Below the pieces are notes generated by a model that had not been told where the DNA came from, did no database searches, and saw only the letters and a program-made list of their open reading frames with translations. The position numbers were made by a program, and so were the translations under genes. From Candidatus Hodarchaeota archaeon (GTDB lineage Archaea > Asgardarchaeota > Heimdallarchaeia > Hodarchaeales > Hodarchaeaceae), in assembly GCA_016839815.1 (NCBI GenBank), contig JAEOTM010000083.1, positions 1-25,763 on the forward strand: DNA of 25,763 nucleotides, written 5' to 3'. Shown here one piece after another: positions 1 through 25,763 of the stretch (within the stretch, counting starts at the first letter, position 1; every line of letters begins with the position of its first letter).

Positions 1-1
1 G

Positions 2-1915
2 AAAATCAGGGATAATTTCAATTTCATCTTCAGGAATATCAATAACTTCTTCATCAGACTTATCTTCAATTTCATCTATTACCGGAGGAAGAGCTAGGGG
101 TTGATCTTCATTAATGTAGAATGAATCCTCGGATCCAGTTAGTAATAATCTACCCTCGTTTCCACCTTCTTTACATGTGAGAATAAATGTTGGATCTTTT
201 TCCAACGCTAGTACATTCGACATACGAAAATGATAATAATCATTTAGTTTTGCCTGCAAAGTGAGTATATGCTCTAAGTCTTCAAGAATGGCCGTACGAT
301 TCCCTTCATTCACATTGAAACCAAAAATATTCATCAATGTTCCTTTTGGTGTCTCTAAGGCTGAAATAAAGGGCATATTCAAAGCAAAATAACGTCCGTT
401 ATGTTCAATTTCTGTGGCTGCCATGAAAGGTAATTTTAAGTTGAAATATCTAGCTTTTTTGTCGTCTGGAAGACGCCTTTCAACTTCAATAGCTTCTATT
501 GATCCAAATTTGAATAAATGAGAACCAGGCTCTTCAATTACCTTAATTCCTGGAAAATTGAATTCCTTTTTATCATGTGTTGTCTCTACTCCATATTTCC
601 ACTTAATAAGATCATAATTTTCTTGGATCCGACCGAGTCCCGCAGTATTGAATTTATTCTTGTAAACAGTCAGAGAACTAGTAAGTTCATCTTTTAAATC
701 TGGTAAGGAGGAAATAGAAGTGTTATATTTTGTGATATCCAAGTCACGCAATTTCTCTGAATTCATTCGTTTAGAAATATTATCCCATTCTTTTTTTGAA
801 AGCATAAAAGTCGCTTTCTCAACAGATTCTTTTTGAAGTCTTCCAAGTGAATCTTTTAAAGTAAAAGACAAATTTCCTAATGCTTCGAGTGTTACAATGT
901 CATCTGACATGCCCAATGGTACTAAAATTGTGTTTTTTCCAGCATTAAAATCGGAAGAACCCTTTTTGAATAGATTCATTTGCTTGTCTGTAATAAAGAC
1001 ATTTTCAGGCTCAGAAAAATCCAATTCATTTAATTGTGATCCGATTTCTTTGGTTTTTTCAAGTGATTTTTTATACATCGATTCTATAAACGGAGGTGTT
1101 TTATCATGAACTACTAGTAAAACTAAGCCAATTAAAAACATAAATGGGATAGCTTCATTCCAAAAATTGTATGTAAACTCGTGAAAAATGAATTCTAGTA
1201 TAAATAGAGTGACAGTTGCTCCAAGAAGAGAGTCACGAAAATTTACGACTGGATTTCTTTTCGAAAGAGAATTAGTTAGGGGGTTGAAAGAGAAGGGAAA
1301 TAGTGACACTAGAAGATATATCATAAGAGAATTAAGCATAAAATCTTCCCATAAAGGCCCGTACACGGGTATCGACTCAGATAGTATATCAATTGCTTTG
1401 AACAAATATAATCCTACACCCATTATCCAAAATCCCCTAGTAGCACTTTTAATGAATGCTTGGTATCCAGAAAACCCAAATTTCGTCAATAAAAATAAAC
1501 GAATACTATTGATGAAGCTGGAGATAAGAAAAACTGTTAACAAAATAAATGTTTCAAATATGAAGTAGGCCATACTGAATGGGAGCTCGAAATCCAAATC
1601 AGGAATATCCGTACTAACGAAAGCGGTAATAAAAAATGAAATTATAAATAATTTAAGGGTTGATCCCGCAAGATAAAGTTTCTGATTTTTCCATTTCTTT
1701 TCAAGATTACTTATGATCAAGAATGAAATTGTTAAAGCAAATGATCCTGCACGAAATAGCGGTTCCTGTTTAATAAACACTGATGAACCAAACCACAATG
1801 TAAGAAATAACATATAAAGACTATCCAAAGTACCTCGTGGTTGTATAAAGTCACCTATTGCTCTAGATGTATATTTACTCATATACTGCGCTGCATCAAT
1901 TCCTGGTAAAGCCAT
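2..1915 (-). CDS. Large hypothetical membrane protein, partial (runs off left edge, >=638 aa); multi-TM N-terminal half, soluble C-terminal half, acidic end
   Basis: Manual translation from ATG at 1915 (MALPGIDAAQYMSKY...) stays open to position 2. Many hydrophobic stretches in the first ~270 aa; ends ...DEIEDKSDEEVIDIPEDEIEIIPDF. Absent from the ORF track because no stop lies in the window. Confidence 0.88.
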   Translation of the reverse strand, partial: MALPGIDAAQYMSKYTSRAIGDFIQPRGTLDSLYMLFLTLWFGSSVFIKQEPLFRAGSFALTISFLIISNLEKKWKNQKLYLAGSTLKLFIISFFITAFVSTDIPDLDFELPFSMAYFIFETFILLTVFLISSFINSIRLFLLTKFGFSGYQAFIKSATRGFWIMGVGLYLFKAIDILSESIPVYGPLWEDFMLNSLMIYLLVSLFPFSFNPLTNSLSKRNPVVNFRDSLLGATVTLFILEFIFHEFTYNFWNEAIPFMFLIGLVLLVVHDKTPPFIESMYKKSLEKTKEIGSQLNELDFSEPENVFITDKQMNLFKKGSSDFNAGKNTILVPLGMSDDIVTLEALGNLSFTLKDSLGRLQKESVEKATFMLSKKEWDNISKRMNSEKLRDLDITKYNTSISSLPDLKDELTSSLTVYKNKFNTAGLGRIQENYDLIKWKYGVETTHDKKEFNFPGIKVIEEPGSHLFKFGSIEAIEVERRLPDDKKARYFNLKLPFMAATEIEHNGRYFALNMPFISALETPKGTLMNIFGFNVNEGNRTAILEDLEHILTLQAKLNDYYHFRMSNVLALEKDPTFILTCKEGGNEGRLLLTGSEDSFYINEDQPLALPPVIDEIEDKSDEEVIDIPEDEIEIIPDF

Positions 1916-2162
1916 TTTTAATTTACTATCCTTTCTAAATAAAATCCGATCAATAATTTAGGTACGTGGATGTCCTTAAGGAAACTCTATTTTGAATAAG
2001 TTCCGAAGAACCTTTTAATTATAGTTTTTGTGGTAAAAAAAATACAGAAAAATGTATGAATTTATTTAGAAAAGTCATCTTATACAGTTTTTCTTTATCA
2101 TATTCTCGGAATTAACATCTGTTAAGTTAGTCTATTATCTATAATAACTATAATATAATGTC

Positions 2163-2176
2163 GAAAGGTTTTTAAC
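2163..2176 (+). promoter_or_regulatory. Putative BRE/TATA core promoter of the dsrE-tusA-hdrA/qmo block
   Basis: GAAAGG-TTTTTAAC about 120 nt upstream of dsrE; near-identical GAAGG-TTTTTAAT upstream of tusA2 (8431-8443). Confidence 0.5.
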
Positions 2177-2204
2177 TCAATGTAAATAACCCAAGGTTGA
2201 CTAC
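2168..2204 (+). promoter_or_regulatory. Triple SurR-box-like operator array
   Basis: GTTtttAAC-tcaat-GTAaatAAC-ccaag-GTTgacTAC: three GTT-n3-AAC-like units with 5-nt spacers. Confidence 0.7.
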
Positions 2205-2294
2205 CAGCTTTACAAATCCTCGAGGTTCATTTTCTTTATGAATTAGATGGCCAATGATTCTCGAAGTAGTTAAAGTACAGAATGAGTTGATAAA

Positions 2295-2717
2295 ATGGAA
2301 GAAGAAACTGAAAAAATCACCATTGTAGTTTTTTCAGGCGCAGTTGACAGATTGGTTGGGATGTCAATCCTAACAAACGCTGCTATTGCAATGGACTATG
2401 CAGTAGACATTTTCTTAATGTTTTGGGGTACATATGCTTTCAAGAAAGACGTGTTACTTACAAATAACACACTGAGTGAACACTTGGACTTTACTGGAGA
2501 AAAATTTATTGATGCATTAAAGACTGGTGGTATCTCCCCTTGGTATGAAATGCTAAAGCAAGCAAAAGAATATGGAAATGTGAATGTATATGTCTGTTCT
2601 GCCTGCGGTAAAGCATGGCAGGCTAAACTGGAAGACTTAGAATTTGTTGATGATTTTGTAGGTGCTGGTGAAATAGTGTATACCAGTACACAATCAAAAG
2701 CAACCTATTTTATCTAA
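2295..2717 (+). CDS. dsrE: DsrE/DsrF-like (DsrE2-type) sulfurtransferase
   Basis: IVVFSG..D, IFLMFWG, VYVCSAC (active-site Cys region), VGAG and terminal TYFI are typical of the DsrE2/DrsE-like family; next to tusA. Confidence 0.85.
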   Translation: MEEETEKITIVVFSGAVDRLVGMSILTNAAIAMDYAVDIFLMFWGTYAFKKDVLLTNNTLSEHLDFTGEKFIDALKTGGISPWYEMLKQAKEYGNVNVYVCSACGKAWQAKLEDLEFVDDFVGAGEIVYTSTQSKATYFI

Positions 2718-2739
2718 AAAACGAAATGAGGTGCTAATT

Positions 2740-2991
2740 ATGGCTGAAGATTTAGTAAATATGAAATCAGATCATCTGGTTGATGCCCGTGCGGAAAGTT
2801 GTCCTGGTCCTTTACTAGCGGCAAAAAAAGCAATGACGAAAGTCCCTATGGATGGTATTCTCGAAGTTTGGTCTGCGGATGCAGGTACAAAACGTGATAT
2901 TCCTCTATGGTGTAAAAAGATCGGTCATGAATACCTAGGTGACGTTGAAGACAAGGGTTATTTTAAAATTTTCGTAAAACGTAAAAGGTAA
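2740..2991 (+). CDS. tusA: TusA/SirA-family sulfur carrier (copy 1)
   Basis: VDARAESCPGP (D-x5-CPxP), D.GT..DIP.W, about 83 aa; GAGGTG SD-like sequence precedes ATG 2740. Confidence 0.93.
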   Translation: MAEDLVNMKSDHLVDARAESCPGPLLAAKKAMTKVPMDGILEVWSADAGTKRDIPLWCKKIGHEYLGDVEDKGYFKIFVKRKR

Positions 2992-3005
2992 GTCTATTTG
3001 TTTAT

Positions 3006-3037
3006 AGAGACGGGTCCAAAACCCTTTTCTCTTTTTT
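3006..3037 (+). terminator. Putative hairpin plus T-tract terminator/attenuator after tusA1
   Basis: AGAGA-c-GGGT ccaaa ACCC-ttt-TCTCT running into T6. Confidence 0.5.
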
Positions 3038-3104
3038 AACTAACAGTGTACAAAACTTGACCTACTATACTAAAAAAATTCGTTATCGGTTTAAAGTGAT
3101 TTGA

Positions 3105-3512
3105 ATGACTCGAAAAAGTGAAGATCAACCAAAAATACTTATTTTTACTACAAATTTAATTTCTGATCCTGCAGTAGATCAAACCGGGCTACTTCATAAA
3201 CATTATACAGCATCTACTTCTCTAATTCGTGTTCCATGTTCTAGCATGGTTAGAGCTGATTTTGTATTACTTGCCCTCCAAAGTGGTTTTGATGGGGTTT
3301 TTATTACTGCTGATGGTGGCGATTGTCCATTTACTGAGAAATGTCCAGAAAAAACCTCTGATAGAATCCAAGAAGCAGTCGAGCTTCTTGAGAGTAATAA
3401 CATTGACGTTAATAGGTTGAAAATGGCCGCAATCTGTTCTGTATGTGTTGAACCATTTTTAAATCATGTTAAAACCTTTTCTGAAAAATTGAAAGGATTA
3501 AATGCATCTTAA
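3105..3512 (+). CDS. mvhD: MvhD/FlpD-family iron-sulfur protein, atypical cysteine pattern
   Basis: PKILIF, IRVPCS, GFDGV and RL motifs align with the canonical MvhD at 18300-18743, but the N-terminal CxxC is absent. Confidence 0.8.
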   Translation: MTRKSEDQPKILIFTTNLISDPAVDQTGLLHKHYTASTSLIRVPCSSMVRADFVLLALQSGFDGVFITADGGDCPFTEKCPEKTSDRIQEAVELLESNNIDVNRLKMAAICSVCVEPFLNHVKTFSEKLKGLNAS

Positions 3513-3529
3513 TAAAGGTAGGTTTGACT

Positions 3530-4831
3530 ATGAGTAAAGATTATGATGAATATGATACTTTGATAATAGGCGCTGGAATAGCAGGGATAGAAGCGGCGCT
3601 TACTTTAGGAGATTCAGGTCGAAATGTCCTACTCGTTGAAGAATCCCCTACAGTTGGAGGTAAAATGGCGCAATTAAGTAAGGTTTTTCCTACCCTTGAT
3701 TGCAGTGCATGTATTGCCACCCCAAAAATGGCTAGTGTTGTATATCACCCCAATGTGACCTTATTATCTTATTCTTCAATAGATGAAGTTATAAAACAGG
3801 ACGAAGCGGATTTTAGAGCAAAAATCACTATGAAACCAAAATATGTGGAATGGGATGATTGTACTGGTTGTTCACTGTGCGAGATGGCTTGTCCAGTTAT
3901 CGTAAGCGATGAATATCAGTATCATATGAGAGGAAGGAAGGCTGTGTATATTGCATTTGATATTGCTGTCCCTAAAAAATCTGTGGTTGATATTGAGAAT
4001 TGCATATTTTGTGGTGCATGTGAAAAAGCCTGCCCTACCAGTGCAATCAATTTCCTTCAGAAAGCTGTTACTAAAAAAGTTCGAGTAAAATCTGTTCTAC
4101 TCACCACAGGATTTGAATTGTTTGATGCTACGCTGAAACCCGATTTTGGGTATGGTCAAAGTAAGAATATAATAACCGCAATGCAAATGGATCGGTTATT
4201 AGCCCCAACTAGACCATATAATACTGTTCAACGTCCCTCTGACGGAAAAGAACCGGGAAAAATAGCTTATTTGTATTGTGTAGGCAGTCGTGATAAAACT
4301 GTGGGGAACGAGCTCTGTTCTCAAATCTGTTGTATGTATTCAATTAAACAATCCCAATTAATCCTTGGAGCCTTACCACTAGCTGATGTATTTTCATTTT
4401 ATATAGACATCCGAGCCCAAGGTAAAGGTTTTGAGGAATTTTATCAACAAGCAAAGGATATGGGTGCTTTCTTCATCAAAGGACGAATTATGTACGTAGA
4501 TGAAGAAGAAAATGGAGATGTCCTAGTAAAATATGAAGATATTGATGATGGAGGGAAAATAAAGGAAGAAGCTTTTGATTTAGTTGTTTTAGCTGTTGGT
4601 CTTTGGCCATCAATAGCTGGCATTGCTAATGTGTTCAAGAATGTTCAACTGGAAACTGATGAAATAGGGTGGGTTGAATGCCCGTTGTGTAACCCTGTTG
4701 AAACAAATGTTCCAGGAATTTTCGCAGCAGGATGTGTGACTGGTCCTAAAGATATTCCTGATACAATTGTAGAAGCAAACGCAGCTGTTTCGCAATGTTT
4801 AGCTTATATTGAAACACACAATGGAGAGTAA
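3530..4831 (+). CDS. hdrA: HdrA-like flavoprotein, core module with inserted 2x[4Fe-4S] (QmoA-like position)
   Basis: GAGIAG FAD motif, KVFPTLDCSAC, CTGCSLCEMACP and CIFCGACEKACP, CVGSRD...CSQICC, AGCVTGPKDI; lacks the HdrA N-terminal domain and C-terminal ferredoxin. Confidence 0.9.
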   Translation: MSKDYDEYDTLIIGAGIAGIEAALTLGDSGRNVLLVEESPTVGGKMAQLSKVFPTLDCSACIATPKMASVVYHPNVTLLSYSSIDEVIKQDEADFRAKITMKPKYVEWDDCTGCSLCEMACPVIVSDEYQYHMRGRKAVYIAFDIAVPKKSVVDIENCIFCGACEKACPTSAINFLQKAVTKKVRVKSVLLTTGFELFDATLKPDFGYGQSKNIITAMQMDRLLAPTRPYNTVQRPSDGKEPGKIAYLYCVGSRDKTVGNELCSQICCMYSIKQSQLILGALPLADVFSFYIDIRAQGKGFEEFYQQAKDMGAFFIKGRIMYVDEEENGDVLVKYEDIDDGGKIKEEAFDLVVLAVGLWPSIAGIANVFKNVQLETDEIGWVECPLCNPVETNVPGIFAAGCVTGPKDIPDTIVEANAAVSQCLAYIETHNGE

Positions 4832-4836
4832 AAGAA

Positions 4837-6573
4837 ATGTCAAAAGAATCAAAAAAACGTATAGGAGTCTATGTTTGTCATTGTGGTGGAAATATTTCAG
4901 ATGTTGTAGATGTTAAAACTGTTGCTGAAGAAGCAGAAAAACATCCAAATGTTGCTCTTGGAAAAGAATTCATGTTTATGTGTTCTGATGCTGGCCAACA
5001 AATGATTGTTGATGATATTAAAGAGCAAAACCTTGACGGACTTGTAGTAGCATCATGTTCCCCTAAATTACATGAAATAACGTTTATGAATGTTGCTGAA
5101 AGAGCAGGCCTAAATCCTTACGAATTTTATCATGTAAATATCAGGGAAGATGCATCATGGCCTCATTCTGATGATCCTAAAGGAGCAACCGAAAAAGCAA
5201 TTCGTATGGTTAATGCTGGCATTGAATATGTTAAACTAACTTCTCCACTAGCAAAAATTCAGGTTAATACTACTAAAAGAGTTTTAATAATTGGCTGCGG
5301 AATTGCAGGTGTAAGAGCAGCAGTAGATTTAGCTAGAATGAATATAGATGTTGTTTTAGTAGAAAAAGAAGATGTACTCGGAGGATATACCCCTAATATC
5401 TATAAAACTTATCCTGAGGGTAAAACAGGGGTAGAAATTCGAGATGAAATGGTTGATCAATTGAACGAATCTGAAGACAAAATCGAACTCTATACTAATT
5501 CTGAGGTTTCTGGTGTATCCGGTTATATCGGAAATTTTGTTGTACAAATCAAGAATAAAAATTCGGGGCAGGAAATACAAAAATCGATAGGAATCATAAT
5601 TGTTTCAACTGGTTTTAAATCTTATATTCCTAAAGATGGAGAATATGAATATAATAGCCATAAAAATGTTATTACGTTACCTGATTTTATGAAGCTTCTA
5701 AACAAGCATGAAAATACCGAGGAACTCTTCATAAATGGCCAAAACATCAATAAAATCGGATTCATTTATTGTGTTGGTTCAAGACAGCAAAATGTTGGAG
5801 GGGATGAACCAGTTAATGAGTATTGCTCACGATTTTGTTGTAATGCTACAATATTTCTTACAACAGAACTTCAGAAAAGATTTCCGAAACTCTATAGTTA
5901 CCATTTTTACCAAGATATCCGAACATATGGTAAAAACGAAGCTCATTATCTAACAGCTAGAGAAAATGGTGCAGTATTCCTTAAATATGATCCATATACA
6001 CCAGTAGAGGTTGATACAACGAGCGAAGGCATTAATGTTACCATCATGGATATACTTACTGAAAAGGAAAAGATCACTGTTCCTCTTGACCTACTCGTGC
6101 TCGTTACTGGAATGGAAGCAAGAGAGAATAAAAAATTAGAGGAATTAATAAAAATCTCTCCTGGTCTCGATCGGTTTTACAAAGAATCTCACCCTAAACT
6201 TAAACCAGTAGAAACAGGAAGAATGGGAATTCTTCTTGGTGGAACATCCCAAGCCCCTAGGGATATTTCCGAGACGTTAGCTTCTGCTTCTGCCGCAGCA
6301 GCAAAAGCTGCGAGTTTTGTGTTAAAGGGGGAATTAATGTTAGAACCTGCAGTTGCAACTGTTGATCCTAATATCTGTGAGAATCATCAGAAGTGTATAC
6401 CTGAATGTCCCACGAATGCTATCGAAACCCAAGATGAAAAAGCTGTTGTTAATGAAGCATTATGTATAGGATGTGCAATTTGTACAGCTGTATGTCCAAC
6501 AGAGGCTATTCAGATAAAAACTCTTACGACAACTCAGATCAGGGAAATGATTAAATCTATGGCGAAATCATAA
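4837..6573 (+). CDS. hdrA: HdrA-like flavoprotein with N-terminal FeS domain and C-terminal ferredoxin (QmoB-like, no fused MvhD)
   Basis: VYVCHCG...MCS...SCSP, GCGIAG, CVGSR...CSRFCC, HPKLKPVET, C-terminal CENHQKCIPECP and CIGCAICTAVCP. Confidence 0.9.
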   Translation: MSKESKKRIGVYVCHCGGNISDVVDVKTVAEEAEKHPNVALGKEFMFMCSDAGQQMIVDDIKEQNLDGLVVASCSPKLHEITFMNVAERAGLNPYEFYHVNIREDASWPHSDDPKGATEKAIRMVNAGIEYVKLTSPLAKIQVNTTKRVLIIGCGIAGVRAAVDLARMNIDVVLVEKEDVLGGYTPNIYKTYPEGKTGVEIRDEMVDQLNESEDKIELYTNSEVSGVSGYIGNFVVQIKNKNSGQEIQKSIGIIIVSTGFKSYIPKDGEYEYNSHKNVITLPDFMKLLNKHENTEELFINGQNINKIGFIYCVGSRQQNVGGDEPVNEYCSRFCCNATIFLTTELQKRFPKLYSYHFYQDIRTYGKNEAHYLTARENGAVFLKYDPYTPVEVDTTSEGINVTIMDILTEKEKITVPLDLLVLVTGMEARENKKLEELIKISPGLDRFYKESHPKLKPVETGRMGILLGGTSQAPRDISETLASASAAAAKAASFVLKGELMLEPAVATVDPNICENHQKCIPECPTNAIETQDEKAVVNEALCIGCAICTAVCPTEAIQIKTLTTTQIREMIKSMAKS

Positions 6574-6590
6574 CTGAAGGTGTTCTTAAG

Positions 6591-6899
6591 ATGAGTCAAG
6601 AAAGTAATGAAAAATCGAGAGAGAAAAAGAAAACACTAACGGTTAGAGAATACAAAAAACAAACTGGTGCAACCATTAGTGAAGAACTAAAGGAACGAAA
6701 TAAAAAGAATAACAAAACCCGAAAAGCTATTTTTAAAGCAATGGAGGACGGACCAAAAACTGTTCCTGAAATTTCACTTGAATCTGGAATCCCTTCCCAT
6801 GAAGTCTTGTGGCATGTGGCAACTAGCTTGCGTTATCGGTTGGTTGAACCAGTAGAAAAAACTGATGAGGACTACTGGAAGTATAAACTAAGTAAATAG
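6591..6899 (+). CDS. Small winged-helix (wHTH) protein with basic N-terminus
   Basis: RKAIFKAMEDGPKTVPEIS..SGIPSHEVLWHV...LVE...YWKY matches a wHTH pattern; tightly spaced within the operon. Confidence 0.7.
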   Translation: MSQESNEKSREKKKTLTVREYKKQTGATISEELKERNKKNNKTRKAIFKAMEDGPKTVPEISLESGIPSHEVLWHVATSLRYRLVEPVEKTDEDYWKYKLSK

Positions 6900-6907
6900 G
6901 TGAATTA

Positions 6908-8053
6908 GTGATGGTTGTTGCAGATCAGAGTATTACTGTTAATACAGAAGTTTTTGAGAATATTAAAAAGATGGGAGCTTTTGATGTCTCTGCTTGCATG
7001 AACTGTGGTATGTGTACTGTTTCATGTCCACTATCAGTTTCTGGAAACGAATTTCCTCGAAAATTAATAAGATATGCAGTTCTAGGATTGGATGAGAAGC
7101 TAGTTTCACATCCAGAACCGTGGTTGTGCTATTATTGTGGGGATTGTTCCGAACAATGCCCAAGTGAAGCTGAACCGGGAGAATTTATGATGGCAACCCG
7201 ACGGTATTTGACCTCAAGATATGATTGGACTGGTTTGTCAAAGAAATTTTACCTTTCAGAAAAATGGGAAATTGGAGCTCTTATTGGATTAGCACTCCTA
7301 TTCTTAGGTATTTTTATTGTCGCAAATCTTACAGGAATTAGTAAAATGCAGGGAGATAATGTATCGATTGATACTTTCGCCCCGATTGATTGGATCCATC
7401 TTGGTGATCTCATTCTAGGCGGGACGTTGGCTATTTTTTTACTTTCCAATGCTTTTAGAATGTTTTATTACATCATACTGAATGATAAAAGTGTTAAAGT
7501 ACCAATTAAGCTTTATTTCACAGAGATAAAGGCATATATTGTAGCTGGATTCAGTCTTGTTGCTCAATATCGATGGTTATCGTGTGATAATAGATGGCGA
7601 TGGTTAAAACATTTATTCCTCATGACTGGTTATATCACAATTTTCACTCTTGTTGTTGTATTTATTGATATATTTCAAGTAGATGATACAAGTTGGAACA
7701 TAACCTCACTTTTAGGGTACTATGGTACAGTCGCATTATTGTTCGTAACTCTTGAAGCAATGTGGAGCCGATACAAAAAGAAAGAACAGATGCATAAATT
7801 TTCCCACCCAACAGATTGGTTATTTTTAATACTTCTATTTTTAACTGCAACAACAGGTATTCTTTTGCATTTATTCCGTCTTATGAACTTTGCATATCCG
7901 AGTTATTATATTTACGTTATTCATATCATGATTGCGGGACCCATGTTAATAATAGAAGTCCCATTCGGCAAATGGTCACATATGCTTTATCGGCCACTCG
8001 CAGTTTATTTAGCAACAGTAAAGGAAAAAGCTATCAGTATAGCAGGATCATAA
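6908..8053 (+). CDS. qmoC: QmoC-like subunit: HdrC-like 2x[4Fe-4S] domain fused to a NarI/HdrE-like cytochrome-b membrane domain
   Basis: CMNCGMCTVSCP, FPRKLIRY, WLCYYCGDCSEQCP; about 6 hydrophobic segments with histidines (KHLF, LLHL, VIHI, PFGKWSHMLYRP). Confidence 0.85.
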   Translation: MMVVADQSITVNTEVFENIKKMGAFDVSACMNCGMCTVSCPLSVSGNEFPRKLIRYAVLGLDEKLVSHPEPWLCYYCGDCSEQCPSEAEPGEFMMATRRYLTSRYDWTGLSKKFYLSEKWEIGALIGLALLFLGIFIVANLTGISKMQGDNVSIDTFAPIDWIHLGDLILGGTLAIFLLSNAFRMFYYIILNDKSVKVPIKLYFTEIKAYIVAGFSLVAQYRWLSCDNRWRWLKHLFLMTGYITIFTLVVVFIDIFQVDDTSWNITSLLGYYGTVALLFVTLEAMWSRYKKKEQMHKFSHPTDWLFLILLFLTATTGILLHLFRLMNFAYPSYYIYVIHIMIAGPMLIIEVPFGKWSHMLYRPLAVYLATVKEKAISIAGS

Positions 8054-8060
8054 GATGTGA

Positions 8061-8297
8061 AAACTAGTGAATTTAGAGTGGTAACTAGTTTAAAAGCAAG
8101 AAAACCTGAAAGAAGCGTGAGTAATCTAATAAATTCATCGAACTACTAATACTTAACAAATTCTAATAGAATTTAAATCAATGTTATTAGATTCTTTCAC
8201 TCTTTTACAATAATTTTCATTCTTGTCCCCCTCTTGGGGTAAATAGTATTTTACGTTTGAACTTCACTATAGATTCACTATAGTTTACTTAGGGGGA
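8061..8297. repeat. Cluster of inverted repeats and a short direct repeat in a 570-bp intergenic region
   Basis: AAACTAGT/ACTAGTTT (8061/8084); AATCTAATAA/TTATTAGATT (8123/8184); AAATTCTA-A-TAGAATTT (8158-8174); TCCCCCT/AGGGGGA (8226/8291); TTCACTATAG x2 (8263, 8274). Confidence 0.55.
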
Positions 8298-8430
8298 AAT
8301 ATCGCGTAACATCAATATTGAGTATTGATGATCATAAGAGGACTTTTGCACTTGCAGATAGAAATTAAATTATGAAGCTAATATAATATAAAAGATAAGA
8401 GAAACGCATTTTTGGTGAAATGATGCGACA

Positions 8431-8444
8431 GAAGGTTTTTAATT
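8431..8444 (+). promoter_or_regulatory. Putative BRE/TATA promoter of tusA2-yedE
   Basis: GAAGG-TTTTTAATT, similar to 2163-2176. Confidence 0.5.
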
Positions 8445-8457
8445 AAATAGCTTTATT

Positions 8458-8494
8458 GTTGTTAACTAGACGTAAATAACTTTGAGTTATTAGC
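8458..8494 (+). promoter_or_regulatory. Triple SurR-box-like operator array
   Basis: GTTgttAAC-tagac-GTAaatAAC-tttga-GTTattAGC; same architecture and identical middle unit as 2168-2204. Confidence 0.72.
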
Positions 8495-8622
8495 AGATAG
8501 CAAGTACGCACACGTTTCACTCTATATAGCCAATAGGCACAGAATTCATCTGTTAATTTCTCTATGAAATATTTATGTTTTGTATATTTCAAAAACTTAA
8601 CTCAATAAAGGATAGACAAAAT

Positions 8623-8853
8623 ATGGTAGAAGCTAACCTGACATTGGACTGTAAAGGTCTTTCATGTCCAATGCCAATTGTAAAACTAAACGCAACCATT
8701 AAAAAAATCGAAGTTGGACAAGTGCTAGAGATGCTCGGAACTGATCCAGGTTCCAAAAAGGATGTACCTCTTTGGTGCCAAAAAACTGGAAATGAATTAC
8801 TAGAGACAATCGATGAAAGTGGCGTGTTCAGGTTTTATATCCGAAAAAAATAA
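8623..8853 (+). CDS. tusA: TusA/YeeD/YedF-family sulfur carrier (copy 2)
   Basis: LDCKGLSCPMP, TDPGSKKDVPLWC; ATG 8623 gives a typical 76-aa protein; directly upstream of the YedE-type transporter. Confidence 0.93.
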   Translation: MVEANLTLDCKGLSCPMPIVKLNATIKKIEVGQVLEMLGTDPGSKKDVPLWCQKTGNELLETIDESGVFRFYIRKK

Positions 8854-8867
8854 ATGAGGTTTTGTTT

Positions 8868-10085
8868 ATGTCAGAAAAAGGAATGTTTAGTGGTCTTTAT
8901 GACACTTTATTCGGCGATTCATGGAAGATGTGGATTGGGGCAATTATTCTATCTTTTTTTAGTATCTGTCTCTTCATAATCATGTCTCCTTGGGGCGCTT
9001 CAGGTGGTGTTCTTAACTGGGGTGACAATATTATTAAACCCCTTGTTGGTGAAACCGCTACTGAAATTACTAAGCATCGATATGCAATGTTGAATATTAC
9101 GATTGTGATCGGAGCTTTTTCCAGTGCATTACTAGCAAAGCAGTTTGCTCTTCGAATTCCTCCATTAGGAGAGCTTTTGAAAGGGTTAATTGGTGGTTTG
9201 TTAATTGGTATTGGTTCAATAATAGGGAGTTCCTGTACTCTTGGAGGTTTTTACAGCGGATGGCCAGCAATGTCGGTTGGTGCTCTTATCTTCACATTAG
9301 GATTAATAATCGGGACTTTCGTTGCTGTTTATTATCTAATGTGGGAAGCTGAAAAATACCCAGGTATTAGCAGCGGGACAACAAAAACTCTTCTGAGTAC
9401 CGGTAGCTGGCAACCCTATGTTGGAATAATTATGTTCATTGTAGGACTTGGATTCCTCTTCCTATTTCCAACTACTCCAGAGAAAATTCTTGAAGGATCC
9501 CTTGTTATGATGGGATTTACCTTTTTTGGACTCCTAATCGGATTTGTTCTTCAAAGATCAAGATTCTGCATAGTTAGAGCTTTGAGAGAACCATTCATGA
9601 CTGGTGAAACATCCGCAACTACTGCTGTTTTCGCTGGTATCATTGTGGGACTTCTTGGATTTGTTGCAATGAAGCTCTGCGGTTTTGGTACAGGCGCTTC
9701 ACAGACAATGTTTGTTTTTGGGAATGTTTGGATTTCCGGTTTAATAGGTGGAATCATATTTGGTGTAGGAATGACAATCGCAGGCGGTTGTGTTGTAGGT
9801 TCACTATGGCGTGCAGGTGAAGGTCAAGTCAAACTTTGGTTTTCAGTTATTGGAATGGTTATTGCCATGCCACTAACGAATTCTTTCAAAACACAGTTCT
9901 TAGAATGGACTGGTGGTAAAGCAAACATTACTGATGCAATGTATCTTCCAGATATCTTCTTTGATATCTTTGATGATCTTCTTCTCAGTTATTTAGGCGC
10001 AGTACTTTTCATTCTATTCCTAATACTGCTCTGGTTCATTGTAGTAAAATGGAATGAGAAATCAGGAAAACTCTCCCGAATGTGA
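8868..10085 (+). CDS. yedE: YeeE/YedE-family sulfur-compound transporter (YedE-like domain order)
   Basis: Polytopic, Gly-rich; PWGASG, SSCTLGG, QRSRFCIV, AGGCVVGSLWRAGEG contain the three family cysteines; GAGGT before ATG 8868. Confidence 0.9.
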   Translation: MSEKGMFSGLYDTLFGDSWKMWIGAIILSFFSICLFIIMSPWGASGGVLNWGDNIIKPLVGETATEITKHRYAMLNITIVIGAFSSALLAKQFALRIPPLGELLKGLIGGLLIGIGSIIGSSCTLGGFYSGWPAMSVGALIFTLGLIIGTFVAVYYLMWEAEKYPGISSGTTKTLLSTGSWQPYVGIIMFIVGLGFLFLFPTTPEKILEGSLVMMGFTFFGLLIGFVLQRSRFCIVRALREPFMTGETSATTAVFAGIIVGLLGFVAMKLCGFGTGASQTMFVFGNVWISGLIGGIIFGVGMTIAGGCVVGSLWRAGEGQVKLWFSVIGMVIAMPLTNSFKTQFLEWTGGKANITDAMYLPDIFFDIFDDLLLSYLGAVLFILFLILLWFIVVKWNEKSGKLSRM

Positions 10086-10106
10086 GAAAACCATTCAACA
10101 TTAACA

Positions 10107-10134
10107 GAGAGGTATAATCCTCTCCTCTTTTTTT
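10107..10134 (+). terminator. Hairpin plus T7 terminator after yedE
   Basis: GAGAGG tataat CCTCTC ctc TTTTTTT. Confidence 0.6.
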
Positions 10135-10303
10135 ATCTCAAAGCGTGATGCATTGCTTTTCTCGATATACCGTTCGAGGAGGAGACATCTGAAATAAAAA
10201 TGATATTTTCTGATTGATTGATCCAAAATCTCTGATCTAGGAACATTTATATCATCATTCAGGCAGCTAACAGACACAAAAGAAATTCGATAAGTTGAGT
10301 GCA

Positions 10304-11071
10304 ATGGATAAATATGATTGTAGTTTGAGTCATCCGATTTATGATCTTCTATCTAATAAAACCAGGCTAGAAATATTAAGATTAATTGCCTGTGAAAAAA
10401 ACTATGGTAGCAGAATTGCTTCTATTTTAAAAATATCTGCCCCTGCAATTCATAGGCATTTGAAAATTCTTTCTGGAAAGGTGGAAAGTGAGGATATTGG
10501 TGAGTTTGCGTTTCTAAAATCTTCTGAGACCACACGAGAAAGTTATTCTGGACACAAAGGTGCAGAGGCCACTATGTATGAGATAGGGTCCAAATTATTT
10601 CTTACATTTGCAATCTATCCGAATTTCGTACACTCACACGCATTTCTCACTCCAGTTAAAGATGAAATAGCAATTACGGATCAAAAGACTCAATCCCAAA
10701 AGAAAAAAGAAAAAACTAGTAAATCAGAAGACAAAGCGGAAATTAAACGTAATTTTACAAATATATATAATAAGATCCAAGAAAAAAATGATCAGATCAA
10801 TAAGCTTGAACAAGAAATCCTTCAGATCTTTTTAGAGAAAGATGAGCTAATGAAACAATTGGATGAAGCAATTTTGGAAAAAGATCATTTGCTTGATTAT
10901 GATGAACGAGTTAGTATACGTACATTAGCATGTCAGGGGCCTAATTGCATTCCAAATCTGCCTGAACTTCTAAAACAAGATGAGGAACTGGTTAAAAAGA
11001 TTCTTCGAAATCTTAAAAGCCAAAATTGGTTTGATATTCTCGATGAAAAGATAAACTACAAGACTTCCTGA
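10304..11071 (+). CDS. ArsR-superfamily regulator with SurR-like architecture (wHTH - coiled coil - wHTH)
   Basis: N-terminal LLSNKTRLEILRLIACEKNY...ISAPAIHRHLKIL, then YEI...FAIYP, heptad-rich coil, C-terminal helix-turn-helix-like segment; 255 aa. Confidence 0.8.
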   Translation: MDKYDCSLSHPIYDLLSNKTRLEILRLIACEKNYGSRIASILKISAPAIHRHLKILSGKVESEDIGEFAFLKSSETTRESYSGHKGAEATMYEIGSKLFLTFAIYPNFVHSHAFLTPVKDEIAITDQKTQSQKKKEKTSKSEDKAEIKRNFTNIYNKIQEKNDQINKLEQEILQIFLEKDELMKQLDEAILEKDHLLDYDERVSIRTLACQGPNCIPNLPELLKQDEELVKKILRNLKSQNWFDILDEKINYKTS

Positions 11072-11141
11072 TTTTGATCCAATTAAGATCATAGTAAATA
11101 TTAGGATTATTATTATCTCATCGAGAACTAAAATAGATCTT

Positions 11142-11160
11142 AAAAAGAAGGGGGGAGGGG
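11142..11160 (-). terminator. Pyrimidine/T-tract terminator of the mvh-hdr operon
   Basis: Minus strand reads CCCCTCCCCCCTTCTTTTT about 27 nt after the hdrB stop. Confidence 0.5.
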
Positions 11161-11186
11161 TAGATTAGTTAAGAGATTGATATCTT

Positions 11187-12086
11187 CTATGCAAAGGTAT
11201 CTACTGATTCGCTAGATGGGGATACTTTCGCAAGAAAATCTTTCACCTTTATTGAATGCATCTTAAATCCTTCACTAAGATCCATTCCCATACTTAAAGC
11301 TAAGAGTTCTGCATAGTAGAAAACAGGCATCTTGGTTTTTTCAAACTGCTTTGCCATAAGTTTTTGTCCAACATCATATTGAATGAAACATGTGGGACAA
11401 ATTGTGACCAAAGCATCAGCCCCAGCTTTCTCAGCACCAACAATTTTCTCGTGTGCAATTCCAATAGCAGCATCTTGATCTGTACTTCTAGTTCCAGCTC
11501 CACAACATGCTAACTTATTCAAATAGTTAATGGATTCAGCTCCTAGAGCTTCCACTAAATTATCTAATTTTTCTGGCCTTTCAGGATTATCCATTTGTAA
11601 GATTTCTGGAGGTTTCAGAAAGTGACATCCACTATGAGTAGCAAACTTCATACCTTTTAATGGGTTGGTTACACGAGCTGAAATCTTCTCTAATCCAATA
11701 TCTGAATAGAGGACATCCGCAAAGTGTCGTACTTTAACAGTTCCTTTGAATTCACGACCCACTTCCTTGAGATTTGCATTTACTATTTTCTTGAGCTCTG
11801 AATCTTCTTGTAAGTGAACATTTACAATTTTTAAAGTCTCGAAACATCCGCTACAAGCTGTAAGAATATCAAGACCTTGTTCTTCGGCTAGACAAAGATT
11901 TCTTGCTGCTAAAGTATGCCATGTAATTGAATCAAAAGCTTGGGCTCCACCTGGATCTGGACAGCAGGCGAAGGGCAAATCAATCAGTTCGAGACCAAAT
12001 TCGGGTAAAACTCTCCTTAAGGCAGTTTCAAAGAAGGGAACCCTGTAAGGGATTGTACATCCAGCAAAATAGGCGTATTTTGTCAT
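11187..12086 (-). CDS. hdrB: Heterodisulfide reductase subunit B (methanogen-like motifs)
   Basis: Two complete CCG motifs: FAGC / CCPDPG / CSGC and HSGCH / CCGAG / CPTC. Confidence 0.95.
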   Translation of the reverse strand: MTKYAYFAGCTIPYRVPFFETALRRVLPEFGLELIDLPFACCPDPGGAQAFDSITWHTLAARNLCLAEEQGLDILTACSGCFETLKIVNVHLQEDSELKKIVNANLKEVGREFKGTVKVRHFADVLYSDIGLEKISARVTNPLKGMKFATHSGCHFLKPPEILQMDNPERPEKLDNLVEALGAESINYLNKLACCGAGTRSTDQDAAIGIAHEKIVGAEKAGADALVTICPTCFIQYDVGQKLMAKQFEKTKMPVFYYAELLALSMGMDLSEGFKMHSIKVKDFLAKVSPSSESVDTFA

Positions 12087-12583
12087 TAGTTAGCAGCCTC
12101 CTTTAATCCTTTCAACTGTTTTGTCGCTCCTAAAGCATCCATTAACTTCTGTATTTCATTTACATCCGGTTTAGGTAACTCGGGAAGTCCTAATTTTTCT
12201 CTTCTTTTCAGCACGGATTGTGAAATAGCTGCTGTTGAGCCTGATTCCAAAATGGCATCCATTTCTGCTGTGATGCCAGCGGGTACATTTTTTAACTTTA
12301 CAGCAATATTCTTCATCTCTACGATCACGTGTCCGACATCAATTCCTTGTGGACAACGAGTACTGCAGGTATAACATGCGGTGCAATACCATACTTGCTG
12401 CTCATCAAAGATGTTCTCACTGAATTCCTCGAGTAATAGCTTCTCCATGATACGTCGTGGGTTAAACTGGGGATATTGTTTAAATACAGGACAACCCCCA
12501 GCACAGGTACCACACTGATAACATGATTTAATTTCTTCATATAGCTCTTTAAACTCTTCTAAGAGTTCTGTTGCATTGATCAT
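12086..12583 (-). CDS. hdrC: Heterodisulfide reductase subunit C
   Basis: CYQCGTCAGGCP, NPRRI, WYCTACYTCSTRCP; stop overlaps the hdrB start. Confidence 0.95.
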   Translation of the reverse strand: MINATELLEEFKELYEEIKSCYQCGTCAGGCPVFKQYPQFNPRRIMEKLLLEEFSENIFDEQQVWYCTACYTCSTRCPQGIDVGHVIVEMKNIAVKLKNVPAGITAEMDAILESGSTAAISQSVLKRREKLGLPELPKPDVNEIQKLMDALGATKQLKGLKEAAN

Positions 12584-12615
12584 CGTTTCAAATCACCTTG
12601 CTATTTTCCTAATGC

Positions 12616-15036
12616 TTATCTTTCAAGCTTCCCGATTCTTTCAAGGGTTTTAGCCATTTTCCGAGCCGTTTCAACGAATCGATTGGAACTTTCAGTATAA
12701 ACTGTTTCCTTTTCTAGCCTATCTGGATTTATTCCGCTGAACTCAAGCATCTGTTTGAGTAAATGAACCCGGATTGTCGAAGCCTTAGATCCTGATTCAT
12801 AATGACATTTATCCTCGAAGCATCCTAACACAATCACTCCATCTGCTCCATATTCAAAAGTTTTTTGGATTAACCTAGCAGAAACATTTCCAGTACATTG
12901 AACAGGCAGAATTCTTACGTTATGTGGATAAACAAATTCTGGTTCACTTAAACTCCCCTGACCAATGAAGTCAGTCGAGGCATAGGCACATTCCCAACAT
13001 GCAAAAGTGATAATAATGGGTTCAGTAGCTTCTCCATTATCATATAATAAACCTTCAACCTGACTCAGTATTTGTTCGTCTCTATAGTAATCGATGTCAA
13101 TACAACCAGCAGGGCAGCTTGAAACACATTGGCCACAGCCTAAACACGTTAAAGGATTTACTTGAACCTTTACTCCAGGATTGGCAACTGGAACTAAGTC
13201 AATAGCTCCAAAAGGACAAGCTCCGACGCAGATTTCACACAATGTGCATTTTTCATTATCAATCTCTGCGATTGGAAATCTCTTTTCAACCAAACCTTTT
13301 GTAAGAAGTAAATCTAAATGACTAGCTGCCTGCGCAGCTCGTGTTATGGTACTAGGAATATCCATAGGGGCAATAGCTGTACCAGCTACAAATATTCCAG
13401 CCTGATTAGTTTCAGAGGTTCGAAATTTTGAATAAAGACCTTTAAAGAAACCAGCTTCATCAACCTTTACATTTAATTCTTCTGCAAGTTTTTGAACACC
13501 TGAGGAGGGAACCATACTCATAGAAAGAACGACAACATCTGTTTTGATGGCTAGAAGCTTATCTGCTTGAGAGTCCTCAACATGCACAATAAGATTTATG
13601 CCGTCTGTTTCGACTTCAGCAGGGCGACCGCGTATAAATTTGACTCCGAGATCTCGAGCTTTATTATAAAATTCTTCATAATTTGCACCTACGGCCCGAA
13701 TATCGATATAACAGCATTTAACATCAATTTCAGGATTTTTCTCCTTAATCTTGATTGCATGCTTAATTCCAATCATGCAGCATATATTACTACACCAAGA
13801 ATTATATTTCTGAGAGCGTGAACCAACACAATTAATTATAGTGACGCTACTTGGAAGATCACCACTTTTTTTTCTTAATTCTCCTTGTGTAGGACCTGTT
13901 AGAGCCAAAAATCGTGCTAATTCCGACTGAGTAATTATATTTTCGTATCCTGGCTCTCCATAGTGATATTCCTCTACTAAGGAGGGATCCATTTCTTCGA
14001 AACCTGTCGAAAGGATTATCCCACCAGCTGTTATCGTACTCACTGTTTCTTGTTGATTTAAATCAATAGCATCAACAGGACAGGCTTTGACACACTCAAT
14101 ACAACCTTCAGGACATTCATCTCGGTTCACAACATATTTTGTTGGAGAACAGGTGATATTAGGTAAGTAGATTGCCTTTCTTGTGGTAAGGCCTAAATTC
14201 ATTTCATCAGGCTTTTCCACTGGACAAGCTTTGGCACACAGGTCACAATTCACGCACTTATCCATCATAACATAGGTAGGTTTTGATCTTACGGTGATAT
14301 TATATCTGCCTAAACTACCCTCAACTTTTTCTACTTCTGATCGTGTATATATATTGATTCTAGGGTGTAAATCAAATCCTGAACGATAAAAGCATCGTCT
14401 TACACTAGATTGATGAACTCCTCTTACTCCTGTACTTGTTTGACAGGCTGCGCAATCTTCACTTGGAAAAAAAGCTCCTAATTTAACAGCATTTCCACCA
14501 ATATATGGATGTCGATCAATTAAGTGAACTTCATGGCCATTTTCAGCTAGATCTTGAGCTGCTTGAAGACCAGCCGGACCAGCACCGATAATGACTGCGG
14601 ATTTGTTTATACCAATTTTCTGAATCTCAACAGGAGAATCATAACCCGCTCTATTATGTGCACCGAGTAATACAGCTTTAGCTTTCTTAGTAGCAAGATC
14701 CTTCTCTGGTGTAATCCAACCAACATGTTCTCGAAGATTCGCACCAACAATTTGGTAGGGGGATATATTCAGCTGTTTTAGCTCTTGTTCGAATAAATAT
14801 CCAGCAGTTTTTGGTGTACAACCGCCAAAAACAATCGCATCGGGTCTTTCTTTACTAACCATTTCTTTGAGAACATTCTTTCCCTCCGGAGAGCATAGAT
14901 TTTCATGATAGACACAAAAATTGCCACCTTCAGTGGATTTACTCTCAATAAACCCTTTGAGCTCTTCCCAGTCAATGTTCTGGAGTGAGCCTGCACAATT
15001 ACACAAAAACGTTCCAATTTTCAATGTTTTCGCCAC
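12616..15036 (-). CDS. hdrA: HdrA fused to C-terminal MvhD
   Basis: FLCNC..LCS..GCTP, GAGPAG, inserted ferredoxin, CVGSR..CSNICC, C-terminal 2x[4Fe-4S], then FACWEC..VQCTG..GC...CHY. GTG 15036 just after the mvhA stop preferred over 15051. Confidence 0.93.
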   Translation of the reverse strand: MAKTLKIGTFLCNCAGSLQNIDWEELKGFIESKSTEGGNFCVYHENLCSPEGKNVLKEMVSKERPDAIVFGGCTPKTAGYLFEQELKQLNISPYQIVGANLREHVGWITPEKDLATKKAKAVLLGAHNRAGYDSPVEIQKIGINKSAVIIGAGPAGLQAAQDLAENGHEVHLIDRHPYIGGNAVKLGAFFPSEDCAACQTSTGVRGVHQSSVRRCFYRSGFDLHPRINIYTRSEVEKVEGSLGRYNITVRSKPTYVMMDKCVNCDLCAKACPVEKPDEMNLGLTTRKAIYLPNITCSPTKYVVNRDECPEGCIECVKACPVDAIDLNQQETVSTITAGGIILSTGFEEMDPSLVEEYHYGEPGYENIITQSELARFLALTGPTQGELRKKSGDLPSSVTIINCVGSRSQKYNSWCSNICCMIGIKHAIKIKEKNPEIDVKCCYIDIRAVGANYEEFYNKARDLGVKFIRGRPAEVETDGINLIVHVEDSQADKLLAIKTDVVVLSMSMVPSSGVQKLAEELNVKVDEAGFFKGLYSKFRTSETNQAGIFVAGTAIAPMDIPSTITRAAQAASHLDLLLTKGLVEKRFPIAEIDNEKCTLCEICVGACPFGAIDLVPVANPGVKVQVNPLTCLGCGQCVSSCPAGCIDIDYYRDEQILSQVEGLLYDNGEATEPIIITFACWECAYASTDFIGQGSLSEPEFVYPHNVRILPVQCTGNVSARLIQKTFEYGADGVIVLGCFEDKCHYESGSKASTIRVHLLKQMLEFSGINPDRLEKETVYTESSNRFVETARKMAKTLERIGKLER

Positions 15037-15038
15037 CT

Positions 15039-16496
15039 TTAAGCCTCCCAATTTCTAAGAATTTTGATTTGAGTTCCTCTATGATCAATTATTTTTACTT
15101 CAGTTGCTACCGCACCAGACTTTAAGACATGAGTAGCACAACTGAAACAAGGATCATATGCGCGAACAACCATTTCCAAGCGATTTAATAATCCTTCAGC
15201 AGGTTCTGCATCAACAATAAGTTCTTTTGCTGTCACATTGACTGAACGATTAATTGCTTCATTATTACTTACTGTCGCAACGATTAAGTTCACATCTCTT
15301 ACGATACCCTTGTTATCAGTTACATAATGATGGAAAAGAGTACCTCTGTGTGCTTCTAAAATACCTATACCCTGTTCTTCTCGAGCTTTCACTGGTGTTC
15401 GGAGTTTTGTCCCAAGAATTTCAGGATCTTGAAGTAAATCCAATGTAGCTTCTACTGCATGAGCTAATTCAATAATACGTGCATAGCTGTAGAGAAGTGA
15501 TTTATCAGCCACTCTACCAAATTTCCTTCGAAATTCATTAAGTAATTCTTGAGCTAATGGCGTATCGATATGATCACAAGCATTAATTCTAGCGAGAGGA
15601 CCGACCCGATAACATCCTTCTTCAAAAGATTTCTTTTTGTAGTAGGGGAATTTTAGGTAAGAGTAATCTTTCACACGTTCTGCAATCACATCTCTGTATG
15701 AGGGATCTGTAGAAGAGAATTCTTCCATAATATTTGCTTGTTCATCAATAAGTCGAACATTTCCGTCGTAAAATCGGAGTTGCCCTTCATTTCCAACCAT
15801 ACCTAAATGGGCGGTGGGAAGAACTCCCAAAGCATTGATTGCATCAGCATATTGATCAAAGAGTGCCATAGCAAGATCTTTTGCTTCTGGAAGGAAGTTA
15901 GTTGCAATATCTTTGACATCCCTTTCAATAACATCACGATTTTCCTGTGTAAGTCCAATAGCTACCCCACCAGGGACAGCAGTCACAGGATGAACGGTAC
16001 GACCACCCAAGATTTTAGTAATTTTCTGGCCAACCTTTCGGGCACCAATTACTTTCTTAACTAATTCAGGGTTTGCTTCCAGCACGCCAAACACATTTCT
16101 TTTAGCTGGATCTGAATCTGGGCCCATTACGAGATCGGGAGCTACTAAATAGAAGAAATGCAATACGTGTGAATGGATATAGGAACCCATATGTAGTAAA
16201 CGTCGTAATTTGTAAGCAGTTGGAGGGATATCCTGAGGTTCAAGACCAAAGGCCCGATCCACACCTTTAGCTGAAGCCAAATGATGAGGTGTATGACAAA
16301 TACCACACATCCGAGGTGTTATCAGAGGCATCTCTTCGACTGGTCTTCCTATCAGAAATTTTTCAAACCCACGAAATTCAACAACTTTTACTTGAGAATC
16401 AATTAGATGATTATTTTCATCTAAAAATAACTTAATCTCAGCGTGTCCCTCAATACGGGTTACGGGGTCAACTTTGATGATTTTGTGTGCACTCAT
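15039..16496 (-). CDS. mvhA: Group 3c [NiFe]-hydrogenase large subunit
   Basis: PVTRIEGH, L1 PRMCGICHTPH, L2 EMVVRAYDPCFSCATH plus cleavable C-terminal extension; hdr context. Confidence 0.95.
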   Translation of the reverse strand: MSAHKIIKVDPVTRIEGHAEIKLFLDENNHLIDSQVKVVEFRGFEKFLIGRPVEEMPLITPRMCGICHTPHHLASAKGVDRAFGLEPQDIPPTAYKLRRLLHMGSYIHSHVLHFFYLVAPDLVMGPDSDPAKRNVFGVLEANPELVKKVIGARKVGQKITKILGGRTVHPVTAVPGGVAIGLTQENRDVIERDVKDIATNFLPEAKDLAMALFDQYADAINALGVLPTAHLGMVGNEGQLRFYDGNVRLIDEQANIMEEFSSTDPSYRDVIAERVKDYSYLKFPYYKKKSFEEGCYRVGPLARINACDHIDTPLAQELLNEFRRKFGRVADKSLLYSYARIIELAHAVEATLDLLQDPEILGTKLRTPVKAREEQGIGILEAHRGTLFHHYVTDNKGIVRDVNLIVATVSNNEAINRSVNVTAKELIVDAEPAEGLLNRLEMVVRAYDPCFSCATHVLKSGAVATEVKIIDHRGTQIKILRNWEA

Positions 16497-17407
16497 TCTT
16501 TTCTCTCCTTCAATTTACCGAGGTTGGAATAGGGATATTGATGTTGATAAAGAATCGAGATTGGATCATTACCCATCGCTTCCAAAACTTCTTCCATGGG
16601 TACCTGACTTGCTAAAGTACCTAAAAATGAAGTTGTATCCTGTCCAGGGTCAGTTCCTTTCTCTGGATCAGGGTTTAATGGCCCATGACATCCTCTGCAT
16701 GGAACACCTACTTTAGTACATCGGGCATCGCATAATCCCCAAGTAACTGGTCCAACACAGACGTATCCTTGTTCTAAGAAACATCTATCAGGATCTAGTT
16801 CCTCACCAGCCGATCTATACCATCTTTTCAGCTCAGTGATTTTGGTGTGATCCTTTTCTCTTGGACAGGGTTCACAGACCGATTGATTAGGAAGATCTAA
16901 AGGTTTACCTTCCAATAAACTCATTACTCCAGTTGCAATCAGTTCAGGAACCGGGGGACACCCAGGGACTATAACATCAACATCAATAACCGATGAGAGG
17001 GGAGTCACTTTTTCTGTTAGCGGCGGAACATCATCTCGAGGTTCTCGGCCTAAGGGATTATCAACACCCATACAGTCAGTATACACCGTCTTGAATATAT
17101 CCTCATTAGTATACATGTTTGCTAACCCAGGGGTTCCACCAAAACAGGCACAACTCCCCAAGGCTACAATAATCTTACAATTTTTGCGCATCTCTTTAGC
17201 TACGTGAATATTGTGCTCATTTCTTATTCCACCAGTGATTATTCCTACATCAGCAGGAACAAATTCTTTCACATCGGCAAGAACAGGACTTCTGACAATA
17301 TCAGCTTTAGCTAAGACATCTAGAATAGCCTCATGGATGTCTAATAGTGATATATGACACCCTGAACATACCATAAGCCATTCGGTCGCGACTCTAGCTT
17401 TACTCAT
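16493..17407 (-). CDS. mvhG: Group 3c [NiFe]-hydrogenase small subunit
   Basis: CSGCHISLLD, GSCACFGG, PGCPP, VCEPC, CFLEQGYVCVGP..C...C..PCRGC. Confidence 0.95.
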   Translation of the reverse strand: MSKARVATEWLMVCSGCHISLLDIHEAILDVLAKADIVRSPVLADVKEFVPADVGIITGGIRNEHNIHVAKEMRKNCKIIVALGSCACFGGTPGLANMYTNEDIFKTVYTDCMGVDNPLGREPRDDVPPLTEKVTPLSSVIDVDVIVPGCPPVPELIATGVMSLLEGKPLDLPNQSVCEPCPREKDHTKITELKRWYRSAGEELDPDRCFLEQGYVCVGPVTWGLCDARCTKVGVPCRGCHGPLNPDPEKGTDPGQDTTSFLGTLASQVPMEEVLEAMGNDPISILYQHQYPYSNLGKLKERKE

Positions 17408-17581
17408 AGTATTTATCCTCTTGTATGCTAAATCTTAATTAAGGTTAATTTTCTTCAAAAAAATAGAAATGTTTGAAGTTAGATGGCCAATCTAATGAAA
17501 AACGTTTTAAAGTGATAATTATAATTTTTCCGTAAACAATAGTGAGGTACGAAGATTAGATATAAAGCAAATACATTGTCG

Positions 17582-17604
17582 CTTGTTTACTAAACGTTAA
17601 ATCT
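17582..17604 (-). promoter_or_regulatory. Degenerate SurR-box-like site upstream of mvhG
   Basis: Minus strand AGAtttAAC-gttta-GTAaacAAG shares the TTAAC-n5-GTAAA core with the two strong arrays. Confidence 0.4.
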
Positions 17605-17674
17605 ATTAAACAGGAGGAACAGCCTAACAGTTCAATGAGACATGTAAAATCTCACGTTTCTTTCAAAAATTGAC

Positions 17675-18178
17675 TTATTCCTCGAAATATCGTACAATCT
17701 TTACTTTTAGAATGTCAACCAACTGAGCTACTCCTTTTTGTACTTCTGGAGTCAATTGCTCACTCACAAATCCTGTTTCCTTGACCTGGATGCCGTAAAT
17801 TTCAATAGGATTAGGTACATTATATCCCCCCATATCGGCATATTTCAATATTTCAAACACACCGACGCCATGTGAAGATATTCCTCCTCTTTTTGAAGGA
17901 GTAAGATCATGTAAGTTTTCTAAATAGTAATATTCACCTGGTTGTAGGCCTTGTTCAGCCATGGAAGCAGCATCTACAATTATAGCTCTTTTAAAACCAT
18001 CTATCTCATCAAGAATATCCAATCCACCAGTATTGAGATAGCTAAAAGTGATATCAAGATTCTTAAGATCTTTATCCTTTTCTAATTGTTCAACTACTCG
18101 TATTCCAGCTCCATCATCCATTCTTATGGAATTACCCACTCCAAGGAGAATTAGCAACTGAGATTTACTCATTTTCAT
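17675..18178 (-). CDS. Hydrogenase maturation endopeptidase (HyaD/HybD/HycI family)
   Basis: LGVGNSIRMDDGAG, IIVDA, SSHGVG; adjacent to mvhG-mvhA. Confidence 0.92.
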   Translation of the reverse strand: MKMSKSQLLILLGVGNSIRMDDGAGIRVVEQLEKDKDLKNLDITFSYLNTGGLDILDEIDGFKRAIIVDAASMAEQGLQPGEYYYLENLHDLTPSKRGGISSHGVGVFEILKYADMGGYNVPNPIEIYGIQVKETGFVSEQLTPEVQKGVAQLVDILKVKIVRYFEE

Positions 18179-18299
18179 CCGTTCTTAGAATACAAGAAAT
18201 ATACATTCAAATGCAATTATTGGTAAAGATAAATTAAAGATTACTCTTTTCTCATAAGCGATTTAGCTGTGAAGAGGTTTTTTTAAGAAAAAAGAGTAT

Positions 18300-18743
18300 T
18301 TAGTTTATTTTCTTCATATCTATTGGACCAAGTTCTCGGATCTGATCTGTGAATTCCGTCATAATATGGGCGAATCGTTTCCCTTCACTTGCGGAAATCC
18401 ATTCTAATCGGAAGCGATTTACTTCCCATCCAAGTATGTGTAACGCTTCTACCATTAGATCTATACGTTCCTTTGCACGAAGATTCCCTTCAAGATAATG
18501 ACAATCACCTGGATGACATCCGGCAACCATTACGCCATCTGCACCTTTTAAGAACGCTTTAAGTATAAATGCTGGATCTACTCGTCCAGAACACATTACT
18601 CTGACAATACGGATGTTGCTGGGATATTTTAAGCGGGAAACCCCTGCTAAGTCTGCTCCTGCGTAGGAACACCAATTGCAGGCAAAAACGATTATAGTTG
18701 GTTCAAACGGTTCAGTTTTGATAATAGCCTCTGTTTGGGTCAT
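18300..18743 (-). CDS. mvhD: Canonical MvhD [2Fe-2S] subunit
   Basis: FACNWCSYAGADLAG, RVMCSGRVDP, GCHPGDCHY, WISASEG; GGTGAT SD-like sequence before ATG 18743. Confidence 0.96.
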   Translation of the reverse strand: MTQTEAIIKTEPFEPTIIVFACNWCSYAGADLAGVSRLKYPSNIRIVRVMCSGRVDPAFILKAFLKGADGVMVAGCHPGDCHYLEGNLRAKERIDLMVEALHILGWEVNRFRLEWISASEGKRFAHIMTEFTDQIRELGPIDMKKIN

Positions 18744-18759
18744 TTTGATCACCTATCTC

Positions 18760-21700
18760 CTAAGGAGCCTCCATTGGTGGTGAATCGCTTTCTATCTGTT
18801 CACTTATCGGTTCTTTTTCCAAGATTGTACTAAATTGAGATTCAATGATTTTGTCAGGGAAGTGTTTGACTGTAATAGCGGACACTGGACAGGTTACAAC
18901 ACAGGTTCCACATCCTTTACATACCGCTTCGTTAACATATGCTTTTACGGTAGTAATTGTAGTCGTTTCCATAGAGATCGTTTTTGTTTGCAATTCTATG
19001 GCTTTAAATGGACAAATCGCTTCACATCTACCACATCCTCTACACACATCTTGATTCACTTCTGCAATAGCACCTTCTGATAGAATGTAACCCTTCGCAA
19101 GTAATGCCATCACTCTAACAGCAGCACCACTTCCTTGGAAGATACTTTCAGTCGTAAACTTCGGAAAATGACCTGTTCCAGCAAGGAAAATTCCATCAGT
19201 AGCAAAATCAATTGGACGTAATTTGACATGAGCTTCTAAGAAGAAATTATCAGCACCCCGTGGTACTTTAAACATCTGACTTAATTCTTCATTTGGTTTT
19301 GGAACAAGTGGTACGCTCAGTAACACGAGATCTGGAGTAATTTGTAGATTAGCTCCCAACATTTCGTCATAAATTTCTACACGACCATCTTGATTTACAA
19401 CAGGTGGATTTTCATCTGTGTAACGAATAAATATTGCACCTAATTCCCGAGCTTCCAGATATAATTCCTCTAAATCTCCATAAGTCCTTATATCTTTGTA
19501 GAGGATAATTACATTTGCATTAGGATCTCTTTTTTTGATCCTAATACTGTTTTTGATAGCTACTGTGCAACAAATTCTGGAGCAATATGTTCTAGGTGAT
19601 TCATCTTCTCTAGAACCGACACATTGGATCATAACAACATTTTTCGGTTGAATCTCGTTGAATTGTTCCTCAAATTCCCGTTGTGTCAAAACATTGGATG
19701 CTTCCCCATAGTTGTAATAGCCTTCAGGTATAAAAGGTTCTGCACCAGTAGCTAAAATAACTGCACCGAATTCGATTTCTTGCTCATTAACCTTTCCCTT
19801 GAAATTTCCAACAGCACCACTAAGCTCTTTGAATTTCGCATTAGTATGTACGGTAATCTTAGGTTCCTTACTAATCTGAGAAGTTAAATTTTCGACAATT
19901 TCTAGTCCAACTAGCTCATTGTGCAGCTCCGGAATTTTTAATAACTCTCCTCCTAATTCAGCTTCTTTTTCAACAAGATGAACTGGATATCCTGCTCTTG
20001 CTAGATCTAATGCACTGGTCATCCCCGCTACTCCTCCACCAATTACTAAAGCTTTTTTAAGGATAGGAATCTTTTCTTTAAAGAGTGGCTCAAGACGACA
20101 GGCACGCGCAATTGCTCCACGTACTAAATCTTTCGCTTTTTCATTTGCTTTGTCTTCTTCATGAGGATGGACCCATGAAACTTGTTCTCTAAGATTAACA
20201 AGATCAAATAAGAATTCGTTAAGGCCTATTTCTTGTAATGTACTCCTAAAAAGAGGTTCATGAGTACGAGGGGTACAGGAAGCGACAATTAATCTGTTAA
20301 GTTTATGTTCTTTGATTGCTTCCTTAATTAGTACTTGAGAATCGGCCGCGCAGGCATACATGGGATCACTAGTAAATGAAACATTTGGAAACGTTGCTGC
20401 ATAATCCGCTACTTCTTTACAATCAATTACGGAACCTATATTATGACCACAGTGACAAACCAAGACTCCTACTCGTGGTTCATCTGTCGGATCAACTTTA
20501 ATTTCACGGGGAAGTACTTTTTCTTCAACTTCAGTTCCTCTCACATCTCTTAATAGTATGGAGGCTTTCGCAGCTGCTCCACTTGCCTCAGCAACAGTAT
20601 CTGGAATATCTTTTGGACTAGAAGCAACACCACAGACATAAACACCTTCACGACTCGTTTTCAACGGATTTAATGGATCAGTTACAACAAAACCTGTATC
20701 AGTGAGCTCTAATTTCAGATTATCTGCTAAAAATTCAGAGTGTGAGGAAGGATCAAGCCCAGTTGAAAGAACAACCATATCCATCTCATCAGTTTCTATT
20801 GGTTGGCCTGATTCGAAAGTTTCATATTTAATGATAAGATTTCGATTTTCTGGATTTTCTCTCACTTCACCTATTCGTGATTTGATGAACTTTATGCCAA
20901 ATTCATTGATAGCTCTTTGATAGAATTCTTCAAACCCTTTCCCAAAAGCACGAATATCCATATAGTATATGTAAGCATCTACATTAGGATCATGTTCTTT
21001 CGCCATGATTGCTTCTTTTATCGCATACATACAGCAAGCAGCGGAACAGTAGTTTCTTTCAAGAACGGGATTTCTTGACCCCACGCATTGGAGGAAAGCA
21101 ATTTTCTTTGGATGTTTTTGATCAGAGGGCCTAATAACTTCTCCTCCAGTCGGTCCAGAGGCATTGAGCAGACGTTCAAATTGAAGGGTTGTTACAACAT
21201 TTGGAAATTCCCCAAAGTGAAGGCTAGTGATTTTCTTCGCGTCGAATGGGTCAAATCCTGTAGTTACAATTACTGCACCAACAGAAATTTCCTTTTCTTC
21301 GTCTTTTTGTTCATAATCAATCGCTCCAGGCCCACATTTCTTTTTGCATATCCCACATTTACCTTTCTTAAGAAATGCACAATTTTTTGCTTGAATATAC
21401 GCAACTTTTGGGACAGCCTGTGGAAAAGGAATAGAAACTGTTTTCCTACCCGGTTTATCTCTACCTTTTTTATCTTTCCTCATTAAATCAGCATTAAAAT
21501 CATCATCAACCCAGTAAGGGCAGTTTTCTTCACATTCCCCACACCCTGTACATTTTTCTTCATTAACGTAACGAGCTTTTTTAAGATATTTCAATGTAAA
21601 GTTACCTGCTGTTCCTGTCAACTCTTTTGGATCACAATAGGTAAGAAGGCGAATATTTGGATGTCTTTGTACATCTACGAGCTTAGGTCCTAAAATACAC

Positions 21701-21882
21701 ATAGCACAATCCAATGTCGGAAATGTTTTGTCTAATTGAACCATTCGCCCACCGATTGACGGATTGCTTTCAATTAAATAAACTAAAAACCCTTGTTCTG
21801 CCATATCGAGTGAGGTTTGAATTCCTGCTATTCCTCCGCCAATAACTGCAACTGATCCGAGTTTTGTTTCCATCATCATCAT
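18760..21882 (-). CDS. hdrA: Long two-flavin-module HdrA (1040 aa)
   Basis: Two FAD motifs (GGGIAG, GGGVAG), two CVGSR..CSxxCC clusters, DKTFPTLDCAMC, internal VCHCG..SCTP domain, inserted and C-terminal ferredoxins. Confidence 0.93.
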   Translation of the reverse strand: MMMMETKLGSVAVIGGGIAGIQTSLDMAEQGFLVYLIESNPSIGGRMVQLDKTFPTLDCAMCILGPKLVDVQRHPNIRLLTYCDPKELTGTAGNFTLKYLKKARYVNEEKCTGCGECEENCPYWVDDDFNADLMRKDKKGRDKPGRKTVSIPFPQAVPKVAYIQAKNCAFLKKGKCGICKKKCGPGAIDYEQKDEEKEISVGAVIVTTGFDPFDAKKITSLHFGEFPNVVTTLQFERLLNASGPTGGEVIRPSDQKHPKKIAFLQCVGSRNPVLERNYCSAACCMYAIKEAIMAKEHDPNVDAYIYYMDIRAFGKGFEEFYQRAINEFGIKFIKSRIGEVRENPENRNLIIKYETFESGQPIETDEMDMVVLSTGLDPSSHSEFLADNLKLELTDTGFVVTDPLNPLKTSREGVYVCGVASSPKDIPDTVAEASGAAAKASILLRDVRGTEVEEKVLPREIKVDPTDEPRVGVLVCHCGHNIGSVIDCKEVADYAATFPNVSFTSDPMYACAADSQVLIKEAIKEHKLNRLIVASCTPRTHEPLFRSTLQEIGLNEFLFDLVNLREQVSWVHPHEEDKANEKAKDLVRGAIARACRLEPLFKEKIPILKKALVIGGGVAGMTSALDLARAGYPVHLVEKEAELGGELLKIPELHNELVGLEIVENLTSQISKEPKITVHTNAKFKELSGAVGNFKGKVNEQEIEFGAVILATGAEPFIPEGYYNYGEASNVLTQREFEEQFNEIQPKNVVMIQCVGSREDESPRTYCSRICCTVAIKNSIRIKKRDPNANVIILYKDIRTYGDLEELYLEARELGAIFIRYTDENPPVVNQDGRVEIYDEMLGANLQITPDLVLLSVPLVPKPNEELSQMFKVPRGADNFFLEAHVKLRPIDFATDGIFLAGTGHFPKFTTESIFQGSGAAVRVMALLAKGYILSEGAIAEVNQDVCRGCGRCEAICPFKAIELQTKTISMETTTITTVKAYVNEAVCKGCGTCVVTCPVSAITVKHFPDKIIESQFSTILEKEPISEQIESDSPPMEAP

Positions 21883-21888
21883 AACCTC

Positions 21889-23022
21889 TCATTTTTGGGA
21901 AGATTCATCCACAATCATTCCTATTTCCTTAACTTGTAGCTTATAATTATGCTGAGGTTGTTTATCTTCTAACACACAATTCAGATGTGCAAAACATTTA
22001 GTACAGGAAACAGCCAATGTCCCTTCATTTCCAACTGTGTTTACAGCATCTTCGAGTTTTCGTAACATTACCGCACGAGATTTATCATCACATTTAAGCC
22101 AGGCAGAAACTCCACAACACTTAGAAAACTGTTTATTCAGGGGGAGTTCCTTTAGTTCCATCCCAGTAGCTTTGATAACCGACCGAGGACTATCGTACTC
22201 CTTCATATACCGACCTAATCTACAAGCATCGTGGTAGGTTACTTCGCTTTTTTCCCCGTTAAAGCTCAATTTTTCCTTATTATCATTAATATATTGAGCA
22301 ATATGTTGTATTTCGATTTTTTCTAGATCATACAATTTCTCGAAAGTATAATAACATTCAGCACAGGAAACGATTAATTTTTTAATTCCAGATTTCTTGA
22401 TGATTTCAGTATTATAATCTCTCACCTGTTCATATACTTCTTCATCACCTGTCCAATATGCATCATGGCCACAGCATTTTAAGGAAAGAAGATTAGGTTT
22501 GAGTCCCGTTTTGTTCATTACATTAATTGCACTCTGTCCAATTTGATGGAAATTTGTTTCTTTTAAATCTAAAAACTTATCAAATAAGTCAATACATCCT
22601 GGGAAGTATGCAACCTCAGAATTTGAATCTAGATCACCTTCATAGTCAAATTTCATTCCTGAAGAGGTCATTTCAACCATAAAGAGTTGAAGGAGATTGA
22701 AAATATTATGATGAGCATAATTTTCTTCATTAATACCGAGATTTGCCCTTGATTTTCTGATAAATTCCGGAAAATCAATTTCATGCGGACAAACTTCCAA
22801 GCACAATCCACATGTCAAACAAGAAGTTAGATCATCTTCTTCAATTGATCCATTTAGCTGAAATTTGTGAATAATCTTTCTAGGGTTAAATTTTGAAACC
22901 CTTCGCAACGGACATATACTTGTACAAGATGAACACTGATAACAGGAGTTTAATAGAGTAGTTAAATCGGATTCATCAAAGCTGAGAGTTGAATGATTCG
23001 TAATTTTGTCAGACATCACCAT
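21889..23022 (-). CDS. hdrD: HdrD-like FeS oxidoreductase (2x[4Fe-4S] plus two CCG domains)
   Basis: CYQCSSCTSICP, CLTCGLCLEVCP; YFPGC / CCGH / CAEC and YHDAC / CCGV / CTKC. Confidence 0.85.
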   Translation of the reverse strand: MVMSDKITNHSTLSFDESDLTTLLNSCYQCSSCTSICPLRRVSKFNPRKIIHKFQLNGSIEEDDLTSCLTCGLCLEVCPHEIDFPEFIRKSRANLGINEENYAHHNIFNLLQLFMVEMTSSGMKFDYEGDLDSNSEVAYFPGCIDLFDKFLDLKETNFHQIGQSAINVMNKTGLKPNLLSLKCCGHDAYWTGDEEVYEQVRDYNTEIIKKSGIKKLIVSCAECYYTFEKLYDLEKIEIQHIAQYINDNKEKLSFNGEKSEVTYHDACRLGRYMKEYDSPRSVIKATGMELKELPLNKQFSKCCGVSAWLKCDDKSRAVMLRKLEDAVNTVGNEGTLAVSCTKCFAHLNCVLEDKQPQHNYKLQVKEIGMIVDESSQK

Positions 23023-23034
23023 GTTTTCATCTCC

Positions 23035-23916
23035 TCATGTTTTAACTGGTTTCAAAAGCTTTTTGGGTGAAATATAATTAGAACCCAAACCAAGAGATTT
23101 ATAACTAAGACCCATCCCTATTCCAAGTACTTGGCTAAAGTACAATACAGGAATAGTAAAATTTCCACCACCCACTCTTTTGATCGCTTGTTTTTGTTGC
23201 CCATCCAGTGCTAACGCACACATCTGACATGCAACCACAATAAAATCCGCTCCCGCTTCCTTTGCATTCACAATTATGTTTCCAGTTAGTGTTTCCACGG
23301 TTGATTTTGCTACTAATAATTGAGTAGCCCCACAACATTTGGTTTTCATAGGAAAATACTGGGGTTCAGCTCCGACAGCTTCAATTAAATCTTCCATAAA
23401 AGTAGGGTTATCTGGATCTTCAAACTGTAAAATATCCCCAGGTCTCGTGCAAAAACAACCATAATAAGCCACTCCTTTCTTTCCTTCAAGGGGATTTCCA
23501 GGAACCATTCTGTTTTTAATTTTCTCAATTCCTATTTTATCTCTCAGAAGCTGTAGCATATGCATCGATTTAACACTATCAGGTGTATATGGAGTATTCA
23601 GAAGGGAGTTAATCTTTTCAGCACGATCTTTATCTTCTACCATCTTATGATTTGTTGAGATTAATTTATACGAACATGCAGGACAAACAGCAACTAATTC
23701 TTTGAATTTTTGTTTTTCAGCAATTGCTAGATTTCGTGCAACAATCCCATCAGCAGCTAGAGGTTTCACTGCTTGAACTTCTAATGCTCCACAACAGTTC
23801 CAATCTTTTAGTTCCTCTAACTCAATATCTAGTGTTTCTGCAACTTTGTAAATCGACTTATTGTATTCTTTTGCTACTTTGTGCAATGAACAACCAGGAT
23901 AATAGCCAACTTTCAT
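23035..23916 (-). CDS. hdrB: Heterodisulfide reductase subunit B (second paralog)
   Basis: YYPGC / WNCCGA / CPAC and YYGC / KCCGA / CQMC. Confidence 0.94.
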   Translation of the reverse strand: MKVGYYPGCSLHKVAKEYNKSIYKVAETLDIELEELKDWNCCGALEVQAVKPLAADGIVARNLAIAEKQKFKELVAVCPACSYKLISTNHKMVEDKDRAEKINSLLNTPYTPDSVKSMHMLQLLRDKIGIEKIKNRMVPGNPLEGKKGVAYYGCFCTRPGDILQFEDPDNPTFMEDLIEAVGAEPQYFPMKTKCCGATQLLVAKSTVETLTGNIIVNAKEAGADFIVVACQMCALALDGQQKQAIKRVGGGNFTIPVLYFSQVLGIGMGLSYKSLGLGSNYISPKKLLKPVKT

Positions 23917-23919
23917 TCT

Positions 23920-24546
23920 TTACTCACCTGTCTCAGCTTTGGCTTTTTTATAGATCCCTCTTACCTCTTTTCTAGCAGTTGAATTCCAAGGAGGGAGAAA
24001 TTCTATTTTAAATTTGATAAACATCCCCCACATCATTGAAATATATTTAAAACCAATAAGTGCACCAAAAGGAAATCCACGGCCATACATTAGGTATCTA
24101 CCGATCATTTCCGGTTCCCAAGAACGGCCCCACAGCCAAACACTTTCTGAAAAACGTTTGTCAAATGAGTGTTTTAACTTTCCTTGTTTGGAAAGCTTTA
24201 TTCTTTTTGAACGATCTTTGTTCTTTGTTTCTCGAACAGCAATTCGACGTAATGCTTCTACAACTTCTGTAAATCGTACATTTTGAGGACATCTATCAGT
24301 ACATTCAAAACACCCTACACATTGCCATATCGCGTCAGATTCTAATACTTCTTTCCTTAAACCCAGTAAAACTTGCCTTATTACATTACGTGGATTTAAA
24401 TCCAATCCACTATCGGCCACAGGACATGTTAATGTACACGAAGAACATTGGAAACACTTCTTTAAATGTTGACCTCCTTCTTCGGCAGCAACTACATTCT
24501 TGAAGTCTAAATCAGCAGTATTTAAATTAAAGGTCTGTATGCTCAT
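23920..24546 (-). CDS. hdrC: Heterodisulfide reductase subunit C (second paralog)
   Basis: CFQCSSCTLTCP, NPRNVIR, WQCVGCFECTDRCP; ATG 24546 preferred over GTG 24555. Confidence 0.93.
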   Translation of the reverse strand: MSIQTFNLNTADLDFKNVVAAEEGGQHLKKCFQCSSCTLTCPVADSGLDLNPRNVIRQVLLGLRKEVLESDAIWQCVGCFECTDRCPQNVRFTEVVEALRRIAVRETKNKDRSKRIKLSKQGKLKHSFDKRFSESVWLWGRSWEPEMIGRYLMYGRGFPFGALIGFKYISMMWGMFIKFKIEFLPPWNSTARKEVRGIYKKAKAETGE

Positions 24547-24569
24547 GTAAACCACGCTGTATGCTCATG
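24535..24569. repeat. 13-bp direct repeat duplicating the hdrC2 start region
   Basis: CTGTATGCTCATG at 24535-24547 and 24557-24569. Confidence 0.85.
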
Positions 24570-24611
24570 GTATTGACAGGAAAATATTGCATGTCGGTTG
24601 AAGAAACTTCT

Positions 24612-24690
24612 CTTATATACTATTTTATTAACGATTGTTGATTGTTTTTAGCCTACTTATAGCCACTTTACAGCAAAAAGGGTTTTAAAT
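24612..24690. promoter_or_regulatory. Divergent TATA-like promoters for the hdrC2 operon and gcvH
   Basis: Minus strand TATATAAG (24619-24612); plus strand AAAAAGGG-TTTTAAAT (24675-24690). Confidence 0.45.
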
Positions 24691-24744
24691 AGACAATCTC
24701 TAATGAGGTCAAACATTCAATTTGGTTAATTGGAGTAATTTAAG

Positions 24745-25134
24745 ATGTCCTATGAAATAGATAAAAGTGTAAAGTACTTTAAAGAACACCAGTGGGTTAG
24801 AGTTAAGGAGGAGGATGGTTCCGTTCTAATTGGAATCTCGGATTTTGCTCAAAAATCTCTAAAGGATATTGTTATGGTTGAACCTCCAGAAGTTGGAGAT
24901 ACTCTCACCTTTGGAGAGGTTTTTGCCTCAATTGAAAGTGTAAAAGCAGTTAGTGATGTGTATAGCCCCATCTCTGGCGAAGTAATCGAAATTAACGAAG
25001 ACGTTGAAGATGAACCAGAGAAAATAAATGAAGATCCCTATGGTTCATGGATTGTCCGAGTCAAACCTTCTGATCTTCAAACTGATTTGGGTAAGCTCAT
25101 GAGCCCAGAAGAATATGAAAATTTCTGTAAGTAA
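24745..25134 (+). CDS. gcvH: Glycine cleavage H-protein-family lipoyl carrier
   Basis: HQWV, GISDFAQ..L.DIV, lipoylation motif IESVKAVSDVYSPISGEV, INEDPYG.W. Confidence 0.95.
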   Translation: MSYEIDKSVKYFKEHQWVRVKEEDGSVLIGISDFAQKSLKDIVMVEPPEVGDTLTFGEVFASIESVKAVSDVYSPISGEVIEINEDVEDEPEKINEDPYGSWIVRVKPSDLQTDLGKLMSPEEYENFCK

Positions 25135-25164
25135 AATTTCCCTTTTTTTCTTCTTTTTTATTTT
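25135..25164 (+). terminator. T-rich terminator after gcvH
   Basis: Pyrimidine tract with T7 and T6 runs directly after the stop. Confidence 0.55.
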
Positions 25165-25197
25165 GTTAATATATTCAAAACTCGATTTAAACGAATT

Positions 25198-25761
25198 TTA
25201 CTCACTTATTAATTCATCTGTTACTACTAATGCAAGAATCAGAATGATAATTGCATGAAGGATGAGTACAAGTGAATTAGTCAGAAAATATTCAAAATCA
25301 TTATAAAGAACAAGACTCATGGAAGCCTGAGTTGCTATTAATAAAGAGGGCAGTATTAAAGGGAAGAAAAGAACAGGAATAGCTAAGGTTTTAGATTTTG
25401 AGTACATTGTTAGGAATGCAACAATACATCCAGCAACAGCTAGATCAATTGTTCCAATTGTAATAATAATAATTAGTAGAAGAAAATCCCCTTGGATATC
25501 AACTCGAAGGAAAACTACAGACAAAACTAATGTTAACGCTTCAATTATAAACAACAATACTATCAAGTAAATTAATTTTGATAAAAAAATTACCTGTGGT
25601 TTTACTGCTAACGAAAAAATGGAATAGATTGTATTCTTCTTCAATTCACGCGAAAAGATAGAAGTAATTCCTAACATAATTCCTAACATTACTGAGAAAG
25701 TAATTATGAATAATACCGAAGCAATTGAGATAGAATAACGGGCATCTAAAGGAATATCAAT
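25198..25761 (-). CDS. ccmB: Heme exporter permease CcmB-like, partial (5' end beyond right edge)
   Basis: Very hydrophobic; FSRE..KNT...F.L...P..IFLSK and IPVLFFPLILPSL resemble CcmB; frame stays open upstream of 25689 to the window edge. Confidence 0.7.
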   Translation of the reverse strand: MDIPLDARYSISIASVLFIITFSVMLGIMLGITSIFSRELKKNTIYSIFSLAVKPQVIFLSKLIYLIVLLFIIEALTLVLSVVFLRVDIQGDFLLLIIIITIGTIDLAVAGCIVAFLTMYSKSKTLAIPVLFFPLILPSLLIATQASMSLVLYNDFEYFLTNSLVLILHAIIILILALVVTDELISE

Positions 25762-25763
25762 GA

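Follow-up and report, generated by a model that had tools for sequence, protein, structure and literature searches.

SurR binds GTTn3AAC and the extended motif GTTn3AACn5GTT, acts as a repressor when its site lies downstream of the TATA box, and controls hydrogenase genes (mbh and sh), sulfur reduction genes (mbs, nsr, and pdo), and its own gene (PMC12162507). Literature on SurR, as far as its available portions state, places the protein in the Thermococcales. Publications naming both SurR and Asgard, represented mainly by titles and abstracts, describe no Asgard homologue. The regulator considered here belongs to an Asgard archaeon, and to our knowledge gene regulation in the Asgard archaea is almost unstudied. 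It shares with SurR of Pyrococcus furiosus (PF0095; PDB 2qlz and 2quf) the box GTTn3AAC with a second GTT 14 bp after the first, the proposed control of sulfur-related redox genes, and the placement of sites known from genes that SurR represses, on the downstream side of a TATA-like element. Whereas SurR is a global switch for hydrogenases and MBS, the regulon here would be small and local, comprising sulfur-carrier and Qmo/Hdr-like operons. The sites also differ from those of SurR: they are complete arrays of three boxes, one of which serves at the same time as the TATA-like element in the dsrE promoters.

A second point of comparison is provided by the bacterial regulators sHdrR and SoxR of Hyphomicrobium denitrificans. 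In the accessible parts of the reports on them, these ArsR-type proteins are described as encoded next to genes of the Hdr-like, TusA/DsrE, and YeeE types, which they are proposed to repress until sulfur is sensed, with YeeE-like SoxT proteins serving as importers (PMC12423496, PMC10451225, PMC11582611). As far as those portions go, the locus studied here follows the same gene neighborhood logic, and its regulator meets the corresponding criterion of an ArsR helix-turn-helix fold linked to sulfur oxidation or sulfur-carrier genes. Those regulators are bacterial repressors; for the protein studied here, the alignment with SurR spans both winged-helix domains and the intervening long helix. The second-best fold match of the regulator is the Pyrococcus heat shock regulator Phr (PDB 2p4w; E 1.9e-3), with poor overall structural overlap (TM 0.26-0.35). 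The palindromic Phr site contains TAAC-n5-GTTA, which is the dyad between neighboring boxes here. Phr serves a heat shock regulon through a single palindrome, whereas the boxes here are phased triplets.

Phased box arrays at two sulfur-carrier promoters

The window, by which we mean the entire 25,763-nucleotide stretch analyzed (contig JAEOTM010000083.1 of a Candidatus Hodarchaeota archaeon), contains two arrays of three GTTn3AAC-like units (Table 1). A search of the genome bin found no archaeal SSU rRNA. They lie exactly where the initial annotation had placed them and, as it had claimed, mark both sulfur-carrier promoters, that of the dsrE operon and that of the tusA-yeeE operon. The two arrays share the 14-bp period and an identical middle unit, and their spacers are as dissimilar as had been described (2/5 and 0/5 positions identical). 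The boxes also correspond to the published SurR motif: unit 1 is perfect in both arrays (6/6 core positions), and each of the remaining four units retains five of the six. The extended motif is matched in its 14-bp phase but not in its exact sequence: with GTA at the start of the middle unit (GTTn3AAC-n5-GTAn3AAC), each of the two window arrays deviates from it at a single base. An exact GTTn3AACn5GTT is present on the gene strand in the dsrE array of contig C189, which carries a second copy of the locus with arrays at both matching promoters. Pooling 36 units yielded the consensus GTTRWTAAC (G27 T34 T31 R W T27 A29 A31 C29), and the spacers between these units showed no consensus.

Table 1. 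Features of the window, in order of position
Feature	Position	Strand	Evidence or remark
BRE/TATA-like element CGAAA-GG-TTTTTAAC, dsrE operon	2162-2176	+	unit 1 of array 1 forms its final 9 bp
Array 1	2168-2204	+	units 2168-2176, 2182-2190, 2196-2204; period 14 bp; 16/18; PWM 26.9 bits
Operon 1	2295-8053	+	proposed controlled operon; Pfam, NCBIfam
DsrE	2295-2717	+	Pfam/NCBIfam
TusA (operon 1)	2731-2991	+	Pfam/NCBIfam
MvhD-like	3105-3512	+	Pfam/NCBIfam
Two HdrA/Qmo-like flavoproteins	3524-4831, 4837-6573	+	Pfam/NCBIfam
Small winged-helix protein, 102 aa	6591-6899	+	inside operon 1
QmoC-like	6908-8053	+	NCBIfam qmoC 9e-52
BRE/TATA-like element GAAGGTTTTTAA, tusA-yeeE operon	8431-8442	+	GAA and TTTTTAA invariant in four orthologous promoters
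Array 2	8458-8494	+	units 8458-8466, 8472-8480, 8486-8494; period 14 bp; 16/18; PWM 31.1 bits
A/T-rich block, TATTTA core	8560-8596	+	partly conserved (alignment columns 163-195), ~50 nt before tusA start
Operon 2	8623-10085	+	proposed controlled operon; Pfam, NCBIfam
TusA (operon 2)	8623-8853	+	Pfam/NCBIfam
YedE/YeeE-type sulfur transporter	8862-10085	+	Pfam/NCBIfam
SurR-like ArsR-type regulator, 255 aa	10304-11071	+	HTH_5 9.2e-7 (Pfam); NF033788 (NCBIfam); proposed array binder

The gene order of operon 1 is retained in nine related loci, and the start of the TusA gene of operon 2 was fixed by alignment with the C189 copy. We know of no established role in these organisms for the DsrE/TusA relay, the Qmo/Hdr-like complex, or the YeeE-type importer.

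The arrays are not due to chance. A model specified a priori from the SurR literature, independently of the two sites (three GTTn3AAC units with period 14, 18 scored positions), reached 16/18 at four positions in the 4.24-Mb genome, two in the window and two on C189, each in the promoter of a dsrE-tusA-Qmo/Hdr-like or a tusA-yeeE operon. Five order-3 Markov genomes contained no position scoring 16 or more and 2.4 per genome scoring 15. When periods of 9 to 24 were scanned, matches of at least 16 occurred with period 14 only and with none of the 15 other periods. Except for shifted copies of the C189 array, all other positions scoring 14 fell within stop-free frames of at least 100 aa. A relaxed regular expression derived from the two sites matched both of them and, independently, C189:16792, upstream of the homologous tusA-yeeE genes. 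Single GTTn3AAC boxes are frequent in the genome (1954 strand-counts), and therefore information resides only in the phased array. Had similar arrays been common in intergenic DNA, the regulatory interpretation would have been refuted, but they are absent from the remaining intergenic DNA of the genome; scoring all 4.24 Mb by consensus or PWM recovered no further array, including at the Mvh/Hdr genes of the window. The surR gene is autoregulated, whereas no array was found upstream of the regulator gene here, which counts against the reading that we favor below.

In metagenomes, a profile search with the regulator protein returned no relative. The two-box DNA pattern matched at least 80 metagenome loci; among the matches listed, none had a relative of these genes or a third box, and for that reason we regard them as chance matches.

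Conservation and promoter spacing

Loss of the arrays in related genomes would equally have argued against function; instead, they are kept, and by the alignments available they are conservation footprints. This comparison rests on C189 and GTDB genomes and includes no close orthologue of the window-type locus; the closest relatives of the regulator include P0004 (81% identity), P0005, and P0008, and together with P0006 they range from 62 to 81% identity. Across four tusA-yeeE promoters, 34 to 37 of the 37 array positions are identical, the flanking DNA is variable, and the downstream leader contains indels. Array 2 and its C189 copy agree at 34/37 positions, and the linkers from TATA-like element to array agree at 5/15. 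The dsrE arrays of C25 and C189 are identical at 14 of 18 GTT/AAC positions and at 7 of 19 other positions; the coding DNA of C25 and C189 is 71 to 76% identical.

Arrays of the same boxes recur in other Asgard genera, where they adjoin the regulator gene (L007, L009, L033, and L037). Within the genus, the two-box pattern matches only the regulator loci of three genomes (G000, G052, and G053) and one further position in G051, a genome without a regulator match; this last match is in line with the rate of the reversed-pattern control (5 in 22 genomes). Six other loci, L034 to L036 and L038 to L040, whose regulators are approximately 35% identical, lack comparable boxes, which counts against assigning the arrays to the local regulator.

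Both arrays are tied to a TATA-like element. The pattern cGAAA(A/G)GTT(T/A)5A(C/T) is retained in six dsrE promoters, and the original caveat that the first unit of array 1 is partly the TATA-like element itself applies to all six. The word RAARGTTTTTAA is also present 48 to 87 nt upstream of three unrelated open reading frames, and TTTTTAA ranks with the 7-mers that show the strongest enrichment upstream of genes in this genome. Array position in the four tusA-yeeE promoters is fixed relative to the TATA-like element upstream and not relative to the start codon: the linker is 15 nt in every case, with variable sequence. The repressor geometry inferred in the initial annotation is only partly secured. 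The conserved GAA-n2-TTTTTAA and the fixed 15-nt linker support it, but neither TATA boxes nor transcription starts are mapped, and a second TATA-like block leaves room for activation. Our search of the literature for mapped Asgard promoters found nothing usable.

The adjacent regulator and a proposed switch

The protein encoded at 10304-11071, which had been put forward as the candidate binder, is a SurR homologue by both sequence profile and fold. Its best PDB profile match is SurR (2qlz; E 6.5e-7), over residues 12 to 75 and, weakly, 157 to 244. A Foldseek search with the predicted structure returned SurR chains as the top four matches (237 to 248 columns; TM 0.47-0.60). This model has an N-terminal winged helix, a long helix at residues 145 to 195, and C-terminal helices and, as a prediction, meets the SurR family architecture of an N-terminal ArsR-type winged helix-turn-helix, a long central helix, and a C-terminal winged helix-turn-helix in a homodimer. 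The modeled homodimer scored 0.81, against 0.00 for the best control; solved homodimers attain this mark in 20 of 30 cases, and single chains in 1 of 23. Dimer runs agreed in at least 92% of contacts, with a partner pLDDT of at least 75, although the pass may reflect solved SurR dimers already known to the predictor. The regulator gene adjoins the operon in all related loci compared.

The redox switch is where the two proteins part. Alignment shows that the CxxC of SurR is absent from the regulator, a further point against the reading favored here: the first SurR cysteine aligns with the nearly invariant C33, and the second aligns with an invariant N36. The regulator therefore keeps the first cysteine only, accompanied by conserved C9, C213, and C218.

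We consider it likely that the arrays are operators of this local SurR-like regulator and that their effect is probably repressive, with no data on binding, expression, or start sites; the binding protein, the sign of regulation, and the signal are all inferred. A regulator dimer, or several dimers side by side, would recognize the phased GTT(A/G)(A/T)TAAC boxes. At the dsrE operon, box 1 would double as the TATA-like element, and boxes 2 and 3 would occupy the DNA from there to the presumed start site. The three boxes of the tusA-yeeE operon begin 15 nt past the TATA-like element and would cover the presumed start site. With the boxes so placed, a bound regulator would exclude TBP/TFB or RNA polymerase at both promoters. 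If the analogy to SurR and the bacterial sulfane-sulfur repressors holds, oxidation or persulfidation of the conserved cysteines could abolish binding, and sulfur import through TusA-YeeE would then be switched on together with the DsrE/TusA/Qmo-Hdr-like complex.

A broader interpretation is possible, but we offer it only tentatively. The locus may represent a self-contained sulfur-sensing switch of Hodarchaeota-type Asgard archaea, whose regulator descends from SurR, has lost the CxxC, and uses C9, C33, C213, and C218 in its place. This regulator would occupy phased three-box operators, with one box doubling as the TATA box, where it would compete with TBP for a single 9-bp stretch, and TusA-YeeE would import the releasing signal, much as in the bacterial circuit of SoxT and sHdrR. 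On this view, control of the SurR type would be an ancient module of archaea rather than a specialty of the Thermococcales. A regulator that has lost CxxC while its DNA motif persists provides a natural experiment in how a redox switch can relocate within one regulator fold. DNA motif, exact sites, and probable binding protein could all be specified from the sequence, and regulator and site form a testable pair.

Alternative readings of the arrays

The same regulator could instead use the arrays as upstream activating sites and recruit TBP/TFB to core promoters nearer the start codons, at tusA to the TATTTA near 8570. SurR itself acts as an activator from sites upstream of the TATA box, as at hydrogenase genes (PMC12162507). 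TATA-like words in this genome have a weak peak 41 to 80 nt before start codons; the TATA boxes assumed here are farther away, at 125 and 185 nt, which counts against the repressor reading. The conserved A/T-rich block before tusA is a possible alternative core promoter. However, the distance from array to block shifts through indels (C189 has a 41-nt gap), in contrast to the fixed distance to GAA-n2-TTTTTAA. In the dsrE promoters, there is no conserved TATA-like word 3' of the array, and the first box itself bears the BRE-like CGAAA prefix. We therefore regard activation as unlikely, though not as excluded.

Repression by the SurR-like protein also presumes that this protein is the binder. 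The arrays might be bound by another factor, either unlinked or the 102-aa protein of operon 1, leaving the SurR-like gene as a bystander or coregulator. Every lineage compared retains the small protein, with its gene flanked by those of the qmoB-like and qmoC-like proteins; it has a winged-helix fold and weakly matches MarR/ArsR repressors (best E 1.9e-3). These fold matches are generic, however; the protein has no cysteine for sensing, and in two loci its reading frame abuts or runs into the beginning of the following gene, as expected of an enzyme subunit. The boxes, moreover, were found a priori with the published motif of SurR, and the only SurR-like genes of the genome sit beside the arrays. 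A different binder thus seems improbable to us.

That the arrays are not protein sites at all is scarcely tenable: the units are A/T rich and partly self-complementary, and the window arrays flank operon 1 as direct repeats, which might suggest a structured RNA leader, TATA-like A/T-rich words in repeated form, or remnants of recombination sites around a 6.3-kb operon, but RNA folds are weak and unlike between copies (z -0.6 to -2.0), an Rfam scan of the window returned no family, conservation is restricted to GTT/AAC positions, and matches occur with period 14 only. We rejected the recombination site or cassette border idea on the evidence of C189, where a single divergent promoter region holds both arrays at a distance of 195 bp, so that they flank no cassette, and where the order of the dsrE array on the gene strand is reversed.

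Triple-box arrays and their rarity in the genome

The window is a complete 25.8-kb contig (C25) of a 4.24-Mb metagenome bin (36% G+C; 89.5% complete, 7.8% contamination). The two triple arrays of GTTn3AAC-like units reported in the initial annotation match the window exactly, each with a 14-bp period, and the identical middle unit and unlike spacers claimed for the pair are both seen in the sequence.

Arrays, candidate promoter elements, and genes in the window
Feature	Position	Description
Candidate core promoter element, dsrE operon	2162-2176	Best candidate, CGAAAGGTTTTTAAC
Array 1	Unit starts 2168, 2182, 2196	Three 9-bp units, 14-bp period; precedes operon 1
Operon 1	2295-8053	DsrE, TusA, MvhD-like, two HdrA/Qmo-like flavoproteins, 102-aa protein, QmoC-like membrane subunit
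Candidate core promoter element, tusA-yeeE operon	8431-8442	Best candidate, GAAGGTTTTTAA
Array 2	Unit starts 8458, 8472, 8486	Three 9-bp units, 14-bp period; precedes operon 2
A/T-rich block	8560-8596	Partly conserved, TATTTA core; ~50 nt 5' of tusA start
Operon 2	8623-10085	TusA and YedE/YeeE-type transporter
Regulator gene	10304-11071	ArsR family; 3' of operon 2

Lone GTTn3AAC boxes are common in the genome, and a test of chance must therefore address the whole array. The scan model consisted of three boxes at period 14 (18 scored positions) and was taken from the SurR literature, not from the window sites. When all positions in the genome were scored, 16/18 was reached at four: both window arrays and two on a second contig of the bin, C189. 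Five order-3 Markov genomes contained no match of 16 or above (a score of 15 occurred 2.4 times per genome), so the possibility that such arrays are common in random DNA, which would have refuted the initial annotation, is not borne out. With periods of 9 to 24 tried, matches of at least 16 appeared at period 14 only, and the remaining positions scoring 14 in the genome scan all fall within long open frames, except for shifted copies of a C189 array. Scoring with a weight matrix derived from these sites gave the four arrays 27 to 31 bits and everything else less than 18 bits, apart from one shifted copy.

Conservation at a second locus and in related genomes

C25 and C189 are collinear for approximately 23 kb (window 2284-25127 versus G000:C189:10791-33652) and share 71-76% of their nucleotides there; the dsrE-qmoC operon is inverted between them. 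Both C189 arrays lie in a divergent promoter region shared by second versions of the dsrE-Qmo/Hdr-like operon and of the tusA-yeeE-regulator unit. Because other genomes of the genus carry at most one copy of the locus each, and given the contamination of the bin, the contigs may come from two co-binned relatives rather than from one genome with paralogous loci; under either origin, C189 is a comparison at a useful distance.

Among four tusA-yeeE promoters, taken from the window, C189, and two MAGs labelled Hodarchaeota, the longest invariant block is the array, with 34/37 positions identical between the window and C189. The 15 nt linking the upstream GAA-n2-TTTTTAA element to this array are constant in length with only 5/15 positions identical, and indels occur in the leader 3' of the array. 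Six dsrE promoters retain cGAAA(A/G)GTT(T/A)5A(C/T)-n5-GTW... while the remainder drifts; between the window and C189, 14/18 GTT/AAC positions of the dsrE arrays are identical versus 7/19 others. Phylogenetic footprinting, a check proposed earlier, thus finds the arrays kept in related genomes while their flanks vary. A TAACTATAATATA-like block just 5' of the CGAAA element (window 2143-2160), kept in all six aligned dsrE promoters, may serve as an alternative TATA box or as a different site.

The same box is arrayed beside the regulator gene in other genera, upstream of tusA, NifX-like (PF02579) genes, and a GlcD/HdrD-like fusion, and regulon composition seems to vary among Asgard lineages. 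The 36 pooled units give the consensus GTT(A/G)(A/T)TAAC, and the spacers have none. Within the genus, a two-box pattern matched only at regulator-bearing loci, plus once elsewhere, roughly as often as its reversed-pattern control. Such boxes were not found in lineages whose regulators are only ~35% identical. In the other Asgard genera, the phased boxes at L007 9343-9379, L033 5312-5362, and L037 1493-1543, next to regulator copies, are those 5' of the small NifX-like (PF02579) genes and of the GlcD/HdrD-like fusion, an FAD/CCG protein.

The 255-aa regulator and its relation to SurR

The regulator family is small (20 clusters among 5.8 billion proteins), and its named sources are Asgard MAGs without exception. 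It occurs in 13/83 genomes of the class, always beside a Qmo/Hdr-like operon. Several genomes have two or three copies (L007, L033, L036, and G001 contigs); in L007 and L033 the Qmo/Hdr-like operon has a regulator copy on either side. Immediately 3' of yeeE (window 10100-10135) there is a G+C-rich inverted repeat with a T run after it, and a TTTATAT word lies ~45 nt 5' of the regulator start; on this sequence evidence the gene seems to have its own promoter. No box array was found in its own upstream region.

The best solved relative of the family profile is SurR (PF0095, 2qlz; E 6.5e-7), in a match that covers the N-terminal winged helix and extends weakly over the C-terminal part. For the AlphaFold model (pLDDT 79.5), the top four Foldseek hits are SurR chains, nearly full length, and the regulator is, as modeled, a structural relative of SurR. 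A homodimer model scored 0.81 versus 0.00 for the best control, with a partner pLDDT of at least 75 and at least 92% agreement in contacts between runs; this mark was attained by 20/30 solved homodimers and 1/23 single chains. Because SurR dimers are already solved, the pass may reflect mere likeness to SurR.

SurR recognizes GTTn3AAC and GTTn3AACn5GTT and comes off DNA once sulfur has oxidized its cysteines (PMC12162507). The array works like a SurR operator, a conclusion drawn without binding data, although the window arrays miss the exact extended motif by one base. Unlike SurR, the window regulator lacks the CxxC switch: the first Cys aligns with C33 and the second with an invariant Asn, and C9, C213, and C218 are conserved in the family instead. 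Neither the global hydrogenase/sulfur-reduction regulon of SurR nor its autoregulation is seen here. As this regulon, the CxxC switch, and the exact extended motif are all defining features of SurR, the system is most suitably classed as a SurR variant, in another phylum and with another regulon. A functional parallel is offered by the bacterial sHdrR/SoxR repressors and their association with Hdr-like, TusA, and YeeE-type genes (PMC12423496, PMC10451225, PMC11582611).

Promoter geometry and alternative readings

TTTTTAA is among the most enriched words upstream of genes in this genome, and the 12-mer class of the candidate promoter elements recurs 48-87 nt 5' of three unrelated ORFs. The inferred pairing of the array with the upstream TATA-like element is supported by a fixed linker and a variable start-codon distance. 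In archaea, the TATA centre usually lies ~26 bp from the start site. With that spacing and no mapped 5' ends, starts would be expected near 2198 (dsrE) and 8465 (tusA), which would put array 1 at about -30 to +6 and array 2 at about -7 to +30, both inside the space required by TBP/TFB and polymerase. SurR activates from sites 5' of the TATA box and represses from sites 3' of it (PMC12162507), and we favor the arrays as operators of the local SurR-like regulator, probably repressive. The repressor geometry is weakened by the long implied leaders (~95 and ~155 nt), as genome-wide TATA-like words peak 41-80 nt before start codons.

Activation by the same regulator is unlikely and stays possible because of the second conserved TATTTA block before tusA; this block and a conserved AGGATAGA word that follows it, just before the tusA ATG, may represent a further promoter together with a ribosome-binding site. 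It is quite doubtful that the arrays serve another binder, the chief candidate being the 102-aa protein of operon 1 (window 6591-6899). This cysteine-free protein has a winged-helix fold and an N-terminal helix that is basic, and it may act either as a subunit or as a further DNA-binding protein; its gene, between the qmoB-like and qmoC-like genes, has the same place in distant lineages (L033 10935-11225 and L009 8011-8298). A nonprotein origin of the arrays, whether as RNA structure, TATA repeats, or recombination relics, is highly improbable in view of their orientation in C189, the weak RNA folds, and the position-specific conservation.

Follow-up and report, generated by a model that had tools for sequence, protein, structure and literature searches.

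The window, a stretch of 25,763 nucleotides from Candidatus Hodarchaeota archaeon (GCA_016839815.1, contig JAEOTM010000083.1), was searched with Pfam and NCBIfam profiles. Ten genes, all on the plus strand, were confirmed at the positions given in the original prediction, and the predicted order dsrE-tusA-mvhD′-hdrA′-hdrA″-wHTH-qmoC, followed by tusA-yedE, was borne out. The seven genes between positions 2295 and 8053 constitute a real operon in an Asgard archaeon. The intergenic gaps within it are 5–17 nt long, with the exception of 113 nt upstream of mvhD′.

The first gene (2295–2717) encodes a DsrE-like sulfur transferase (Pfam DsrE/DrsE_2, 31 bits). Its closest solved structure is 2QS7 (1e-20), the DsrE2B protein of S. 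solfataricus (PMC11094781), and the product is regarded as DsrE2B-like on the basis of this match. The protein has the DsrE fold and a single conserved active-site cysteine: Cys101 is kept in 17 of 17 aligned cluster DsrEs, whereas Cys104 is not conserved. The second gene (2731–2991) encodes the sulfur carrier TusA1 (PF01206, 68 bits), whose Cys24, the cysteine of the CPxP motif (here CPGP), is retained in all 21 cluster TusAs. In the surveyed loci this gene always lies immediately upstream of mvhD′. The product of mvhD′ (3105–3512) displays the FlpD fold over its full length (PF02662, 85.4 bits) and lacks the canonical cluster-binding motifs.

The genes at 3524–4831 and 4837–6573 encode two HdrA-like flavoproteins, A and B, which match the NCBIfam HdrA2 model with 445 bits and, in two stretches, 486 bits against a cut-off of 1100 bits. 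Flavoprotein A comprises an FAD domain, an inserted 2×[4Fe-4S] ferredoxin domain and a CX12-17CX3CC cluster, and its 14 cluster cysteines are all conserved. Flavoprotein B, the cysteines of which were examined in the same alignment, consists of an N-terminal 4-Cys domain, an FAD domain and a C-terminal 2×[4Fe-4S] domain. The following gene (6591–6899) encodes a cysteine-free protein of 102 amino acids without a significant Pfam match. An AF2 model (pLDDT 87) and Foldseek matches predict a winged-helix fold. This protein is 36% identical to a bacterial counterpart, was found by clustering in 24 of 32 loci and is a conserved member of the split module formed with the two flavoproteins and the membrane subunit; its relatives form 573 clusters at 50% identity, almost all with lengths of 85–135 amino acids. 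The last gene of the operon (6908–8053) encodes a QmoC-like membrane subunit (NF038018, 176.7 bits). It contains an HdrC-like 2×[4Fe-4S] domain with eight conserved Fe-S cysteines and HdrC matches in the PDB, and a predicted haem-b-type membrane domain with at least five hydrophobic segments and conserved His235, His300, His321, His339 and His358.

Downstream of the operon lies tusA2 (8575–8853; Pfam TusA, 89 bits), which encodes a YeeD/YedF-like transporter partner. The TusA domain starts at residue 23, and translation may in fact begin at Met17 (position 8623). Both TusA proteins match the NCBIfam YedF models weakly. The adjacent gene (8862–10085) encodes a YedE/YeeE-family transporter of sulfur or selenium compounds with about nine hydrophobic segments. 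The assignment holds at the family level only (Pfam Sulf_transp, 135.8 bits): the NCBIfam equivalog models, with cut-offs of 350, 400 and 645 bits, gave 108.7, 86.9 and 55.8 bits, and the best of these matches was to the YedE/FdhT selenium model. The gene at 10295–11071 encodes an ArsR/SurR-like two-domain regulator, identified by an HTH_5 match and a weak match to the SurR model (21.9 bits, cut-off 250). Its orthologue adjoins the cluster in Hodarchaeota L007, Hermodarchaeota L010 and contig C189.

SurR-type boxes were detected by footprinting on the plus strand upstream of dsrE (2160–2190; CGAAAG GTTTTTAAC tcaat GTAAATAAC) and upstream of tusA2 (8430–8480; GTTTTTAAT, GTTGTTAAC and GTAAATAAC). 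The SurR motif GTTn3AAC(n5GTT) was defined in Thermococcales (PMC12162507). By itself, GTTn3AAC is not enriched in the window, with 7 occurrences found against 7.8 expected. The extended element CGAAAG-GTTTTTAAC-n5-GT(T/A) precedes both dsrE and tusA2 in C25, C189 and L007, three related Asgard contigs, which confirms the proposal that both blocks carry the same operator. The same CGAAAG box is found upstream of dsrE in L010. The arrangement of the boxes upstream of tusA2 is almost identical on C189, and the box is also present there in L007. The conserved boxes make the predicted sulfur-responsive regulon plausible, and together with the adjacent SurR-like regulator they imply that expression is probably switched by zero-valent sulfur.

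The hdrB-hdrC-hdrA::mvhD-mvhAG operon starts 1.1 kb downstream of the block on the other strand and is followed by hdrC-hdrB-hdrD-hdrA-mvhD; a divergent GcvH-like gene accompanies the latter. The original observation that the block has no hdrB or hdrC is correct for 2295–10085, where Pfam found no CCG/HdrB domain, and applies to the block only, since two sets of CCG proteins are encoded 1–13 kb downstream in the same conserved island. Both Hdr operons share one island with the cluster in C25 and C189. No CCG domain is conserved near the cluster elsewhere.

Conservation of the cluster and its relation to Qmo

The survey covered 80 loci, in which the families were denoted T (TusA), D (MvhD′), A and B (HdrA-like), s (winged helix), C (QmoC-like) and E (DsrE). 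About 40 of them show the order T-D-A-B-s-C and have DsrE at one end or the other. The hosts belong to more than ten bacterial phyla, including Chloroflexota, Planctomycetota, Bacteroidota, Acidobacteriota and Desulfobacterota, and to several Asgard groups, including Hodarchaeota and Hermodarchaeota. The cluster is also present in a Fervidicoccaceae MAG and, with exactly the same seven genes, in the cultured Vulcanisaeta sp. JCM 14467. Only the families A, B, C, s, D, T and E are conserved around the cluster, and the remaining neighbours are regulators. Every intact type-1 locus encodes TusA, and a DsrE gene nearly always belongs to the cluster, so that the predicted linkage of dsrE and tusA is conserved. 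The same is not true of the YedE importer, which had been proposed as a part of the system: it is adjacent in only two of the 80 loci, and the nearest relative, L007, does not have it. In an Acidobacteriota variant, mvhG-mvhA take the place of tusA/dsrE in an otherwise identical B-D-...-A-s-C arrangement, which implies that the TusA/DsrE slot is a redox-partner slot. In other Asgard genomes a QmoC-like gene lies immediately 3′ of hdrD-hdrA-mvhD, and the Odinarchaeota locus has genes for TusA and DsrE 2 kb downstream of this arrangement.

The source MAG harbours a third copy of the cluster, a divergent one, near an SQR/FCSD-like flavoprotein gene accompanied by further TusA, DsrE and DsrE2 genes. 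It encodes 11 TusA domains in total and MenA above the cut-off. The genes aprA, dsrA and NIR_SIR were not found in this MAG; the absences are soft, as its completeness is 89.5% and its contamination 7.8%.

The predicted proteins include the domain set of Qmo, namely two HdrA-like proteins and an HdrC-like Fe-S domain joined to a predicted dihaem-type membrane domain. The expectation that the complex is not a bona fide Qmo is supported by the membrane subunit, which at 176.7 bits remains below the NF038018 cut-off of 300. In other genomes, canonical QmoC copies score 359–495 bits and the paralogues 175–198 bits. In a quick maximum-likelihood tree the three canonical QmoC proteins group together with 100% support, and a long branch lies between them and all 86 paralogues. 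Among nine tested host genomes, aprA was above the cut-off in three. These are genomes of the sulfate-reducer type, in which the canonical qmoC is located beside aprA and the paralogue (190–198 bits) elsewhere. The other six, including the source MAG, possess the QmoC-like paralogue without canonical QmoC or AprA. The absence of aprA from the source MAG and from five of the eight other hosts agrees with the predicted independence from AprAB. The putative complex, a membrane-anchored flavin/iron-sulfur assembly for electron transfer that is joined to TusA and DsrE, is a distant cousin of QmoABC.

The cysteine switch in MvhD′

In an alignment of MvhD proteins from locus types 1–4, those linked to hydrogenase, HdrL or HdrD keep the motifs FxCxWC, VMCSG, GCHxGDCHY and EWISASEG. 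The MvhD′ protein of the window does not match the canonical CxWC, VMCSG and GCHxGDCHY pattern. Of the canonical cysteines it has retained only Cys45 and Cys74, and it has gained an invariant C111xxC114. All 23 TusA-linked MvhD′ proteins have lost most of the canonical cysteines and carry IC[ST]VC instead; in the Chloroflexota loci L054 and L055 none is left. Likewise, xC[STA]xC is present in 100 of 100 full-length homologues from the database, and none of them contains any of the canonical motifs. The cysteine switch is thus tied to the TusA linkage, which is a novel result of the present analysis. Cys45, Cys74, Cys111 and Cys114 could together hold a rewired [2Fe-2S] cluster, in which case MvhD′ would be a plain electron carrier.

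Proposed function of the cluster

We propose, with about even confidence, that the products of the seven genes form one membrane-anchored redox complex acting on the sulfane sulfur of TusA and DsrE, with MvhD′ as the hand-over protein. The QmoC-like subunit, with two [4Fe-4S] clusters and a b-haem-type membrane domain, would connect the complex to the membrane quinone pool. Electrons would be carried by the two HdrA-like FAD/Fe-S proteins, and with two flavins a further carrier of low potential, for example ferredoxin, may be coupled as well. The cysteine-free winged-helix protein would be a structural or regulatory accessory. The redox partner is likely to be neither APS reductase nor hydrogenase, and would be the sulfane sulfur on TusA and DsrE. 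The CxxC motif of MvhD′, which holds the only invariant cysteines of this subunit, is the putative hand-over point, at which a TusA-persulfide may be taken up and resolved into H2S and a disulfide, or the reverse. The dithiol/disulfide of MvhD′ would then be recycled by the HdrA-like flavin/Fe-S chain. Locally, TusA2 and YedE may act as an uptake pair behind the SurR-type boxes.

As to the direction, we slightly favour reduction over oxidation, with quinol, alone or together with reduced ferredoxin, as the electron donor to sulfane sulfur and H2S as the product. The potential of menaquinone quinol is about −75 mV, and a persulfide is not reducible by quinol unaided. The reductive direction therefore needs a second, hypothetical donor. 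The proposal is also weakened by the fact that the cluster encodes no catalytic site known to reduce sulfur, of the CCG/HdrB type or otherwise, and by the non-conserved YedE linkage, and we know of no precedent for an MvhD fold in a persulfide or disulfide role. The original interpretation, a Qmo/Hdr-like membrane complex coupled to a sulfur relay and an importer, is as a whole partly supported.

The same complex with the same partners may instead work oxidatively, passing electrons from sulfide or carrier-bound sulfane sulfur to quinone, which we consider possible but doubtful. Flavin-based bifurcation might then send some of the electrons to ferredoxin, and TusA/DsrE would accept the sulfane product, much as if an SQR were to load a protein thiol. 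The passage of electrons from sulfide to menaquinone is energetically downhill. The slot of TusA/DsrE is filled by an electron-donating Mvh hydrogenase in the Acidobacteriota variant, which suggests electron flow towards quinone and would favour oxidation, and the divergent third copy of the cluster lies near the SQR/FCSD-like gene with TusA, DsrE and DsrE2. A loosely similar cluster of Hdr, TusA and transporter genes has been interpreted as oxidative (PMC8542988). However, no enzyme that takes sulfane sulfur to sulfite or sulfate (dsrA, aprA, NIR_SIR) was found in the MAG, the SurR-type control and the adjacent importer suit the use of external sulfur, and the host lineages are mostly fermentative or anaerobic. 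Vulcanisaeta is a reducer of S0 and thiosulfate, which likewise speaks against oxidation. The HdrB, HdrC and HdrD proteins of the conserved island could be the real sulfur-handling sites. The Qmo-like proteins would then be a membrane electron link only, and the chemistry on TusA/DsrE would be performed in the manner of sHdr or DsrK by HdrB/HdrC of the Mvh-Hdr operon or by HdrD/HdrB of the second operon with the GcvH-like protein. The common island in C25 and C189, the QmoC-like genes directly 3′ of hdrD-hdrA-mvhD in other Asgard genomes and the assignment of TusA/DsrE-persulfide reduction to Mvh-Hdr in the Nerearchaeum model (bioRxiv 10.1101/2025.07.22.663070) point that way. This is nevertheless improbable, as no CCG gene is conserved near the cluster in most bacterial and Thermoproteota hosts and the cysteine switch follows the TusA linkage rather than the presence of HdrB.

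Service to APS reductase or another soluble reductase by a divergent "type II" Qmo, with TusA and DsrE as bystanders supplying sulfur for cofactors or Fe-S clusters, is very unlikely. The sulfate reducers V. moutnovskia and Ammonifex have been assigned type II Qmo (PMC10504309), and aprA does occur in three of the nine host genomes; yet in these three it is the canonical qmoC that adjoins aprA, and six hosts lack aprA. Moreover, the adjacency of TusA and MvhD′ is universal and the CxxC switch specific to TusA-linked MvhD′. Least probable of all is selenium handling, with YedE/YedF-type proteins responsible for the uptake and transfer of selenium and the flavoprotein complex for its reduction ahead of selenophosphate synthesis. 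The YedE/FdhT and YedF matches that suggest it are all far below the cut-offs, YedE is rarely adjacent, the boxes are of the sulfur-responsive type known from Thermococcales, and the genes of the block contain no in-frame TGA.

Beyond the proposed sulfane sulfur complex, we tentatively consider, as a rather unlikely extension, that T-D-A-B-s-C(E) represents a widespread, unrecognised class of quinone-coupled two-flavin respiratory or bifurcating enzymes with TusA/DsrE-bound sulfane sulfur as substrate, in which the CxxC of MvhD replaces HdrB and which in Asgard archaea is part of a SurR-like regulon for zero-valent sulfur with Mvh-Hdr. MvhD would then have started as a [2Fe-2S] electron carrier and become a site of sulfur/disulfide chemistry with a CxxC motif. 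If true, this would mean membrane-linked sulfur energy metabolism in the closest archaeal relatives of eukaryotes.

Comparison with known systems

No published description or test of the seven-gene operon was found in the literature searched. In this respect the system is undescribed, as had been predicted; the term does not hold fully, because "type II Qmo" has been named and loosely similar models have been published. One of these is the H2/Hdr/TusA/DsrE/TsuA model of the Asgard archaeon Nerearchaeum marumarumayae (bioRxiv 10.1101/2025.07.22.663070), the other the Hdr-TST-TusA cluster with transporter of Cloacimonadota (PMC8542988). Both were derived from genomes and place Hdr-type enzymes on TusA/DsrE-bound sulfur together with a TsuA-type importer, the former reductively and the latter oxidatively. 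Their Hdr is soluble, and they include no QmoC-like anchor, MvhD′ CxxC or seven-gene order.

The sHdr-LbpA system (PMC11094781) is likewise an Hdr-type complex genetically tied to sulfane sulfur carriers of the TusA/DsrE family. It is soluble, requires HdrB1/B2 and the lipoate-binding LbpA, goes with TusA and DsrE3, and oxidises sulfur. In contrast, the present operon encodes a membrane anchor, no CCG subunit and a DsrE2B-like rather than a DsrE3 protein, and the sHdrB1/B2, sHdrC1/C2, sHdrA and LbpA set is not in the block. The pairing of a YedE-family transporter with a TusA-like protein, with DsrE nearby, resembles YeeE/YeeD (TsuA/TsuB) and the YTD cluster, yedE-tusA-dsrE-chp with two to three conserved hypothetical genes, which has been linked to sulfur disproportionation (PMC12998232). 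Here, however, the transporter is below every equivalog cut-off and outside the conserved core. The boxes at both promoters and a two-wHTH ArsR-type regulator between sulfur and hydrogenase genes recall the SurR regulon (PMC12162507), although the set of target genes is a different one, without MBS or NSR, and the regulator scores far below the SurR cut-off.

With the electron-bifurcating MvhAGD-HdrABC of methanogens the cluster shares HdrA-type flavoproteins, for which HdrA2 is the best family match, an MvhD-fold subunit and, in the Acidobacteriota variant, MvhAG. It differs in that HdrA is split over two genes, HdrC is continued by a membrane domain, the canonical cysteines are missing from MvhD and the block encodes no HdrB with two CCG domains for noncubane clusters. 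Type I QmoABC, known from sulfate reducers and Chlorobi, likewise combines a pair of HdrA-like flavoproteins with an MvhD-type domain and an HdrC-like Fe-S domain bearing a haem-b-type anchor, and it couples the quinone pool to a sulfur redox step in the cytoplasm. In the present cluster there is no AprAB partner, a separate mvhD carries CxxC in place of the cluster motifs, a winged-helix gene is added, and TusA and DsrE are encoded within the operon. The "type II" QmoABC (PMC10504309; V. moutnovskia, Ammonifex degensii) occurs in organisms with or without Apr/Dsr and is closer to HdrA than to bacterial QmoAB; its function was left open, and TusA, MvhD and the small protein are not mentioned in the material examined. 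Since a Vulcanisaeta isolate carries the exact seven-gene cluster, the cluster probably belongs to the same family as "type II" QmoABC.

Gene content of the window and of its genome

The window is the complete contig C25 of a metagenome-assembled genome (MAG) of 4.24 Mb in 206 contigs, which is 89.5% complete and 7.8% contaminated. The closest named relatives of its proteins are found in Hodarchaeales/Hodarchaeota and other Asgard archaea. The gene list of the original prediction was borne out gene by gene by Pfam and NCBIfam. The first block lies on the plus strand and encodes a DsrE-like protein (2295-2717), TusA (2731-2991), an MvhD/FlpD variant designated MvhD′ (3105-3512), two HdrA-like flavoproteins (3524-4831 and 4837-6573), a small protein of 102 aa (6591-6899), for which Pfam gave no significant match, and a QmoC-like protein (6908-8053). 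These genes are separated by 5-17 nt, with the exception of 113 nt upstream of mvhD′. After a gap of 521 nt, the genes for a second TusA protein, TusA2 (8575-8853), a YedE/YeeE-family transporter (8862-10085) and an ArsR/SurR-like regulator (10295-11071) follow on the same strand. The longest open reading frame of TusA2 has a second methionine at 8623, 16 codons in. The shorter form starting there is probably the true one, since the TusA domain begins only at residue 23.

The rest of the contig is occupied on the opposite strand by hdrB-hdrC-hdrA::mvhD-mvhA-mvhG with a hydrogenase protease gene, and by mvhD-hdrA(1040 aa)-hdrD-hdrB-hdrC. The predicted absence of hdrB and hdrC thus holds for the block itself but not for its surroundings. 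The second operon has a divergent GcvH-like (lipoate-carrier-type) gene (24745-25134, plus strand). Three Asgard contigs have such a gene next to their hdrD-hdrA-mvhD(-qmoC) cluster, the other two being C189 of the same MAG (33276-33653) and the surveyed locus L003 (4198-4593). In its gene neighbourhood, this arrangement is reminiscent of the LbpA-sHdr pairing in sulfur oxidisers. At the other end of the window, a 638-aa open frame without a Pfam match (2-1915, minus strand) runs off the contig; its closest relative within the MAG, on contig C163, is 53% identical.

Two further islands are present in the MAG. Contig C189 is colinear with the entire window (L103 2775-19939, and L104) at 52-92% amino-acid identity. 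The operon from dsrE to qmoC is inverted there, so that a single 377-nt spacer separates the divergent genes dsrE and tusA2. Behind mvhD-hdrA(1040)-hdrD, where C25 has none, this island has kept a QmoC-like gene. This island is either a segmental duplication or comes from a co-binned related genome. Contig C45 (L105 2882-15389) carries a third, divergent cluster with the order tusA-mvhD′-hdrA-hdrA-small protein-qmoC, whose QmoC is approximately 30% identical. The neighbouring genes encode Lrp/AsnC regulators, an SQR/FCSD-like flavoprotein, two TusA proteins, two DsrE proteins and a DsrE2, and the set forms a second sulfur-trafficking island. In total, the MAG encodes 11 TusA domains, MenA above the cut-off and one molybdopterin protein.

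Conservation of the cluster and its relation to canonical Qmo

When one genome per species was scanned, relatives of the QmoC-like protein turned up in at least 594 species, and the best 80 loci were mapped by tblastn and ORF calling. Four architectures were recognized among them. About 40 of the 80 loci are of type 1, the TusA-linked architecture of the window, with the order TusA-MvhD′-HdrA-HdrA-small protein-QmoC and DsrE either before TusA or directly 3′ of QmoC. Their hosts belong to Chloroflexota, Planctomycetota, Bacteroidota, Verrucomicrobiota, Krumholzibacteriota, Acidobacteriota, Desulfobacterales, Hodarchaeota and Hermodarchaeota. The proposed linkage of the complex to TusA and DsrE is therefore strongly conserved. 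A search with the MvhD variant revealed the identical seven-gene order in a Fervidicoccaceae MAG and in the cultured hyperthermophilic archaeon Vulcanisaeta sp. JCM 14467 (L119, 9275-15146). In the latter, the small-protein gene overlaps its neighbour on each side, which suggests translational coupling. In six TusA-linked loci (L041, L045, L078, L079, L080 and L084) the first HdrA-like protein measures 900-960 aa and carries an extra segment of approximately 450 aa, an insertion or fusion.

In type 2, found in Acidobacteriota and mislabelled MAGs (L018, L019, L032, L036, L053, L062 and L069), the order is HdrA(B)-MvhD-MvhG-MvhA-HdrA(A)-small protein-QmoC with the hydrogenase protease HycI. Here the same membrane module is connected to a [NiFe] hydrogenase of group 3c type, and the gene content suggests an H2:quinone enzyme, possibly a bifurcating one. 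Type 3, from Desulfobacterales (L012-L029 and others, including Desulfospira joergensenii, L023), encodes a QmoC fusion with a long extension at its C terminus (760-790 aa in total), followed by HdrL-like proteins of 1130-1150 aa and a canonical MvhD. Type 4, from Promethearchaeota and Odinarchaeota, has the order hdrD-hdrA(1039 aa)-mvhD-QmoC. Clustering of all neighbouring open reading frames returned the seven core families as the only conserved ones; other recurrent neighbours were ArsR, LysR, sigma-54 and response-regulator genes. Only 2 of the 80 loci have an adjacent gene for the YedE importer, which the original prediction had counted as part of the system. In the closest relative, the Hodarchaeota locus L007, the regulator gene comes directly after TusA2. 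The importer was added locally.

With 176.7 bits, the QmoC-like protein stays below the cut-off of 300 of the curated qmoC model. Three aprA-carrying genomes, those of Desulfospira joergensenii, a Desulfobacterales MAG and an Acidobacteriota MAG, encode a canonical qmoC (359-495 bits), which lies a few kb from aprA in both genomes of this trio where aprA was located, and, away from it, a QmoC-like relative of 190-198 bits. One genome each of Thermoguttaceae, Hodarchaeota and Chloroflexia, and likewise one each of Hermodarchaeota and Phycisphaerae, has the relative only and no aprA; a Bacteroidales host has aprA. Of nine hosts tested, the MAG of the window included, three carry aprA, in line with the proposed independence from AprAB. 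In all four hosts tested dsrA was below the cut-off, and NIR_SIR was not found in the MAG at its level of completeness.

A quick maximum-likelihood tree placed the three canonical QmoC sequences in a fully supported clade of their own, set off by a long branch from the 86 relatives, none of which falls inside the bona fide Qmo clade. Type 3 proteins make up a distinct, well-supported clade of 25 sequences, and the Asgard proteins a single supported clade nested among bacterial ones. A bona fide Qmo identity is ruled out by the qmoC score below the cut-off, the separate clade and the hosts without aprA. Both flavoproteins have methanogen HdrA2 as their best NCBIfam match, which agrees with the published description of the 'type II' Qmo, a form of unknown function that is nearer to HdrA and is found with or without Apr/Dsr (PMC10504309).

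MvhD cysteines, the small protein and regulation

The main new result of the analysis, read from alignments, is a cysteine switch in MvhD. The 23 TusA-linked MvhD′ proteins were compared with 17 MvhD proteins of types 2-4 and the canonical copy of the window. The latter two groups keep FxCxWC, VMCSG, GCHxGDCHY and EWISASEG, whereas all 23 MvhD′ proteins have lost most canonical cysteines, two from Chloroflexota having none left, and carry IC[ST]VC at the position of EWISASEG. Among 100 full-length database homologues of MvhD′, CxxC is present in every one and the canonical motif in none. TusA Cys24 and DsrE Cys101 are invariant in the type 1 set. In the flavoproteins and in QmoC every Fe-S cysteine is conserved, as are five membrane-domain histidines, and the conserved residues fit intact proteins. 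A resolving-cysteine role in a DsrE CxxC, as initially suggested, was dropped because Cys104 is not conserved among the cluster DsrE proteins.

Since a hydrogenase fills the TusA/DsrE slot in type 2, we infer that TusA/DsrE is the redox partner of the complex and that the CxxC of MvhD′ is likely the hand-over site, at which sulfane sulfur would be passed on. Alternatively, the four cysteines in the MvhD′ of the window could hold a rewired [2Fe-2S] cluster. Across 21 type 1 loci, C111 and C114, the CxxC pair, are found in 100%, C74 in 81% and C45 in 62%. If the hand-over reading is true, the CxxC form represents a new role for the MvhD fold.

The small protein shares 36% identity with a bacterial counterpart in the same position and is homologous across domains. 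Types 1 and 2, the architectures with a split HdrA, include it and types 3 and 4 lack it; the alignment from 28 loci is cysteine-free. The predicted fold consists of two N-terminal helices and a winged helix (pLDDT 87), and its structural neighbours are MarR/ArsR/SmtB-type domains. A PDB sequence search found nothing (best E 1.4), and the winged-helix placement, which comes from the fold search only, is compatible with a regulator and a subunit alike. The protein may thus be a subunit or an autoregulator. A profile search returned 573 clusters at 50% identity, nearly all stand-alone proteins of 85-135 aa. When only strong full-length matches are counted, approximately 15 of 400 Asgard genomes encode it, as do 6 of the 21 genomes from the same genus; the cluster is patchy in Asgard archaea. 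Weak partial matches (E 1e-6 to 1e-12, often in proteins of 230-260 aa) were left out, as they resemble generic wHTH proteins.

The word GTTn3AAC alone occurs in the window at background frequency (7 found, 7.8 expected), and cross-genome footprinting was used in place of a plain count. The extended word CGAAAG-GTTTTTAAC-n5-GT(T/A) is located approximately 125 nt upstream of dsrE, with a close variant upstream of tusA2. The same boxes are found upstream of both genes in L007 and on either side of the divergent spacer in C189, and the same box precedes dsrE in the Hermodarchaeota locus L010. The predicted operator shared by both blocks is thereby retained in an extended form. The boxes agree with both the short and the long SurR motif of the Thermococcales regulon (PMC12162507) and are predicted sites here. 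A SurR-like gene adjoins the cluster in four of four places; its match to the SurR model is weak (21.9 bits).

Significance and comparison with known systems

Taken together, the gene orders, motifs and tree argue that there is indeed a distinct and widespread membrane complex of Qmo/Hdr type that is linked to TusA/DsrE and independent of Apr, and the original interpretation is partly supported. Nearby CCG proteins are possible partners of the complex. If the reading is true, many fermenters and anaerobes without dsr, apr, psr or sHdr could exchange electrons between the membrane quinone pool and zero-valent sulfur, among them Anaerolineae, Bacteroidales, Planctomycetota, Acidobacteriota, Thermoproteota and Asgard archaea. 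This would supply a missing link in anoxic sulfur cycling, many MAG annotations reading qmoABC would need correction, and hydrogen-sulfur syntrophy ideas on eukaryogenesis would gain a concrete gene set. The cluster is open to experiment in the cultured Vulcanisaeta strain and in Desulfobacterales with culturable relatives.

No description of the seven-gene cluster was found in the searched literature, paywalled work being outside its scope. The nearest published items are the type II Qmo; the Nerearchaeum model, with H2/Mvh-Hdr-driven reduction of TusA/DsrE persulfides and TsuA import (bioRxiv 10.1101/2025.07.22.663070); the Hdr-TST-TusA-transporter cluster of Cloacimonadota, interpreted as oxidative (PMC8542988); and the YTD cluster from sulfur disproportionators (PMC12998232).

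Follow-up and report, generated by a model that had tools for sequence, protein, structure and literature searches.

The window, which is the whole stretch of 25,763 nucleotides analyzed here, carries on its forward strand dsrE, an MvhD-like gene, two genes coding for HdrA/Qmo-like flavoproteins, a gene for a protein of 102 amino acids and a gene for a QmoC-like membrane iron-sulfur protein. These are followed on the same strand by tusA, yeeE, and a regulator gene. On the reverse strand, the genes hdrB, hdrC, hdrA::mvhD, mvhA, and mvhG converge on the regulator. Farther along this strand hycI, another MvhD and a further Hdr-like set are located, and then a gcvH-like gene on the forward strand.

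The regulator gene (CDS P0001, 10304..11071, forward strand) encodes a protein of 255 amino acids with an ATG start and a TAA stop codon, which belongs to a four-cysteine Asgard family within the ArsR-type SurR/Phr superfamily. The ATG at 10304 was preferred to the TTG at 10295, as it agrees with the N-termini of the homologues (MDxFxCSL). Downstream of yeeE a hairpin and a T-run (10107..10135, forward strand) were read from the sequence, which are kept on contig C189 of the same assembly and in the orthologous loci L005 and L016. Given this structure, present here and in the three orthologous loci, transcription of the regulator probably starts at a promoter of its own, for which a candidate TATA box (TTTATATC, 10247-10254, forward strand) could likewise be read upstream of the gene.

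The Pfam domain HTH_5 (PF01022) was identified in residues 18-56 of the regulator (E 9e-7, 29.1 bits versus a gathering cut-off of 22). The NCBIfam model for SurR (NF047699), aligned over residues 12-233, scored 21.8 bits versus a cut-off of 250, and a search of the whole 4.24-Mb assembly with this model found nothing above the cut-off. On this score an orthologue of SurR was rejected. The NCBIfam models for TsoR, SdpR, and metalloregulators were rejected as well, since the regulator matches all of them far below their cut-offs.

Family profiles were needed to reveal the likeness to SurR, as a single-sequence phmmer search against the PDB was too weak and gave a SurR match of the N-terminus only (E 0.004). 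A profile built from 23 close homologues matched SurR at 8e-6, and a profile of 38 family members matched it at E 2e-9, with residues 12-233 against 5-203, and Phr at E 8e-6. With more distant relatives included, SurR was matched at 6e-22 and Phr at 1e-21. In every search, P. furiosus SurR (PF0095) came out as the solved protein closest in sequence; a comparison with this protein had been suggested as a check by the initial annotation, and the match of the 38-member profile answers it positively. In the HMMER alignment the regulator segment LIACEKNYG lies on HLTCMECYF of SurR, and therefore Cys30 corresponds to the first cysteine of the SurR CxxC motif, whose second cysteine is replaced by Asn33 (C30-E-K-N33). 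This second position is an asparagine in all close homologues, i.e., the CxxC of SurR is lacking. The SurR strings given in the initial annotation agree with the sequence of PDB 2qlz, and its observation that only the first CxxC cysteine remains is borne out by the HMMER alignments to 2qlz.

A structure was predicted with AF2 from an alignment of 38 sequences (pLDDT 83.8, pTM 0.77). This model replaced an earlier one from 23 sequences, which had reached a pLDDT of 65.8 and had no Foldseek match at E ≤0.001. Pfam HTH_5, the AF2 model and the alignment indicate a winged helix-turn-helix at the N-terminus (residues 11-117, 10334..10654, forward strand), the beta wing of which is long. It comprises the recognition helix SAPAIHRHLKIL and the invariant motifs IACExNYG, SYSGxKGAEAT, and PNF. 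According to the model, it is followed by a disordered linker at residues 120-140, a long helix (residues 142-192, 10727..10879, forward strand), which is the predicted antiparallel coiled-coil dimer interface in the homodimer model, and a C-terminal three-helix winged-helix-like domain with the motif C-Q-G-P-N-C (residues 199-239, 10898..11020, forward strand). The latter aligns to the C-terminal domain of SurR, and the model as a whole has the SurR-type layout of an N-terminal wHTH, a helical dimerization region and a C-terminal wHTH.

Among the Foldseek matches, SurR chains rank first (E 6e-6, TM 0.50-0.63, about 235 columns). VIA-align, which is independent of Foldseek, placed SurR (2qlz) at the top of 48,161 chains with a Z of 12.5 and an rmsd of 3.9 Å over 193 residues; the runner-up was Phr, matched in the N-terminal domain, and single-domain ArsR proteins reached a Z of about 6-7. 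By profile, Foldseek and VIA-align, the wHTH-coil-wHTH layout and the SurR homology seen by the initial annotation thus extend over the full length of the protein. The likeness to SurR exceeds chance and is full-length homology; the regulator is an Asgard variant of the SurR kind, without being an orthologue of SurR.

The prediction of a two-copy complex scored 0.82 versus 0.00 for the best of three controls. This mark was attained by 20 of 30 proteins solved as same-chain pairs and by 1 of 23 solved as single chains, counts which apply only roughly, as our own alignment was used. The contacts agree between the complex runs to at least 91%, with a partner pLDDT of at least 77. The predicted dimer is built around an antiparallel coiled coil centered near residue 168 (contacts 168-168, 161-179, and 158-182), strand 99-103 pairs across the subunits, and residues 29-31 and 209-214 are placed within the subunit interface. 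The regulator is accordingly modeled as a homodimer, although the score may reflect the likeness to SurR, which is a solved homodimer (PMC12162507).

The regulator contains four cysteines only, at residues 6, 30, 210, and 215, all encoded on the forward strand. Cys6 (codon 10319..10321) lies in the N-terminal arm and is found in at least 90% of 23 close homologues, in the alignment of which Cys30 (codon 10391..10393) is invariant. Cys210 and Cys215 (Cx4C, 10931..10948) lie where the first two helices of the C-terminal domain meet and are invariant among the close homologues, too. In 27 members, down to about 35% identity, these four residues are the sole cysteines. The regulator shows the features by which the four-cysteine family is defined, namely full-length similarity, the four cysteines and the motifs IACExNYG, SYSGxKGAEAT, and PNF. 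The relocated cysteine set which had been noted from the single sequence is thus real and conserved in the family. Divergent paralogues drop the cysteines in mixed combinations (6+215, 30+210, 6+210, and 6+30 occur), a pattern at odds with two fixed disulfide pairs which a metal site of four ligands would allow as well. Three paralogues have none of the four. A more distant subfamily, found in Hodarchaeales and Thorarchaeota MAGs, has only the Cx4C pair and no Cys30. A selenocysteine at a cysteine position was considered for the homologue from genome G045 and rejected, as the in-frame TGA is a normal stop codon.

A word-indexed search yielded 23 homologous proteins and an exhaustive search of 1.84 billion representatives 44 clusters. 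All named close family members derive from Asgard MAGs, those of the same genus being labeled Candidatus Hodarchaeota and one Hermodarchaeota, in agreement with the expectation of the initial annotation that the gene belongs to an archaeal lineage other than the Thermococcales. The family is present in 13 of 400 sampled genomes of the phylum, all 13 from one class, and in 5 of the 22 genomes of the regulator's own genus. It is a small, uncharacterized family limited to one Asgard class.

A second, diverged island was found in the assembly on contig C189. Its regulator shares 54% identity with that of the window, its MvhAG 86-88% and its Qmo-like proteins 81-88%, and its Qmo-like operon has the opposite orientation. 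At three loci, those of the window, C189 and L005, the regulator is located between tusA-yeeE and hdrBCA-mvhAG. At other loci of the same genus it lies directly behind the QmoC-like gene, with no hydrogenase close by. The adjacency to hdr-mvh is confined to loci of this genus, whereas the linkage to tusA, dsrE, and Qmo-like genes is kept across at least five families. Other families of this class have a tusA-mvhD-like/Qmo-like-dsrE operon with one member of the regulator family at either end, a four-cysteine copy divergent from tusA and, as the last gene, a copy without the conserved Cys30, Cys210, and Cys215. Of the 22 genomes of the genus, the five with the regulator are exactly those with the stand-alone QmoB-like orthologue, and yeeE is present in three of the five; these counts are descriptive and overstate the evidence, as the genomes are related and not independent. 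No metal-resistance genes were found in conserved synteny with the regulator.

Upstream of the dsrE-mvhD-like/Qmo-like operon, an operator-like array of three GTTnnTAAC-like units with a 14-bp period was identified (array 1, 2168..2204, forward strand). A second array of three units with the same period is located upstream of tusA-yeeE (array 2, 8458..8494, forward strand). The two arrays of 37 bp are identical to each other at 23 of 37 positions. The 4.24-Mb assembly was scanned on both strands for three GTTNNTAAC units with a 14-bp period and at least 17 of 21 matches, and only four sites were found, at 2168 and 8458 in the window and at 16597 and 16792 in C189, where they lie in the divergent promoter region beside the paralogous regulator. 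All four arrays are located at promoters of the sulfur operons adjoining the two regulator copies, and a two-unit pattern with at least 13 of 14 matches gave the identical four sites. At a threshold of 12 of 14, the other two-unit sites lie mostly inside coding sequence; two further intergenic ones, upstream of a subtilase and of an alpha/beta-hydrolase gene, were judged to be chance matches. For the plain motif GTTNNNAAC the window shows no enrichment, with 7 copies versus 7.8 expected; only the phased arrays are significant.

In C189 and L005 the Qmo-like operon is turned around, and yet the arrays stay with their promoters. The tusA array is kept except for three positions in three other loci, where the regulators are about 53% identical and the flanking DNA is unconserved. 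In five genomes of the same genus without the regulator (23 Mb) no triple array was found. Scanning with up to three mismatches gave no match in the genomes G071, G042, and G010 and one in G045, away from the regulators of that genome. The triple pattern is too strict beyond the genus, and the two-unit pattern with spacer controls was used there instead. In the related loci the 5-nt spacer gave 11 and 12 sites, versus 0-3 for each other spacer from 0 to 12. For distant family members without a tusA neighbor (L002, L006, and L020), phased units directly precede the regulator gene itself, and such units were also found in tusA-regulator intergenic regions and upstream of a small PF02579 gene. 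SurR binds GTTn3AAC and GTTn3AACn5GTT (PMC12162507), and the period and the GTT-n3-AAC core of the arrays are those of this long SurR motif.

Both sulfur promoters share a conserved CGAAA/AGAAG-GG-TTTTTAA block. The first unit of array 1 overlaps the BRE/TATA-like CGAAA-GG-TTTTTAA at 2162-2175, and array 2 starts 15 bp behind the TATA-like TTTTTAA of its own promoter (8436-8442). Judged by the archaeal consensus only, which it fits, the block is presumably the BRE/TATA element. With a transcription start about 25 nt downstream of the TATA center, both arrays would cover the region from BRE/TATA to the start site, which is the geometry of repression in SurR. From sites downstream of the TATA box SurR acts as a repressor, and cysteine oxidation switches it (PMC12162507). 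With the present assignment the leaders would be long, about 95 and 157 nt; an Rfam scan of the window including these leaders found nothing. There is another conserved block about 55 nt ahead of the tusA start, and if this block were the real promoter, the arrays would be located upstream of it in the geometry of an activator.

Taken together, we propose that the regulator is a homodimeric ArsR-type factor of the SurR/Phr branch dedicated to the adjacent sulfur-trafficking genes, i.e., the dsrE-mvhD-like/Qmo-like and the tusA-yeeE operons. It would recognize the GTTnnTAAC units, which resemble the GTT-n3-AAC palindrome of the SurR box, in threes with a 14-bp period. That a SurR-like factor acts on the adjacent sulfur operons via the arrays appears likely to us, although the arrays could belong to another factor travelling with the operon. 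Since the arrays extend over the region between BRE/TATA and the start site in both promoters, the regulator most likely represses while bound to DNA, and repression is the mode of action that we favor on balance. The four invariant cysteines may constitute the sensor, with Cys30 at the SurR redox site, Cys6 in the N-terminal arm, and Cys210 and Cys215 in a C-terminal domain packed against the N-terminal one. In the favored version, sulfane sulfur or an oxidant would join the thiols by di- or polysulfide links. Movement of the DNA-binding domains would follow, the protein would come off the operators, and the sulfur operons would be expressed. Sensing of thiol state or sulfane sulfur is favored because the switch of SurR lies at the position equivalent to Cys30, ArsR-type analogues respond to sulfane sulfur and the predicted targets are sulfur carriers; we put it at about an even chance. 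The ArsR-type repressors SqrR, BigR, SoxR, and sHdrR sense sulfane sulfur via a two-cysteine bridge, and SoxR and sHdrR control sulfur-oxidation genes (PMC12423496). For the whole explanation, a SurR-like repressor of the adjacent sulfur operons with the arrays as operators and a four-cysteine thiol sensor, we estimate a probability of roughly 0.55.

The initial annotation had regarded the regulator as a SurR-type sulfur and H2 switch encoded between its likely targets. In such a dual switch, the reduced form would activate the adjacent mvh-hdr operon and repress the sulfur genes, as could be expected from the homology to SurR and from the gene order with tusA-yeeE on one side and hdrBCA-mvhAG on the other. 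A TTAAC-n5-GTAAA fragment upstream of mvhG in the window points in the same direction. However, the mvhG promoter of the window has no site at the array thresholds, its orthologues in C189 and L005 have no array either, and the fragment is not kept in these two. Instead, the three mvhG promoters share the palindrome TAGATTGGCCATCTA, of which there are two exact copies in the genome. Mirror-image control of the H2 genes is thus unsupported, and as the regulator stands beside tusA, dsrE, or Qmo-like genes without an adjacent hydrogenase at other loci of the genus and in other families, a true dual switch seems improbable. Of the supposed position between targets, the sulfur side stands with the SurR-box-like arrays at the adjacent operon promoters, while the hydrogenase side has no array at mvhG and the H2 switch gains no cis-element support. 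A generic ArsR-family regulator, such as a sensor of metal(loid)s or a stress regulator like Phr, whose target and signal have nothing to do with the arrays and the sulfur operons, with another factor binding the arrays, would agree with Phr being the second-best relative by structure and sequence, with the ArsR-family models matching the N-terminal domain and with the 218 nt upstream of the regulator gene in the window, where no phased array was found. This is very unlikely in our view, as every high-scoring array in the genome adjoins a regulator copy, the SurR-box type of the motif matches the homology of the recognition helix, phased units precede family members even without an adjacent tusA or Qmo-like gene, and the tusA/dsrE synteny is kept across families.

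The main rival to the thiol switch leaves the DNA targets the same and concerns the sensor. The four cysteines could be the ligands of a metal or of an iron-sulfur cluster, located either where the N- and C-terminal domains meet or between the subunits, and the protein would then respond to the redox state, to oxygen or to the iron-sulfur status, or else a structural Zn would be bound. Exactly four invariant cysteines from three distant parts of the chain, two of whose cysteine-bearing segments lie in the predicted interface, would suit such a site, as would their all-or-none conservation. The mixed losses in the diverged paralogues, including the three with no cysteine, would follow from a site that functions only when complete, and Cys30 is at the place of the classical ArsR/SmtB metal sites. 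The spacing is not the canonical one of cluster-binding proteins, though, SurR as well as the analogues SqrR, BigR, SoxR, and sHdrR use thiol chemistry, and the distant subfamily with the Cx4C pair alone suggests that this pair can act by itself. We therefore consider a metal or iron-sulfur site unlikely and prefer the thiol or sulfane-sulfur switch. It is a tentative and rather unlikely extension of both that the four cysteines converge at the domain or subunit junction as a sensory site unlike those described for ArsR and SurR, be it an Fe-S cluster or an inter-domain polysulfide lock loaded directly by the controlled TusA/DsrE, and that together with the bracketing paralogue lacking the cysteines it forms a two-regulator sulfur-trafficking circuit in this Asgard class.

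SurR is the textbook archaeal switch for sulfur and hydrogen and, to our knowledge, has been characterized in the Thermococcales only. Full-text literature searches found no paper connecting SurR-like regulators with Asgard archaea and none naming this regulator. New is a distant full-length relative of SurR in Asgard archaea, whose putative cysteine sensor has been rebuilt and whose predicted operator grammar is recognizably that of SurR. The relocation of the reactive cysteines presents a natural experiment in redox sensors. With two promoters carrying 37-bp arrays, the proposed regulon is compact and testable and supplies defined DNA and protein reagents for in-vitro work, which offers an entry to gene regulation and sulfur metabolism of uncultured Asgard archaea.

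With the classical ArsR/SmtB sensors, the regulator shares the HTH_5 domain above the cut-off, but it has a coiled coil and a C-terminal domain in addition. The end of the helix preceding the HTH, where a cysteine of the regulator is located, is the place of the ArsR-type sensory site. Phr (PF1790; PDB 2p4w) resembles the regulator in its N-terminal ArsR-type winged helix followed by a long dimerizing helix, and the VIA-align match (Z 9.2 over the first 98 aligned residues) is confined to the N-terminal domain. Unlike the regulator, it has no counterpart of the cysteine-bearing C-terminal domain and no conserved cysteines, and its genomic context is a different one.

SqrR, BigR, HlyU, SoxR, and sHdrR are ArsR-type repressors which leave the DNA when a sulfur bridge forms between two cysteines (PMC12423496), and their regulons include sulfur-carrier and Hdr-like genes. 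They are single-domain proteins of about 100-125 amino acids with two conserved cysteines, located in alpha2 and alpha5 in SqrR, BigR, SoxR, and sHdrR, whereas the regulator has 255 amino acids, three domains and four cysteines. BigR, HlyU, CzrA, and SmtB align over the model range from 1 to about 217 with about 87 residues in VIA-align; judged from these alignment ranges only, this suggests that helix 199-217 with Cys210 and Cys215 may occupy the alpha5 position of the single-domain ArsR sensors.

The closest known system is SurR of Pyrococcus furiosus (PF0095; PDB 2qlz and 2quf). Both proteins have the same three-domain layout, the regulator being a predicted homodimer, Cys30 aligns with the first redox cysteine of SurR, and both are linked to sulfur-response genes. 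The units associated with the regulator are GTT-n3-AAC-like and show the 14-bp period of the long SurR motif. However, the Asgard protein is only 17-19% identical to its Thermococcales relative; its beta wing is longer, its linker is disordered and rich in Lys and Glu, and instead of a CxxC it carries four invariant cysteines in three regions. Its predicted targets are tusA, dsrE, the Qmo-like genes, and yeeE, and not mbs, nsr, pdo, or hydrogenases.

The phased arrays, whose GTTnnTAAC-like units of 14-bp period are predicted operators at the sulfur-operon promoters, are at two related loci found as part of a BRE/TATA-plus-array block that is retained in the interval separating the regulator gene from the QmoC-like gene (L004:9640-9900 and L015:6410-6670). 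Downstream of this block lies what looks like a degraded tusA, interrupted by in-frame stops, and yeeE is absent. The promoter appears to have outlasted the genes that once lay behind it. In the window (8540-8600) and in the orthologous loci, the tusA start is preceded, at a distance of about 55 nt, by a second conserved block, CTATTTAC...TAAT...AAAAA, which itself comes after a leader stretch of varying length. This block is read as a second promoter or, alternatively, as an element of the leader; it has no match in Rfam.

The mvhG promoter carries the near-palindrome TAGATTGGCCATCTA (window 17480-17494, minus strand), which is kept in the mvhG promoters of three loci, namely the window, C189, another contig of the same assembly (C189:26031), and the related locus L005, upstream of mvhG. 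Only two exact copies are present in the genome, and the related sequence TAGATGGCCAAT occurs in the dsrE leader (window ~2243-2254). TAGATTGGCCATCTA is probably recognised by a different regulator, acting on the hydrogenase/Hdr operon. In the divergent hdrC2-gcvH intergenic region, the units TTTATTAAC and GTTTTTAGC (window 24624-24652) are 20 bp apart, a spacing which is wrong for the arrays, and this pair is therefore probably a chance occurrence.

Contig C189 harbors a diverged second copy of the whole island (C189:10249-33659), comprising Qmo-like genes, dsrE, tusA, yeeE, the regulator, hdrBCA-mvhAG, hycI, a second Hdr set and gcvH. The divergence is not uniform across the genes: the regulator and YeeE are ~55% identical between the two islands, the Qmo-like and MvhAG proteins 81-88%. 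Since the bin contamination amounts to 7.8%, the C189 island could belong to a co-binned relative instead of being a true paralogue.

Other archaeal families of the class have a tusA/Qmo-like operon with a member of the regulator family on each side (L019:1203-1970 and 8238-9014; L021:3008-3742 and 9968-10714). The four-cysteine member is divergently oriented to tusA, and the other, lacking Cys30, Cys210 and Cys215, is the final gene, directly 3′ of a DsrE-family gene. Furthermore, a small gene adjoining the regulator is immediately preceded by a phased GTTAWTAAC array at three distant loci (L019:9343-9853, L021:10718-11276 and L006:9346-9882). This gene belongs to PF02579, which is dinitrogenase FeMo-cofactor-binding-like, and may be a conserved member of the regulon.
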